Positions 1-64,000 of a DNA stretch of 64,000 nt are shown piece by piece. Position 1 is the first letter of the stretch, and each line of letters begins with the position of its first letter. This DNA comes from an uncultured delta proteobacterium (GTDB lineage: Bacteria; Desulfobacterota; Desulfomonilia; Desulfomonilales; Desulfomonilaceae). The notes beneath the pieces are model-generated. The model was given only the letters and a program-made list of their open reading frames with translations, made no database searches and had not been told where the DNA came from. Position numbers and translations under genes: made by a program. The stretch lies in contig CAWBKB010000001.1 in the NCBI GenBank assembly GCA_963789265.1, forward strand, positions 2,240,001-2,304,000, in the 5' to 3' direction.

Positions 1-311
1 AGCGTTGTGGGATCATAATGAGATATGACGTACCTTCGGACGGCTGCCACGAACTCGGCGGGTTCGGCCTGCCTCGGACAGGTGGCCGAACAATCTGCGC
101 AATAATAGCAGAGCCACATCTCTTTGCCGGCGGCCAAACGATCCTTCAAACCCAGTTGTGCGTACCTGATGAATTTTCGTGGAAACGCAGCCCTCCCTTC
201 AGAAAGAGAACATACCGCAGTGCAGTTTCCGCAATTGAAGCAGGCATTTATATCTGAAGCCCCGTAACGGGCCAGTTCAGTCATGAACCCAGGATCTACC
301 GTGTGGGACAT
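1..311 (-). CDS. HdrC/QmoC-like 2x[4Fe-4S] protein, N-terminal part (runs off window start)
   Basis: Not in the ORF track. Hand translation from ATG 311: MSHTVDPGFMTELARYGASDINACFNCGNCTAVC...FPRKFIRYAQLG...WLCYYCADCSATCPRQAEP. Two CxxCxxCxxxC motifs plus the FPR..IR..QLG signature of HdrC/QmoC. Confidence 0.8.
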   Translation of the reverse strand, partial: MSHTVDPGFMTELARYGASDINACFNCGNCTAVCSLSEGRAAFPRKFIRYAQLGLKDRLAAGKEMWLCYYCADCSATCPRQAEPAEFVAAVRRYVISHYDPTT

Positions 312-314
312 CGT

Positions 315-596
315 CTACTCCTTCAGCAGCACGTACAGGAAGTGGTCGCCGCTCTGTTCGCCTTCAGCCACCTTCCCATATTTCCTCATGGACGTTAGAT
401 GCCACAGCACTCGGTGAGAAGGGATGCCGGTTTCCAGGGCTATTTCCGGGACCGTTTTGGGGCCCGTGCCAAGTACTTCGGTGAGCTTCTTCCTCAATCC
501 CCTGGTCTCTTTGACTCGCTGCGTGACACCATCGATTATTGACTTCCGAGCCTCTCTGAGCGCCTTGAGTTTTTCTCTTTCAGCCTGGTCCGTCAT
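315..596 (-). CDS. Small winged helix-turn-helix protein in the hdr operon
   Basis: 93 aa; GPKTVPEIALETGIPSHRVLWHLTSMRKYGKV has a wHTH pattern; tightly spaced in the operon. Confidence 0.7.
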   Translation of the reverse strand: MTDQAEREKLKALREARKSIIDGVTQRVKETRGLRKKLTEVLGTGPKTVPEIALETGIPSHRVLWHLTSMRKYGKVAEGEQSGDHFLYVLLKE

Positions 597-614
597 CCTC
601 TTTCTCCAATGCTG

Positions 615-2535
615 TTACCGGGCTGCAATGGCATCCACCATGGCATCGAACTGGTCAAGGGTCCAACCATTGACGTTCATGGCCCGGTGCGGACATACCG
701 CGGCGCAAGCTCCGCACCCCCTGCAAAGCGCCGGATTCACCAAGGCCTTCTGCTCCACCTTGTCGTCCAGTTCCAGATCGGTCAGCGTCAAAGCGCCCCC
801 ATAACTGCACTCGGCCAGACAAAGACCACAGCCATCGCAAAGTGCGGGATCGACTCGGGCAACGAAGGGTTCTAATTCGACATATCCTTTGACCAGTGCT
901 ATGGCAGCCTTGGAAGCGGCAGCCGCTGCGGAAGCACAACTCTCTGTGATGTCTCGCGGGCCCTGGGAAGTTCCGGCCAACAGCAGGCCGTTCACCGACA
1001 TTTCCACCGGCCTGAGTTTGGGATGCACTTCTTGCAGGAACCGGTCGGCACCTACCGGCAGCTTGAATACGTCGACCAGATCCGAGATGTCGTTGGGCAT
1101 CATACCTACGGACAGGACGACCAGGTCGACGAGGGCTTCCACGTCCTCGCCAAAGGTGAGAGTGTCTTTCACCCTCACCTTTAGAGGACGCTTGGAGGTT
1201 GCTCCTGCCTTTTCGACCACAGGAAGCAAGTCGGGGGTGAACCTGAAGAACAGAACCCCCTTCTGGGAAGCCTTTTCATAGTAATCTTCGTGGCCGCGGC
1301 CGTACGAGCGGATGTCCTGGTAGTACTCGGTACACGTGCACATCGGGAAATCGGTCTTTGATCTCGTTGGCCGCCTGAAGTGTCGCCGTGCAGCAGACTC
1401 TGGAACAATAGTTGTTTACTCTACCGTCGGGCTGCGGTTCGTGAATTCCGTCTACCTGTCTGCTACCCACACAATGGATCAAGGCAATATCTCTTACCGG
1501 ACGCCCTTGGAACTCCAGCCGTCCACCGGTGGGTCCGTCGGGAGAGAGCATCTTAATGAGATCCGGCAAAGTTATCACTCGCGGGGATTCTCCGTATCCG
1601 TACTCTCCGCTCCTGGGCTCGTAATGCTTGAAGCCCGTCGCCATCACCACGACACCGGCTTTGATCTCGAGGATGTCATCCTGGGATAAATTCCAGTCTG
1701 ACCGGACTGCACAACCCTCGAATGGGCGAAAGATCACCTTCTTGTTGACGGCACCGATTTCGCTGGGGCGAGCTTCTGCTCTTCTTCGCACTTGGACCAG
1801 AAAATCCCCTATCGTGCCGCTGCTGGAGGCGACTTCGGCTTGAGTGTAGACAGTGATGTTCGAGTCATCGATCACTTCTTCCACTAGTTCCGCGAGCAAA
1901 TCCCCGGCCTTTTCTTCCGTTGGATAGACTCGATCAAGCTGCGCCGTTTGCCCTCCCAGATACGGAGATTTTTCAATGACGGTAACGCCAATTCCTTGTT
2001 TTGACAGCGTTCGAGCCGCGGTGAGACCGCTAATCCCACCGCCTATGATGACAGCGTGTGGATGAGCTTCTATTCGGATCGGCTCCAGCGGCTCAAGAAG
2101 CGCGGCTTTGGCAACCGCGGCCGCCACCAGTCTGAGGGCCTTTTGGGTGGCCTCGCCGGCATCATGACTGTGCGCCCAACTTACTTGCTCTCTGATATTT
2201 GCGTGTTCGTATAGAAACGGGTTATGTCCTTGCCTTGTCAAGGCATTGCGGAAAGTCACCTCATGAAGTTTTGGCGAACAAGATGCCACTACGACTGCAT
2301 CAAGGTCTTCGTTGCGGAGGTCTTCGAGGATCAGATCTTGCCCGGGATCCGAGCACATGAACATGTTTGTACGGGCGACTTTGACCTGTGGTATCTTTTG
2401 CACTTCTTCGGCAACTTGCTTGACGTCCACCACATCCGAGATGTTTCCGCCGCAGTGGCAAATATAAACACCTATCCGAGGCTCTTTTGACTGAATGGTC
2501 TTCGATTGGTTCTTCACTTGCGCTTCCTCGGGCAT
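615..2535 (-). CDS. hdrA: Heterodisulfide reductase subunit A-like FAD/Fe-S protein, split by a 1-nt frameshift near 1329-1330
   Basis: ORF 1276..2535 has RIGVYICHCGGNI, GGGISG FAD motif, HCVGSR and YCSRVCC. ORF 615..1343 has DIRSYG, GP+DI and two C-terminal ferredoxin motifs. Removing one C gives ...DVHVYEYYQDIRSYG, a single protein. Confidence 0.85.
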
Positions 2536-2603
2536 TTCGTACCTCTTGATTCAGACTAAGTACAGCATTTCATAAATGCGGTCTGGTATGCTGGTAGCGT
2601 CGC

Positions 2604-2661
2604 CGTCATTCCCGCGTACACGGGAATCCAGTCAGGACCCCGGATCGGAGTCCGGGGTGAC
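2604..2661. repeat. REP-like double hairpin, family A
   Basis: CGTCATTCCCGCGTACACGGGAATCCAG plus CCCCGGATCGGAGTCCGGGGTGAC; related copies at 6595-6653, 16310-16462, 44585-44692 and ~46365. Confidence 0.85.
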
Positions 2662-2755
2662 CGCAGCGAACAGGATTGCAACCACCCACCACATTGCCCG
2701 AAACAAGGCTCCGTACTTAAGAAATCGAGCATAAGGAACCACTCTGCTTGGAAGC

Positions 2756-4111
2756 TCAGCCCACCGCTTGTTCGGCAAGCACTTCTTCACTCTGGTCAGT
2801 TGCCCCGGCGATGAGTGTGGAGATCGGCCCCAGGGATGCAATATAATTTGCTGTCTCCATAGCGGCCGCACCAGCCTTTGCAATAGTATCCACAATGTCC
2901 TTGGGTCCGCCCGCAGTCCCTGCCACAAAGACCCCCTCTTGATCGGTAAGGGCCGGTGCCATTTTGGGTCTAGGACACAAGACAAAGCCGTCATCCGCTT
3001 GCCCCACCCGGATGAATTCCAGCGGGTTGCACCCGGGTAACATGCCCAACGAAAGAACGACCATGTCGTGATTTCGCTCCTCAACACGACCGTCCTCTTC
3101 CATAAGCTCTACACGAACGTTCAGATTGTGGTCCTCGCCTTCAGTGATTTTCCCTACCTTGGCTTTCACGAACTCTATGCCCATGGCCTTTGCGTTTTGA
3201 TAGAATTCTTCGTACCCCTTGCCGAAAGCGCGAATGTCCATGTAGTAAATCGTCACATCCACCAGCGGAAGAGCCCCCGAGAGTAACATCGCCTGCTTTA
3301 TTGCGTACATGCAGCAGACTCGGGAGCAGTAAGGAACGCCAAGGCTCCGATCGCGTGAACCGGCGCACTGCACGTAGGCGATGCTGTCAGGAATTTTGCC
3401 GTCCGAGGGCCGGATTACCCTCCCATAAGGGCCATTAGGCGACAACAGACGCTCCATCTGGAGCGAGGTCAAGACGTTATGGCTCTCCTCGGGGAGATAC
3501 TGTCTCTTGGCTTCCTTCAGACTGAGCTGGAATCCTGTGGCAAGAATGACGCTCTTGGCTTCAACGATCACTTCCTCGGGCTGTTGGTAATAGTCCACTG
3601 CATGGGTGGGACAGACCTTTTCACATGACCCGCAGAGCATGCAATTATCCACATCCAACAGTGCCTTCTGCGGGATAGCGGTTGCGAAAGGCACATAGAT
3701 GGCTTTCCTGGCTCCCATTCCGCCTTCAAACTCATGCGGCAAACCCACAGGGCAAACGTACTCACACTGGCGACAACCTATGCAGAGCTTTTCGTCCACG
3801 TATCTTGGTTTTCGTGTGAGATTGGCTCGGAAGAGTGGACCCTCTCGTGTGATGGATCTGACTTCCGTGTAGGTAAAGATTTGTATGTTCGGGTGATGAG
3901 CCGCGGCAGCCATCCGTGGCGTTGTGATACAGCTTGCGCAGTCCAGAGTAGGGAAGACTTTGCTCAGGGCTATCATCACCCCGCCTATGCTTGCCTCCTT
4001 TTCCACGACAGCTACTCTGAACCCCTGATCGGCCAGATCCAGGGCTGAGGTGAGCCCGGCTATACCTCCGCCGACGACAAGAGCGTCATAGTGTTCGGCC
4101 AGCGTTTTCAT
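2756..4111 (-). CDS. hdrA: Second HdrA-like FAD/Fe-S protein
   Basis: VVGGGIAG, KVFPTLDCASCI, inserted 2x[4Fe-4S] ferredoxin domain, QCAGSRD, YCSRVCCMY, GPKDI. Confidence 0.9.
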   Translation of the reverse strand: MKTLAEHYDALVVGGGIAGLTSALDLADQGFRVAVVEKEASIGGVMIALSKVFPTLDCASCITTPRMAAAAHHPNIQIFTYTEVRSITREGPLFRANLTRKPRYVDEKLCIGCRQCEYVCPVGLPHEFEGGMGARKAIYVPFATAIPQKALLDVDNCMLCGSCEKVCPTHAVDYYQQPEEVIVEAKSVILATGFQLSLKEAKRQYLPEESHNVLTSLQMERLLSPNGPYGRVIRPSDGKIPDSIAYVQCAGSRDRSLGVPYCSRVCCMYAIKQAMLLSGALPLVDVTIYYMDIRAFGKGYEEFYQNAKAMGIEFVKAKVGKITEGEDHNLNVRVELMEEDGRVEERNHDMVVLSLGMLPGCNPLEFIRVGQADDGFVLCPRPKMAPALTDQEGVFVAGTAGGPKDIVDTIAKAGAAAMETANYIASLGPISTLIAGATDQSEEVLAEQAVG

Positions 4112-4545
4112 TTTGCTAAGTGCTCTATCTCCCCTTTGCGGGGGGAGCCGATTTCTTTGAGAAGGCTGTTCATCTGGTTGACTTCCTTAAGGAACGCTTT
4201 GGTACAGACGGTGCATATAGCGGTAAGTTTGATCCTTCGACGGTCGTATCCTTCCTGCTTCATCCTCCCGGTGACCCTGTCCATTCGCGCGGCAAAACGA
4301 CGATACGCGCCTTGGTAGGGACATTCCTCACCACACGACATAACGATGATGCCGCCTATTCCTTTATCCAGGGTCCGAAAGTAGAAATCTTCCGGAAGCA
4401 TTACAGGAGCCGGAATTCGAAGTATGTAAGTATTGGGCGGATAGGACAGGTGTGCCTGTCCGACCGTATCGGCCCCGGGGTAGGCGCACGCTATTGTCGC
4501 CAAGATGAGAATCTTCGCCTGGGCCGCGTCTGATGAAGTTGCCAT
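4108..4545 (-). CDS. mvhD: MvhD/FlpD-like [2Fe-2S] subunit (divergent Cys pattern)
   Basis: CAYPGADTVG...YPPN..I+R, SCGEECPY, ICTVC; 4-nt overlap with hdrA. Confidence 0.7.
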   Translation of the reverse strand: MATSSDAAQAKILILATIACAYPGADTVGQAHLSYPPNTYILRIPAPVMLPEDFYFRTLDKGIGGIIVMSCGEECPYQGAYRRFAARMDRVTGRMKQEGYDRRRIKLTAICTVCTKAFLKEVNQMNSLLKEIGSPRKGEIEHLAK

Positions 4546-4556
4546 GTCTCTGCCCG

Positions 4557-4811
4557 CTATTTCTTTCTCGTAACAAAGATTCGATCGTACCCCTCGGCTT
4601 CAAGCACTCCCATGAACTCATGACCGACCTTCTTTGCCCACGCAGGGATGTCGCTCTTGGTCGCCGGATCGTTGGAAAGCACTTCCAGAACGTCGCCCAC
4701 CTTGACTTGCCCGATCCCCTTCTTTGCTTCGAGCAACGGTCCCGGACATGCGCTACCCCACGCGTCAACCACCTTGGCGGCGGTCAGGTTGGCCAATTCT
4801 ACGTTACTCAT
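4557..4811 (-). CDS. tusA: TusA-family sulfur carrier protein
   Basis: VVDAWGSACPGPLL (CPxP motif), DPATKSDIPAW. Start moved to ATG 4811 because of the RBS AGGAGG and because the longer ORF start lies inside the sigma54 promoter. Confidence 0.9.
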   Translation of the reverse strand: MSNVELANLTAAKVVDAWGSACPGPLLEAKKGIGQVKVGDVLEVLSNDPATKSDIPAWAKKVGHEFMGVLEAEGYDRIFVTRKK

Positions 4812-4862
4812 GGATATTTCCTCCTGGATCATTTCGTCTTGGCGCTCGGTTTCTGATGAATA

Positions 4863-4878
4863 AGCAATTGCCATGCCA
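4863..4878 (-). promoter_or_regulatory. Sigma54 -24/-12 promoter of the tusA-hdr operon
   Basis: TGGCATGGCAATTGCT (GG-N10-GC), about 50 bp upstream of tusA, next to a divergent bEBP gene. Confidence 0.85.
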
Positions 4879-4975
4879 TCTCATGAACCGGACCGTTGAC
4901 TTGAGCTGAAACCAATAAAATTAGCCAGATAGAAGATGCATCCCGGTCAATGGCTCTTCACGGCACCATGTTCCA

Positions 4976-5032
4976 TGTCAATCTTTCTTGAGAAATTGGT
5001 TGACAAATGTTAACCTGTAAACCTGGGTTTAC
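4976..5032. promoter_or_regulatory. Candidate upstream activator sites for the bEBP
   Basis: Palindromes TGTCAA-N18-TTGACA (4976-5005) and GTAAAC-CTGG-GTTTAC (5017-5032), 100-150 bp upstream of the sigma54 site. Confidence 0.5.
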
Positions 5033-5066
5033 GTTAACGTTTAAGCTCGGCAGTTGAGGTGCCTCG

Positions 5067-6422
5067 ATGAATCAGCAAGAGATGGTCGGCTTCTGGAAAA
5101 CCATCGTCGATACAATGATGAACGGCCTGATAGTGGTTGACGCAGACGGGATGATAGTCGCGGTCAATCATGCCACTGAAGAAATCACCGGCTATGAGCG
5201 GGAGGAACTCATCGGAAGCCCCTGCACGATTCTAAACTGCGACCAATGCCCTGCCCGTGTGCCGGAAGGCGACTTTACATGCGATCTGTTCGAGACGAAA
5301 CAAATCGAGAAGCGCAGATGTACTCTCACGAGAAAAGATGGCACCGTGCTGCCTGTAGTGAAGAATGCCAGAGTCCTCAGCGGGAATGATGGAAAGGTCA
5401 ATGGTGGCGTAGAGACCATCACGGATCTCAGTGAGATAGTTACCAGAGATCTGAAAATAGCCAGATTGAGTTCAATATTGAAGGGCAAAGACAGCTTTCA
5501 CGAGATCATTGGGAAATGTCGAGCAATGCAAGATGTCTTTGATTTGATCACCGATGCGGCTCAATCGGATGCGCCCATTATCATCTACGGTGAAAGCGGC
5601 ACAGGCAAAGAACTCGTCGCGTCCGCGATTCATAAACTGGGCAGACGTAAGGCCGGTCCTTCGGTCAAAGTGAATTGCGCGGCCTTAACCGAATCACTCT
5701 TGGAAAGCGAGCTATTCGGACATGTCAAGGGCGCTTACACTGGAGCTGACAGAAACAGAAAGGGGCGTTTTGAAGTGGCGGACGGAGGGAATATTTTTCT
5801 CGATGAGATCGGAGACATCCCGCTTTCCATGCAGGTGAAAATATTGCGGGTTTTGCAAGAAAAAGAATTCGAGCGAGTTGGAGATAGTAAACCAATAAGA
5901 GTGGATGTCAGAATCATCTCGGCGACTCATCGAGATCTGTCCGAAATGATTGCTCGGAATGAGTTCAGGGAGGATTTGTTCTATCGTCTCAATGTTATCC
6001 CAATCCATTTGCCTCCTTTAAGAAAAAGGCGGGAGGACCTTCCGTTGCTGATCGAACATTTCATCGAGGAAAATCGCTTGAAAACCGGCAAAAACATAAT
6101 CGGGATCAGCAGCCGGGCCATGAACTCGCTGATATCCTACTCCTGGCCGGGCAATATCAGGGAGTTGCTCAATGCTATTGAATATGCTTTTGTGGTCTGT
6201 CGGCAGGCACGCATAGAAGAGCCTCACCTCCCCGAAGCTATCAAGAATGGAAAATCATCGCTTTCCTCGGCTAAAGACGGTGAAGGGGAAAGGAACCGGA
6301 TCGTCGAAGCTATCAGGCAAGCTGGCGGCAAAAAACTTGAGGCGGCCCGACTGCTCGGGATTACCAGGCAAGCTCTCTGGAAAAAAATGGCCAAGTTGGG
6401 GATCAAAAAGGAATTTGCCTGA
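5067..6422 (+). CDS. Sigma54-dependent transcriptional activator (PAS-AAA+-Fis HTH)
   Basis: N-terminal PAS domain with several Cys, GESGTGKE Walker A, ESELFGHVKGAYTGA (GAFTGA variant), WPGNIREL, C-terminal HTH. Confidence 0.95.
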   Translation: MNQQEMVGFWKTIVDTMMNGLIVVDADGMIVAVNHATEEITGYEREELIGSPCTILNCDQCPARVPEGDFTCDLFETKQIEKRRCTLTRKDGTVLPVVKNARVLSGNDGKVNGGVETITDLSEIVTRDLKIARLSSILKGKDSFHEIIGKCRAMQDVFDLITDAAQSDAPIIIYGESGTGKELVASAIHKLGRRKAGPSVKVNCAALTESLLESELFGHVKGAYTGADRNRKGRFEVADGGNIFLDEIGDIPLSMQVKILRVLQEKEFERVGDSKPIRVDVRIISATHRDLSEMIARNEFREDLFYRLNVIPIHLPPLRKRREDLPLLIEHFIEENRLKTGKNIIGISSRAMNSLISYSWPGNIRELLNAIEYAFVVCRQARIEEPHLPEAIKNGKSSLSSAKDGEGERNRIVEAIRQAGGKKLEAARLLGITRQALWKKMAKLGIKKEFA

Positions 6423-6594
6423 TTGTCCACCGCTGAGAACACAGAGATCGCGGAGAATTCTGCTCTCTACAAACCTGTATGGGGATTCTCGAAATTGATC
6501 ACGGAACAAGAAGAAGGCTTGGTGGCGACGCCCCGCGCGGAACGCGGGGTTGCAGTGGGGATGCCTCGCGTGGAACGCGGGACTCCCTGCCATT

Positions 6595-6715
6595 CGTCAC
6601 CCCGGACTTCGATCCGGGGTCCAGTCTGGATGCCCGCGTACGCGGGCATGACGACAGGCAATCACGCCCGGGCGTGACTGTCCTACTAAAAACACGGTGT
6701 CACTTGTTTGAAAGC
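6595..6715. repeat. REP-like family A copy with ~60-bp shared tail
   Basis: 6626-6715 is nearly identical to 44664-44753. Confidence 0.85.
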
Positions 6716-7038
6716 GAATAGGTATTATTCCTCCCTTTCGTAAAGCGGGGTCAGGGGAAACTTTTTGGATACCTCCTTGAAAATCCCCCTAAATCCCCCT
6801 TTAGAAAAGGCGATATTATACTTGCCAAACCCTTCTTTGTTTGCCTTGATACTTTCTATCTAAAAACGCGCGCGGTTCCAATAACTTACCTCTTGAAAAC
6901 GAGAAACAGAACCATGTAGTCTTCCCGATTCAGAAACGGAAAAAGCCGAATAAAGGAACTATCTTAGCGGTATCATTCCTTTATTCGGCCCGATGTTGGG
7001 TCAGGGCGACCCCTAAACAACCAATGGAGGATAACATC

Positions 7039-7275
7039 ATGTCCATTCCTGAATCAACACGAAACGAACTGTACTTGAGAGCAGGCGGTTTTTGCGAGTG
7101 TACCATGCTTACCTGTTTTGAACATCCGCGTGGAATGAGATGCCCTAAGCCCCTTGGTTGGGGTTGGCATGCTCACCATAGATCGAGATGGGGCGGTGAT
7201 GACCTTGGCAATCTTCTTGCCATGTGCCCAGAGTGTCACCAGAATACCCTAACTTATGGTCAGCCTCGCTGGTAA
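7039..7275 (+). CDS. Small HNH endonuclease (IS passenger)
   Basis: RBS GGAGG; MSIPESTRNELYLRAGGFCEC...WHAHH...GGDDLGNLLAMCPECHQ; HNH core with Cys zinc ligands. Confidence 0.75.
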   Translation: MSIPESTRNELYLRAGGFCECTMLTCFEHPRGMRCPKPLGWGWHAHHRSRWGGDDLGNLLAMCPECHQNTLTYGQPRW

Positions 7276-7630
7276 AGCGTTTGTGTAGTCGCTTCAATGC
7301 GCGCAGAACGTGCGGGAAAGCTTCATGCCAAACCGTTAACTCTGCTTGAATAAGACCCGATTCACAAACTTGGAGATAAACGGTCGCCCTATCCCCAACT
7401 TCTCTTACTAAGGCTGGCCCAAAAAAGCCAAGAACAAATTCTGCCAATTCTCTCCAGAAATGTCGGCCCTCATAACAGCCATATATGAATAATATTCGCG
7501 CTGGTCGATCTTGACTGCCTTGGCAGCTTGAAATTGTTTGAAGTCGTGCAAAGGCACTTAGAGCCGTCACCAAGTCAGCAACGCCTTCATCCACCGGTGC
7601 GTTGACCTTTATGAATTTCTGTTTATGCAT
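7145..7630 (-). CDS. Hypothetical protein with TYW3-like N-terminal motif (IS passenger)
   Basis: VDEGVADLVTALSAF..LQTISSCQG resembles the D..I..LV..LN...TTSSCSG motif of the TYW3 fold; start overlaps the stop of the upstream small ORF. Confidence 0.5.
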   Translation of the reverse strand: MHKQKFIKVNAPVDEGVADLVTALSAFARLQTISSCQGSQDRPARILFIYGCYEGRHFWRELAEFVLGFFGPALVREVGDRATVYLQVCESGLIQAELTVWHEAFPHVLRALKRLHKRFTSEADHKLGYSGDTLGTWQEDCQGHHRPISIYGEHANPNQGA

Positions 7631-7787
7631 TCTCGGTCGGTTCTTTTGTTTTTTTTGCTGGGAGTATCTTCTTTAGGGCTTCGTCAAGTTTTTCTTCTGC
7701 GTCTTCTCCCAAATGTTCTTCAGCAACCTTTACGAAGCGCGCATATTGCTCCGCGTCGTCTGGCTTCGGTTTTTTCTTTCTTCCCAT
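7623..7787 (-). CDS. 54-aa protein translationally coupled to the IS1595 transposase
   Basis: Below the ORF-track cutoff. TAATG overlap with the transposase stop; MGRKKKPKPDDAEQYARFVKVAEEHLGEDAEEKLDEALKKILPAKKTKEPTENA. Confidence 0.6.
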   Translation of the reverse strand: MGRKKKPKPDDAEQYARFVKVAEEHLGEDAEEKLDEALKKILPAKKTKEPTENA

Positions 7788-8761
7788 TATCGCATAACCC
7801 CGATTTGCCTATCAGTCGTTTGATAGGTGAGACGCTTTCCCACTACGCCCCTTAGCAGTATATCGGCTCTCTCAGTATCGCTAAAGCCTTTACGGGCGGA
7901 TCTCTTCTTGCTGTTGGGCCTGCCACAACGGTTATTATACCGAAAATCGAATTCGGCAAGGTAACGATGGAGATGCTGTTTTTTGCAATGCTGATAGATG
8001 CCCTTCATTCCTCGCTTAAAGATCGAAAAGAAGCCTTCAGCGCAATTGACGTGGACGGTGCGGTCTTCCCTGGACACATATTCCCCGTTACTGTGTTGAA
8101 CCATGCCATGCTCGGCAAAGTTTTCGTCAATGTGGCGATACTGACCGGCATCGTCAGTCATAACTCTTGCTTCTCGGTCTATATTCTCCTGTAGAATCGG
8201 AACGATGGTCTTTGCGTCAACGCTGTCCACGACCATACTTCGTGAACAACCAGACTCACGGTCAATGAGAGAAAGGATTTTGCGCTTGTGCACGTACCCT
8301 TTCTTCACTTCTTTACCGGGCTCATTCCAAAGAAAAGTTTCGTCAGATTCCACGGCCCCGCCATTTGCACCAAAAGGGGTCAGGTCACCGCTTCTCATGG
8401 CTTCTCGGATGCGATGACTCATGAACCAAGCACTTTTGAGAGTAATCCCCAACATCCTGTGGAGTTGATTTGAGGAAATACCCTTCTTTGATGCGGCAAT
8501 GAGGGTCATAGCCTGAAGCCACAATCGAAGCGGAATATGGCTTGATTCAAAGATGGTTCCGATCTTCACAGAAAACTGCTTTCGGCACACATAACACTTG
8601 TAAAGCCCGATTCGGGTGCTATTGCCCTTCATCTTACTTATACGCTCAGTAGCACCACAATGGGGGCACACCGGACCGTTAGGCCATATCCGGGCTTCAA
8701 TATACGCGTATGCAGCCTCTTCGGTTTGGAAGTGTGGCTTAGAGATGGTTGCGTGCCTCAT
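7787..8761 (-). CDS. IS1595-family DDE transposase
   Basis: N-terminal zinc ribbon (CPHC...CYVC), HTH, VESDETF / MTDD / HVNCAEGFFSIFKR, HLHRYLAEFDFRYN. Confidence 0.95.
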   Translation of the reverse strand: MRHATISKPHFQTEEAAYAYIEARIWPNGPVCPHCGATERISKMKGNSTRIGLYKCYVCRKQFSVKIGTIFESSHIPLRLWLQAMTLIAASKKGISSNQLHRMLGITLKSAWFMSHRIREAMRSGDLTPFGANGGAVESDETFLWNEPGKEVKKGYVHKRKILSLIDRESGCSRSMVVDSVDAKTIVPILQENIDREARVMTDDAGQYRHIDENFAEHGMVQHSNGEYVSREDRTVHVNCAEGFFSIFKRGMKGIYQHCKKQHLHRYLAEFDFRYNNRCGRPNSKKRSARKGFSDTERADILLRGVVGKRLTYQTTDRQIGVMR

Positions 8762-8776
8762 AATAACCGTCCTGTC

Positions 8777-9640
8777 TTAGCGCAATTTCGCGTAGTCTTC
8801 GACAAAAAGCTTTACGGCGTTAAGTACCTTGATAGCGTCTTTGTCATCGTAATCAACTCTGACATGAATAGTGTCGTCTCTCCATGCCATTCTTACGCCA
8901 TTCAAGAATCCATGAGTAATTTTGCGTCGGTCTTTCTTGGCTCGTACTTTTGGCGGATCAATTTGTTCGTGTTCAAGTTTTTTATTAATTTCACCCAAGA
9001 TTATGCCCCATGCCTTTTTGTCAAAAATCCTAGGAGTTACTTTTAGTTTGCGAGCAAATTTACGTAGAACTACTTCTAGGATTCGCATCATGTGAAAGAC
9101 GGAAGCCGTATACCTCCCAACTGCAAAGCAATTCCCGGCTTCTTCGGCATCTTTCCTCAATTCGGGAAATTTGCTCAAAACCTCTTCGCCGAGGAACGTA
9201 CCTTCCATTTCATAAAAGCCTGAACCTGTAGGGTAAAGCATCAACATGGTTCTATTATCAATCTCGTGCAAAACGCCCTGAATTAATGAATCTAGCCTTC
9301 CCCGGATTTCATCATAGTGCTGCTTTTCGACGTTTTGATTACATAAATAGTTGATATGTTCCACCAAAACGTCTGCATTACTCGCGGAGTTGGTTAGGCC
9401 CGATGTTGCCGCCCTAAATCCCAACTCTTGTATTTCTAACAGTATTTCGGCCAAATCAACCGAGTAATCCGGGTGCATCAGGGCGTTAATGATCCCAGCG
9501 CAATGCGCCAAATTAGAGCAAATCCTAACGAAATTTCTTGCATAAAATCTCAAGATGTCCCACAAGCTCACAACCTGGAATGGGTGAAACGGGTCTTTCA
9601 AAGAAGACTTGTCTCTTAATAGCCGAAAGGTTAAATTCAT
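8777..9640 (-). CDS. HEPN-like (DUF4145-type) protein (IS passenger)
   Basis: C-terminal EEAGNCFAVGRYTASVFHMMRILE helix followed by the Rx4H motif WRDDTIH; RBS GGGGAG before ATG 9640. Confidence 0.65.
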   Translation of the reverse strand: MNLTFRLLRDKSSLKDPFHPFQVVSLWDILRFYARNFVRICSNLAHCAGIINALMHPDYSVDLAEILLEIQELGFRAATSGLTNSASNADVLVEHINYLCNQNVEKQHYDEIRGRLDSLIQGVLHEIDNRTMLMLYPTGSGFYEMEGTFLGEEVLSKFPELRKDAEEAGNCFAVGRYTASVFHMMRILEVVLRKFARKLKVTPRIFDKKAWGIILGEINKKLEHEQIDPPKVRAKKDRRKITHGFLNGVRMAWRDDTIHVRVDYDDKDAIKVLNAVKLFVEDYAKLR

Positions 9641-9906
9641 CTTACTCCCCCTCTCTGGGTTTGGCAAGTATAATATCGCCTTAGAAAAGGGGGACTTTGA
9701 TCGCCCTCGGCCTGCATGGACCTCTTCTAAAGGAATGAAATTGCCTTAAGGTAACGCCTATGGACCTTATCGCACGCTCCGGTGAGCGACGTGGAATTGA
9801 ACAAGCTATCTTTTATCTCTGCGTTCTCGGCAGACTCTGCGGTGAACCTGATATCCGGCGAAAAGTCATTCGGCACATAGACTTAGTCAACCGCATGCCA
9901 AATTGC

Positions 9907-11693
9907 TCAGAAAGCACCATCGGGCAAGTCAACGACTTCGCGGGACGGCTTGTTGCAGGTCTCCAAGCGAGCGTTCAGGTACCAGGCAATGTAATCTCTG
10001 CGAAGTACGTCGCTTGCATAACTTTGCCGAGGTAGAAATCTTGCTTATCGCCTTCGTCGATTTTTCTCTGTGCAGCCACGGCCAGGTCCAGGAGACGCCA
10101 TATCATGATTGCGTCGCCATAGCACAAGAGCGCCGGATGCGTCTTCGATCCCCACTGGAGAACGTCGGTTTGAATGATATTCGCCATTGCAAGCGTCATC
10201 TCCTGCAAGCCTACTGTGGCATCCCCCAAAGAACGGACATGATCTCCAAGCACCGGGTGATCCGAGTATCTGGTGCAGAATGCTCGAAGTTCGCCAAGGA
10301 AAGCCTTTATGGGCGCACCCCCGTCCTTGATCAACTTTCGCCCCATGAGATCCATAGACATAATGCCGTTTGTTCCCTCGTACAGGGATAGGATTTTGGC
10401 GTCTCTCATGTATTGTTCCAGAGGATAATCCCTGGTAAAGCCATATCCGCCTAGGCATTGGATTGCATATTCACAAACCTTGAAGCCGGTTTCGGAGGCA
10501 TAAGCCTTAATAATGGGCGTTATGAACTCCACAAGGGCATTGTAACGCAACCTCTCCCTCTCATCTTCCGATTCTTCGGATAGATCCAGCCAATAACCCG
10601 CGGTATAGGCCATCGATCGCATGCCGTCCACCGCAGCCTTCATCCAGAGGAGCATTCGGCGAACGTCCGGATGATCTATGATGGGAACCTCTCCCGATTT
10701 CCTACGAGCGAGATCATGTCCCTGAATCCTTTCCTTTGTATAAGCGAGGGCATTCAGGTACGCGGTTGCCGCAATCCCGATTCCGCCCACGCCCACGTTG
10801 ATGCGAGCACTATTCATCATTTGGAACATGTGAGCGAGACCTTTGTTGGCCTCCCCGCACAAGTAGCCAATGCAGCCGTCATTGTCCCCAAAGTTGAGAA
10901 CGCAGGTGGGGGAAGCGTGCAGGCCCATCTTCTGTTCCACTCCGACGCAAACTACGTCATTCGGTTCCCCCAAAGAACCGTCATCCCGCACTCTTATTTT
11001 CGGAACAACAAACAGCGAGATCCCTTTCGTCCCGGCAGGTGCGCCCTCTAGTCGGGCCAAAGCCAAGTGGATAACGTTTTCGGTGAGATCGTGATCCCCC
11101 CACGTTATAAACATCTTGGTTCCTTTGATCCGGTAATGATCGCCCTCCGGAATCGCCTTTGTTCTGATGGCGCCCACATTTGAACCGGCCTGCGGTTCGG
11201 TGAGGCACATAGTTCCTGACCATTTGCCTGAATACATGTTGGCAACGTACCGGTCCCGAAGTTCTTTCGTGCCGAAACACTCAATCAGATGCCCGGCACC
11301 ATGGGTGAGACTCGGGGCCATGTGAAATGAGATGCAGGCGCCGTACATAAGATCGTTAATGACGATCCCCATCAGATGGGGAAAGCCCTGCCCCCCGTAC
11401 TCCGCATCGCTCGTAGGTGCGATCCAGCCATTTTCGCCATAAAGCCGAAAGGCATCCCGATAACCGGGGGCACAACAAACATTACTTGCCCCGAGAGTGC
11501 AGCCGTGCTTGTCACCAACCTCCTGGAGCGGTCCAACAACGCCACCGGCGAACTTGACCGCTTCTGCGACCAACATATCCAATGTCTCCACGTCAAGTTC
11601 GCGGAACCTGGGGAGTTTGCAAAGGTCCCCGTAGTTAAGCTGTTCATTAAGAATAAAGTAGATATCCCGCTCACTTACCTTGAAATGTGTCAT
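9907..11693 (-). CDS. Acyl-CoA dehydrogenase (long, ~600-aa type); 1-nt frameshift near 9978
   Basis: MCLTEPQAGS, KMGLHASPTC, GGYGFTRDYPLEQYMRDAKILSLYEGT. Adding one C restores ...TLNARLETCNKPSREVVDLPDGAF*. Confidence 0.9.
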
Positions 11694-11820
11694 CAGTCTT
11701 CTCCTCTAATTAGAGTCTTAGCCGTGTGTTCCTTATAGATCCACGATCGCGATGTCGGGCTGTTCAAGCATGGTTCAGTTGACAGGTCCGCCTGATATCA
11801 AGTATTTTCTACTTAACAGG

Positions 11821-11835
11821 GCAACTATCGTGCCA
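11821..11835 (-). promoter_or_regulatory. Sigma54 promoter upstream of the acyl-CoA dehydrogenase
   Basis: TGGCACGATAGTTGC, near-perfect consensus; palindrome TGTAGA-N6-TCTACA at 11936-11953 is a candidate UAS. Confidence 0.85.
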
Positions 11836-12144
11836 AAGGCTCGGACATAGACCGATGAGTCGGATGCCGGGCGTTTGCCTACTTATTTCTTGGCTGTAAC
11901 CCCGTTTGTGGATTTTCTTATTCATTGAGGCATTTTGTAGAGGAAGTTCTACACGCTTCGGGGCTGATCTCGCTAACTTGGCATAAGGACTGACGGCTAA
12001 GAAGTTGACAGCTTCCCTATGTATAAAATGATCTACGTATAGAATCTTCGACACAATTACCCGTGCTCCGGCGACCTAACCGGGAAAACCCCGGCTTGAG
12101 TCCACTCACTTTCACCTTATAAAGCAGCCATCCGTCATCTAACA

Positions 12145-12160
12145 AGCAATTTTCATGCCA
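12145..12160 (-). promoter_or_regulatory. Second, upstream sigma54 promoter
   Basis: TGGCATGAAAATTGCT (GG-N10-GC). Confidence 0.7.
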
Positions 12161-12285
12161 ATGCCAGGCAATGCTCTTGCCCTCTCACGCGGCGAGCTTT
12201 GTAGAGACAAGTTTGACTACGTCCTCGGATTTTTTGACAGATTGTAAAAATGGTTGAATTTGTAGGACGCGGCGAGCACTCCAAG

Positions 12286-12651
12286 CTAAGAAGGCGTCTC
12301 CTCGATTACGTCCACACGGTCGGAGTAAAAGGCCACGTAATTCTTGATGTCAGCCACGGATGGATATGGTGACTCGTAGCTCCAGACAGCGTTTTCCGCT
12401 GATCGGCCGTCTGCACTTATGCTGAAATAACTTGCATCGCCCTTGTAGGGGCAATGGGTGGAGTGGTTGGTACGCTTAAGCGCGGTGAGGTCAACGTCTT
12501 CCCGCGGGATGTACTGAACCGGGGGTAATGTCGCTTCCCGGAGTGTCAATACCGGCTTGCTGTCCGCAATGGTGCGGCCGTTAAAGGTTACCCGAATCCT
12601 GTTGGGGTTGCGTTCAATCGTTATCGGATGATCCGGACCTGGAATCTTCAT
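12286..12651 (-). CDS. DUF427 family protein
   Basis: MKIPGPDHPITIE...THCPYKGDASYFS...AVWSYESP...YVAFY. Confidence 0.85.
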   Translation of the reverse strand: MKIPGPDHPITIERNPNRIRVTFNGRTIADSKPVLTLREATLPPVQYIPREDVDLTALKRTNHSTHCPYKGDASYFSISADGRSAENAVWSYESPYPSVADIKNYVAFYSDRVDVIEETPS

Positions 12652-12852
12652 TTTTGTCTCCTGTTGGCGCGAGCTCACCGCCGCGATTAATTCTTCGGAA
12701 CGTATGGGCCATAACGAGGATGGATACGATGTGGTCTGATTCCGGACGCAATCCATCGCTCCCCTGCCCCGCTACACTCTTTATGAAATATGGAGACGGC
12801 ATGCGCATCACGCAAGATAGTTGCAGGCTCGATGTGCGGCTGGGCAGGCAGT

Positions 12853-12927
12853 TCACGCAAGAAGAGACGTCTGAACCATGTCGCAGGCGTCAAGGATGTC
12901 ATTCAACTAGAGGTATACACGCCGCAT
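12853..12927 (-). pseudogene. Remnant of a HepT/DUF86-like toxin N-terminus
   Basis: MRRVYL*LNDILDACD overlaps the end of the MNT gene; in-frame stop and truncation. Confidence 0.5.
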
Positions 12928-13225
12928 ATCGTACTCGTGCCGTGGCCAGATCGTGGTCACGAATAACCGGCTTCAGACCGTCTTTGGGGACTAGATCAGC
13001 TTTGCGGCCCAGGAGGGCTTCCAGTTCGCACTGCATTCGGGCCAGAGTCACAAAAGTGACTCGTGCTTCTGGTTGGAAGCTTACCAACATATCTACGTCA
13101 CTCTCAGAATCGCTATCCGAGCGCAGCATGGACCCGAACAGCGCTAGCTCCCGCACCTGGTATTGACGGCAGGCGCTTGCGAGCTCTTCCATAGGAATGT
13201 GAAAAGACGCCACTTCGTTCATCAT
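12899..13225 (-). CDS. Minimal nucleotidyltransferase (MNT-type antitoxin)
   Basis: LALFGSMLRSD...SDVDMLV (GSx10DxD), ELEALLGRKADLV. Confidence 0.8.
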   Translation of the reverse strand: MMNEVASFHIPMEELASACRQYQVRELALFGSMLRSDSDSESDVDMLVSFQPEARVTFVTLARMQCELEALLGRKADLVPKDGLKPVIRDHDLATARVRYAACIPLVE

Positions 13226-13421
13226 TTTTCCGGTCTGAAAACCTTCCTGCGTGCTACCGCAAAGTAATGTACAGGCCGGTAAAACCCGGGAACAGCATAC
13301 CAGATTGGGGACGACCAGCCAATTGAGTAAGCTGTCCCCAGATTTTTTGCGCTGTTCATTCCACTCTGGCTGGAATTGCTTTTGTTCCATCGTTTGCCCT
13401 TCAGGCGGCGCCACCGTACCT

Positions 13422-13703
13422 TCAGTAGACTTCATCGTGGGTGCCCACCGTCTGGAAGAGAATAGCCTCCGAGCCCTTGTAATCTACCATCTCAAACACA
13501 ATTCTCAAATCGTAGCCTACACTTGCGGCCCATGCCCCTTCGAGGTCCCCCTTGCGCTTATGGGTCTTCAACTTGGGATGCAGCGGATCTTCTGATAACA
13601 ATTCCAAAGCGGCTTGGAGGTCTTCGGCCACGCCGGAACGTTTCTTGAGAAGGCGCTTGGCAGCGCGAACAAAAGCACTGGAGCGTATCAGCGTACGCTT
13701 CAC
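13422..13703 (-). CDS. RelE/YafQ-like type II toxin
   Basis: 93 aa basic protein; LHPKLKTHK.KGDL.G.W...VGYDLRIVF...VGTHDEVY. Confidence 0.85.
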   Translation of the reverse strand: MKRTLIRSSAFVRAAKRLLKKRSGVAEDLQAALELLSEDPLHPKLKTHKRKGDLEGAWAASVGYDLRIVFEMVDYKGSEAILFQTVGTHDEVY

Positions 13704-13915
13704 GACCGTATCTCTTTCATGAGATCTTCGACCGTGGTCGGATCACACTGACCTTGCGCAAACTCCTCACGGGACTCCAGAATATCTTGAGCCAACCTCT
13801 TTCGGCCCTGCTCGGCCAGACGGCGCCGGACGATAAGGACCAAGGTCTCTTGTTCGTCCGCAGATAACTTGTCCACTGCCTCCAGCACTTCTCCGAAGCA
13901 TGCTGTATTTTCCGT
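13700..13915 (-). CDS. Cognate antitoxin of the RelE-like toxin (apparent ACG start)
   Basis: FGEVLEAVDKLSADEQETLV.IVRRRL.EQ.RKRLA..I.ESREEF; 4-nt overlap with the toxin; RBS AGGAGG followed by ACG at 13915. Confidence 0.65.
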   Translation of the reverse strand, partial: TENTACFGEVLEAVDKLSADEQETLVLIVRRRLAEQGRKRLAQDILESREEFAQGQCDPTTVEDLMKEIRS

Positions 13916-14344
13916 GACTCCCCTCCTGTGCGGCAGGCCCCGGTAGCTTTCCGTGGCCCATGTTTGACTGTCTCTTGACGATTTCCCCATCTCCTCAGTC
14001 TCGTTCAGTCGATGCATACAGAGAAGTCGAGACCAACGTTGTACTCACATGGATCATTGCCATTCTAACTGTGGCGAAAGAACGTGTCGGTGTCAAGCAG
14101 AAGAAGGACTTGTGGTGCCGATTGCAGCCATATGAACGAAGCACCCGGTGCAGTAACATCACGAATTACAAACGGAACCCCGATTGCTTCCAGCCAAGCT
14201 GCTTTCATTTTCGTTTGTCACTCGTTACGTTTTCTGACTTGTTTTTGGATAGTTTCCACATAAACTCGCATTGGTCTCATGCTTCGAGCTCCTCACACAC
14301 TCGCTGTTAGTCTTATTGCCCGGAATCGTCACATTCGACCCGAT

Positions 14345-15184
14345 TCAACGATCTGTTCCCCGCACGTTGCTAAGTGCGATAAGCTGGCCCACGCTTCGGC
14401 AATCGCTCGTTTTCGACTTTACGCGAGGCTTGTCCTGTCCACGTATCTCGGACAGAGCACGGCATTTAAGTTCAGCGCCGACCGTCGAATTGTCTTCTGC
14501 GAGCAATCTCACTAGTGCAGCATCCTTGTCCTTTTGCTGCAACTTTGCTACCCACTTTGAAAGTTCTTTTCTAGTCAAAGGGTTAGAACTCTCGCTTTTC
14601 TCAGCGGCTGCGGAGATCAAGTCCGGGTCGATGCGCAAGAAGTCCGCTAGACTTCTGAGCGGCGCATTTAGCGAGCGAAGCCCTGACGGCACAGGCGGCT
14701 CGAGAGTGTCATCATCGAATTCCCCTGCCTGTACACCGAGCAGCCACCCGAAGTACAAACAACGGTAGTCGCCACCCATCAAATCCGCCCTCAACTGCAC
14801 CAGCGAGGCCATCCACCCCGCTCCTTCGATCCATTCGCTCTCCTCTTCCTCGGAGGAGAGGGTAAAAATGAGATTAGCTGCATGCTTTCGATAGTTGAAA
14901 CTGTCACAACCGCAATATTCTTTGGCGAGATCAAGATCGATTACATTTGCGGGTACACGCAGCATGAGAATCCGGATACCCCAGTTTGCCAGATAGAGAT
15001 GGGCATCAAAATATTTCTCCATCCAGTCGTTCGGATCGCCCTTCAAGTCGCCCCAGTTGTATTCGTTAACGAAGCTGTAGGGCGAGATGTCGGCCCGCGA
15101 TGAATAGGATCTCAGCTCGTCCATCTGCCTCTCTGTAAGTGGGCGATCAATGGCTCGGAACTCATAGTAATGGTACTCGCTCAT
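14345..15184 (-). CDS. Conserved hypothetical protein (MSEYHYYEF family), possibly C-terminally truncated
   Basis: 279-aa ORF with a recognisable conserved N-terminus and the YFDAHLYLANWG motif. Confidence 0.7.
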   Translation of the reverse strand: MSEYHYYEFRAIDRPLTERQMDELRSYSSRADISPYSFVNEYNWGDLKGDPNDWMEKYFDAHLYLANWGIRILMLRVPANVIDLDLAKEYCGCDSFNYRKHAANLIFTLSSEEEESEWIEGAGWMASLVQLRADLMGGDYRCLYFGWLLGVQAGEFDDDTLEPPVPSGLRSLNAPLRSLADFLRIDPDLISAAAEKSESSNPLTRKELSKWVAKLQQKDKDAALVRLLAEDNSTVGAELKCRALSEIRGQDKPRVKSKTSDCRSVGQLIALSNVRGTDR

Positions 15185-15275
15185 AAGTCACTTCTTGGTG
15201 TGTTAGTTCGTTTGAACAAAATTGGTCGACAAAACGGTCCGCGTCAAGGAAAAAAACCGTCACCAGTTGCTCGAA

Positions 15276-15821
15276 TCAGCTCATCCGCCTGGCACGGAAC
15301 TCAGCTTCGAGCTTCCAGGTCCTACCATCCGCTTGCAGCGCTTCCCCAAGCCAGTGGAATGTCTCGGCGGTGATTTCAGTGAACATCCAACGAGTCACCG
15401 TGCCGTTGGAACGAAGACCGATCTGAACGATATCCTCGTCGCTCGACCGCGCGATTTGTTCCTCGCGGTGATTTCTCGCGGGATTGGTCCATGTGATGCG
15501 CCAGGCTTGGATAGTCGGGTCCCAAACACGCAGCGTCGAGCCATAAGTAATTACCTTGCCGGAATCTCCGCTTTGTCCCGAATTTTGAGACACTATAAAG
15601 ACATCCTGCACCGCCCGTCCTTCGAGCACCCACCCGAAGTGAGCCTCTCCTTCTAAGGATTGCGAAGTAACGTCAAGGCCGTAGTAGTGACGAACATCCA
15701 GTGCCCAGCTTCCGATCAGCCTGCCGTACAGATCCTCTGATTCCGGGATCTCAGGCGACCGGCCTTCGGCCGCCAACGCAATCCAAAGTTCTGCACTTTG
15801 TCCCGCATTAATTGTATCCAT
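15276..15821 (-). CDS. Hypothetical protein (DUF1579-like beta-barrel)
   Basis: 181 aa; LIGSW, WVLEGRAVQD, RVWDP...WRITW, TFHWLGE. Confidence 0.6.
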   Translation of the reverse strand: MDTINAGQSAELWIALAAEGRSPEIPESEDLYGRLIGSWALDVRHYYGLDVTSQSLEGEAHFGWVLEGRAVQDVFIVSQNSGQSGDSGKVITYGSTLRVWDPTIQAWRITWTNPARNHREEQIARSSDEDIVQIGLRSNGTVTRWMFTEITAETFHWLGEALQADGRTWKLEAEFRARRMS

Positions 15822-15833
15822 CGCCAGTGCCTC

Positions 15834-16130
15834 CTATTGGGCGCCCGAGTCTTTCGAAAAGACCCAGCGGTTCCTCGGCTTGACTAACAGCGGAGTAAGC
15901 AGACGTACAGGTTCGGCATTCGCATATTCATCACGGGTGCGGTCTGCGGCCTCTCTGGTGGCCCATTCACTGACGACCAACAGATGCCCCTTTTCATCTT
16001 CGTCTCTGAGAATGAAATGAGATACGTAACCCTGAAAGCCCGTCATATCAGGCCAGATTCTGCGAGTGAGCGCAAGCCCTTCTTCCTCAGAGCCAGGCTT
16101 CAACCATGTTTCCCAAACTACAGTAGCCAT
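15834..16130 (-). CDS. Antibiotic biosynthesis monooxygenase (ABM) domain protein
   Basis: MATVVWETWLKPG.EE...GYVSH.ILRD...LLVVSEW. Confidence 0.75.
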   Translation of the reverse strand: MATVVWETWLKPGSEEEGLALTRRIWPDMTGFQGYVSHFILRDEDEKGHLLVVSEWATREAADRTRDEYANAEPVRLLTPLLVKPRNRWVFSKDSGAQ

Positions 16131-16309
16131 ACCGTATACTCCTTTCGAGAATGTTGTGCTCGCCTGATAACAATAAGACCGATTCGCCTCACACCAGTGA
16201 GCGATCAAACGGTGAACAATCAGGGAAATACAGCACGGATCTGACAGAGCCTCCCGCGGGACGCGGGATGGCACCCGGGCCGCTGAGCATCGAAAGCTAA
16301 GTCCCGTTG

Positions 16310-16490
16310 TCGTCATGCCAGCGTATGCGGGCACCGGTAGGACCGGCCTCCGTGCCGGTCATTCATTTGCCACCGGCGGGGTGGTGGGACAGGCGTCCCG
16401 CCTGTCGACGGGCAAGATGCCCGTCCCACTGCGCTACTCCCCGGATCGGAGTCCGGGGTGACGAATGGCGGGCAGGATGCCCACCCTACT
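16310..16490. repeat. Cluster of nested REP-like hairpins
   Basis: Family A halves enclose GGGACAGGCGTCCC and GGGCAAGATGCCC units; partly the reverse complement of 44585-44692. Confidence 0.8.
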
Positions 16491-16583
16491 GAAGAAGGCC
16501 CGTCGCCATAATGTCATTTGCGATATCGATCATTTCTCTCGAGAATTGATATGAGTAAGACGTAATCATCTCCTAATGCCCCA

Positions 16584-18158
16584 CTACGAATCTCCCCTGA
16601 TTGACAACCACGACACGAGAGCGCTTACCACGGAGAGTACCGCGGCCAGTAAAGCGATGAGGCGAAATCCGCTGACGAACGATTCCCGAATAGCGTGTCG
16701 GATTGTCCTCCGGGCTTCACCGCTCACATTGTCGGGAATTTTCGTGTTAACAAAGTTCGCGCTTTGTTTGACCAATTGCATTCGAACTTCAGAAGACACC
16801 GGGATCTCTCGCAGGCGTTCGCTCAAGCCTTTGTCAAAATTGTTCAGCATAAAGACCCCGAAAACCGCGACTGCGAGCAGAGCAGCGACACGGGAGACTG
16901 CATTGTTGATGCCGGAAGCAACTCCAGCGTGGCGGTCTTCAACCGCGCTCATCACCGTGGTCGTCAGGGGAGCGACACTCGCGGTCAATCCGATGCTCAT
17001 CACCATCACCGCAGGGAAGAAGCTCGTCCAATAACTACCCGCCTCTGCCCCGGGCAACGCGAACAGAGCAAATCCAGCGGCCGCGATGACAGGACCGATG
17101 ACCAACGGCAGTTTAGAGCCATAGTGCGCAACCAGGCCGCCTGCCCAACGCGAAAGTAGAAACATTGTGAACACGAATGGCAATAGAGCAGCACCCGCGG
17201 CTGCCGGACTGTAGCCTTGCACTTGGATAAGGTTGAACGGCAGGAAGAAGAGCAGCCCGTTTAGTGCTGTATAAAGAAACAGGGTCAAAAGATTTGCGCC
17301 CGCGAATGTTGGCGAGCCAAAGAATCCGAGGGGCATCATCGGTTCTTCGTTACGGGCCTCAGCGAAGATGAACCAGGAAAGCGCCGCAGCGCCAATAGCG
17401 AAACTTCCAATCAAGAATGGGGTGGCCAAGCCGCGCGAATTCGATTCGATCAGGCCGAAAACAATGCCGCCCAGCCCGATTGTCGCCAATATCGCACCCA
17501 GCCAGTCCAGACGCCCCTTAGCTTGCTCGTTGCGGCTCTCCGGGACGTGTTGCCATGCAATCAGCAACGCTACTGCTGCGAGCGGGACATTGATAAAGAA
17601 GATCCAGCGCCACGAAAAATGCTCGACGAGCCATCCGCCCAGGACAGGGCCAATCCCGACGGCAATCGCGGTGAATCCCGCCCATGTTCCGATGGCCTGC
17701 CCTCGCCTCTCTTTGCCGAAATTGGCACTGATGAGCGCTAGGCTTTCAGGCACGAGCAGCGCCGCGGCTACACCTTGTGCGCCTCGTGCGACAATGAGTT
17801 GACTAATGTTTGGCGCGAGGCCGCACCAGATTGAAGCCAGGGCGAAAAGCAGAACGCCCACCGAGAAGACACGCTTGCGGCCCAGATCGTCGCCCAGCGA
17901 CCCACCAACGAGAATCAATGACGCGAGCATAAGTGCGTAAGCTTCGACGATCCATTGGGCTTCGGCGACGGTTGCGCCCAGTTGGCTTTGCAGCACAGGC
18001 AGCGCGACATTGACCACAGTCCCATCAATGAACGTAATGCTGGAGCCGAGAATCGCCGCGGCAAGCACCCACTGTCCCACCTCCCGACCGCAATCCGTTA
18101 CCTCCGGTTGGCATCGCACAAGTGCTTCGTCGCATGGTTGTCGTGTGTTACCGAGCAC
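16584..18158 (-). CDS. MFS transporter, DHA2 (14-TMS) family
   Basis: IDGTVVNVALP, GSLGDDLGRKR motif A, many hydrophobic segments. Confidence 0.9.
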   Translation of the reverse strand: MLGNTRQPCDEALVRCQPEVTDCGREVGQWVLAAAILGSSITFIDGTVVNVALPVLQSQLGATVAEAQWIVEAYALMLASLILVGGSLGDDLGRKRVFSVGVLLFALASIWCGLAPNISQLIVARGAQGVAAALLVPESLALISANFGKERRGQAIGTWAGFTAIAVGIGPVLGGWLVEHFSWRWIFFINVPLAAVALLIAWQHVPESRNEQAKGRLDWLGAILATIGLGGIVFGLIESNSRGLATPFLIGSFAIGAAALSWFIFAEARNEEPMMPLGFFGSPTFAGANLLTLFLYTALNGLLFFLPFNLIQVQGYSPAAAGAALLPFVFTMFLLSRWAGGLVAHYGSKLPLVIGPVIAAAGFALFALPGAEAGSYWTSFFPAVMVMSIGLTASVAPLTTTVMSAVEDRHAGVASGINNAVSRVAALLAVAVFGVFMLNNFDKGLSERLREIPVSSEVRMQLVKQSANFVNTKIPDNVSGEARRTIRHAIRESFVSGFRLIALLAAVLSVVSALVSWLSIRGDS

Positions 18159-18216
18159 GTATCTGTCCGAGAATCACTATACTCAATTCGTTGGCCGATT
18201 GGTGATCGCGGTTACA

Positions 18217-19161
18217 TCATTCATTTCGAATACTGCCATGTCCCGTCTGCTTCCGAGCATGCTTGAGGAACGTCCCATTCTGGTATTCTTGAAAGGCATG
18301 CTTTAGCTCATCCCGCGTGTTCATGACGATAGGGCCGTACCAGGCAACCGGCTCACCTATGGGCCTGCCTGAGATAAGCAGAAAACGAACTTCACTCTTT
18401 TCAGCGCTCACGGACACCTCGTCGCCATCGGCGTAAAGAACAACGCTTCCATTTCCACAGAGGCAACTCCGCTTAAAGTCAAAATAATTTGACCCGATTA
18501 CCTCATGAGCATACGCATCACGGTCTTGATCGAAATAGCCTTCCCCGCGGATCACATACGCAAAAACGCTCTTCCCCCGATCCACCTGGTGGTTGAAGCT
18601 CATTCCGGGAGGAACCATGACGTCCAGGTACTCGGGATCGGTCACGATGTCTCGGACGGGCCCCTCCGTTCTGTTCACCGTTCCGCAGATTACTTTTACT
18701 TTTGTGCCATTTTGAAAAGAGATTTCGGGAACTTGCTGGCTTTTCACGTCCCGATAACGCGGGTCCATCATTTTGTGAGACTTGGGCAGATTGGCCCAGA
18801 GTTGGAATCCGTACATCCGGCCGTTTGGATCTCCTTGGGGCATTTCCTGATGTATGATTCCGTTGCCCGCGGTCATCCATTGCACGTCGCCGGCAGTAAT
18901 GACACCGCTGTTACCCATGCTGTCGCCGTGTTCGACAGTTCCCTGGAGGACGTACGTAATTGTCTCGATCCCACGGTGTGGGTGCCAAGGAAATCCCTTG
19001 ATATAGTGCTCGGGATCGTCCGAACGAAAATCGTCCAACAAGAGAAACGGATCAAACATAGAAACTTGGTTGAATCCGAAACCCCGTTTGAGATGAACCC
19101 CGGCTCCTTCAATTGTGGGTTTACTCTTCCATACCCTTCGTATCTTTCTCACTTCAGACAT
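18217..19161 (-). CDS. Pirin family protein
   Basis: DPFLLLD, GFPWHPHRGIETITY, QWMTAGNGIIHQE, GPIVMNT. Confidence 0.95.
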   Translation of the reverse strand: MSEVRKIRRVWKSKPTIEGAGVHLKRGFGFNQVSMFDPFLLLDDFRSDDPEHYIKGFPWHPHRGIETITYVLQGTVEHGDSMGNSGVITAGDVQWMTAGNGIIHQEMPQGDPNGRMYGFQLWANLPKSHKMMDPRYRDVKSQQVPEISFQNGTKVKVICGTVNRTEGPVRDIVTDPEYLDVMVPPGMSFNHQVDRGKSVFAYVIRGEGYFDQDRDAYAHEVIGSNYFDFKRSCLCGNGSVVLYADGDEVSVSAEKSEVRFLLISGRPIGEPVAWYGPIVMNTRDELKHAFQEYQNGTFLKHARKQTGHGSIRNE

Positions 19162-20164
19162 TGCCTACCTCCAGCACGATCTTTCCGATGTGCATACCGG
19201 ATTCCATCAGTGCGTGCGCTTTTGCAGCATCAGCGAGCGGAAACACCTTGAAGATAACCGGTCGGAACTTCTTCGCCTCGATCAATAGCCACACATTCTG
19301 CCTCAGGGCCGCGGCCACTGCGCTCTTGAACTCCACGCTCCGGGGGCGCAAGGTCGAGCCGGTCACGGTCAGGCGTCTCCGCAGGATCTCGCCGCAATCC
19401 ACCTCGGCCTTGCTGCCGCCAAGGAACGCAATGATCGCCAGGCGTCCGTCGTCGGCCAGGCACCTCAGCTCGCGCGGCACATAGTTACCGGCAACCATGT
19501 CCAGAATCGCATCAACACCTTTGCCGGAGGTGATCTGCTTCACCACCTTTTCAAAATCCTCTGTGCGGTGGTTGATTGCTCTTTCGGCGCCGAGTTCCTC
19601 GCAGGCCGAGCACTTCTCGGCGCTGCCCGCGGTCACGAAGACGCGATGGCCCAGCGCTCGAGCCATCTGAATCGCGGTCACTCCTATTCCGCTCGAGCCG
19701 CCTTGCACCAGCAACGTCTCGCCCGGGGCCAGTCGTCCGCGCTCAAAGACATTGATCCAGACCGTGAACATTGTCTCCGGCAGGGAAGCGGCCTCAATCG
19801 GCGTCAAACCGTGGGGCAACGGCAGACACTGGCCGGCAGGCGTCGTGCAATACTGGGCGTAACCGCCTCCCGGTGTTAACGCACAAACCTGTTCGCCGGG
19901 CTTCCATTGACTGACCCCTTCCGCACACTCGACCACGGTTCCGGCAACCTCTAGCCCGGGCAGGTCGGAATCGCCCGGCGGTGGAGGATAGTTTCCCGCG
20001 CGCTGAAAACAATCAGGGCGATTGACACCCGCGGCCGCGACACGGATCAGTACTTCGCCCGGCTTGGGTCGCGGCACCGGTCGCGTCGCGGTATTCAACA
20101 CCTCGGGCCCTCCGGGGTGCGAGATCTCAACCACTCGCATACGATCGGGAAGGCTGGAACGCAT
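19154..20164 (-). CDS. NAD(P)H:quinone oxidoreductase, PIG3 family
   Basis: AAAGVNRPD, LPGLEVAG, GGSSGIG, GSTLRPR, HIGKIVL. Confidence 0.9.
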   Translation of the reverse strand: MRSSLPDRMRVVEISHPGGPEVLNTATRPVPRPKPGEVLIRVAAAGVNRPDCFQRAGNYPPPPGDSDLPGLEVAGTVVECAEGVSQWKPGEQVCALTPGGGYAQYCTTPAGQCLPLPHGLTPIEAASLPETMFTVWINVFERGRLAPGETLLVQGGSSGIGVTAIQMARALGHRVFVTAGSAEKCSACEELGAERAINHRTEDFEKVVKQITSGKGVDAILDMVAGNYVPRELRCLADDGRLAIIAFLGGSKAEVDCGEILRRRLTVTGSTLRPRSVEFKSAVAAALRQNVWLLIEAKKFRPVIFKVFPLADAAKAHALMESGMHIGKIVLEVGNV

Positions 20165-20242
20165 TGGCTTTTCTCCTACTTGATCACTTCCTCACCGTCG
20201 ATTCGCGTTGGCTCTGATAGAGCGAAGTGGCGTCAGCACCTA

Positions 20243-21262
20243 TTAACGTTCGAGCGTAACTCGCTTCGATGTCTTGTTTGGAAATTTGTTCCTCACACGG
20301 GCTTGGGCATCAGATCCTTCAAGCACGTAGACGATTTCCTGCTTGTCTCTGAACTTTTTCACAAAACGCTGCACGTACCCTTTTCTGTCGAGCAAGAACT
20401 CCCCAATATTTTGCTCACCGGCAGGACAAACAGCCACGCATCGGTCACACCTCGTCTGCGGACAAATGGACAAATTTTGCCACATCGATATGGTTTCAGC
20501 ATCGCTCACGTGAGTTTGATACTCTTCGAAACTCTTGCTGTCCACGAGGTGTTTTACCCAGTTCACAAAATTACCGGCTCGCTCTCGGTAATTATGGATG
20601 TAGCAAGGGAAGAAGTCAAAATTACCGTTTGCGCCGATGGCCCCGGTAGGGCAAACAGAAACGCAGAGTTTGCACTCTATGCAAGGATTAAATTCCGTCG
20701 GGCCATCATAAGCGGTTAGTTCCGCTCCGATCAAGACCGTGGCAAGGACGATCCCATTCCCAAAGCGCGGGTGGATGACCATCCTGTTCCATCCCATTTG
20801 ACCGAGGCCAGCTTCCACGGCAATCGGTTTGTCCGACACGAAATGCATAACACCAGGCCAACGTTCAGCTTCGTACGGGAAGCCTGCAGAAAGATTCAGG
20901 GCAGAGATGCCCATTTCCTGGAGGTTACTAACCAAATTACTCGCAGAACCATTTGCATGTTCCCAGGTGTGATGAAACTCCAAACTGGTCAGGGAGTGAA
21001 AGACCGTCCGGAGGGCTTCTCTGTTTAGGCGAAAAGCAAGGCTTGCGATGGTCTTGGCTGTCGGCAACGCTTCAAGAATAGCGCTCTTTTGGTTCGCTAC
21101 GGCGGGGCGATCGACTTCGATGAAACGAGCGTCGGCTGCTCCCGCTTTCAGGCATAAATTTCGCAGTCGTTGAGTCTCAAGTGTCGTGGGTACTCCCGCG
21201 AATCCCTCCGAGCCTAACGAATCGTAAAACCATTTTACTGTAGGGTGATCTTTGGAATACAT
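20243..21262 (-). CDS. QueG/reductive-dehalogenase-like 2x[4Fe-4S] protein
   Basis: KPIAVEAGLG.MG.NRMVIHPRFG, CIECKLCVSVCP, CDRCVAVCP; no TAT signal; start at RBS-preceded ATG 21262. Confidence 0.7.
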   Translation of the reverse strand: MYSKDHPTVKWFYDSLGSEGFAGVPTTLETQRLRNLCLKAGAADARFIEVDRPAVANQKSAILEALPTAKTIASLAFRLNREALRTVFHSLTSLEFHHTWEHANGSASNLVSNLQEMGISALNLSAGFPYEAERWPGVMHFVSDKPIAVEAGLGQMGWNRMVIHPRFGNGIVLATVLIGAELTAYDGPTEFNPCIECKLCVSVCPTGAIGANGNFDFFPCYIHNYRERAGNFVNWVKHLVDSKSFEEYQTHVSDAETISMWQNLSICPQTRCDRCVAVCPAGEQNIGEFLLDRKGYVQRFVKKFRDKQEIVYVLEGSDAQARVRNKFPNKTSKRVTLER

Positions 21263-21270
21263 ATCGCCTC

Positions 21271-21726
21271 CTAACGATTTCGGTGCGTTTCCTTTTGAAG
21301 TGTCATGCAAGTGCTTGTGGCTTTGGCCACGAGACGCCCCTGAGAATCTGTGATATCGCATTCAACCATGCCAATGGTGCCACCCCGATTCACGATCTTC
21401 CCTTTTGCGAACAATCTTTCTTTCCAAACGGGCCTGAGGAAATTGATTTTTAATTCCAGTGTCGTGAAGGTTTCTCCACTGCCCAAAGTGCTAGCGTAGG
21501 CTGCTCCCATCGCAAGGTCGGCAAGGTCGCACAAGACCCCGCCATGTAACGTTCCCATTGGATTAAAGTGTTGAGGTCCCGCGTCGAGTTCAAGGTGGGA
21601 CTCGCCCGGTTGGACGGAGATCACTCTGAGACCTATCAACTGCGCTATGGGCGGGTCAGGCAATTCTCCTGAGATCATTTTCTGCATTCGGTCCATCATT
21701 TGCTCATCCTTTGCTGCTGATTCCAT
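21271..21726 (-). CDS. PaaI-family thioesterase
   Basis: NPMGTLHGGVLCDLAD, TTLELKINFLRP. Confidence 0.9.
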   Translation of the reverse strand: MESAAKDEQMMDRMQKMISGELPDPPIAQLIGLRVISVQPGESHLELDAGPQHFNPMGTLHGGVLCDLADLAMGAAYASTLGSGETFTTLELKINFLRPVWKERLFAKGKIVNRGGTIGMVECDITDSQGRLVAKATSTCMTLQKETHRNR

Positions 21727-21746
21727 GTTGTACTCCTCTCGATTAG

Positions 21747-21760
21747 GGTGTAAATACACC
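21747..21760. promoter_or_regulatory. Putative MarR operator upstream of the paaI-like gene
   Basis: Palindrome GGTGTAAATACACC; same 12-bp core as 22305-22316. Confidence 0.65.
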
Positions 21761-21775
21761 TATATGGACAAATAA

Positions 21776-22258
21776 TTACGTGAGAGCTGTCAGATCGGCA
21801 ATTCCCTCCAACAGAGAAGTCCAGCGGTCTTCTCCCAATTCTCCGACTACTTCAGCCTGCGCCTTTTGCCAAAGAGGGAAAGCCGCAACTAGTGCGGTGT
21901 GTCCTTGCTCGGTGAGAGACAGCTTCCGGGTGCGAAGGTCGTCACCCTGCTCTACGTCAATCATCCCTTTCTTGTTCAATAAGGAGACATTGCGGCTCAG
22001 GGTTGTTCTATCCATAACAATAGCCTTGGCGAGCCGCTTGATGGTTACCGGTTCGAGAATCCTGATAGCCGTAAGAAGAGTCATTTGGGTTACCCTCAAG
22101 CCACAGGGCTTTAGTGCGGCATCGTAAAAGCTCGTGACTCGCCTGGTGGCTTTCCGGAGATTGAAACAGGTACAGGACTTACTTATGTCTACAGCGGTAT
22201 TGAGCGGGAGTATCTCCGGATTCGCTGATACCTCTCGTTTCTTTTCAGGGTCCAACAT
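21776..22258 (-). CDS. MarR-family transcriptional regulator
   Basis: CTCFNLRKATR...MDRTTLSRN...D.R.R.LSLT..G. Confidence 0.9.
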   Translation of the reverse strand: MLDPEKKREVSANPEILPLNTAVDISKSCTCFNLRKATRRVTSFYDAALKPCGLRVTQMTLLTAIRILEPVTIKRLAKAIVMDRTTLSRNVSLLNKKGMIDVEQGDDLRTRKLSLTEQGHTALVAAFPLWQKAQAEVVGELGEDRWTSLLEGIADLTALT

Positions 22259-22302
22259 TCAACTCCGAACGATCTCGGGTGCTGACGGTTAAGCTATGTG
22301 CT

Positions 22303-22332
22303 AAGTGTAAATACACTTATACGCGTTGTCAA
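22303..22332 (-). promoter_or_regulatory. Sigma70 promoter of marR with overlapping operator
   Basis: TTGACA-N17-TACACT (22332-22304); palindrome AAGTGTAAATACACTT (22303-22318) covers the -10 box. Confidence 0.75.
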
Positions 22333-22376
22333 GAATGAGATGGAGCAGTTCCGAAATCTCCACGACGGCCGAGAAT

Positions 22377-22871
22377 TCAGGCTGCAGACTCTCGAAGAAG
22401 ATTCTCGATTTTCGAATCCAGATCCCGTGCGACTGCAAGGGCGTCCGGGTTTCCGTAGGGAGCCAGAAGGCTCGCCATCTTGTCGTACGTCAAATGCACA
22501 CCGTCCGGCCTCTCATCCACCAGAATTGTGACCGGGGCGTAAGATCCAGCGTCGGGAACATTCTTTGCCATTTCTTTCATGATTAACGGATTGCCTATCA
22601 GTAAGCGGACGATTTTCGGCGTGTCGAGCCCGGTCTCTTTACGCAGAATCGCGCCAAGATCGAGTTCCATGAACATCATCAGGCCCGTTCTGCCCAGACC
22701 TCTATGAACGGCACTTTCCAGTTCAGAGAAGGTCCGTGCATTCCTGGTCACTCCGAAGAACTCGCCCATATCAGGATGCCCAACGGCCGCTTTTAGAGCC
22801 CCCACGACCACCTCAAACGGCTTGGAAGATATCACGCTGAGCCGTTCGACCTCGAACTTTCTGATCGCCAT
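22377..22871 (-). CDS. DUF302 family protein
   Basis: LIGNPLIMKEM...AGSYAPVTILVDE. Confidence 0.8.
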   Translation of the reverse strand: MAIRKFEVERLSVISSKPFEVVVGALKAAVGHPDMGEFFGVTRNARTFSELESAVHRGLGRTGLMMFMELDLGAILRKETGLDTPKIVRLLIGNPLIMKEMAKNVPDAGSYAPVTILVDERPDGVHLTYDKMASLLAPYGNPDALAVARDLDSKIENLLRESAA

Positions 22872-22926
22872 GTTTGCTTTCCTTTCATAAAAGCGAATTA
22901 CGCGACCACGATATTGGTGATCTGAA

Positions 22927-23550
22927 TCAGTACACCAGCAGGGCCAACAGCTTCTCGGTGGTCAGGATTGCATGGGCGTAAGTCGGCCCGTTCAATTCGT
23001 GTGCGGCGTACATCCGGTCCCGGCTAAAGGCCGCTCTTGCGTCCTTCACGAGTGTGACGTGATAGCCAAGTTCGGCTGCAAAGCGACTGGTTGCTTCGAT
23101 GCACGTGTTAGCCAGCAGGCCAATCACGATTACCTGGACAATTCCCTTCTGCTTCAACAGGAAATCGAGATCCGTGTTTGCAAAGCCGCTTCCGCCCCAA
23201 TGTTGCTTGATGAGGATGTCACCCTGTTGAGGGGCGAAATCAGGATGCCATTCGCCGCCCCACGAGCCTCTCGCGAAGGCCTGCGCTTGACCTGCCGAGA
23301 TTTGATAGGGAGTCGGATGGTCCCAATCTTCATAGTCGCCCGGTTCCCACTGTCGATGCGGAACATAGAATACCTGGATGCCCGCTTTGCGGACAGCAGC
23401 GATGACGGTTCGCAAATTGTTCAGCAGCTCGACCTCCTTAGCTACGACTTCGATCCTCGACCAAAACTTGCCGCCTTCAGAGAGGAAATCATTGTAGGGG
23501 TCGACGAACAGTAGAGCCGTCTGGTCCTTGGTATAGCGGTTATCCAACAT
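22927..23550 (-). CDS. Isochorismatase-family cysteine hydrolase
   Basis: TALLFVDPYNDF, GLLANTCIEAT. Confidence 0.9.
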   Translation of the reverse strand: MLDNRYTKDQTALLFVDPYNDFLSEGGKFWSRIEVVAKEVELLNNLRTVIAAVRKAGIQVFYVPHRQWEPGDYEDWDHPTPYQISAGQAQAFARGSWGGEWHPDFAPQQGDILIKQHWGGSGFANTDLDFLLKQKGIVQVIVIGLLANTCIEATSRFAAELGYHVTLVKDARAAFSRDRMYAAHELNGPTYAHAILTTEKLLALLVY

Positions 23551-23578
23551 TTCGATTCTCCTTTTGCCGTTGAAGTAC

Positions 23579-24124
23579 TCAGGCGGAGAGTGACGGCAAT
23601 TCGGACTCTAAAGCCGCAAGCATTGAATCATAATCCGGCAAGCCGTCGTAGCGCGTTCCGTTGATAAAGAAGGTCGGGGTGCCGTTTACGCCGCTGCGGA
23701 TGCCGCTCTGGCGGTCCTCCTTAATACGGATCTGAACAACGTCTTGCTTGATATCGTTCCCGAATCTTTCCAGATCCAACCCGATTCTTTTAGCCCACGA
23801 GCGAATGATGTGCGGCTCGAGGAATATCTGCTCTTCAAAGAGCAGATCGTGCATCTCCCAAAACTTACCCTGGAGCACCGCGGCTTCCGCCGCTTCGGCC
23901 GCGATCAGGGCATAAGGGTGCGCCTGGGTCAGAGGGAAATTCCTGAACACAAATCGCAACTTCTGCCCCAATGTCTTCTGCAAGCGCTTCACGACTGGAT
24001 AGGCTGCTCCGCAGTAACGGCATTGATAATCGCCGTATTCCACCAAAGTTAAAGGCGCGTCGGCGGGTCCTTCAGCGTGGTCACGCGCTGAGATGGGCTG
24101 AGTAAGCGTGGCGGATTTGTCCAT
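23579..24124 (-). CDS. DsbA-like thioredoxin-fold protein
   Basis: EYGDYQCRYC, FRNFPL, GVNGTPTFFING. Confidence 0.9.
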   Translation of the reverse strand: MDKSATLTQPISARDHAEGPADAPLTLVEYGDYQCRYCGAAYPVVKRLQKTLGQKLRFVFRNFPLTQAHPYALIAAEAAEAAVLQGKFWEMHDLLFEEQIFLEPHIIRSWAKRIGLDLERFGNDIKQDVVQIRIKEDRQSGIRSGVNGTPTFFINGTRYDGLPDYDSMLAALESELPSLSA

Positions 24125-24148
24125 GATTCCTCCTGACTGGACATCGAA

Positions 24149-24640
24149 CTAATTTCGAGCACTGACTGCTTTTTCGCCTTTGACCATCGATTCCAAGGCT
24201 TTGAAAATGCCGTCCGCGCCCGGATTGATGCCCACCGGCGAGACGTAACTCCAACGGATGATGCCTTCGGCATCGATGACGAACAACGCCCGCTCCGACT
24301 CACCGTCTTTCTGTCGGTAGACGCCGTACTTACGGGCCACTGCACCTTTGGGCTCAAAATCCGCCAAGAGCGGAAAGTGCAATTTGCGATCTTTGCTGAA
24401 CGCAAGATGGCACCAGACGCCGTCTACCGAGATGCCTATGATTTGAGCTTCAAACTCAGAGAACTCGGGCTTCAACTCGTTGTAGAGCGCCAACTGGTCG
24501 CTGCAAACGGGACTCCAATCGGCCGGATAGAAGATCAGAACTACAGGCTGTCCGCGAAATTCGGAGAGAGATACTTTTTGATCGGGGGTGGTTGAAAGGG
24601 AAAAATCAGGGGCTTGAACTCCAGCCTTAAGAGCTGTCAT
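24149..24640 (-). CDS. Peroxiredoxin (AhpC/TSA family)
   Basis: FYPADWSPVC (PxxxSxxC), ERALFVID. Confidence 0.9.
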   Translation of the reverse strand: MTALKAGVQAPDFSLSTTPDQKVSLSEFRGQPVVLIFYPADWSPVCSDQLALYNELKPEFSEFEAQIIGISVDGVWCHLAFSKDRKLHFPLLADFEPKGAVARKYGVYRQKDGESERALFVIDAEGIIRWSYVSPVGINPGADGIFKALESMVKGEKAVSARN

Positions 24641-24696
24641 GGGATCCTCCTTATGAAGCAGCGCACATAGCACGGCTTGCGTTTTCATTGCCTTCA

Positions 24697-25602
24697 CTAG
24701 GCCCGTGCGACAGTCCGTGGTGTGAGGAGGTCATCGAGGCCTATCCGGCGGAGAAGCTCCGTTCGGACGCGATCGGCGACAGCGTTAACAACCTCACAGC
24801 CATCTTGAGATGGATCGATATGCGTCCGAAAGGGGCGTCTACCAAATGGCAGGTCAACGACTTTGACAATAGCGTCTGAGACAGCAGCAGCGTCTGCGTC
24901 AGCGGGCTCAAGAGCAGCCATGCCCCTGAGGATCTGATCTGGAATCCCGTGGTAGGGACCAGAATCGTATTCCGAGGCGCGAGTTTTGTCACGGGGGGAA
25001 CCAGCGTGCTGGTAGTGATTCGTACCCCTTGTGAACGAGCCCGGCACAATGATCGAAGTCTCGATTCCCCAACGGGTCAACTCGCTTGCGTAGCTCACCG
25101 CCAGTGAATCCATCGCGGCTTTGGCGGCGAAATAAGGCCCAAGATAAGGCGGCGTTCCCCCTCGCACGCTGCTGCTGGAGACCCACACGACCAGCCCCCT
25201 ACCTTGCTTCCGTAACTGCGGAAGGGCAGCTCGGTTGACGCGCTGGGTTCCGAGCACATTGGTGTCATAAAGCTCGGCCAGTTGATCCGGTGTGAACGCT
25301 TCGGCCGGTCCAAAAACCATGTGTCCGGCATTGTGAATTACCACATCTAGACGCCCTTCTTCCCGGATGATCGCTTGAATCGCCCCGTCACAGGATTCCT
25401 GCGAGGAAACATCGAGTTCGATAGTCCGCAGGTCGACGAGGTTGTCGGCTGCATACTCCTGTATTTCCTTGACCTTTGACGCATTGTGGCCTTTTATTTC
25501 GCGCATGCTCGCATACACAGTGTGGCCCGCACGGGCCAACGCCCGCGCCGCGAGGGCACCGAAACCACTGGATGAACCGGTGATGACAATGATGCTCTTC
25601 AT
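24697..25602 (-). CDS. Short-chain dehydrogenase/reductase
   Basis: TGSSSGFG, HNAG, YFAAK. Confidence 0.9.
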   Translation of the reverse strand: MKSIIVITGSSSGFGALAARALARAGHTVYASMREIKGHNASKVKEIQEYAADNLVDLRTIELDVSSQESCDGAIQAIIREEGRLDVVIHNAGHMVFGPAEAFTPDQLAELYDTNVLGTQRVNRAALPQLRKQGRGLVVWVSSSSVRGGTPPYLGPYFAAKAAMDSLAVSYASELTRWGIETSIIVPGSFTRGTNHYQHAGSPRDKTRASEYDSGPYHGIPDQILRGMAALEPADADAAAVSDAIVKVVDLPFGRRPFRTHIDPSQDGCEVVNAVADRVRTELLRRIGLDDLLTPRTVARA

Positions 25603-25680
25603 GGCCGCTCTCCTATATAGGCGAATTAGTCTCTTACACGGATCACAAATTTCATTTCACAAGCGGTGTGCTCGGAGGTC

Positions 25681-26415
25681 TCACGCAAAGCCTCCGTTGG
25701 CACGCAGGACCTGCCCATTGACCCAGCCGCCGTCGGGGCCAGCGAGAAACGAAACTACGTTGGCGATGTCTTCAGGTTGGCCGAGGCGTTCGAGAGGAGG
25801 AACTTTGCTGAGTTCCTCGATTTGAGCATCGGTTTTGCCTTTGGTGAATAAGTCCGTTGCCACTGGACCTGGTGCCACTGCGTTTACGGAGATATTGCGC
25901 CCCCGCAGTTCATTGGCGAGCACGTGAATAAGTCCCTCAACGCCCGCTTTCGAGGCAATATAGGGACCGTAAGTCGGGAATGCCTTCGCGATGACACTAC
26001 TCGAAAACGCTATAACGCGCCCGCCAGCAGAAACATGCAGGGCTGCCTGTTTCAGGACCACGAAAGTTCCGCGCAGGTTGGTGCCGATCACCCGGTCGAA
26101 GATTTCGAGGTCGCCTTCGTCGATGCGCAATAAGGGCATAATGGCTGCGCAGTGCACCACAACGTCGATTCTGCCGAAGGTATCTAGAGTTTGCTTGAAG
26201 AGATGCTCTACATCGGCAGCGTCCGCAACATCTGCCTGCACGGCAATGGCCTGTCCCCTGGCTGCCTTGATGTCGGCTACGGCTTTTTCAGCTTTCTCGG
26301 CGTTGCCTGAATAGTGCGCCACAATCGCAAAGCCGTCATGTGCAAGCCGTGTCGCGACAGCCCGCCCTATGCCTCCCGATGCTCCTGTGACAATTGCAAC
26401 CTTATTATTCTCCAT
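25681..26415 (-). CDS. Short-chain dehydrogenase/reductase
   Basis: TGASGGIG, YIASK, VNAVAPGP, GQVLRANGG. Confidence 0.9.
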   Translation of the reverse strand: MENNKVAIVTGASGGIGRAVATRLAHDGFAIVAHYSGNAEKAEKAVADIKAARGQAIAVQADVADAADVEHLFKQTLDTFGRIDVVVHCAAIMPLLRIDEGDLEIFDRVIGTNLRGTFVVLKQAALHVSAGGRVIAFSSSVIAKAFPTYGPYIASKAGVEGLIHVLANELRGRNISVNAVAPGPVATDLFTKGKTDAQIEELSKVPPLERLGQPEDIANVVSFLAGPDGGWVNGQVLRANGGFA

Positions 26416-26438
26416 TTCAATACCTTACTCTTTCTTAT

Positions 26439-28048
26439 GGGTGCCGCTACTTTCTGTCAGGAGTTATGCGGCACGCGGTAGTTCTTGATCCCGGATCTCG
26501 GGAGAGTTTGTATCTTCGATGCCGTAGAGGCGTCGCCTCTCCGATCTTCGTCTATAATTCCAAAAGAGATCCCAGTCGTTGTTGATGTGAACGGCCCTCA
26601 GGTGGATCATGCTTTCCGCTCCATGGATCGTCCAACTCATCCCCGTGAGTTCCAATCTGTCGTTGATGAGGTTGCGACATGCTCCTTCAATGACCCCGCT
26701 GCCGATGGGATAGCCTTTTGCCAAGCAGATTTCGTACCGCATGTGCTTGCGGTTTCGTTGGAGATACCCGATGACTTGTTCGATGCAATGTTTCTTGGCG
26801 CCGGAGAGTTCCTGCTTGGTTAGCATCTGCTTGAGCCCGCCGATAAGCCTGCCGGCCCTGCCGCCCAGGAGCATTCTCAATCTCTCCGTCACGAATTCTC
26901 TGGCTTGCGGGCTGCCCTCGTCATAAAAGCAAAGAGCGGCTTTCCCCAAGTGTTCCAGGACGTGAAAGATGTCCAGCACGAAAAAGGCTGCAGGAAAATA
27001 TGCGCATACCAGTGCCCAGAGAGAACGCTCTCCGTCCAGGATACAGACCAGCTCGTTACCTTTCGGCAATCGCTGTTCGACAGCCTTCTTCAGGCGGGCC
27101 ACCGTCTTTTCCGAACCATCGGTGAGGCTGCCCCACGTAAGCTTGTCCTGGGGTTTGGGCCTGGAATCGAAACTACCCTCGTCCGATACCTCACGGACAA
27201 TGTCGTCCTCCGTGCGGACGTAACGTGGAGTGACGTAGGTGGAGATCACGGTTGCCATCTTCTTCTTTCCGGGCTTGTCGGGATCAACGGAGACCCTCTC
27301 GGGACCGGCCCCGCCTTCCTGGGGCTTACGAATAACCACCCCCTTCTTGTCTACGGTAGCGACCGTTACCACAGCATCCGGACAAAGATCCGGCGGGGCC
27401 TTCTCTGCGTAGTATCGATCCACCTCGTCGCAGACGTCTCCCACAATGCTCTCCAGTGAACGAATTGGCATCCTTACGGGAAAGAAGGAACGAAAAATCT
27501 CCTCCGCATCCTCGTAGCTCATCGAAACCGCAAGCCGGGAAGAGAACTCCTGAACCAGGTATGAATAGCCTCTCTCAGGCAAGTTGATCTCTCCATCCAA
27601 AGGAAAGACTCCCGGTGAGCCGGTTGCGTGATAGTAGGCTCTCCGGATGGATATCGTTCCAAAGATGGACCGATATGCACATCCCCTGTCACGAACATAT
27701 GGCAATCGATGGCCCTGGGGTTCGATGATCTCCTTGCCGGCATATCCGGTCCCCTTTTCAGACACAAATTCTTCAAGAGCCGCTTTCCCGACCGCCATCA
27801 CCATGGGAAGAAGCTGCCTTTCTACTTCCCCGATTTCCATTCCTTGCGCTGACTCTCGCACAAAGGCGAGAATCTCATTGACCAGCGAGATTATGTTCGG
27901 TATTCCTTGTTCCATATCCGGTCCTCCCCAGCGGATACATCGTTCGCCAAACGTCATGTACCCCATAAGAGGACCGGAAACCACTCCTTTCTCCGTGCTA
28001 TCTACTCGTTTTTACTTGAGCCACTCATGACAAGAAATCGCGGCACCC
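26439..28048 (-). mobile_element. ISKra4-family insertion sequence (1,610 bp)
   Basis: Imperfect TIRs GGGTGCCGCTACTTTCTGTCAGGAGT / GGGTGCCGCGATTTCTTGTCATGAGT; 9-bp direct repeat CTTTCTTAT (26430-26438, 28049-28057). Confidence 0.9.
26464..27915 (-). CDS. ISKra4-family DDE transposase
   Basis: YRSIFG.I...R.YY, VDKKGV, LDGE..LW, LDIFHVLEHL, GYPIGSGVIEGACR...GMSW. Confidence 0.9.
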   Translation of the reverse strand: MEQGIPNIISLVNEILAFVRESAQGMEIGEVERQLLPMVMAVGKAALEEFVSEKGTGYAGKEIIEPQGHRLPYVRDRGCAYRSIFGTISIRRAYYHATGSPGVFPLDGEINLPERGYSYLVQEFSSRLAVSMSYEDAEEIFRSFFPVRMPIRSLESIVGDVCDEVDRYYAEKAPPDLCPDAVVTVATVDKKGVVIRKPQEGGAGPERVSVDPDKPGKKKMATVISTYVTPRYVRTEDDIVREVSDEGSFDSRPKPQDKLTWGSLTDGSEKTVARLKKAVEQRLPKGNELVCILDGERSLWALVCAYFPAAFFVLDIFHVLEHLGKAALCFYDEGSPQAREFVTERLRMLLGGRAGRLIGGLKQMLTKQELSGAKKHCIEQVIGYLQRNRKHMRYEICLAKGYPIGSGVIEGACRNLINDRLELTGMSWTIHGAESMIHLRAVHINNDWDLFWNYRRRSERRRLYGIEDTNSPEIRDQELPRAA

Positions 28049-28205
28049 CTTTCTTATGCATGCTTCCGCTTAGGCGGGGAACTCGAGCAACTCCGGCACT
28101 GTCACCACCGAGCGCCAGGCACCTATGCGTACGCCCCTACGTGGTGATTTTCTTGCGTTAGACGGATTACAAGCAATTTACCTCTTTTCTTCCGCCCTAC
28201 TTTAT

Positions 28206-28303
28206 AGCTCCAAATAACACTCGGCCTAAAATGTTCGCCAATTTGGCTCATTCCCCAATTTAGCCCTTTAGTCTGTAGATGCACCGATGGCAAAGAAGGT
28301 TCT
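28206..28303 (-). promoter_or_regulatory. Conserved leader copy 1 with ECF-like promoter (SDR operon)
   Basis: GAACCT-N17-TCTAC followed by GCCAAATTG...TTTAGGCCGAGTG; homologous to the copies at ~29750 and ~33200. Confidence 0.6.
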
Positions 28304-28517
28304 CAGGTTTCTTCTGCGAGGCTTGTTGCCTGGTCTCTCATGAGTGGCATTGAAGGGGGAAAGGGGTCAGAAAGGGGTCAAGTCTGTTCTTGACTCATCA
28401 CTGCAGGCAATGCGCCGAAATGTAGCTTGGAAATGGGTGACCCCTTCTCATGACCGCTTCTTTCATGCCGACAGGGACTTCCGTCCCGAGCAAGGCCTCG
28501 GCGAATGGTCCCATACC

Positions 28518-29532
28518 TCACATGGTCAGGACAACGCGGAATTCTGCTTTCCCGCTCATCATGCGAGCGTAGCCTTCTGCCGCTTTCAGGAGCGGGTACT
28601 TTTCGATCATCGGGCGCACGCCGGTCATTTCCGCGAAGCGCAGCGTGTCTTCAGAGTCAGTTGGGGTCCCACTCGCCCAGCCGAGAATTCGCTTCTTGCC
28701 CGTAATCAACTGAATGGGCGACACCTCGATCGGATCCATCGAGATTCCTACAACCAGCAGTGTGCCATTCGCGCCTAGGCCCCCGATCAGCGCCGACATC
28801 GATTTCCCGCTGGGTGCCGTGGCAAGAATCACGCGCGCGCCGCCGAGTTTCTGCAGCTCGGCCGCGGCATCGGTGGCGACGCTGTCGATATAGAGATCCG
28901 CTCCAAGCTTTTTTGCGAGCGCAGCGTTGTCCGCTCCATGGCTTATTGCCGCCACTCGATAGCCAAATTTGTTAGCGAACTGAATTCCCAAGTGGCCCAG
29001 CCCGCCAATGCCCTGGATGGCTACAAGATCGCTTGGCAGCGCACCACTATGACGGAGAGCATTGAACGTGGTAATTCCGGCGCACATCAGCGGCGCGGCT
29101 TCGGCGGCATCGAGCGATTCAGGCATGCGGGCCAACGCGTCGACCGGCGCGACCATGAATTCCTGATAACCGCCGTCGTAGCTGATTCCGCAAACCTTCG
29201 CATTCGCACAGTTCACGAAATCCCCCCTCCTGCACGCGGGACAAGTGCCGTCCTGGCCGCCATGCCAGCCTACGCCGACGCGTTCGCCCTTCTTCCAATC
29301 CTTCACACCGGCTCCGACTTCGTCGATCACGCCAGCCACTTCGTGTCCGGGCACGCGCGGATACGAAATGCCTGGAAAGAGGCCTTCTTTAGTCATTACA
29401 TCACTGTGACAGACTCCACATGCTTGAACGCGGATCCTCACATGTCCCGAACCGGGCTCCGGGATTTCGCGTTCCACGACTTCGAAGTCCGCTCCCGGCC
29501 CAGGGTACTTGCACCGCTTTCATTCTTGCCAT
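28518..29532 (-). CDS. Zn-dependent alcohol dehydrogenase; 1-nt frameshift near 29503-29505
   Basis: CGVCHSD, PGHE, GIGGLG. The N-terminus MARMKAVQVP joins ...PGADFEVVEREIPEP if one C is removed. Confidence 0.9.
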
Positions 29533-29566
29533 TTGCTGTTCCTCCTTACTCCTTATCTGCCCCCGC

Positions 29567-29699
29567 CTACGCCCTGAAGAACTCGAGCAGATCCGTGTTA
29601 ACCTGATCCTTGTGGGTCGAGCACAGTCCATGCGGCGCTCCCGGATAGATTTTCAGGGTGGGGCCCTTGACGATCTCGGAAGAGAGCAGGGCTGACGCG
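29567..29699 (-). pseudogene. C-terminal remnant of a non-heme chloroperoxidase-type alpha/beta hydrolase
   Basis: Hand translation [42 protein letters not shown]; the rest of the gene is missing. Confidence 0.75.
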
Positions 29700-29747
29700 C
29701 GTAACCATTAGTGCCCAGACAGTGTTTCTCTCACGCTGCTTGAAATC

Positions 29748-29868
29748 GTAGCAATTTTCTCTTGTTCCGAACTAATTGACGGCTCTCGAATTCACTGGGA
29801 CCAAAATTATCCACAACTTGGCCTATTCGTCATTTAGTCGTTTAGATGCTCCAATGAGAAAAAGGTTC
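29748..29868 (-). promoter_or_regulatory. Conserved leader copy 2 with ECF-like promoter (hydrolase remnant-ADH operon)
   Basis: GAACCT-N16-TCTAA followed by about 95 nt that align with copy 3. Confidence 0.65.
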
Positions 29869-30160
29869 TCAGACCGGAAATTGACTACTTGTCGCCGCTA
29901 TCCCGTTCCTTTGTTGTGAAGGGATCTTGGTCAACCTCATGAGAATATTTCGCGCATTTAAAGTGGTTGACCTTGCGCTACACCTTCATCGAAGGTTTGG
30001 AGCGACAATATTCCAGCTCGATTGAGCGTCAGGCTGTTTGTCGCTGGAGTGCTTCCGCAGCCTGAGTCGATGTGATAGATCTTTGCCGTACATTTCTCTT
30101 TGCGGTTTCAAGCAGGAGGATACAGGGGACCTGCCCGAGTGCCACCCACAAGAGGTACAA

Positions 30161-31231
30161 ATGGAAATCATTAACGAATTGCTGGCCCGCATCGGAATTA
30201 CTATGGAAGGAGCCCTCGTCCAGGGTGCGATTGCCATTGCGTTGGCAACGCTCGTCGCTGCCCGGTTGATCCGGGTTCTTGGAAACCGAGCAGTACGAGC
30301 CGTATGCCGCTGGTCGGGGCATGAGATAGAGGGACGGCTCCTCGAAATCATCCATCTACCGCTGTGGGTAACCATCGTCCTGCTAGGCGTCCTCACAGAG
30401 ATCCACTGGCTTAAGCCCTCGCCGGCCGCAGATTTTGCGATAGCCGGGGCAGCAAAGACAGGTCTCGCCATCATGTGGGCCGTGGCTCTGGGTCGCATTC
30501 TCTCCTTGTTCTGCAGCCGATTCAGCCAATCAAATCCTCACGTGGCGGAGGTCTTTCGTCTCACCGAGAACATCGGTATGGCACTCATCTGCATCATGGG
30601 GGTGCTCGCGGTCCTGTCGGTTTGGCAGGTCAATCTCACACCATTTCTCGCATCCGCCGGTTTGGCGGGAGTCATTGTCGCCTTGGCCGCCAAGGACACT
30701 TTAGCCAACTTCTTCGGCGGCATTAACGTGTTTCTCGATAGACCCTTCAGAACGGGCGATTACATAGTGCTGAATTCAGGTGAACGTGGGGAGGTTGTGC
30801 ACATCGGACTTAGGAGCACCAAAATCATCACCAGGGATGACATCCTCGTTACTATTCCGAACGCAGTCATGGCCAATTCGAAAATTGTGAACGAAAGCGC
30901 TCCTGACCCGAAGTTCCGGGTAAGGACAAGCGTCTCCGTGTCGTACAGTTCCGACGCAGACCAGGTGGAAGCGCTTCTATTGAAGGTGGCTCGAGAAAAT
31001 CCCCTGGTCACCGATCAACCAGGCCCGAGGGTACGATTCCGGGCATTTGGAGAATCGGGACTTGAATTCGACCTCCTGTGCTGGATCCACGAATCCAGAC
31101 AGAAAGGAAGGGCGCTGCACGAAGTCAACCGTGCGATTCTCACAGAATTCAACCGAGCCGGGATCATGTTCTCGGTGCCCCAACGAGACATTTATCTGCA
31201 CCAGCGGGCGCAGCCGTCGGAGACTCAGTGA
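30161..31231 (+). CDS. MscS-family mechanosensitive channel
   Basis: LASAGLAG...ALAAKDTLANFFGG...DRPFRTGD, IGLRST, IPN. Confidence 0.9.
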   Translation: MEIINELLARIGITMEGALVQGAIAIALATLVAARLIRVLGNRAVRAVCRWSGHEIEGRLLEIIHLPLWVTIVLLGVLTEIHWLKPSPAADFAIAGAAKTGLAIMWAVALGRILSLFCSRFSQSNPHVAEVFRLTENIGMALICIMGVLAVLSVWQVNLTPFLASAGLAGVIVALAAKDTLANFFGGINVFLDRPFRTGDYIVLNSGERGEVVHIGLRSTKIITRDDILVTIPNAVMANSKIVNESAPDPKFRVRTSVSVSYSSDADQVEALLLKVARENPLVTDQPGPRVRFRAFGESGLEFDLLCWIHESRQKGRALHEVNRAILTEFNRAGIMFSVPQRDIYLHQRAQPSETQ

Positions 31232-31314
31232 GATTTCGGTCCATCCGACCAATACACAAAAAAAGAATAGTTCATCGCAGAGACGCAGAAGCCATGTCGC
31301 TCTTAGAGTTGACC

Positions 31315-31755
31315 TTACTCAACCGCTTTCTTTACCAGATCCCCAATCCCGGAGATATTTTTCATCAATTGCTCTGGAAGGCCATGCCGCTCCTTGAGAT
31401 ATTCAGGTGCGTTATACGTCAACCAGACTTTTCCGTTTGCGTCTTCCCACGCGAGGGCCTTCAACGGGAAGTCAATCGCTACGGTGGGCGAGGCAATCAT
31501 CAAAGGAGTCCCTGCCTTGGGGTTGCCAAAGATCAATAGCTGAGCGAGGTGCATCTTGAGCCCCACCTTCTCGGCATCTCCGCTAAAGTTGACACGCGCA
31601 AAGACGGTCAAACCGTGTTTCTTGACGATAGACTCGAGTCTGTCCAGAGTCTCGGGCACAGAATAATTGCTTGGAACATTGACGAGTCCGTTATCTGCCG
31701 CGGGCGCCGGCGGAATGAAACCCATCAGCAGTAGAGCAAGGGACCATAATTTCAT
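31315..31755 (-). CDS. DUF302 family exported protein
   Basis: Signal peptide; LIFGNPKAGTPLM...IDFPLKALAWED. Confidence 0.85.
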   Translation of the reverse strand: MKLWSLALLLMGFIPPAPAADNGLVNVPSNYSVPETLDRLESIVKKHGLTVFARVNFSGDAEKVGLKMHLAQLLIFGNPKAGTPLMIASPTVAIDFPLKALAWEDANGKVWLTYNAPEYLKERHGLPEQLMKNISGIGDLVKKAVE

Positions 31756-31775
31756 GATACACTCAGTTGACCTCC

Positions 31776-33170
31776 TTATCCGGTGTCCATCGCTGTAAAC
31801 AGATTATTCAGCGCTTCGGCCAAAGTGGGATGGGCAAAAATGCCGTCGCGCAAGGATGTGTAGGGTAGTCGGCCCATCATGGCAACCTCGAAGACCGCCA
31901 TGATCTCACCGCCCTCAATGCCCAGCACGGCTGCGCCGAGTATCTCCTCAGTGTTAACATCCACCACGGCCTTGATGAAGCCGCTAGTCTCGTCCACTTC
32001 AAGCGCACGGGCAACATAGCTCATTGGCAGTTTTGCTACTCGAACATTCAGGTGTTGTTGACGTGCTTCTGATTCCGTCAAACCGACACGTCCAAGCTGT
32101 GGGTCACTGAAAAGAACATACGGTATCAGCCGATTCGCAGTTGTTCTCGTTTTTTTTTCCAGCAGATTGGCTCGTATGATGCGGAAGTCGTCATACGAAA
32201 TGTGAGTGAAGGCTGGGCCGCCCTTGACATCCCCTAGAGCGAAAACTGCGCTAGTAGTTGTTTCCAGGCGCTCATTCACTTTGATGAAACCTCGAGCGTC
32301 GGTTTCAATTCCAGCCGCGCTCAAGTTGAGGGCATCTGAATTCGGCACTCTGCCCGTTGCTGCGAGCAAGTGCGATCCGGAAACAGTCTGGACCAGCCCT
32401 TGCTGCTCGATTTCAAGTCGAATATCTCCATTCGCCTGGCTCACCCGCTTGGCTTTCGCGTTTAAAATAATTTCGACACCATCCTGCCGTAAGATTTTTT
32501 CGAGTTCCTGGGCGACGTCCGGGTCCTCGCGGGTCAGCAATCGGTCGCGCGTATGAATTATTGTCACGTGGCTGCCAAAGCGGCGGAAAAGCTGCCCAAA
32601 CTCCACGCCGATATAGCCGCCGCCCAAAACAAGGAGGTGTTCGGGAACAGCGTCCAGTTCCATGATGGAGACGTTGTCCAGGAAGGCAACGCTGTCCAGG
32701 CCCTCCAGCTTAGGACGGGAGGCGCGAGTGCCAGTATTAATAAAAAGATAATCGGCGGAGATGGTTTGCTGAGCGCCATCTTTCAATTGTATTTCAACGG
32801 ACTTTGGACCGGTGAATCTAGCCTTACCGAAGATCAAATCCAGATTTGCGGTCTTTTCGATACGTGCTTGGTTGCCGTCGCGGAAGCTGTTCACGATATT
32901 GCGTTTGCGTTCCCGGACTCTTCGTAAATCTATGGTGACAGCGCCCGTATGAACCCCATAATCCGCCGCCCGGCGCGTGAGATAAGCGACGCGTCCGCTA
33001 GCTATCATGGTCTTGGTTGGTGTGCATCCTTCATTCACGCAAGTGCCGCCAACGTGCTCACTCTCAATGAGAGCGGTTCGCATGTCCGCTTGTGCAAGCG
33101 CCGTGGACAAAGGCGTGCCGGCCTGCCCGGAACCGATAATGATCGCGTCGTATTGCTGAGTAGTTCTCAT
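31776..33170 (-). CDS. Pyridine nucleotide-disulfide oxidoreductase (MerA/RclA-like)
   Basis: IIGSGQAG, GGTCVNEGCTP redox disulfide, GGGYIG, HPTLAE; no C-terminal Cys pair. Confidence 0.85.
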   Translation of the reverse strand: MRTTQQYDAIIIGSGQAGTPLSTALAQADMRTALIESEHVGGTCVNEGCTPTKTMIASGRVAYLTRRAADYGVHTGAVTIDLRRVRERKRNIVNSFRDGNQARIEKTANLDLIFGKARFTGPKSVEIQLKDGAQQTISADYLFINTGTRASRPKLEGLDSVAFLDNVSIMELDAVPEHLLVLGGGYIGVEFGQLFRRFGSHVTIIHTRDRLLTREDPDVAQELEKILRQDGVEIILNAKAKRVSQANGDIRLEIEQQGLVQTVSGSHLLAATGRVPNSDALNLSAAGIETDARGFIKVNERLETTTSAVFALGDVKGGPAFTHISYDDFRIIRANLLEKKTRTTANRLIPYVLFSDPQLGRVGLTESEARQQHLNVRVAKLPMSYVARALEVDETSGFIKAVVDVNTEEILGAAVLGIEGGEIMAVFEVAMMGRLPYTSLRDGIFAHPTLAEALNNLFTAMDTG

Positions 33171-33192
33171 AACAATGCCGGTAATAGGATTG

Positions 33193-33311
33193 GTAGCAAT
33201 TCTCTTATTGCGAACTAATTGACGACTCTAAATGTCACTTGGCCTAAACCTTTCTACAATTTGGCCTCTTCGTCATTTATCCGTTTGGATGCACGAGCAA
33301 CAAAAAGGTTC
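33193..33311 (-). promoter_or_regulatory. Conserved leader copy 3 with ECF-like promoter (reductase-DUF302 operon)
   Basis: GAACCT-N16-TCCAA followed by about 95 nt that align with copy 2. Confidence 0.65.
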
Positions 33312-33436
33312 CTGGCCGGCGGCGAACCCAGTGTTTGGGCTATCCGTTCTCCTTAGCCCGAACAAACCGCATTCATTCGGCCGGTAGGCCCACCGAGCCA
33401 GGTTGACCCGCTGGTGAGGCGAACATGCGCAGTCGT

Positions 33437-34307
33437 TTACTCCTTTTGGGCATAGACTATCCGCTCGATCGGCGTAGAAGCAAGCTCTCGGCCTGTCGGC
33501 CTGACGTATCGCTCGGCCAGTTCCTCATATCCGAGATGCTCAACCAGGCGCCAGCCGTACGGCCGAAGGAAGTCAGCCACTCCCTCGGGATCCATGCCGA
33601 AGATCCAGAACCTTGTTCTTTACCACGTACCTCTTGTAGAGGCTCTCCTGGCCGTACATGACTTGACCGTCGAGGAAGTCCTTGCGGACGTACGTGAACG
33701 CCAACCGGCTGCCACGTGCGGCGTTGGCCAGAAAGTCGAAGGTCGCCCTGATGCCGCTTTCGGTCAAGTACTGCGTGACCGCCTCCAAAATGAAAAATGT
33801 TCGCTTTTCCGGCGAGTACCCGTGAGATGCCAGCACAGTTCCCAGTTCTTCGTGGTCGAAGTCGATCGGTACGAGTTTGACGCAGCCGGGAACCTCGCCG
33901 AACAACTTCCTCAGCCGAATCCGCTTGAATTCCATGTTATCCGGCTGATCGACTTCCCACGCCGGCGTGTCGACTAGAGCTGGTAGTCGATATACCCTCG
34001 TGTCGAAACCCGCACCCAGATTCACCACAGCGTTGATCAGGCCGACCGAAGCGGTTAGCTCCTCGTCTATATAGCGCTTCCGGCACATCATGCCGCCCCA
34101 GAGACCTGGAAAGCTCTTCTCGGTCGCGCGGACCATCCAATCTCCGGCCGCGTTAAGCCGCATCATCCACACGAAGGCTCTCATGCCAAACGGCAAGATT
34201 TGATAAGCCAGGTCATCTTCTATGATGCGCTGGTCTTTAGGGAAGTGTTGCTCGATAGCGACCATCACTATCGGACCTTCGCCCGTTTTTGCTGCTGCTT
34301 TTGACAC
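33437..34307 (-). CDS. SAM-dependent methyltransferase (LCM/TIGR00027-like); 1-nt frameshift near 33609-33610
   Basis: VVNLGAGFDTR, EVDQP, EAVTQYL. Removing one T continues ...KVWIFGMDPEGVADFL...VYAQKE*. Confidence 0.85.
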
Positions 34308-34417
34308 AATGGCACCCTCCTTTCGTCAATGTCATGGAGTCCTAATTTACAGCTTCTAGCAGCGAGTAGCGAACCGTTTCGCCCCACCCCCCAACGCTCA
34401 AAGTCGCAGAAATTGCT

Positions 34418-34462
34418 TGACACTGTTTCCCAAACGGAGTATCAGGTTTCCTGGTAGGAAAC
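34418..34462 (+). promoter_or_regulatory. Putative promoter and operator upstream of the XRE regulator
   Basis: TTGACA at 34418; palindrome GTTTCC-TGGTA-GGAAAC (34446-34462) plus an upstream GTTTCC half-site. Confidence 0.5.
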
Positions 34463-34591
34463 ATCATCGGCATTTCCAAGAGTCCCGTAACAAATCTTCA
34501 TGAGTACGAAATAGGTCGAACCGACTTTTCTCGTAGAGAACCACAGTTATCTTATTCCCGGATTTCGGGACCGTGGCGTGCGGTAGCTTCA

Positions 34592-35152
34592 ATGATTGAT
34601 GAGGCAGAAATTGGGCGCAAGATAAAGCAATTGCGACTCGACCGAGGTCTGAACCTCCAAGATGTTGCAAATGCAACCGGCTTCACAAAGGGCTATCTCT
34701 CAAAGGTTGAAAATTCCAAGAAGGCACCTCCCGTGTCGACACTCCTCGTCATCGCTAGAGCATTGGGGACAAATATCTCCGCGATCTTTTCCGATGAGGA
34801 TGACAAGCCCACTATTACACTAGTCAAAAAGTCCGAACGTACAACGATGACCCGGAATGGGACCGAGTTCGGGTACTCATACGAGCCACTGGCTCTCAAA
34901 TTCCCCCAAAGGCGCATGGATCCCTACATCTTGACTGTTCCGGTTCGGTCGAGACGCAGGCGCTTTTTTCAGCACAAAGGAGAGGAAATCCTGTTTGTAT
35001 TGGAAGGCACTTCGCGTTTCATGCACGGAGACAAAGAGTTCCTTGTAGAAGAAGGGGACTGCGTTTATTTCGACTCGAGCATACCGCATCTGGGGATTGC
35101 AGAAGGATCTAAGCCGGTGAAATGCTTCATGGTGATTTTCAGCGAGAGCTAA
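34592..35152 (+). CDS. XRE-family HTH regulator with cupin domain
   Basis: IGRKIKQLR...KGYLSKVEN, HKGEEILFVLEG, GDCVYFDSSIPH. Confidence 0.9.
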   Translation: MIDEAEIGRKIKQLRLDRGLNLQDVANATGFTKGYLSKVENSKKAPPVSTLLVIARALGTNISAIFSDEDDKPTITLVKKSERTTMTRNGTEFGYSYEPLALKFPQRRMDPYILTVPVRSRRRRFFQHKGEEILFVLEGTSRFMHGDKEFLVEEGDCVYFDSSIPHLGIAEGSKPVKCFMVIFSES

Positions 35153-35756
35153 GATTTTAGACGTAATGGGATTCGGTATAGAGACAATAGTCGGCGTTGT
35201 GGGCGCGGGGCTTGTGGCGAAACGATTGCCCGACTGCTTGCCGCAGGTGGTTACGTCACGTGATTTTGGTTGACCGGAGGCAATTGGGAGGAGTATCCTC
35301 AATAGGCCCATAAAACCGCCTTTTCATCAATCTAACGACGGTTTTGCCTCTCTTGGCTCTCACGGGGAGATATAAGGTCTTTTCGCTATCCGGTAACAAT
35401 CCTTCAGGACGCTACTGGCACCAAGACGCTCCAAAATGACAAGGATCCCGCATGATTGCAGCCTGTGCAGTCTCACAATCACCTAGCGTGCGATACAAGT
35501 TGAAACAGGCGGTCGTATGAACTCTGACGGCGCTCATGCTCATTCTGATCGGAGGATTGGGAGAGTAGACGACTCCCCCGCAAGGGATGGCGTCTACATC
35601 GGCTTGGCGTCGGATATGCCGGCAAGCCGCGGGGTTTATGAAGGCCAAGAAACAGGTCTTAATCTTCTTACTGCGGCAATACCAATGGTGCGGTAAGGAC
35701 GGGCATTGTAGCCTGTGCTGTCCCGAACCGTAATTTGGAATGCGAGGACCGTATTT

Positions 35757-36629
35757 ATGGAAACCAGTGCTTCCATGCTAATCATCCAGGCGCTACACGG
35801 ACTGGTGTATGGGATGCTGCTCTTCCTGGTAGCGTCGGGCATGACTCTGGTCTTCGGAATGATGGACATCCTTAACATCGCTCATGCGGCGTTCTATATG
35901 TTGGGGGCATACCTGGGCTACACGATCCTGACCGCCACGGGGGACTTTTGGCTGGCCTTGATTGTGGCCCCTGTGTGCGTGGGTGTTATCGGGGCGCTGG
36001 TGGAACGGTTCTTCCTGAGGAAGGTGCATGGCTACGGTCACGCATTTGAGTTGCTAATAACCTTCGGTCTGTTCTTTGTGATTACTGAGGCGGTAAAGTG
36101 GATCTGGGGCGACTTTCCTCGGCCCGTGGACCCCCCTGCCGCTCTGTCCGGGTCGGTGCATCTGCTTGGCTTTCAATACCCAGTTTATCGTCTGTTCATC
36201 CTGGTAATATCGTCCATTGTTTTGGCCGGACTCCTATATATCTTTCTGAAGACGCGCGTGGGCATCAGGATTCGAGCGGCAGTTTCGGACGGCCAGATGG
36301 TTGACGCCCTCGGCGTGAATGTTCCGAGGCTATTTGTGGGTGTTTTCTCGGGAGGGACAGCCTTGGCCGGCCTGGCCGGGGTCGTAGCCGCCCCATTCCT
36401 TAGCACGTACCCCGGTATGGGCCTCGACATGCTTGTGGACACCTTCGTGGTGGTTGTGGTGGGAGGGTTTGGGAGCCTTCCCGGAGCCTTTGTAGCTGCC
36501 CTTATGATCGGGGAATTGCAATCTTTCGGGGTTCTCTTTATTCCTCGCCTGGCCTTGGTGTCTCAATTCCTGCTTATGGCCGTGGTGCTTATTATCAGGC
36601 CGACGGGTCTCTTCGGGGAGAAGGCATGA
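35757..36629 (+). CDS. livH: Branched-chain amino acid-type ABC permease
   Basis: GMTLVFGMMDILNIAH, G+RIRA, VVVVVGGFGS. Confidence 0.9.
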   Translation: METSASMLIIQALHGLVYGMLLFLVASGMTLVFGMMDILNIAHAAFYMLGAYLGYTILTATGDFWLALIVAPVCVGVIGALVERFFLRKVHGYGHAFELLITFGLFFVITEAVKWIWGDFPRPVDPPAALSGSVHLLGFQYPVYRLFILVISSIVLAGLLYIFLKTRVGIRIRAAVSDGQMVDALGVNVPRLFVGVFSGGTALAGLAGVVAAPFLSTYPGMGLDMLVDTFVVVVVGGFGSLPGAFVAALMIGELQSFGVLFIPRLALVSQFLLMAVVLIIRPTGLFGEKA

Positions 36630-37603
36630 GGCGTTCCGCCCTATTGCAGGTTGCCTTAGTCATTGGGCTTGGCGCTGCTCTTCTGGCCGCTCCGCGGATA
36701 CTGACGATCGTGCATACCAGGATGCTCACTGAGGTCGTTTACTTCTCCTTATTCGCAGTCAGCTTCAACCTCCTCTTTGCTGACGCCGGCCTGCTTTCCT
36801 TCGGCCATGCAGCCTATTTCGGACTCGGGGCTTATGTCACGGCCATCTCATTGAAGCATTTGACAGGTATGCCGTTTTTTGTGGCCATCTTGTTGGGAGG
36901 ACTCGCGGGAGCGGTTGGCGGGGCTGTCATCGGCTTCTTCTGCGTCCGGCGCAAAGGGGCCTACTTTGCTCTGCTAACTTTGGCCTTCAATCAGTTTCTC
37001 TGGGCCATTGCCTGGAAATGGCGAGAAGTGACGGGAGGTGATGACGGCATAGGTGGCGTCGTCCCGAGGAAGCCCGTTCAGCTGGGAATTCTGAGCATCG
37101 ATTTCACAAATATAAGTAGCAAGTACTATCTTACGCTATTCATCGTGGCTGTCTGCCTCGCTCTAGGCTGGTACCTCATGCGCACACCTTTCGGGAATAC
37201 CGTCAGGGCGGTAAAAGGCAACGAAGAACGAGCCTCTTTTCTCGGATACAACGTAAACCGATCCAAACTGCTGATCTTCATTCTCTCAGCGTGCTTTGCG
37301 GGAATAGCCGGCAGCCTCTTCGCACTGTTCCAGGATTTCGTGGCGCCGAGCGTCATCTCCATGAGTATGTCGACAGAGGTGCTGTTCATGGCGTTCCTGG
37401 GAGGCACAGGCTCGTTTTTAGGGCCCGTCCTGGGGGCGGGGATCTTCGTTTACTTCACTGACTGGATCAGCGGCCTGACCGAACGCTGGGAGTTCATTCT
37501 GGGGGTGCTTTTCATCGTACTCGTCCTCTATTTTCCTCAGGGTTTCCTGGGGCTGATCCAGACCAGATTGAAATCTCTGTTCGCCTCCGTGAAGAGTGAT
37601 TAA
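36626..37603 (+). CDS. livM: Branched-chain amino acid-type ABC permease
   Basis: GLLSFGHAAYFGLGAY, YFALLTLAF, TGGDDG, GGTGSFLGP. Confidence 0.9.
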   Translation: MRRSALLQVALVIGLGAALLAAPRILTIVHTRMLTEVVYFSLFAVSFNLLFADAGLLSFGHAAYFGLGAYVTAISLKHLTGMPFFVAILLGGLAGAVGGAVIGFFCVRRKGAYFALLTLAFNQFLWAIAWKWREVTGGDDGIGGVVPRKPVQLGILSIDFTNISSKYYLTLFIVAVCLALGWYLMRTPFGNTVRAVKGNEERASFLGYNVNRSKLLIFILSACFAGIAGSLFALFQDFVAPSVISMSMSTEVLFMAFLGGTGSFLGPVLGAGIFVYFTDWISGLTERWEFILGVLFIVLVLYFPQGFLGLIQTRLKSLFASVKSD

Positions 37604-37615
37604 AGGAAAGCGTTC

Positions 37616-38362
37616 ATGCCGCTTTTGCAAGTAACGAATCTTTTCAAGGACTTTAGCGGGCTGAAAGTCCTTTTTGGAATCGACCTGAAACTTGAGCAAG
37701 GCGAGAGACACGCGGTCATCGGTCCCAACGGTGCCGGAAAATCCACGCTCTTCAATGTTATAACAGGAAAGTATGCCCCTAGTCGAGGAAGGATAACGTT
37801 CGACGACCACGATATAACCGGGTTTCCTCCCCATAGAATCGCTCGGCTCGGCCTGGCCCGATCCTTTCAGGTCACCAACATCTTTCGGGCCATGACAGTT
37901 TTTGAGAACGTCCGAAATGCGGTCATTTCGCGAAACGGCAGGCGCTACAGCATATTTCCCATTCTGGCCAAGATGAGGACCATTACAGAAGAAACCGAGC
38001 GAATCTTGGATCTGATCGGGCTGCTGGACCGGAAGGATGAAGTGGCGGGCGAACTGGCACACGGCCATCAGCGGGCGTTGGAAATCGGTATGACGATTGC
38101 CATGGACCCGGCGTTGATCCTGCTGGACGAACCGACCGCGGGGATGTCATCCAAGGAGAGCAGAGAGACGGTGAAGCTCATTGAGAAAGTCACCGAAGGG
38201 AAAACCCTTCTCATTGTCGAACACGACATGGATGTTGTCTTTAGCCTGGCAAACAGGATCACGGTGATATGCTACGGACGGGTTCTTGCTTCTGGGCCCC
38301 CTGACGCCATACGGAACAATCAGCAGGTCAAAGACGCTTATCTCGGTGAAGAGAGAGAGTAG
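37616..38362 (+). CDS. livG: ABC ATP-binding protein
   Basis: GPNGAGKST, LLDEPTAG, VEHDMD. Confidence 0.9.
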   Translation: MPLLQVTNLFKDFSGLKVLFGIDLKLEQGERHAVIGPNGAGKSTLFNVITGKYAPSRGRITFDDHDITGFPPHRIARLGLARSFQVTNIFRAMTVFENVRNAVISRNGRRYSIFPILAKMRTITEETERILDLIGLLDRKDEVAGELAHGHQRALEIGMTIAMDPALILLDEPTAGMSSKESRETVKLIEKVTEGKTLLIVEHDMDVVFSLANRITVICYGRVLASGPPDAIRNNQQVKDAYLGEERE

Positions 38363-38365
38363 TCC

Positions 38366-39073
38366 ATGCTTCTCGAGATCAAAGATCTTCACGCCTTTTA
38401 CGAAGAAAGCCACGTCCTTCGGGGGATCTCCTTGGATGTGGACCATGGAGAGATTGTCTCTCTGCTGGGACGAAACGGAGTGGGCAAGACCACCACGCTG
38501 AAATCCATTATTGGCCTACAGGCTCCGCGTTCAGGCCAAGTGATCTTCGAGGACCGTAACATCGCAGGATTGGCTCCTCACACGATTGCCAACCTCGGCG
38601 TGGGTTACGTCCCGGAGGACAGAAGAATCTTTCCCAGGCTTACCGTCAGGGAAAACCTCCTGATGGGGATTAAACCGGGCCAGAAGGAGACGGCAAACGG
38701 CTGGTCCGTGGATAAGATCTATAACCACTTTCCGTCGCTGAAGGCGAGAGACAAGCAGAAGGGGGCTTATCTTTCCGGCGGCGAGCAGCAGATGCTGACC
38801 ATCGGTCGCGCGCTTATGGGAGAACCCAAGGTGCTTCTTCTGGACGAACCCACGGAAGGCCTGGCCCCGTTAGTAGTGAAAACCCTGGAGCAAGTCATTA
38901 CGGACGTTCACAACCATGGCGTGGCCATACTCCTGGTGGAACAGAATATGCGAGTGGTCATGAGGCTGGCGAAAAGGATCTACGTTATCAGCAAAGGCAA
39001 GATTGTTTTCCAAGGTAGTGGTGAAGAACTCAAGGAGGCCCGAGAGATCCGTAAGAAATACCTTGAGGTCTGA
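38366..39073 (+). CDS. livF: ABC ATP-binding protein
   Basis: GRNGVGKTT, LSGGEQQML, LLVEQN. Confidence 0.9.
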   Translation: MLLEIKDLHAFYEESHVLRGISLDVDHGEIVSLLGRNGVGKTTTLKSIIGLQAPRSGQVIFEDRNIAGLAPHTIANLGVGYVPEDRRIFPRLTVRENLLMGIKPGQKETANGWSVDKIYNHFPSLKARDKQKGAYLSGGEQQMLTIGRALMGEPKVLLLDEPTEGLAPLVVKTLEQVITDVHNHGVAILLVEQNMRVVMRLAKRIYVISKGKIVFQGSGEELKEAREIRKKYLEV

Positions 39074-39145
39074 AAGAAGTTATTTGGAGTGGGCGGGGGC
39101 GATTACCGCTCTTGGCCCCACACAAACCAAGAAGGAGGTAGTCAA

Positions 39146-40387
39146 ATGCTGAGAGGGAACCGTTGCGGTCTGTTGGCGACGCTTGTCACCCTTTTGTCTC
39201 TTGCCATGTGCCTCGGAGTCCCACCAACTTATGCCGCGGACGGCAAGATCGTGCTGGGACTTTGTGAGCCTCTATCCGGGGTCATGAAGGATGTGGGTGA
39301 CCGGTATGTCGATGCGGTAAAGTTCGCAGTGGAGGAGATCAACGCCAAAGGTGGAGTTCTTGGAAAAAAGTTGGAGGTTGTAGCCGAGGATAGTCAGCTT
39401 AAGGCCGATGTGGCGACCCGCAAGGCCACAAAGCTTATCCTCGAGGACAAGGCAGATTTCGTCATGACCGGGACTGGTTCCCATATCTGCAAGGCTCTGA
39501 TGAAGGTGGCGGAGCAGTACAAGAAAATTTGCCTCACATACGGGACAGAGAGCGCCAGCACCACAGGCGCCGATTTCAATCCGTACACCTTCCGAGCTTG
39601 TCTGAACACGGACCAGCACTCTGCCGCGGTAATCGAGTACTTCGCCAAGCACACCAAATACAAGAAATTCTATATCCTCTGTCAGGACTATGTTTTTGGT
39701 TGGGAAGCTGCGGAGGGATACAAGAAGAAGCTGAAGTCTATCCCAGGTGCAAAACTTCTGGGAGAAGATTTCCACCCCATCGGGCAGAAGGATTTCGCTC
39801 CGTACATTACCAAGGTGATGGCTTCCGGAGCTGAAGTGGTCCTTACTGCGAACTACGGACCTGACTTGGACAATCTCATCAAGACGGGAGCATCATTGGG
39901 ATGGAAATGCGTAACCGGCAACTATTTCCTCAACGATCCACTTCGCATGGAGGTGATAAAGGATGCGGGTATCGGGAGCGTAACAGCCGACTGCTACATG
40001 ATCACGATCGACACGCCCGAGAATAAAGAATTTGTCAAGGATTGGCATGCTGCGCACAAGAACATGACTATTGGGTTCTGGTATCCGGATATTTCTATGG
40101 GGCGCTGCTATTGGAGCATTCGATGGTTGGCAGACGTGATCAAGAAGGCGGGCAGCACGGACGCGCAGAAAGTTATTACGGCGTGGGAAGGAATGGAGTA
40201 CGACGTGCCCTGGGGCAAAGTCACCATGCGGAAGTGCGATCACCAGATGATCACTCCCGGGGTGGCTGCTGTTATTGTTGCCAAGAGTGAGTACTTCAAT
40301 TTCCCTTACATTGGCAAGCCGACGATAATTCCCTCTGGGGACATCACGGTGCCCCCTGCCAAGACTGGAAACCCCAGGTGCAAGTGA
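39146..40387 (+). CDS. ABC substrate-binding protein (LivJ/LivK-like)
   Basis: Signal peptide; AVEEINAKGGVLG, DYVFG, DFAPYITK. Confidence 0.9.
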   Translation: MLRGNRCGLLATLVTLLSLAMCLGVPPTYAADGKIVLGLCEPLSGVMKDVGDRYVDAVKFAVEEINAKGGVLGKKLEVVAEDSQLKADVATRKATKLILEDKADFVMTGTGSHICKALMKVAEQYKKICLTYGTESASTTGADFNPYTFRACLNTDQHSAAVIEYFAKHTKYKKFYILCQDYVFGWEAAEGYKKKLKSIPGAKLLGEDFHPIGQKDFAPYITKVMASGAEVVLTANYGPDLDNLIKTGASLGWKCVTGNYFLNDPLRMEVIKDAGIGSVTADCYMITIDTPENKEFVKDWHAAHKNMTIGFWYPDISMGRCYWSIRWLADVIKKAGSTDAQKVITAWEGMEYDVPWGKVTMRKCDHQMITPGVAAVIVAKSEYFNFPYIGKPTIIPSGDITVPPAKTGNPRCK

Positions 40388-40428
40388 CCGGTGAACGAAC
40401 GAGCAATCTCAAAGGGATGGCGGGTCTA

Positions 40429-40650
40429 AGGAAACTGTCCAAAAATCGGGGCATGCACGAAATTCGTAGCACGTTGCGTCTTTGTCCCGGCAATCCCGTG
40501 TTCCGCGCGGGACCGGGCTACTATCTTCGGTCCCTACGGGACGCCTGCATTTGAGCCCCATCGGGGCGATTGAAAGTAGACCGGTACTTCAGTGCCGGGC
40601 AGCCATCGTAGCACGATTTTGCGCATCGAAACAGTTTTGAGACAGCATTC
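40429..40650. mobile_element. MITE-like insertion inside a terminator-like hairpin
   Basis: Imperfect inverted ends (GGAAACTGTCCAAAAA / TTTTGAGACAGCATTC) with TA on both flanks; outer arms GGGATGGCGGGTC and GACCTGCCATCCC are complementary. Confidence 0.55.
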
Positions 40651-40781
40651 TATGGACCTGCCATCCCTCTCTAAAAGTCATGCAGCGTCATAGATAGGAA
40701 AGGAAGACACACAACTGCCTGATGCCACCGAGCATCCGGCGCAATGGTGCGGAATTTATTGATTGGCCGTGAGGAGGCCCA

Positions 40782-41684
40782 ATGAAACCATTTGAGAGAG
40801 TTGCACTAGTAGGCTCGGGCATCTTGGGTACCCAGATAGCCATGTTGGCCGCCAATGCGGGATACAATGTCAAGATCTATGATCCCAAAAAAGACGCATT
40901 TATCGAAACTTATAATAAAGTCAAAATCGATTTGAGGATGAAAAGGGTTAACCCATTCATACCCTGGGAAGATTGGGAGAAGTGCAAACAATCCATACAC
41001 CAGGTGGCAAGCCTCGATGACGCTGTGAAGGATGAAGATCTGGTTATCGAGTCCGTCCCCGAAAATGTTGAATTGAAGAACGCGGTATTCAGGGAACTCG
41101 GAGAGAAAACAGGTCCGCAGGCGATTCTCGCCACGAACAGTTCGTCGATACCCGTCTCAAGAATGGAAGCAAGCAGTGGAAGACCGGAGCTATGCTTGAA
41201 CATACACTTCTATGCTCCGTTGCAAGGAACAAATATGGCGGATGTCATGGGCGGGACCAAAACGCTTCCGGAAGTCTTACACAAAGGGGTTCGATGGGTG
41301 GAGTCCCTTGGCTGCGTTCCGCTTACCGTGAAAAAGGAAGTACTAGGGTTCTGCTTCAACCGGGTCTGGAGAGCCATAAAGAGAGAAGCACTATATATGT
41401 GGGCAAACGGTTTTGTGGATTTTCGAGATACAGATCGGGCCTGGATGGTTTTTTCAAGAATGAAAGAGGGTCCGTTTGCGATGATGGACAAAGTGGGGCT
41501 GGATGTAGTCCACGATATCGAGATGGTTTACTATAACGAGTCGAAAGACCCGAAAGACAAACCCCCGGATGCCCTTTTGGAAATGATTAAACGCGGCGAG
41601 TTGGGGGTGAAGAGTGGGAAGGGTTTTTACACATACCCGGACCCGGAGTTCCTTCGGCCGGATTTCTTGCAGCCTAAACGCTAG
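40782..41684 (+). CDS. 3-hydroxyacyl-CoA dehydrogenase family protein
   Basis: VGSGILG, ESVPE...K, ATNSSS, HF, GFCFNR, GPF..MD.VGLD. Confidence 0.9.
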   Translation: MKPFERVALVGSGILGTQIAMLAANAGYNVKIYDPKKDAFIETYNKVKIDLRMKRVNPFIPWEDWEKCKQSIHQVASLDDAVKDEDLVIESVPENVELKNAVFRELGEKTGPQAILATNSSSIPVSRMEASSGRPELCLNIHFYAPLQGTNMADVMGGTKTLPEVLHKGVRWVESLGCVPLTVKKEVLGFCFNRVWRAIKREALYMWANGFVDFRDTDRAWMVFSRMKEGPFAMMDKVGLDVVHDIEMVYYNESKDPKDKPPDALLEMIKRGELGVKSGKGFYTYPDPEFLRPDFLQPKR

Positions 41685-41718
41685 ATAGTTAGACGGAGCC
41701 GTTCAGAGGCCGAACAAG

Positions 41719-41903
41719 ATTTACCGCAGAGTGCGCCGAGCACGCAGAGAAAAAGATAGCTTATCCAGCGCCACGTGAATCACCGGCTCTTACAGTCGAG
41801 CCGGAATTGCCCTCGCTGTAACAGCCGACGTCTGACGTCCTCTATCGAGTAGACGCGCTGCGAAAACAGAATTCTCCGCGATCTCTGCGTTCTCCGCGGT
41901 GAA
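41719..41903. repeat. CCGCAGAG-type inverted repeat element, family B
   Basis: Left arm ACCGCAGAGTGCGCCGAGCACGCAGAG, right arm CTCTGCGTTCTCCGCGGTGAAC; the left part matches the reverse complement of 9779-9847; another arm lies at ~6428-6457. Confidence 0.75.
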
Positions 41904-41942
41904 CTATTGCAGTACAAATTTTATCAGGAGAAGAAGAAAAAC

Positions 41943-42864
41943 ATGGACAAACGAATTGTCACAGCGGCCATTACAGGAAGCATTCACACGCCGACAATGT
42001 CCCCACACTTGCCGATCACTCCGGATCAAATTGTCGAAGAGGCGGTGCGGGCCTACAACGCGGGCGCGGCAGTGGCTCATATTCACGCTCGCGATCCGAA
42101 AACCGGCATGCCTTCGGCAGATGTGAACCTATATCAGGAGATAGCATCCAAGGTGAAAAGCAGGTGCAACATAATTCTGTGCATTACCACGGGAGGCGGA
42201 TACGGAATGACCGTGGAACAGAGGGTGCGAACCGTTCCCTTGCTGAAGCCCGAATTGGCGTCTTGTAATTTCGGTTCGGTGAACTTTGCGTTGTTCCCCG
42301 TGCTCGATATGTATAGCCAATTTGAATATCAATGGGAAAAAGAATTCTTGGCTGCGTCCGAAGATCACATTTTCTCCAACACATTTAAGATGTTGAGAGA
42401 ATCCTTGCCGCTCTTCCAGGAAAGCGGGACTCTGCCTGAATTGGAGATCTACGATGTGGGCATGATCAACAATGCGGCTTTCATGTTAAGCAAAGGACAA
42501 TTGAAAAGACCCGTTTATATGCAATTTGTGATGGGAATACTCGGCGGTATTCAACCGACTCCCGACAATTTGATGTTCATGTACAAATCGGCAAAAGAAA
42601 CTCATAGGCGACTTCACATGGTCGGTTTGCGCGGCAGGAAAACAGCAGTTCAACATGTGCACCCTGTCTTTGGTTATGGGGGGCAACGTTCGAGTCGGCC
42701 TGGAGGACAATCTTTACCTCGGAAGAGGGGTTAAAGCTAAGAGCAACGCCGAGCAAGTTGAAAAGATAATACGCATGGCACGTGAGCTTGGTTTAGAGCC
42801 CGCGTCCCCCGACGAAGCCAGACAGATTCTCGGTCTCAAGGGGTTGGACAAGGTTGCCTTCTAA
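41943..42864 (+). CDS. Beta-keto acid cleavage enzyme (BKACE/DUF849, Kce-like); 1-nt frameshift near 42598-42600
   Basis: VTAAITG, AHIHARDP (HxH), ITTGG, PELEIYD, GGNVRVGLEDN. Removing one A joins the two ORFs. Confidence 0.9.
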
Positions 42865-43122
42865 AGGGAAGGCGGCGCCATTGAGTCGAATCAGAAATAG
42901 GAACTATTCACTTGGGAAAAGTCCATGTCCGTCATTCCGGCGAAGGACGGACCACGGTCGCGTGGCTACGCTGGACGGACCCCGGCCTTCGCTGGGTGAC
43001 GGTCTTATTGACCGCGAACGATGCGGTTCCCCCGCGTATGGCGAGGTCACCAGCATCCTACCGGCATCTTTGCTGTACGACGCTGCTCACTCGGGAGTAA
43101 TGGAGCCCATCGTGCCCCCCAC

Positions 43123-44352
43123 CTACCCCTCTGTCAATCGTGAGGCATCTCCACCCTGAAACGGCCCGGATGGGGAACTTGTGGCCAGCACCACGCTGAG
43201 GATCGCGGCCACGAACGCCAAACCAGCGCTTGCCAGGAAGTACCCGTGATAGTTCAAATGGGCCACCAATACGCCACCAACCACCGGGCCTAGGAAAAAT
43301 CCGGCTTGCACGGCGAAAAGCATCAGGTTTGCGTTGAGGGAACGGAAACGGACAGGCGAGACCTGGAACATCAACCCGTTGATCGCGGGATAACCCAAGC
43401 CCATGCCGAGCCCGAAGATAATCCCCGCCAGCGGCACGGCCCACGTACCCGGAAGGTGGTCGAGCGTCAGGTGTCCTACGGCAATAATGATGAAGCAGAT
43501 TCCCACCATCCGTGCTTTGTCGATGACGTCGAACAGCCGTCCGACTACGAGGCGAATGACTATCATTGTCATCATCTGTACCGTGAAAAAAGCCCCCACA
43601 TTTGCGAGCCCCTGCTGCTGCGCGAACCCTTTGAAAAGGAAGAAAAGGCTGCTCCAGTTGGCGAAGTAGCTCACGTTCAGCAGGAGCAGCAATGCTATCT
43701 GTAGCTGCGTCACATTGGCCCGGATGTCGGCCCAGGCAGGCAAACGTCCCTCTGTGAGTGCGACCCCCAGCCGCTCCCGGTGGCGCATGCGTATCCGCCA
43801 GACGATCCATGCCGCAGGGAGCAGCGAAATCGTTGCGGCAGCATACCCATAGGGCGGGCTAGGTATGAACGTCGCCAGCGTGTCCATCACCGCGGGAACT
43901 CCTGCGTAAGCAAGCAGTATGGCCACAGAATAGAGTCCGAAGGCTTGGCCGCTCTTTTCGGGAGGGATGACGTACACGAAGAACGCCATCGCACCCGCGC
44001 TCGTGCAAAACTGACCGGCGCCGTTGAGCGTGCGCAATGCCATCAGCCCCCAGAAGGAGTGAACGACAAAATAGCCGAAGCCGCAGGCTGCCATCAGTAC
44101 CATACCCAACAGCATGATACGCGGTGCGTTAGTCGTGTTAAGAAAGGGGCTCCCCACCAAATAGAGAATCATGGCGGTCAGCGAATAGATGCCAATCACC
44201 AGTCCGCGCAGGGAAGCGTCTATTCCGAGGGTCTGCAGGTAGTTGAAAAGATTGTAGAAGACGCTAACGTTGCAGACAGCCAGGAATGCTACCAGGCACA
44301 GGCCGACAAACTCGAACGTCAATAGCTTACGGGGTTCAGTCATGACATGCAT
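43123..44352 (-). CDS. MFS transporter
   Basis: 409-aa protein with about 12 hydrophobic segments; GRLFDVIDK motif-A-like loop. Confidence 0.85.
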   Translation of the reverse strand: MHVMTEPRKLLTFEFVGLCLVAFLAVCNVSVFYNLFNYLQTLGIDASLRGLVIGIYSLTAMILYLVGSPFLNTTNAPRIMLLGMVLMAACGFGYFVVHSFWGLMALRTLNGAGQFCTSAGAMAFFVYVIPPEKSGQAFGLYSVAILLAYAGVPAVMDTLATFIPSPPYGYAAATISLLPAAWIVWRIRMRHRERLGVALTEGRLPAWADIRANVTQLQIALLLLLNVSYFANWSSLFFLFKGFAQQQGLANVGAFFTVQMMTMIVIRLVVGRLFDVIDKARMVGICFIIIAVGHLTLDHLPGTWAVPLAGIIFGLGMGLGYPAINGLMFQVSPVRFRSLNANLMLFAVQAGFFLGPVVGGVLVAHLNYHGYFLASAGLAFVAAILSVVLATSSPSGPFQGGDASRLTEG

Positions 44353-44522
44353 CTTATCGCAGAGTTTCGCTTCAGCAAAATGAGGTGTACCGCCGTGTCA
44401 AGACAAAGCGCATATTATCACGCCACACGCGCATTGTAAGCCGGCCATGTCCTCCAATTCAAAGAGAATTCCCATGAGGTTACAATATATGGGAGTCTAG
44501 CCAACGCATTTGATAGCAATGC

Positions 44523-44753
44523 GCCATCAAACAGGTGACAATCCCGGCGAGGATATGGAGGGCAGGCATCCTGCCTGCCAGTCTTCACACCGGACTTCGA
44601 TCCGGGGTAGCGCCGGCGTCCCTGCCGGCGATTCGCGAACAACCGGCACAGAGGCCGGTCCTACTGGATGCCCGCGTACGCGGGCATGACGACAGGCAAT
44701 CACGCCCGGGCGTGACTGTCCCACTAAAAACACGCTGTCACTCGTTTGAAAGC
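44523..44753. mobile_element. Composite REP-containing MITE-like element
   Basis: Inverted ends GCCATCAAACAGGTGACA / TGTCACTCGTTTGAAAGC; its right ~90 bp is nearly identical to 6626-6715. Confidence 0.6.
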
Positions 44754-44813
44754 CGATCCGTATGAGAACGGGTTGGGGACTTCCTGTACCGAAATGAGTG
44801 CTCGACCGCTGCA

Positions 44814-45650
44814 TCAGATGAAAATCTGAGTGTAGGGACGTTCGTTCATCTTTTCGGCCAGCTTTCTTATCCGTTCTTCTACCTGAGCCGGAGTGATTTT
44901 TGGCTCAATGGCATGTTCAGGACAAAGGCGGATACAGTTAAAACAATCGAAACACTCTGAACCGAATTGTGGATACGGGTCCAAGGTGATGGCCTCAGCC
45001 GGGCATTCGTCCATGCACGTTTGGCACTGATTGCACTTCGTTTCATTCAATGACCTGGGAGTGGCGGCGCGTGGACCTGTGAGGCCTTCTTTCAGCTCAA
45101 CAGCTCTTTGTTCCGGCTGGTAATCCAGCGTACTGAGCGGAAGGCCGACATTGCCATCCATGACTCGGCTGAAGACCGCACTTACAAGTTTGTGTACCGC
45201 CATATCGTCGTCATCGTCGGGATGTCCTTGACCCAATGGGTTGTCACCCCACATGAATGAATGCACACCCAGCACTTTGGCCGCACCGGCCAAGGTGAGC
45301 CCTTTTTGCACCAGGCTGCGCCCCATTTGCCATAGGGCAATGCCACTGGATGCACCTCCCCATGTGACAAACGGGGCTGCGAAGCCCCCATCGAATTTTG
45401 GGAGCGCTTCGACAAACTGCATGACCGGAGGCACTGCCTGACCCATGTAAACGGGTGAGCCGACGAAGAGGCAGAGGTTCTGACGTGCTGTTTGCATCAA
45501 ATCCAAAACACGCGACCAATCATGTTCTCTTCCTAAATCCAGCGTATGAGTCCCGACACGGCGTTTCGTCAGCTCCTGTTGTATCACATCAGCAACGTGC
45601 TTCGTTGATCCGGCAGGGGAACAAAAGGCAATAAAGAATAGTCTTTCCAT
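44814..45650 (-). CDS. Flavodoxin-ferredoxin fusion (EFR1-like)
   Basis: SPAGSTKHVA flavodoxin loop, GSPVY, C-terminal CNQCQTCMDECP and CFDCFNCIRLCP. Confidence 0.8.
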   Translation of the reverse strand: MERLFFIAFCSPAGSTKHVADVIQQELTKRRVGTHTLDLGREHDWSRVLDLMQTARQNLCLFVGSPVYMGQAVPPVMQFVEALPKFDGGFAAPFVTWGGASSGIALWQMGRSLVQKGLTLAGAAKVLGVHSFMWGDNPLGQGHPDDDDDMAVHKLVSAVFSRVMDGNVGLPLSTLDYQPEQRAVELKEGLTGPRAATPRSLNETKCNQCQTCMDECPAEAITLDPYPQFGSECFDCFNCIRLCPEHAIEPKITPAQVEERIRKLAEKMNERPYTQIFI

Positions 45651-45672
45651 TGCTGCTTTTCTGCATCTCCTC

Positions 45673-46143
45673 TCATGAGTTAACATCAATCCATTGCTTG
45701 TCGCTCGCCCTCAGTTGGTACAGCCCCTGACTGGTAGCGACGACAGTTCCCGAACCATCCTTGAGTTCCGCGCGCAGAACAAACTCCGCCTTGCCGTTGT
45801 CCGAGATTTCGCGGACTATTCGATCGACTTCCTCCTGTGCAAGCGAGATTTCGGTGGTTACATCGGACTGGGCTGGACGAATGAATTTGATCGTTAGTTC
45901 CTTAATTATCGGATAGCATTTCGTGGGATCAAAGGTGGTCAGAATCAGTGCACCACCCGGAATCTCGGCAAGCGTGAAAAGGGCGCCTGCATACATGCTG
46001 CCGATGTGGTTTTCGTTCCCTCGGAGCGGAGCCCACAGCTTGACGTATCCTGGGGTCAACTCCAGGACCTTGAGTCCCATGCGTTCCACGAAGGCAATTT
46101 TTTTCTCTACAAGCTCCTTCAGGATTTCGGGAGAGAGCGCCAT
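45673..46143 (-). CDS. Hotdog-fold thioesterase (YiiD C-terminal/DUF4442-like)
   Basis: NENHIGSMYAGALFTLAE, IKFIRPA. Confidence 0.8.
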   Translation of the reverse strand: MALSPEILKELVEKKIAFVERMGLKVLELTPGYVKLWAPLRGNENHIGSMYAGALFTLAEIPGGALILTTFDPTKCYPIIKELTIKFIRPAQSDVTTEISLAQEEVDRIVREISDNGKAEFVLRAELKDGSGTVVATSQGLYQLRASDKQWIDVNS

Positions 46144-46175
46144 GTCTTGCTCCTTGTGAGATCTCCGATCCAGTC

Positions 46176-46410
46176 GTAGGGGCACCTCTCGTGGGTGCCC
46201 TGATAGTGTTCTGGTTCCCAAGCTCTGCCTGGGAATCCATATGTCGCGGGCTCTGCCCGCAAACTGCCTTTAGTTCGGTATCATATTCGAGGCAGAGCTT
46301 CGAGGGCAGGCATTCCCAGGCAGAGCCTGTGAACGAAAAAATCCCTTCGAAGCGTGCCCCGTCGCCATTCCCACGTACACGTGAATCCATTGTGGGGGCG
46401 CCTCTCGTGG
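46176..46410. repeat. REP-like cluster
   Basis: Two GGGGC(A/G)CCTCTCGTGGGTGCCC hairpins flank TTCCCAAGCTCTGCCTGGGAA / TTCCCAGGCAGAGC units. Confidence 0.75.
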
Positions 46411-46436
46411 GTGCCCGCAAGAGGGCAGACACTGAG

Positions 46437-47981
46437 CTACGCACCCAGCGTCGCCCCTCGGTCTTTGAACCTGTCCCGAAGCTGGTACTTCATCACTTTG
46501 CCGGAGACATTCACTGGTAGGGCCTCCACAATCTCCATGAGCCTCGGAATCTTGTAATCTGCCAGCCGTGTCTTGAGGAACTCTCTTAGTTCCTCGAAAG
46601 TTAGCTGTTGCTCCGGAGCCAGTGTGACGACTGCCATCACCGTTTCTCCCCACCCCGGGTGGGGTACTCCGATGACGGCAGCCATGCCAATCTTCGGATG
46701 CTCGAACAGAGCGTCCTCCACCTCCTTGGAGTACACGTTTTCCCCGCCTGTGATGATCATGTCCTTCTTCCGGTCGACTAGCGTGATATATCCTTCGTCA
46801 TCCAGCACTCCCAGATCGCCCGTATAGACCCAGCCATCCTGAATGGTCTCGGCTGTAGCCTGGGGGTTCTTGTAGTATTCCTTCATGGTAGTCTCGCCCT
46901 TGATGACCAACTCACCCACCACCTCCGGTTTGGTGATAGTGTTTTTCTGTTCGTCGACGAGCCGCGTCTCCATATTCACTATGTATTTGCCGCCTGCGCC
47001 CGCTTTACGGACCTGGTCCTTGGGGTATAGGGCTATTCCGCCAGGGCCGCCCTCGGTCAACCCGCACAGACAGTAGAAGTTCGTGGTCTTGAATTTATCG
47101 ATCATTTGCCTGATCGACTCTGGAGCCATCGGTGCCGCGCCATACCCGAAATACCGTACTGACGACAAATCGTACTCGTCGAAGTTCGGGACCTGCATCA
47201 GCATCAAATACATGATCGGAGCGCCGAAAAACTGCGTAGTCTTTTCCTTTTGGATCATCTCAAGCACCTGGTTCGGGATAAAGTCCTTCATGATTACGTG
47301 GGTACAACCCATGTAGGTGCCGGGATTGAGGTACAGGTTGAGCTCCGCGGAGTGGAACATCGGGGCGACATGCAGAATACGATCATCCTGATTGAGTGCA
47401 TAGATGGAACACACTGTAGTGGTCCCGACCATCTGGCTATGATGCACCAGTACTGCCCCTTTGGGCCGTCCTGTTGTTCCCGAAGTGTAGATGATCTCGC
47501 TCTCGGCAAACTCGTCCACTTCGATACCCGGGTCCGATGAATTCCCCGAAGCCATAATTTCTTCAATCGGATCGCATCCGTCGAACCTGCCGGGTCCTGC
47601 CGATACGAAGTAATTGATCTTGCTCAGCCGCGCTTTCATTGCCATGACCGCTGGCTCGAAAACATCGTCGAAGATCACGGCTACGGCGTCGCAATTATCC
47701 AAAATGTATTCGGCTTCCGGCGGGGCCAAGCGGAAGTTGACCGGTACGGCAACTGCGCCGGTCTTGACGATGCCGTAGAACGCGATAACGAACAGGTCCG
47801 AGTTGAACATCCACATGGCCACCTTGTCGCCTTGTTTCACCCCCGCCTTTATGAGAGAGTTGGCAACCGTGTTGACCCGGTCGTCCACCTCGGCCCAAGA
47901 ATAGCGTTTGTCCTGATAGACGATCCCTTCCTTGTCAGGAACTGTACGCTTGTTCCGTGCGACGAGTCCTCCGAGATGCAT
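46437..47981 (-). CDS. Long-chain fatty acid-CoA ligase family protein
   Basis: YTSGTTGRPKG, GLTEGG, TGDLG, DRKKDMIITGGENV. Confidence 0.9.
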   Translation of the reverse strand: MHLGGLVARNKRTVPDKEGIVYQDKRYSWAEVDDRVNTVANSLIKAGVKQGDKVAMWMFNSDLFVIAFYGIVKTGAVAVPVNFRLAPPEAEYILDNCDAVAVIFDDVFEPAVMAMKARLSKINYFVSAGPGRFDGCDPIEEIMASGNSSDPGIEVDEFAESEIIYTSGTTGRPKGAVLVHHSQMVGTTTVCSIYALNQDDRILHVAPMFHSAELNLYLNPGTYMGCTHVIMKDFIPNQVLEMIQKEKTTQFFGAPIMYLMLMQVPNFDEYDLSSVRYFGYGAAPMAPESIRQMIDKFKTTNFYCLCGLTEGGPGGIALYPKDQVRKAGAGGKYIVNMETRLVDEQKNTITKPEVVGELVIKGETTMKEYYKNPQATAETIQDGWVYTGDLGVLDDEGYITLVDRKKDMIITGGENVYSKEVEDALFEHPKIGMAAVIGVPHPGWGETVMAVVTLAPEQQLTFEELREFLKTRLADYKIPRLMEIVEALPVNVSGKVMKYQLRDRFKDRGATLGA

Positions 47982-48047
47982 AGCTAAACCTCCTTTTGTC
48001 CGGCGTTCTGATGCGATTCGACCAGTGTGACACCATTTCGCATTCAT

Positions 48048-48092
48048 AATCCCCCCTTCCCCCCCCTTACTAAAGGGGGGTTAGAGGGGATT
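48048..48092. repeat. CCCCCTT...AAGGGGG hairpin repeat, family C
   Basis: AATCCCCCCTTCCCCCCTTACTAAAGGGGGG; same family as the IS1595 target at 6781-6808 / 9681-9697. Confidence 0.7.
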
Positions 48093-48147
48093 TTTCGCAT
48101 AATTTTGAATGCGAATGGTGTAAAAGCCTCGGACGTGAGTACCCGAC

Positions 48148-49289
48148 TTACAGACCCATGAACTTCGCGGCAATAGTCTTCATGATTTCGTTTGTTCCCG
48201 CGAAGATGGACATGACCCGCACATCCCGCCATGCTCGTGCCACGGGGTATTCCTCGCAGTACCCGTACCCCCCGTGAAGTTGGAGACATCCATCGATAAC
48301 TCTTTTGGCCATGTCTGTGATCCAGAACTTGGCCATGGAAACGTCGAGAACCACGTTCCGTCCTTCAATATGCTCCACAAGGAGCTTGTCCAAGAAGGTG
48401 CGGCCCAGTTTCACATCTGTAGCCATTTCCACGATCCTGAACTGAGTGTTCTGGAACTTGGAGATTGGTTTTCCGAAGGCGCTACGCTCCTTACAGTACG
48501 TGATGGTCATTTCAGAACCCGTTCTGCGAGGGCCTGTGCACCGATGGCGCAGACGAGCCGCTCCTGTTGGAGCTTCTCCATAAGCATTAGGAATCCTGAA
48601 CCCTTATCACCGAGCCGGTTGCTCTTGGGAACCCGGCAGTCGCTGAAAAAGAGTTCCGCTGTGTCCTGGCTATGCCAACCAACCTTCTTCAGTTTCCGAC
48701 CTTTCTCGAACCCGGGCATGCCTGCCTCCACGACATACAGATCTACTGCTTTGTGAGGATTCTCGACAGACGGGTCCTTTGCGGCCAGTACGACAAGGTC
48801 GCAGATAATGCCATTGCTGATGAAGGTCTTCTGGCCGTTAATGACGACGTAGTCCCCGTCATCCACCGCAGCGGTGCGCATGGACGCGAGGTCGCTTCCC
48901 GCATTGGGCTCTGTCATGGCAACAGCGGTTATGGTGTCGCCGGAAATGCAGCCCGGTAGATACTTCCGTTTGAGATCGTCGGAGCCATAAGACAAAATGT
49001 ACGGAACCACTATGTCGCTGTGTAAGGCGGCCAACAGACCGAAGTGATTGCTCTTGGCCAACTCCTCCATCAGGATCGCCGAATATAAGAAGTCAGCCCC
49101 GAGGCCGCCGTATTCCTCCGGGACCTGCATGCACAAGAATCCGTTTTCCCCCATCTTCTTCCAAGCGGATCTGGGAACGATGCCGGCTTCCTCCCACTCC
49201 TCCACATGCGGGGTGACTTCCCTGGCAAAGAATTTTTTCACGGAATCCCTGAATATTCTGTGATCTTCAGTATAAGGTAGAATCTCCAT
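48148..49289 (-). CDS. Acyl-CoA dehydrogenase (LCAD-like); 1-nt frameshift near 48510
   Basis: AMTEPNAGSD, KTFISNG, DTAELFF, QERL; the second frame has QLHGGYGY and IFAGTNEIMK. Adding one A joins them. Confidence 0.9.
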
Positions 49290-49563
49290 TGATCATCTCC
49301 TCAAGAGGTAAACCCCAATTCAATAAATTCCGACCATGCGACCGCCGGTACAGGAGCTAAGCCACGAACGGGACCAAATCGTCAGCCCGAACTCTGAGCC
49401 GGTGGTAGGTCGGGCCATGCCCGACGTCCCACGTTAGCAAGAGCGGCCACGGGCCGCCCTACCGCATTCTAGATTGGCGGGACAGCCTACCGCTGAAGGA
49501 CGGGCAAGATGCCCATCCCCACTAAGATCCCCATTGCCACCAGGTCAATTTCTCTTTCCGTGG

Positions 49564-51234
49564 TCACTTTGGAGAATCGCCGTAAGCGCCCTTGTGCTCT
49601 TCCCGAATCACCTTCTTGTTGATTTTTCCGACGCTGGTCTTCGGTATGGAATCCACGAACTCAACTATGTCAGGAAGCTGCCACTTGGCGAATTTCTTGC
49701 TCAGATGGTTTCGGATCTCGTCTGCATCGACTCCGCCCCGGCTCTCCGGACGCAGGACTACGAGGGCCAGAGGACGCTCCTGCCATTTGGGATGTGGCAC
49801 GCCCACAACGGCAGCCTCCAATACGCCTGGATGAGACACGATCTCGTTTTCCATGTCCACCGAGGAAATCCATTCTCCGCCGCTCTTTATGACGTCCTTG
49901 ACGCGATCCGTGATTTTCACATACCCCTCGGCATCAATGGTGCCCACGTCGCCGCTGCGCCAGTATCCGTCCTGGGTAAATTGAGTCTCCGAGCCGGGGG
50001 CGTTGTAATAACACGATGTGATCCAAGGCCCTCGGATGAGAACTTCGCCTTGTGTCTGTCCGTCCGGTGGGACTTGATTTCCTGAACTGTCAATCACCGT
50101 GAGGTCCAGGCCCACGACGCAATATCCCTGTTTTCGCTTTTGATCCCACCGTTCTTCTTCCGTCAGGGTGCTCTCCATCCACGGCTTGATCCGGTTTATG
50201 GTCGCCAACGGGGTGGATTCCGTTGCCCCGTACGCGTGAATGACCTCCGCACCGGTCAAATCGGCAAAGCCTTTCATCATTGCGACCGGCGGTTCGGTAG
50301 CCCCTGACAGGAGTCTCACTCCACTCAGGTCCGGCTTCGGGTCGAGGGTTCGAATGTATTCCAGAAAAGGCATGAATATGGCCGGCGCCCCAGCGCTCAC
50401 GGTGACTTTTTCTTTCACGAAAAGCTCTGCGAGAGTGCCAAGCGTGTCCAGAGTGTACATGCCTGAAAAAACCTGTCTGCAGCCGACCAGGGTAGCTGCC
50501 TGGGCCGTGCCCCATCCCAGGGCGTGGAACATGGGCACAATTTGGAGGCTGCAATCCCGCATGGTTGTTTCGCAGTTCAAAGCGATGGCACAGCTATGCA
50601 GATATACATTCCGGTGGGAGTAGTAGACTCCTTTCGGCTTGCCGGTGGTACCTGTGGTGTAACACGCAGCGTACGCGGATTTCTCATCAAGGTCGGGCCA
50701 GTCATAGGACGGCGAAGCCTGGGCAAGGATCTCCTCGTAAGACCATACATTCGGAAGCTGTTCTTTGAACTCATCGATCTTCCTGGACGTGATTACCACG
50801 TACCCCTTGACCTGCGGGCACAGGGGAGCAATTGCCTTCGCAATAGGAACGAGCAACTCATCGACGATAATGAGAGAAGCTCCTGCATGGTTCACCACGT
50901 AGGACAAATCCGCGGGAGACAGGCGGAGGTTCAGCGTGAGCATGACCGCACCCATCCCGGGAACCCCGAAGTAGATTTCGTAGTTCTCGTGAGTATTCCA
51001 AGCGAGAACCCCCACTCTGTCCCCCACCTTGACCTCCAGTCCAGCCAAGGCATTGGCCAATCGACCAACGCGATCGTAAGCCTGGCGGTAGGTGTATCGG
51101 AAAATTGTCCCGTCGTGTTTCCGGCTCGCTATCTCCTGGTCAGCGAAGTTTCGAGCCGCGTGCCTGATGATGTTGGTCACATTGAGTTGATAACCGTCCT
51201 GAGACGTTGCCGGGAATCCGTGTACAAGACTCAT
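49564..51234 (-). CDS. Medium/long-chain acyl-CoA ligase (AlkK-like)
   Basis: [39 protein letters not shown]. Confidence 0.9.
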
Positions 51235-51258
51235 TGCAGCTTCTCCTTCCCTGGTTGC

Positions 51259-51900
51259 TTATTCCGATGCTTCCGTTATTCCCCGGAAGACAAGTTCACA
51301 GAGCCGATCAGAAGCCTCATCAGGATTTAGTGTGCGGTGGAAAAGAACGCTGGGGAGGCACGTATGTTCAATTCCCCCCAGAATGAGCTGCCTAATAGGC
51401 GTCGCGGGGATGTCCCTGCGGATGGAACCTTCCGCTTGCCCTTCCCCGATGATTCCCATAAGAAGACTAGTATACCGTTTCACGGTCTCGTATGCGGCGC
51501 TGCTGAAGTAATCCGGGTGGTTTCTGACCTCCAAGAGAAGTATCCGCGAGAGGACCTTACTATGAGCGTACAGAGTGATATGCATCCGTATCAGTTTGCG
51601 AAGCTTATTCAAAGCTCCTGAGATATCGGATAGCTCCTTTTCCAATGGAATGAGGTAGAAATCCACGTAGTCGGAAAGAACCGCGTGCAGCACATCCCGT
51701 TTGTCCTTGAAGTACTTGTAGATAAGCCCTTCGGTAACCCCCGCGGTGGCGGCGAGTTCCGATACGGTGATCGAAGCGAACCCTTTCAGTTCCAGCAGTA
51801 CTTTGAGGGCCTCCATGATTTTGACCTTGCCCGGGGGAAGCTTCTTTTTCGAAGAACCAGGGACTTCATTGCGGTCCGTCATGGCCACGCCTTTGCTCAT
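51259..51900 (-). CDS. TetR-family regulator
   Basis: KGFASITVSELAATAGVTEGLIYKYFKDK. Confidence 0.9.
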   Translation of the reverse strand: MSKGVAMTDRNEVPGSSKKKLPPGKVKIMEALKVLLELKGFASITVSELAATAGVTEGLIYKYFKDKRDVLHAVLSDYVDFYLIPLEKELSDISGALNKLRKLIRMHITLYAHSKVLSRILLLEVRNHPDYFSSAAYETVKRYTSLLMGIIGEGQAEGSIRRDIPATPIRQLILGGIEHTCLPSVLFHRTLNPDEASDRLCELVFRGITEASE

Positions 51901-53078
51901 AGTCGCTCAATGACCGTAGCCGGTGCCATTCCGCCGCCGGTGCAGAGAGTGACGAGGCCGTACCTCCCTTGGGTCCTCTCGAGTTCGTGCAGGCACGTAA
52001 CCACGAGCCGGGACCCTGAATTTCCCACCGGATGTCCCAGGGCTATTGCCCCGCCGTTGGGATTGACACGTTCCCAGTCCGGTTTGTATTCGCGGCCCCA
52101 GGCCAGAGGAACGGATGCAAAAGCTTCGTTTATCTCTACCTCGCTAACCTCGTCGAGACGGAGGCCGGCCATCTTGAGTACCTTCCGGGTGGCTGGAATA
52201 GGCCCGGTGAGCATCATTACCGGGTCCGCTCCTGCAACGGCCGATGCAACTATCCTTGCCCGCGGCTTCAATCCAAGTTCCTTTGCCTTGCGGCCGGACA
52301 CGATCAGAATCGCCGATGATCCATCGGTTATTGGACTGGAATTGCCGGCCGTAATGACTTTGGTGCCGAACACGGTCTTAAGACCAGACAGCGCTTCCAT
52401 CGACGTATCGGGTCGAACGGTCTCGTCCCGCGTGAACAATCGTTCCTCGCCGTCAGTGCCCTTGATCCTTACCGGCACTATTTCCCGGTCGAACCTGCCC
52501 TCAAGCTGGGCTCGATGGGCTCGCTGGTGACTCCGCAGGGCAAATGAATCCAATTCCTCTTTGGGAATGCCCCATTTCTCGGCGATCAGTTCAGCAGCTT
52601 GTCCCTGATCGACGAACTTACCGCCGGTACGCTTCAGATATGCCGGTCCCAACGGCATTCCAGCCGGCTGACCGTTCGCCAGAGTCAGATTCAGCCACTC
52701 CGCGGCAATAGCGTACTTGCTCATGACCTCGCAGCCGCATGCGATCATGCAATCGCGCCAACCAACCATGACCTGGGCTGCGCAGAAATTGACAGCAGTG
52801 AGACTGGACCCGCACTGTCTGTTTATGGATACTCCAGGGGTGTCGTCAGGAAATCCCGCAGCAAGGACCGCCATTCGAGCCAGTGTGAATCCCTGCTCGC
52901 CCACCTGCGTGACGGTGCCGCCAACCACGTCCTCCACCTGAGCGGAGTCTACTCCCACTCGATCTACTACTTCCCTCAGGGCCAATCCCAGCAGCTCATC
53001 GGCTCGGAAGTTCGCAAGACTTCCATTCCTTTTTCCTATGGGCGTTCTTACGGCACTGACTATGAATGCTTCCTGCAT
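51897..53078 (-). CDS. Thiolase (acetyl-CoA acyltransferase)
   Basis: NRQCGSS, NEAF, GHPVG, LCTGGG. Confidence 0.95.
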   Translation of the reverse strand: MQEAFIVSAVRTPIGKRNGSLANFRADELLGLALREVVDRVGVDSAQVEDVVGGTVTQVGEQGFTLARMAVLAAGFPDDTPGVSINRQCGSSLTAVNFCAAQVMVGWRDCMIACGCEVMSKYAIAAEWLNLTLANGQPAGMPLGPAYLKRTGGKFVDQGQAAELIAEKWGIPKEELDSFALRSHQRAHRAQLEGRFDREIVPVRIKGTDGEERLFTRDETVRPDTSMEALSGLKTVFGTKVITAGNSSPITDGSSAILIVSGRKAKELGLKPRARIVASAVAGADPVMMLTGPIPATRKVLKMAGLRLDEVSEVEINEAFASVPLAWGREYKPDWERVNPNGGAIALGHPVGNSGSRLVVTCLHELERTQGRYGLVTLCTGGGMAPATVIERL

Positions 53079-53088
53079 AGCTCCTCCA

Positions 53089-55185
53089 TTAGATCAGACT
53101 CGAATCCACACCGCATGCGACGAGCGAATCGAATTCGGGTGCGGGTCTGAGGTCCGGCATTGCGAATTTATCCGAGAGTTCCGTTAGCCTTTGCTTGACC
53201 GCCTTGACTCCCTTGAGACTCACGTATCTTGCGGGCCCGTGCCAACAATCGGGGAAGCCGATTCCCAGAGCAGCCCCCAGATCCATGCTGTAGTAATCTT
53301 TGAGGACTCCTTCGCTCATACAGCAAAATGCCTCGTTAACCATGCCGAGCAGCAAGATGTCCTGTGCTTCTTCCGGTGTAGGAATCGGTAAGCCTTCCGC
53401 CCTAACGATGAGTTCCGCCGCAGCTTCGTTAGGCACCAATTTTCGATCGTCGAGATAGAAACTCGGCTTTCCCGCACCGACGAAGCCGGCCTCGTACATT
53501 TTCACGAGAGAAGGAGGAACGTTGAGGCGACCCTGAAGATGAGAAACAAGGAACCGGGACGCATGATAGACTACATTGCCGCCTGCCGTCCCGTACACGT
53601 GCAACGGCCCCTGAGGGAATCCCGCTGTCAATGCCAGCCTGTCCACCTCCCACGGCGAGAGACCCAACTCCGCCAGCCTGAACCCGCCAATTACGTATGA
53701 AGCAAACGTCCGGCTCGTGTAAAAACCCGGTCCATCGTTAACCAGGATAACTGTCTTGCCCATAGCCCGGCCCAGGGTGACGGCTGTGGCCACTGCGGCA
53801 GGGCTAGACTGCGGGCCCTCTATGACTTCCAACAACTGCATGAGAGCTACGGGAGAGAAAAAGTGCATACCCACAACCTGTTCCGGATGGGAGCATGCGC
53901 CGCTTATCTCGGCCATGGGGATGGTTGACGTATTGGACCCAAAGATCGCTCGAGGATTGGCCTCCTGGACCTTCCCGAGGATCGTTTGCTTGAGCTGAAG
54001 ATCTTCGAATACGCACTCGATAACCACGGGGACATCTTGTAGTACCGAATAGTCAGCACTGACGCTGAGGTTGGCCATTGCGGCATCTCTGCGCCGCTGT
54101 GGCCAGCGGCCTCGGGCAACGAGATCGTCCAGAGTCTTCTGAATCTTCTCAACAGCCCGCCGAGCGGTTTCCGCATCCACATCGACGAGAGTGGTCTTGA
54201 TCCCGTTATCCGCCGCCACCTGAGCAATGCCGCTCCCCATAAGTCCGGAACCGATGATTGCCAACTTGTCAACGGCTAATGCCTTTCGGTTGTCAACCTT
54301 GGCCAGTTTCGGACCGACACTGGAAGCAAGGAAAAAGAGATCGATCTTGTTGCGGGAATTCGCGTTTGCGAACAACGGCACAAGCAACTCGACATCACGT
54401 CGGGCCGCCTCGTCGAACGGCATCATGAGAGATGCGCCCAGAGAGTCCAGCGCCGCTGCGATGTACGGGCGGTGCGGAGATAGGCTGTACCGATTTCGTG
54501 CATTCGAAAGAACGTTCTCTTTCTCTCCTTCGGTTGACTGATCGGCCGACCGATAACCCGGATCGTAATTCCGATTCACGATTCCCTGATGCCCTTTGAC
54601 CCACTTCACCGCCTCAAGACTGAGGTCCGCCGACTTACAGAGGGTAACGAGTCCCGTCCACGCAAAATCTTCTGCCGGGCTTATCCGCCCCGTGAGGACG
54701 GCGTCCACCGCTGGCTTGAACCCTATGACCCTCGGGAGAATCTGAGTCCCTCCACCCGCCGGGAAAAGACCAACGTTGATTTCGGGAAGGCCCATCTTCG
54801 AGGAAGCGGTCGCAAAAACATGATCGCAACCCCAGAGCAGCAGTTCGAAACCGCCGCCCAGGGCCGTCTGACCGTCGAGGACGGCCACCACCGGAAATGG
54901 CGCTTTCGCCAGAGCCGCCAAGGCTTCCTGGTATCTCAATACCGCGTGGCGGAGCGTCCCTGGTGTGGCGGTCATGAATTCCTTCAGATTGGCCCCATCG
55001 AGAAAGCTTCTCTTCTTCCCCGATACAAACACCGCACCGCTGACTTCGTCCGCGAGGGCACTAGCTGTGGCTTGCTCCAGATCGGCCACAAAGTTCTGTC
55101 CCACGCTGTTGACCGGTCCGGCAGTATCTATAGTCAACGTCGCAATCTTGGACGAGCGATCCAACGTGTACGCAACTTCAGTCAT
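53089..55185 (-). CDS. Enoyl-CoA hydratase / 3-hydroxyacyl-CoA dehydrogenase (FadB/FadJ-like)
   Basis: GGGFE and GLPE crotonase glutamates; GSGLMG, SNTST, GMHFFSP. Confidence 0.9.
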   Translation of the reverse strand: MTEVAYTLDRSSKIATLTIDTAGPVNSVGQNFVADLEQATASALADEVSGAVFVSGKKRSFLDGANLKEFMTATPGTLRHAVLRYQEALAALAKAPFPVVAVLDGQTALGGGFELLLWGCDHVFATASSKMGLPEINVGLFPAGGGTQILPRVIGFKPAVDAVLTGRISPAEDFAWTGLVTLCKSADLSLEAVKWVKGHQGIVNRNYDPGYRSADQSTEGEKENVLSNARNRYSLSPHRPYIAAALDSLGASLMMPFDEAARRDVELLVPLFANANSRNKIDLFFLASSVGPKLAKVDNRKALAVDKLAIIGSGLMGSGIAQVAADNGIKTTLVDVDAETARRAVEKIQKTLDDLVARGRWPQRRRDAAMANLSVSADYSVLQDVPVVIECVFEDLQLKQTILGKVQEANPRAIFGSNTSTIPMAEISGACSHPEQVVGMHFFSPVALMQLLEVIEGPQSSPAAVATAVTLGRAMGKTVILVNDGPGFYTSRTFASYVIGGFRLAELGLSPWEVDRLALTAGFPQGPLHVYGTAGGNVVYHASRFLVSHLQGRLNVPPSLVKMYEAGFVGAGKPSFYLDDRKLVPNEAAAELIVRAEGLPIPTPEEAQDILLLGMVNEAFCCMSEGVLKDYYSMDLGAALGIGFPDCWHGPARYVSLKGVKAVKQRLTELSDKFAMPDLRPAPEFDSLVACGVDSSLI

Positions 55186-55204
55186 GACAAACCCCTTCTC
55201 ATTC

Positions 55205-56398
55205 TTATCCGCGGATGATGACGGCTTCTCCCTGGGTCAGCCCCCCGCAGATCGCAGCCGCTCCCAGACCTCCACCTCTGCGACGAAGCTCGTACATCAT
55301 CGTCATGGCGATTCGCAGACCCGAGGCCCCCACCGGGTGTCCCATGGCGATAGCACCTCCGTTGACATTGGTCTTCTGCAGAAGCTCGAACCAATGCTCT
55401 CGGTCACCGTCCGCAAGGATCTTGGTGCTGACTAACGGCATGGCTGCAAACGCTTCGTTGATTTCGATGAGATCGATCTCGTCAATCGTCAATCCCGACC
55501 TGCCGAGAGCTTTCCTTATCGTGAGCGCCGGTATCCAGGATATCCCATAAGGTGCGTCGGTTTCCCCAGCCGCCTCTACGATGGAGCCTAGCGGCTCCAA
55601 ACCGAGTTCCCGTGCACGTTCTGCCGTCATTACAACCATTGCGGAGGCTCCATCGTTGAGACCCGGAGCATTTCCGGCGGTAGTCGTACTGGCCCCGAAA
55701 ACGGTCGGCAACTGCTCCACCGCGGCAACGGTGCTGTCCGGCCGCGGGGCCTCATCGACGGCAAAAAGGAATGAATCTCTGCCTTTTCGAACCTGAATCG
55801 GCGCCAACTCGTCGGTCAGTTTGCCGTCAGCCAGCGCTTTGAGAGCCTTTCTGTGCGAACCCACAGCCCATGTGTCCAGCATCCTCTTGGGCACATCGTA
55901 TTTCTCCGCTCCATCTGCCGCGTCTACTGCCACGGAATTATATCCGGTGTACGTAATCGGATAGATCGGATCTTTCAAGTTCACGTCACCAATGCGAATC
56001 CCCCCCCTCAATGCGCGATTCAAATGGGGTATCTTGCTCATGGCCTCCACGCCCACAATCAGGGCTGAAGAGAACTCCCCGAGCATCATTCCCCAGACTG
56101 CCATGCGGAGCGCTGTGAGTGAGGAACAGCAGGCTGTGTCCAAGGTGATGGCAAACCTGTCGATCCCCAATTTGAGCCCTACTTGACGTCCGGTTACCGA
56201 AGCGGTTTCAAAGGATGGAGGGAAACAGTTTCCCACACAGAGATGTTCAATTTTCTTGCTCAAATCATGACCTTGGGCCGTCAAAGCAGCTTTGGCAGCA
56301 TGCACTGCCAGATCCAGGGGTTCCATTGCTGAGAGGGCCCCAAGGTACCGGCCGAAGGGGGTTCTTTTTGCGCCCACGATAACGAAACCGTCCGACAT
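55205..56398 (-). CDS. Thiolase family protein
   Basis: [39 protein letters not shown]. Confidence 0.9.
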
Positions 56399-56499
56399 GT
56401 CTTTTCTCCTCATGTCAGTAGTCAGTGCGACGGGCAGGATGCCCATCCCACTGTTCTGAAAGTTTTCTCCTCATGTCATACTTCAGCGTCTCTAGTAGG

Positions 56500-56567
56500 G
56501 TGGGCATCTTGCCCGCCGATTTCAGTGGGCATCTTGCCCGCCGATTTCAGTGGGCATCTTGCCCGCC
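56500..56567. repeat. Tandem 25-bp REP-derived repeat (2.7 copies)
   Basis: Unit GTGGGCATCTTGCCCGCCGATTTCA; the GGGCA(A/G)GATGCCC core also occurs at ~16410, 16470, 49501 and 56431. Confidence 0.9.
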
Positions 56568-56689
56568 AAGACGCTTTCCTTATCCAGTTGACGGCATTCT
56601 TCGGGACCGTATCGGTCGGCCGTGAATTCCTTTCGAGATTAGGACCAATAACCAAATAACAGGGAAGGCCAAGAGACGCTATTGGCACA

Positions 56690-56721
56690 GTAAGTAAATA
56701 TTACTCACCGCCTGATGTCAA
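56690..56721 (-). promoter_or_regulatory. Sigma70 promoter and probable TetR operator of the beta-oxidation operon
   Basis: TTGACA-N17-TTTACT; imperfect palindrome GTGAGTAATATTTACTTAC overlaps the -10 box. Confidence 0.6.
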
Positions 56722-57003
56722 GTTTGTTTTGATCTAGTTCGAACTCCGGAAGTCGGCTGACTCGGAGCAATGCCCGACAGGGTGAAGATGGGATCAATCT
56801 CACCTTTCCCGGTCGAATAACGTGGGCGGCGTGTTTTCCGTTTTCGTTGGTAACGCAACAAAGGGAACCGTTATCGGCCTTTTACATCGCGTAAAAAAAA
56901 TTGACGCACCACGGCACGTCTGATCGGAGCGCGATCCGCATCAACTCATCCCTTGCAGGCACCAGCCCACCATTCGGGGATCAGTGTAGCTCCGGTGATT
57001 CCT

Positions 57004-57019
57004 TGGCACTAAAGATGCA
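57004..57019 (+). promoter_or_regulatory. Sigma54 promoter of the nuoEFG-like/nfnAB cluster
   Basis: TGGCACTAAAGATGCA (GG-N10-GC); palindrome GCGTAAAAAAAATTGACGC at 56889-56907 is a candidate UAS. Confidence 0.75.
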
Positions 57020-57091
57020 ACAACTGAAATGGCAGCGAGAGCGCTACGGCCCAGGATCAACGCATGCTCGAAACTAAACGGGGGATATTCT

Positions 57092-57544
57092 GTGGAAAAT
57101 ATTGAAAGCGAAAACCTGGTTTCAGGGTTCAAAGGCGAGGAAGGGGAGTTGATCCCTCTTTTGCAACGTGTTCAAGAACGGCTGGGATACATTTCCGAAG
57201 AAGCTGTCGGACGCATATCCCGGTTCTTGAGGATATCTGAAAACCAGATTTTTGGGGTCGCCTCTTTCTATTCGCAATTTCGTTTTATCCCTCCGGGCAG
57301 AAACTCCGTCAGAGTCTGCTCCGGAACTGCATGCCATGTGCGAGGAGGTCAAATACTGGGCGAAACCGTAGAACGGCAACTCGGCATTTCTCCAGGACAA
57401 ACTACTCCCGACCGACGATTCGATTTCCAGCGGGTGGCGTGCCTGGGGTGTTGCGCTCTCGCGCCTGTGGTGCAGATCAACAAGGATGTTTTCAGTCGAA
57501 TGACCGTCACTCGTCTGAGAGAGATTGTGCAGCAATATGAATAG
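57092..57544 (+). CDS. NuoE/HydC-like [2Fe-2S] subunit
   Basis: VASFYSQF, VCSGTACHVRG, CLGCCALAP; GTG start downstream of the sigma54 promoter. Confidence 0.9.
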   Translation: MENIESENLVSGFKGEEGELIPLLQRVQERLGYISEEAVGRISRFLRISENQIFGVASFYSQFRFIPPGRNSVRVCSGTACHVRGGQILGETVERQLGISPGQTTPDRRFDFQRVACLGCCALAPVVQINKDVFSRMTVTRLREIVQQYE

Positions 57545-59441
57545 GCTGAACAGTAAAATCGAAGATGCCCGAAAGAGCTGGGACAAGCTCAAGAACAGCG
57601 ATATTCCGGTCATCTACTTGGGCACGGCTTCATGTGGCAGGGCTGCCGGCGCTATGGATGTGCTGGAATCGGTCTGCACAACATTGGAAGAGAACCTATT
57701 GCAGGCAAAAGTCCTCCAGGTGGGCTGCATTGGCCCTTGTTATTTGGAGCCCCTGATGGACATAGAAGGCCGGGGGCTGCCTCGAATAAGTTATGCCAAC
57801 GTCAAGCCCGCATCAGCCCGAACCATAGTAGAATCGTATCTCATTCACGGAGATCCGCAGCTTAAATCTGCCGTCGGACATTTCGGTGAAAACCCCGACC
57901 AGTTTGAAAGTGGACTTCCTCGTTTTTTTGACCTCCCCATGCTCAAGCCGCAGGTTAGGGTGGTTCTCAGAAATTGCGGCTTCATAGACCCCGAGGAAAT
58001 CGACCATTACCTGGCGAACGAAGGGTATGTGGGGCTCATGAAGGCACTTGAAAAAACGCCCGAGGAAGTCATAGGGGTGGTTCGCGACGCGGGGCTCCGA
58101 GGAAGAGGAGGAGCCGGGTTCCCTACCTACAAAAAATGGGAGATATGCAGAAGCTCCCCGGGAAAAGAAAAGTTCATGATCTGCAATGCCGATGAAGGAG
58201 ACCCCGGCGCCTTCATGAACCGATCCCTGATAGAGGGTGACCCGCATGCGGTTATCGAAGGGTTGGTAATTGCCGCTTACGCCATCGGCGCCACCCAGGG
58301 CTACATCTACATTAGAGCCGAGTATCCTTTGGCAATCGTTCGGCTCAAGAAAGCCATTGCTCAGGCGCGCGAATACGGACTATTGGGCCAAGACATCTTG
58401 GGCTCGGGTTTTAACTTCGATATTGTCATAAAGGAAGGAGCCGGAGCGTTTGTTTGCGGCGAGGAGACCGCTTTAATTGCGTCGATCGAGGGGAAACGGG
58501 GAATGCCGAAATCACGGCCGCCGTTTCCTGCAATTGCCGGCTTACATGGCATGCCTACCATCATCAACAATGTGGAAACCCTCGGAACGCTCCCCAACAT
58601 CGTCAGGAATGGGGCCGAATGGTACAGACAATTCGGGGTCCAGGGCAACTACGGCACCAAAACATTCTCTCTCGTCGGCAAAATTCGCCGTTCAGGGTTC
58701 ATCGAGGTGCCGCTGGGGACTCCACTGAGAAAGATCATTTTCGACATAGGCGGCGGGCCAAGGAAAGCTTTCAAGGCCGTTCAAACCGGTGGACCTTCGG
58801 GAGGATGCCTGTCCGAAGAGTTCCTGGATACTCCCGTAGATTATGAGTCACTCACGGCCGCCGGCTCGATAATGGGATCAGGCGGCCTCATCGTTATGGA
58901 TGAAGACACCTGCGTGGTAGATCTGGCCCGTTACTTTCTGGACTTCGTGCAGAAAGAATCGTGCGGCAAATGTGCCCCTTGTCGAGTTGGAACCAGACAC
59001 ATGGTCGAGCTTTTGAAGAAAATTACAAAAGGAGATGGCGAGCCCAACGATTTGGCAAAACTCCGCACTCTGGCCGACACCGTCAAGGCAGCCTCTCTTT
59101 GTGGTTTGGGACAGACCGCGCCCAATCCGGTTCTTACCACGCTTCGCTATTTCCGTTCCGAATACCTGGCACATGTGACCGACAAATATTGCCCCGCTAC
59201 CGTGTGCAGGGCCCTGATCGAGTATCGTGTCATTCCGGAGAAATGCACCGGATGCAGGAACTGCGTGGCCGTCTGCCCTACGGGCGCCATTACCGGCCCG
59301 AGGCGAGAACCGCACAACCTGGATCCTTCAAAATGTATCAAGTGCAGATCGTGTTACGAGGTTTGTCGTCATGACGCCATAGCCGGTGACGCCATTGTCA
59401 TCAGGTCCGGGCGGAGAACTGCTGATGAATCCACAAAGTGA
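57537..59441 (+). CDS. NuoF/HydB-like FMN/NADH-binding subunit
   Basis: N-terminal thioredoxin-like domain, GRGGAGFP, CNADEGDPG, CGEETAL, ESCGKCAPCRVG, C-terminal 2x[4Fe-4S]. Confidence 0.95.
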   Translation: MNRLNSKIEDARKSWDKLKNSDIPVIYLGTASCGRAAGAMDVLESVCTTLEENLLQAKVLQVGCIGPCYLEPLMDIEGRGLPRISYANVKPASARTIVESYLIHGDPQLKSAVGHFGENPDQFESGLPRFFDLPMLKPQVRVVLRNCGFIDPEEIDHYLANEGYVGLMKALEKTPEEVIGVVRDAGLRGRGGAGFPTYKKWEICRSSPGKEKFMICNADEGDPGAFMNRSLIEGDPHAVIEGLVIAAYAIGATQGYIYIRAEYPLAIVRLKKAIAQAREYGLLGQDILGSGFNFDIVIKEGAGAFVCGEETALIASIEGKRGMPKSRPPFPAIAGLHGMPTIINNVETLGTLPNIVRNGAEWYRQFGVQGNYGTKTFSLVGKIRRSGFIEVPLGTPLRKIIFDIGGGPRKAFKAVQTGGPSGGCLSEEFLDTPVDYESLTAAGSIMGSGGLIVMDEDTCVVDLARYFLDFVQKESCGKCAPCRVGTRHMVELLKKITKGDGEPNDLAKLRTLADTVKAASLCGLGQTAPNPVLTTLRYFRSEYLAHVTDKYCPATVCRALIEYRVIPEKCTGCRNCVAVCPTGAITGPRREPHNLDPSKCIKCRSCYEVCRHDAIAGDAIVIRSGRRTADESTK

Positions 59442-61958
59442 AACGGTTGCGATAACTATAGACCACCAATTAAGAGAGGTTCCGAAAGGGCTGACTATTC
59501 TTCGAGCAGCACAAAGTGTCGGCATTTACATTCCCACACTCTGCGCTCACAAGGATTTGAGCCCGTTCGGCGGCTGCCGACTATGCATAGTTGAGGTGGA
59601 CGGTGTGCGCGGCTTCCCCACTTCCTGCACGACCCCGGTTCAAGACGGCATGGTGATAAGAACCCAGAACCGCCCAACTACAGGCTGTGAGAGGCGTTAC
59701 CCTTGGATTGATTTTGAGTGAGCATCCTTGCAGTTGTTTGATTTGCGATGAGCAGGACGAGTGCAAGAGAAACGTGGGAACTATTCGCAAGGCCGGAGTT
59801 ACCACGGGGTGTCGTTACTGTAGTAACGACGGCCAGTGCGAGTTGCAGGAGGTCGTGAAAAAGATCGGAGTGACCGAAATCGACTATCCGATTTACTATC
59901 GACACCTCCAGGTCAAGAAAGCCGATCCATTCTTCGATCGAGATTACAATCTTTGCATACTGTGTGGAAGATGCGTCCGAATGTGCCAAGAAGTCCGCGC
60001 AGCCAACACCCTGGCTTTTACACAGAGAGGGCACTCTACGGTGATCGGCCCTGCTTACGACCGAACTCACCTGGAAGCAGGTTGCGAATTTTGCGGTGCT
60101 TGCGTGTCCGTTTGCCCTACTGGAGCCCTCTCGGAAAAGGCCCGGAAATGGGATGGCCCAGCAGATGGCGAACAGATTACCCAGTGCCCACTTTGCGGCG
60201 TTGGCTGCCGAATGCGACTCTTGATAAAGGGAGACAGGATAATCGGCAGTTTGCCCGCGGAGGACCCCCTGGTCAACGCCGGTCAACTCTGCGTAAAGGG
60301 GAGATTCTGCGTAACCGAACTGGTAGGCTCCCTCCTACGCTTGAGCAAGCCCTCACGCCTTGAAAATGACACACGGGTGGAAATTTCGTGGGACGATGCT
60401 GTTCAATTGGCAGCGGAAACCCTTTCCGTCTGCCCGCCGGAACAGTTCGCGCTTCTTATTTCACCGGATAGCTGTAACGAGGATCTGTACAGTTGCCCAA
60501 AAATTTGCTCGCGTGGTCATGCACTCAAACAATATCGACACCAGCGCACGGCTGGTCTATCGGTCCGCCCTCGGCTCCTATTTGAGTCTGATGAAAATGT
60601 CCGTGCCTCTTGCGGCAGTGCGAGAGGCGTCCACAGTCCTGTGCATAGGGCTGGATACAAGATTCGGAGGCTCGGTCGTCGGTGTTGCCATACGACAGGC
60701 TATCAAGCATGGGGCAAGGATCGTCACTATCCATCCACGGGATCACAATCTAGCGCGGATCGCTCACAAATGGCTTCACCCTAATCCGGGACGTGAACTG
60801 GATCTCCTAAATTCTCTCGTGCACCTCACCGGAAAACAGCCGGCGGCCGCTCCACCGCCGGGACTAGAAGCAGAATTCGGAGGCATTACGAATGACTTGA
60901 CCGAACTTGCCGATATGTTCCGGGATAGTTCGAGCAATGTGATTCTGGTGGGCTCGGAATATCTCACCTACCGAGAAAGCTCACAAATTTTGGGAACCAT
61001 CGCTCAATTGGCTCAAAGTACCGGCAGCGGATTGTTTCCGGTGCCTGCGCAAGGCAATCTATTAGGGTCGGTTCTGACTGGAGTCTATCCTGAGCTTCTG
61101 CCTGGGGCATTTCCCTGGAATGATGAAAGCAAGTTGAATGATCTGCGAAGGATATGGGGTGTGGGCCTTTCCGATTCGCCGCTTGATTGGACAGCGGAAA
61201 GCCTCTTGGACGGACAGCGAATGAAAGCTCTTTACCTCATAGGAGAGGTCCCTTTCAAACATGATCCGCCCGCAGATTTCTTGATATTCCAGAACATTTA
61301 TCCGCCTCCCGAGGCATACCGAGCCGATCTGGTCCTTCCTTCCGCAGCATTTTCAGAAGTGGACGGCACGTTGTTCAACGTCGAGGGAAGGATTCAGCGT
61401 GTGCGAAAAGCTGTGAACGCACCTGGAGAAGCTTTGCCCGATTGGGACATACTTTGCAGGATCGCTCGCAAGATGGGCTTCAAAGGCTTTGATTTCAGAT
61501 CTGCGATGGACATCCACCAAGAGATATCGTTGCTGAATGAAGGATTTACCAACTTCCAGTCCCCCGATCGAGTATCTCGTCCCTTGAAATATGACGGCCG
61601 AATGATGGCTTCTCAAAATGTGGCGCCGGTCTCCCAGGTAGTAGATAAAGAATTTCCCTTTATTCTTACCTCATCAATTCCTGAGCACACTTATCGAGGT
61701 TTTCCGATATCTGCCAGGGTTGAGGGCGCAAAAGTGCTTTTCGCCGAGGCCGCAGTAGAAATAAGTCCTGACGATGCGGAGCAGGCCGGCATATCTCAAG
61801 GCAATGAAGTCCTAGTGATTTCGCGTACCTTTGAAACAATCCTGAGAGCAAACATACTGAGCGGTCAGGAAAAAGGAAGGCTGCACATTTCACCGGGTCA
61901 CGGCGAATACATCGGCGCCGGCCCACATCCGGCGAGGATCGTGAAAAGCCATGTATAA
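59425..61958 (+). CDS. NuoG/FdhA-like Fe-S subunit with a molybdopterin-oxidoreductase fold; two 1-nt frameshifts (~59668, ~60491)
   Basis: IPTLC...CRLCIVE, HxxxCxxC, CILCGRCVRMC, CEFCGACVSVCP, CPLCGVGC...LCVKG; NNIDTSARLVY replaces the FDH catalytic loop. Confidence 0.8.
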
Positions 61959-62793
61959 GCTAGCATCAACACACATGATTGTTCCTAATATCCACCTCCT
62001 CACGTTCGAGGCCCCCGCGGTGGCGCAGAATGTGCGCGCCGGCCAGTTTGTGATTTTGAGGGTCAATGACGAAGGCGAAAGAATCCCTCTTTCCGTGGCT
62101 GATTGGGACTCTGAAAACGGGACTATCTCTGTATGCTTGATGAATGTAGGAAACACTACAGACCTACTGGCCTCACTTCAGGACGGCAGCGGTATTCCCA
62201 CTGTCGTCGGTCCTCTGGGCAATCCGACGGAAATAGAGAAATTCGGCACGGTAATCTGCCTGGCGGGATGCTACGGCATAGGAAGCATTTTCCCGATCGC
62301 AAGGGCTCTCAAGGAGAAGCAAAACCGTGTCATTACCGTCATAGAAGGCAGGAGTTCGTACCTGTTTTACTGGGAGGACAAACTGAGATCGGTTTCTGAT
62401 GAGCTACTGCACATAACCCGCGATGGCTCGAAAGGTTACCGGGGTCACGTGGGTAGGCTCGCGGAGATCATAAGGTCATTGGGAGAGCCGGTGGACCGAA
62501 TGGTAATAAACGGCTGCACGTCCCTTCTGAGACGAGGCTCGGAAGCAAGCAGGCCGCTGGGCATAAAAACCGTGGTCAGCCTCAACCCTATAATGATCGA
62601 CGGAACCGGAATGTGCGGCGTGTGCCGAGTCACAGTCGGATCCACCACCAGGTTCGCTTGCGTGGACGGACCGGATTTCGACGGCCATCAGGTCGACTGG
62701 GATGAATTGTTTCAGCGTCGCAAACAATACCTGAGCGAAGAAGTCATCCCTCTCAGGTCGAGCGGCTGCGAGAGGCACTGTGAAAGACGGTAA
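61951..62793 (+). CDS. nfnA: NfnA/SudB-like FAD/[2Fe-2S] subunit
   Basis: GQFVILR...ERIPLS, GPLG, NPIMIDGTGMCGVCR...FACVDGP. Confidence 0.85.
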   Translation: MYKLASTHMIVPNIHLLTFEAPAVAQNVRAGQFVILRVNDEGERIPLSVADWDSENGTISVCLMNVGNTTDLLASLQDGSGIPTVVGPLGNPTEIEKFGTVICLAGCYGIGSIFPIARALKEKQNRVITVIEGRSSYLFYWEDKLRSVSDELLHITRDGSKGYRGHVGRLAEIIRSLGEPVDRMVINGCTSLLRRGSEASRPLGIKTVVSLNPIMIDGTGMCGVCRVTVGSTTRFACVDGPDFDGHQVDWDELFQRRKQYLSEEVIPLRSSGCERHCERR

Positions 62794-62801
62794 ACAAAGC
62801 C

Positions 62802-64000
62802 ATGCCTGACATCGATTCAAAGAAATTAGACCTTAAGCGCAGGGAAATCCCAAAGCAGTCCGCCAAAGCTCGGACTCAGAACTTCAACGAAGTTGCGCTT
62901 GGATATCCCCCTGATACGGCGATCGAAGAGGCACGCCGCTGCTTGCAATGCAAGAAGCCTAAATGCATGACCAAGTGCCCGGTGGAGATTCAAATTCCCA
63001 GGTTCATCAAATGCATTTCCGAGAATAACTTCAAAGCCGGCATAAAGACGATCAAGCAGAAGAACCTGCTGCCAGCCGTATGCGGTAGGGTATGCCCTCA
63101 GGAAGAGCAATGCGAGGGAGCCTGCGTTTTGGGCAAGCGAGGGGGGCAGATCGCAATTGGTCGCCTTGAGCGCTTCCTGGCTGACTGGGAAGTGGCGCAA
63201 GGTGAGCCTGAGATTCCGGAAATAATGACTTCCACAGGCAAAAAGGTTGCCATAGTGGGAGGAGGGCCTGCGGGCCTCACCGTGGCAGGCGATCTGGTGA
63301 GGATGGGTCACAAGATTACTATATTCGAGGCCCTGCACAAGCCGGGCGGAGTGCTCATCTACGGCATTCCGGAATTCAGGCTACCCAAGGCCATAGTGAG
63401 CAGAGAGGTGGAATATCTGAAACGCCTCGGTGTTGAAGTGCTGACAGACTTTGTGGTGGGCAAGACCAGAGCTATGGAGAGCATTATGGAGGAACATGAC
63501 GCCGTGTTCATCGGCGCGGGTGCAGGGCTTCCTTGGTTCATGAACATCCCCGGCGAAAATCTGAATGGCGTCTATTCGGCCAACGAGTACTTGACCAGGA
63601 TGAATCTCATGAAGGGTTTTCTTTTCCCGACTTTCAATACCCCCATAAAAAAGCATAAGAAAGTGGCTGTCGTCGGCGGCGGCAACGTTGCAATGGACTG
63701 CGCAAGAACAGCTCTGCGCCTTGGTGCGGAAACTACGATCATTTACAGGCGGTCCAGGGACGAGTTGCCGGCACGTCTGGAAGAGGTCGAAAACGCCGAG
63801 GAAGAAGGCGTCGTCTTCAATCTTCTTACCCTCCCTGTTCGATATAACGCCGATGAAAATGGCTGGGTGAAGGAAGTCCAGTGCCTGAAGATGCAACTGG
63901 GCGAGCCCGACGCATCAGGCAGAAGGACACCAATTCCAATCGAGGGTTCCGAATTTTCCATTAATGTTGATTCGGTTGTATGCGCTATCGGAAATAGCCC
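62802..64000 (+). CDS. nfnB: NfnB/SudA/GltD-like subunit (runs off window end)
   Basis: Not in the ORF track because it has no stop. Hand translation: MPDIDSKKLDLKRREIPKQ...NFNEVALGY...RCLQCKKPKCMTKCPV...CGRVCPQEEQCE...GGGPAG...YGIPEFRLPK...GGGNVAMD. Confidence 0.9.
   Translation, partial: MPDIDSKKLDLKRREIPKQSAKARTQNFNEVALGYPPDTAIEEARRCLQCKKPKCMTKCPVEIQIPRFIKCISENNFKAGIKTIKQKNLLPAVCGRVCPQEEQCEGACVLGKRGGQIAIGRLERFLADWEVAQGEPEIPEIMTSTGKKVAIVGGGPAGLTVAGDLVRMGHKITIFEALHKPGGVLIYGIPEFRLPKAIVSREVEYLKRLGVEVLTDFVVGKTRAMESIMEEHDAVFIGAGAGLPWFMNIPGENLNGVYSANEYLTRMNLMKGFLFPTFNTPIKKHKKVAVVGGGNVAMDCARTALRLGAETTIIYRRSRDELPARLEEVENAEEEGVVFNLLTLPVRYNADENGWVKEVQCLKMQLGEPDASGRRTPIPIEGSEFSINVDSVVCAIGNS

Follow-up and report, generated by a model that had tools for sequence, protein, structure and literature searches.

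A HEPN-like gene is a recurring part of a group of IS1595 elements and moves with their transposase. Here, we describe one such element, an intact IS1595-family insertion of 2,872 bp at positions 6809 to 9680 of the 64,000-nucleotide stretch of DNA that was analyzed (the window). Insertion sequences are usually thought to encode just what their movement needs, and IS1595 elements with passengers are already known; here, a predicted RNase family is tied to a whole IS1595 clade across several phyla, at a fixed position, with its catalytic residues kept and a turnover much faster than that of the transposase. The explanation that we favor, with a confidence slightly above even and from sequence comparison, is an insertion sequence that combines a cargo slot with an exchangeable conflict module (defense or addiction) in the form of a HEPN RNase.

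Boundaries and gene layout of the element

The element is bounded by 24-nt terminal inverted repeats (TIRs), GGCGATATTATACTTGCCAAACCC, at 6809 to 6832 (+ strand) and 9657 to 9680 (− strand), identical without a mismatch (24/24) and the sole two matches to this sequence in the window at ≤3 mismatches (0 expected; 100 shuffles). An exact 8-bp target site duplication (8/8), TTAGAAAA, lies at 6801 to 6808 and 9681 to 9688. The direct repeat can also be read as 10 nt, TTAGAAAAGG, with the end placed 2 nt further in; the 24-nt TIR/8-bp duplication reading was favored because of the family end consensus (GGC..., 58 related arms), which the left TIR fits, and because of the 8-bp duplications of relatives (8/8 in 23 related elements). 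The target itself is a hairpin, of which the left half (C-run and loop; 6795 to 6808) ends with the 8 nt of the left TTAGAAAA and the right half (9681 to 9693) consists of the second copy followed by the G-run. G+C content is 46.2% in the element and 54.1% in the remaining window, and a value this low occurs in 0 of 111 same-size windows elsewhere. A whole-element DNA search of plasmids returned just ∼110 to 130 nt of transposase similarity in five records, and a search of the whole window against Rfam at the gathering threshold returned 0 matches.

Four open reading frames (ORFs) follow one another on the − strand, closely packed or overlapping: a 287-amino-acid (aa) HEPN-like protein (8777 to 9640), a 324-aa transposase (7787 to 8761), a 54-aa protein, orf54 (7623 to 7787), and a 161-aa protein (7145 to 7630). 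These would form one − strand operon ending at a terminator-like hairpin (6945 to 6989), which has a perfect 14-bp stem followed by UUUUUCC and a folding energy of −28.7 kcal/mol (z, −3.86) that is matched by 1 of 200 shuffles. A small HNH-type gene on the + strand (78 aa from the ATG at 7039, or 83 aa from 7024, to 7275) converges on these genes, overlaps the final 131 nt of the 161-aa ORF, and would be read from the opposite end of the element. Scans for promoter and terminator consensus sequences gave sites no more numerous than in shuffles. A TTGCCA-17-TAAGAT match lies within the right end and was not relied upon because it overlaps the start codon of the HEPN gene, which is 40 nt inside that end.

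The transposase is a full-length IS1595-family DDE enzyme with an N-terminal zinc ribbon (Pfam DDE_Tnp_IS1595, E value of 3.3e-31, 108.8 bits, cut-off of 27; Zn_ribbon_IS1595, 1.1e-13; NCBIfam transpos_IS1595, 5.1e-51, 173.6 bits, cut-off of 75), and its residues 1 to 323 align at 87% identity with the transposase of a related locus, L004. The end GGCGATATTAT resembles ggnnatTAT, which we take to be the end consensus of the ISNwi1 subgroup; that subgroup has the catalytic-motif variant DDEK. A preliminary description of this DNA had proposed an intact, AT-richer IS1595 element with perfect 24-bp TIRs, an exact 8-bp duplication, and four successive ORFs with a convergent small HNH gene, and in all of this it agrees with the results above.

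The HEPN-like gene and its association with IS1595 transposases

In the HEPN-like protein, a helical domain at the N terminus is followed by a predicted C-terminal HEPN domain that carries the RNxxxH motif (Rx4-6H) as R254-DDTI-H259. All 70 relatives compared (70/70) keep R254 and H259, and nearly all keep N255; H183, R186, R254, H259, C171, and Y264 are invariant in all 34 IS-borne copies compared. At an E value of <0.01, the 70 relatives match the Pfam families DUF4145 (11), Hypoth_Ymh (7), and HEPN (7). Among 18 C-terminal domains of relatives, there are matches to Hypoth_Ymh (6), HEPN (5; best E value, 3.3e-5), and DUF4145 (4), and 4 of the 70 relatives match the PADLOC Csx1/Csm6 HEPN model weakly. 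The window protein itself has no HEPN-clan profile match above the cut-off; it matches Hypoth_Ymh weakly, at an E value of 0.19 over its full length (12.1 bits; cut-off of 25) and 0.063 with the C-terminal domain alone. Its predicted structure is all-helical (pLDDT, 87). Foldseek searches with the whole two-domain model gave a best E value of 0.12 against PDB, with Csm6 at rank 42 (E value, 1.8), and neither a HEPN structure nor any hit with an E value below 0.4 against BFVD. PDB sequence-profile searches with the full and the C-terminal alignments gave chance-level matches only, and tblastn against phages gave no match. The motif and the HEPN-clan matches of the relatives thus speak for the HEPN-like identity that had been proposed for the first gene, and the recovery of its fold by structure search, named at the time as a check, did not succeed.

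A genome scan yielded 354 confirmed HEPN matches, of which the best 80 were used as loci and may for that reason over-represent IS-borne copies. The best locus is 36% identical to the window HEPN protein; the matches included neither the window's genome nor P0002 and P0003, two close relatives of the HEPN protein. Metagenome relatives of the element's proteins include P0002, P0003, P0005, P0006, and P0007.

In 45 of these 80 loci (best 80 of 354), the HEPN gene is followed by an IS1595 transposase relative at a distance of 30 to 3,882 nt, convergent with it in 43 and in tandem, as in the window, in two (L004 and L005). The association covers several phyla and transposases of down to ∼32% identity. 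In 21 of the 45 loci, including L006, L034, L062, L007, and L011, inverted ends and an exact 8/8 duplication enclose both genes, and minimal units of ∼2.0 to 2.2 kb contain nothing else of size. Two copies in one genome (L059 and L060) have unrelated flanks and match each other at 99.95% identity across 2,039 bp. Among the 35 loci that lack a transposase, end-like sequence lies upstream of the HEPN gene in 11 (strong in 7); 27 of the 80 loci offer at least 2 kb of downstream sequence yet no transposase. IS-linked and unlinked copies are weakly clustered in the HEPN tree (23 changes versus 28.4 in shuffles). The HEPN gene is not obligatory for the transposase clade: it is absent from three of the three plasmid transposase relatives examined (52 to 56% identity). 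Conversely, none of four plasmid HEPN relatives examined (six records matched) adjoins an IS1595.

Between elements, the HEPN gene is hypervariable. Where transposases are 70 to 90% identical (21 pairs), median HEPN identity is 30%, and the window and L005 are separated by a tree distance of 0.11 in the transposase but 3.55 in HEPN. At the DNA level, L004 and L005 resemble the window in three segments only, namely, one end with the first ∼95 nt of the HEPN gene, the transposase with orf54, and the other end. Distances among HEPN proteins correlate with those among transposases (Mantel r, 0.38, a value reached in 0 of 2,000 permutations). That the residues listed above are invariant in 34 of 34 copies at ∼30% identity argues for selection for function in the IS-borne state.

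In the explanation that we favor, the element would be a recent, intact insertion from an IS1595-family clade with four parts, mobile together as a unit: the DDE transposase, orf54, a HEPN gene tens of bases inside one end, and a variable slot. The HEPN protein would most likely be a functional RNase resembling toxins or abortive-infection proteins; we infer this activity, a trigger for it, and a defense or addiction effect. Residues that are kept in a body that is swapped, or that changes much more quickly than the transposase does, fit a gene in conflict, and its partners may be phages, competing elements, or the host. Carriage of the gene would help the insertion sequence to persist, either by benefiting the host (defense) or by addiction. 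A defense or addiction role is plausible for the HEPN gene and, more generally, for the slot. The minimal elements contain no evident antitoxin partner, and none of the element's five ORFs matches a nucleotidyltransferase (MNT) family in Pfam or NCBIfam. Should the HEPN gene be of use to the element or protect the host, few self-mobile carriers of a conflict system would be smaller than these 2- to 3-kb units, the variable slot would be a place to seek new defense genes, and two candidates would be the window's 161-aa protein and its small HNH nuclease.

A related reading, possible though on balance doubtful, is that HEPN is an integral, selected RNase of a widespread IS1595 clade, of TnpB-like status, which secures persistence, with orf54 as a second, hitherto unrecognized core protein. 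Such an RNase would, for example, kill or arrest cells in which the element is lost or silenced, or would attack competitors or phages, and its body would be swapped as a cassette between the conserved end with the first ∼30 codons and the transposase/orf54 side.

We regard it as unlikely that HEPN, perhaps with orf54, is a transposition accessory factor and not a defense or addiction gene, for example, an RNase that acts on transposase mRNA or on overlapping convergent transcripts and sets copy number. The fixed terminal position in 45 of 80 loci (convergent in 43), the reach of the association to transposases of ∼32% identity, the correlated distances (Mantel r, 0.38), and minimal elements with nothing else of size would all suit such a factor. 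However, an accessory factor should co-evolve with its transposase, whereas HEPN proteins are ∼30% identical where transposases are 70 to 90% identical, and the HEPN-less plasmid relatives (3/3; 52 to 56% transposase identity) likewise argue against it.

The small protein orf54 and the variable cargo slot

The charged 54-aa orf54 is a conserved companion of the transposase clade and belongs to a small-protein family of ∼50 aa that was found in 19 loci besides the window and accompanies this clade even without HEPN, being present also in the three HEPN-less plasmid IS1595 loci (3/3). Neither Pfam nor NCBIfam contains a match to it. HEPN-bearing loci with distant transposases (<49% identity) gave no orf54, and neither did L006 and L010. 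As a testable core protein, orf54 is, together with the sharp target preference, useful for annotating such elements in metagenome-assembled genomes.

The convergent elements L007, L011, L026, L028, and L040, in which the end of orf54 directly meets the 3′ end of the HEPN gene, would suit a HEPN toxin and an orf54 antitoxin that stabilize the insertion sequence or its replicon, as would the small size and charge that orf54 shares with many antitoxins. Tn3-family transposons, too, are reported to carry such pairs beside their transposition genes, including one HEPN-MNT pair (PMC7157771). We nonetheless hold a pair of this kind to be quite improbable: orf54 is present in all three HEPN-less plasmid elements and was not found in the HEPN loci with distant transposases (<49% identity) or in L006 and L010, and in most elements the two genes are convergent, not co-transcribed.

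The other two passengers of the window, the 161-aa ORF and the HNH gene, are a one-off fill of a variable cargo slot. The 161-aa ORF, of no recognized family, has a conserved alpha/beta core of ∼120 aa (core pLDDT, ∼88), and its last ∼40 aa are unconserved and antisense to the HNH gene. It has two relatives in the protein collection; its model has no Foldseek hit against PDB with an E value below 0.03 (best, 0.039), and tblastn with its core found nothing in phages or plasmids at an E value of ≤0.01. Likeness to TYW3, suggested in the preliminary description, was rejected: the Pfam match (E value, 0.05; 13.4 bits; cut-off of 27) covers just 26 residues, the Foldseek hits listed for the confident-core model include no TYW3 structure, and a TYW3-bearing cluster in the Atlas scored 0.84, under the Atlas's own reliability level. 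The convergent small gene has a probable HNH signature, as ascribed to it, with a CxxC...HH...N...CxxCH pattern in its translation and a Pfam HNH score of 20.8 bits, which is below the cut-off of 21.4 (E value, 4.4e-4). It has one relative in the protein collection (78 aa, 81% identity), and tblastn against plasmids gave no match at an E value of ≤0.01. A check against known defense systems (PADLOC 2.0) came back without matches for HEPN, orf54, and the 161-aa ORF and with weak matches to effector-endonuclease models for HNH (best E value, 2.9e-4).

Neither the 161-aa ORF nor the HNH gene is present in any of 83 related loci (0/83), and HEPN and orf54 recur widely with the transposase without them. 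In relatives, the slot holds a DNA methylase, a Panacea-domain protein, an M78/CapP-like peptidase, a PIN protein, or a DUF3892 protein; in L005, the closest relative of the same layout, the slot gene matches the PADLOC defense candidate PDC-S45 (8.4e-16). No Pfam match was found for 38 of 46 cargo ORFs. Randomness of cargo among relatives, raised earlier as an outcome that would count against a defense role, therefore applies to the 161-aa/HNH slot, where other genes are found, and not to HEPN, which recurs.

The idea with which the preliminary description had ended, that HEPN, the 54-aa protein, the 161-aa protein, and HNH make up one compact IS-borne defense or addiction module, now appears very doubtful. 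It would fit the packing of the first four genes as an operon with overlapping or near-abutting ends and a shared terminator, the two nuclease-type signatures, and the weak PADLOC effector match of HNH (2.9e-4). A single four-gene module is unsupported because the gene set does not recur (0/83 for the 161-aa ORF and HNH), HEPN and orf54 occur without the other two genes, the nearest relatives hold unrelated genes in the equivalent slot, and the protein collection contains two relatives of the 161-aa ORF and one of HNH. We likewise give little credence to the passengers being role-less hitch-hikers, with HEPN a common small gene trapped between IS ends: IS1595-family elements with assorted passenger genes are described in ISfinder, and the slot content is varied, with most cargo ORFs (38/46) lacking a Pfam match, but a single family occupies a constant position, in a constant orientation, in 45 of 80 loci from several phyla and keeps its catalytic-type residues in 34 of 34 copies despite ∼30% identity.

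Comparison with known systems

Passenger-gene elements of the IS1595 family, in the ISNwi1+ and ISPna2+ groups, were reportedly termed "transporter IS" by Siguier et al. in 2009. The present element resembles them in its ISXO2/IS1595-type DDE transposase with a zinc ribbon, in the extra genes inside its ends, in short inverted ends starting with GG, and in the 8-bp target duplication. It differs in that the extra gene is of one identifiable family (HEPN-like) at a fixed terminal position throughout a large clade, in that HEPN outpaces the divergence of the transposase, and in having a second conserved small gene, orf54. A literature search found no paper describing a HEPN family as a fixed, fast-diverging IS1595 passenger; such ORFs may, however, already appear in ISfinder as passengers without a name.

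Toxin-antitoxin pairs of Tn3-family transposons lie beside the transposition genes, were acquired repeatedly, and are proposed to stabilize the transposon (PMC7157771). Here, too, a conflict-type RNase gene adjoins the transposition genes and does not stand among ordinary cargo. Unlike those transposons, this element has an IS1595 transposase and no resolvase or res site, is without an MNT or other recognizable antitoxin, and is much smaller (∼2 to 3 kb), and its HEPN protein has an extra N-terminal domain.

Stand-alone Abi-type HEPN proteins share with the window protein a variable N-terminal domain, a C-terminal HEPN domain with Rx4-6H, the lack of an antitoxin, location on mobile DNA, and fast evolution. 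The word "transposase" has 0 occurrences in the main text of a survey of these proteins. In contrast to them, the window protein matches no PADLOC Abi model, and its Ymh/DUF4145 matches are below the cut-off.

TnpB and IscB are accessory nucleases of IS200/IS605 and IS607. As in those elements, a second, nuclease-type gene is a regular part of the insertion sequence beside the transposase. The HEPN protein is unrelated to TnpB and IscB in sequence and fold, no sign of a guide RNA was found (the window has no Rfam match), and the predicted substrate of HEPN is RNA, not DNA.

Element structure and insertion site

The element (2,872 bp; window 6809 to 9680) was bounded by inverted ends, GGCGATATTATACTTGCCAAACCC, at 6809 to 6832 (+) and 9657 to 9680 (−) with no mismatches, and the target duplication TTAGAAAA abutted both of them (left, 6801 to 6808; right, 9681 to 9688). 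No further copy of GGCGATATTATACTTGCCAAACCC with three or fewer mismatches was found in the window, and none was expected by chance. The direct repeat would be 10 nt long if the ends were taken as 22 nt; the 24/8 parse was favored because 58 related arms share a GGC... end consensus and relatives carry 8-bp duplications. The 324-aa ORF was an IS1595-family transposase including the zinc ribbon (Pfam, NCBIfam), aligned end to end with its relatives, and all IS1595 features tested were found. The preliminary description of an intact, AT-richer IS1595 element with exact 24-bp and 8-bp repeats was therefore upheld, with a G+C content of 46.2% (54.1% in the remaining window) and 0 of 111 same-size windows elsewhere as low. 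It was also accurate on the gene layout: HEPN-like (287 aa), transposase, a 54-aa ORF (orf54), a 161-aa ORF, and a convergent HNH ORF. The element was flanked by the genes for a sigma-54 activator and an acyl-CoA dehydrogenase and therefore belongs to no larger mobile island.

At 6945 to 6989 (−), a strong hairpin with a U-run after it looks like the terminator of the four-gene operon. In the inward direction, the ends (6809 to 6832 and 9657 to 9680) contained TTGCCA, which is TTGACA in most relatives; in the outward direction, these ends and those of related loci contained TATAAT 6 nt from the tip. These motifs may serve as promoter elements or as sites of transposase binding.

The insertion site was the A/T-rich loop of a hairpin, C4-6[TTTnnAAA]G4-6 (window 6795 to 6808 and 9681 to 9693), and this loop was the part duplicated. 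The same target occurred in 8/8 elements, namely, that of the window and its seven delimited closest relatives (genome loci L005, L006, L007, L009, L010, L011, and L026); six of these relatives were from Thermodesulfobacteriota or “delta proteobacterium” MAGs, and L026 was from a Nitrospiraceae MAG. Duplicated sites of farther relatives were mostly CTnnnnAG-like. Hairpin-loop insertion is a sharp target preference; we know of no description of one for IS1595. A REP-like repeat, CCCCCTTTTCTAAAGGGGGATTTAGGGGGATTTT, was present in the insertion flank (window 6734 to 6808), with no second site within the window, and adjoined related elements in other genomes (L004, 5887 to 5962; L009, 3279 to 3309, 100% identical to the window across 31 nt; L007, about 7762 to 7791). 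Intergenic sequence left of the element (6522 to 6581) held two tandem 27-nt copies, 85% alike, of a GC-rich palindromic unit, GTGGCGACGCCCCGCGCGGAACGCGGG, and the left flank of L007 held a similar unit, CGCGCAGAACGCGGG. In L036 and L040, the insertion was directly beside another IS1595-type end (left flanks).

The HEPN-like gene and its linkage to the transposase

A word-indexed search with the 287-aa ORF returned two close relatives besides itself; a three-sequence profile matched 6,830 cluster representatives at an E value of ≤0.001 and 392 at ≤1e-30. H183, R186, R254, and H259 were invariant and N255 nearly so in an alignment of 70 relatives, giving a HEPN-type RNxxxH motif. HEPN-clan Pfam matches among the 70 were to DUF4145 (11), Hypoth_Ymh (7), and HEPN (7), and 18 isolated C-terminal domains matched the same families. 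The window protein itself was below the cutoff of HEPN-clan Pfam profiles, and its predicted model, all-helical and confident (pLDDT, 87), retrieved no HEPN structure with Foldseek (PDB, BFVD); the label HEPN-like is therefore based on the motif and the family matches rather than on fold. HEPN relatives without an IS link occurred on a Komagataeibacter plasmid (L003, 4397 to 6274) and a Rhizobium plasmid (L002, 4502 to 5507); both adjoined a small upstream ORF, with an HNH endonuclease gene next in one and HipA and VapC toxin genes nearby in the other.

A genome scan with the 70-sequence HEPN alignment gave 354 confirmed loci, of which the best 80 were used. A transposase relative (25 to 90% identical to that of the window) lay 30 to 3,882 nt downstream of HEPN in 45/80 loci, from Acidobacteriota, Pseudomonadota, Thermodesulfobacteriota, and Nitrospirota; it was on the opposite strand in 43 and in tandem, as in the window, in 2 (L004 and L005, Desulfomonilaceae MAG). 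The tandem layout would have a single origin: in the transposase tree, the window, L004, and L005 group as one clade (support, 88). In 21 loci, HEPN and transposase lay together between related inverted ends that were flanked by an exact 8-bp duplication, and two more delimited units carried HEPN with no detectable transposase. The smallest delimited units (2.0 to 2.2 kb) held little besides the two genes, and in one Blastocatellia genome two copies with unrelated flanks matched at 99.95% identity across exactly 2,039 bp; the intact unit moves with all its genes. Among the 35 transposase-less loci, 8 of which had <2 kb of downstream sequence, 11 had end-like sequence upstream of HEPN (7 strong). 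Given this linkage, the shared ends, co-mobility, and remnants in relatives, the HEPN gene is a regular part of a large IS1595 element group and not an accident of the window copy.

Across 21 element pairs with 70 to 90% identical transposases, median HEPN identity was 30% (range, 25 to 68%). The window and L005 shared 35% identity in HEPN and 90% in transposase (tree distances, 3.55 and 0.11 changes per site), and DNA likeness of the window to L004/L005 was limited to three stretches: one end with the first ~95 nt of HEPN, transposase with orf54, and the other end. Divergence was bimodal, in that near-copies (L004/L005, L006/L010) differed little in both genes and other pairs jumped; we therefore infer that recombinational replacement of the HEPN body fits better than steady fast evolution. 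HEPN and transposase distances correlated all the same (Mantel r, 0.38; 0/2,000 permutations as high).

In L005, the closest relative, the transposase match (6924 to 7891) was split over two frames (query residues 1 to 33 and 33 to 323), which suggests a frameshift near codon 33. ORFs of 317 to 432 aa ran antisense across the entire transposase gene in L036, L040, L077, L032, and L050, probably as a composition effect of G+C-rich genomes.

Proposed function, orf54, and the variable slot

The HEPN gene is conserved, keeps catalytic-type residues (H183, R186, R254, H259, C171, and Y264 invariant in 34/34 IS-borne copies), and turns over rapidly. Its product is a predicted RNase, most likely of the abortive-infection or toxin type; the IS would carry it because it aids the persistence of the element, via defense or addiction, and the slot would gather additional conflict genes. 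Rival explanations are that the HEPN protein serves transposition control, that the four passenger genes act as one module, as initially proposed, or that the passengers are plain hitch-hikers. Passenger-carrying IS1595 elements are already known. Set against the open-access full texts searched, the pattern at the level of the family looks like a new form of passenger-carrying IS, with a fixed, hypervariable HEPN gene together with orf54 and a cargo slot. The IS1595-HEPN association was not described in these texts. Among the sources consulted, the nearest concept is that of Tn3-family transposons with toxin-antitoxin pairs built into them (PMC7157771); a HEPN survey places Ymh and DUF4145 among defense-linked HEPN families, with the word “transposase” absent from its main text (PMC3710099).

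The orf54 family comprised 19 loci plus the window (iterated profile); it was present in 16/18 loci whose transposase was at least 49% identical to that of the window and in 3/3 examined plasmid IS1595 loci without HEPN. It had no match in Pfam or NCBIfam and only unnamed clusters in Atlas. In convergent elements, orf54 is the final gene on the transposase strand and stops at the HEPN 3′ end, with variable genes between it and the transposase; it is part of the element’s core. A toxin-antitoxin pair of orf54 and HEPN would be a further alternative, but orf54 tracks the transposase and not HEPN, and so a transposition-linked role seems more likely than an antitoxin role.

The interpretation initially proposed was supported in part: HEPN recurs with the transposase, as does orf54, but a single defense or addiction module of four genes was not supported, because the 161-aa ORF and HNH ORF were not found in related HEPN/IS1595 loci or plasmid records, and their slot varies among relatives. 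The 161-aa ORF, absent also from phage records, had two relatives with ~120 N-terminal residues in common; its last ~40 residues were unconserved and antisense to the HNH ORF. The two ORFs overlap convergently by 131 nt (window 7145 to 7275), with the overlapped tail unconserved in both relatives, and this tail may be a product of run-on translation and not part of a functional protein. The predicted 161-aa model had a confident alpha/beta core and no significant Foldseek match in the PDB; no TYW3 was among the matches, and the TYW3-like assignment was dropped. As to the two nucleases predicted at the outset, HEPN was borne out by motif and family but not by fold, and the HNH ORF (one relative, 78 aa, 81% identity) had the Cys/His pattern typical of small HNH nucleases but scored 0.6 bits under the Pfam HNH cutoff.

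Related elements supplied 46 cargo ORFs, 8 of which had Pfam matches, including an N6_N4 DNA methylase (L007), DUF3892 (L011), a SocA/Panacea domain (L027), Peptidase_M78 (L028), PIN (L085), a zinc ribbon (L075), and, within a nested IS, a DDE_Tnp_1 transposase (L042, 7373 to 8809). PADLOC models matched 3/44 cargo ORFs (a type II methylase, a CapP/RmrA-like peptidase, and a candidate PDC-S45), the last in tandem-layout L005, in the slot equivalent to that of the 161-aa and HNH ORFs.
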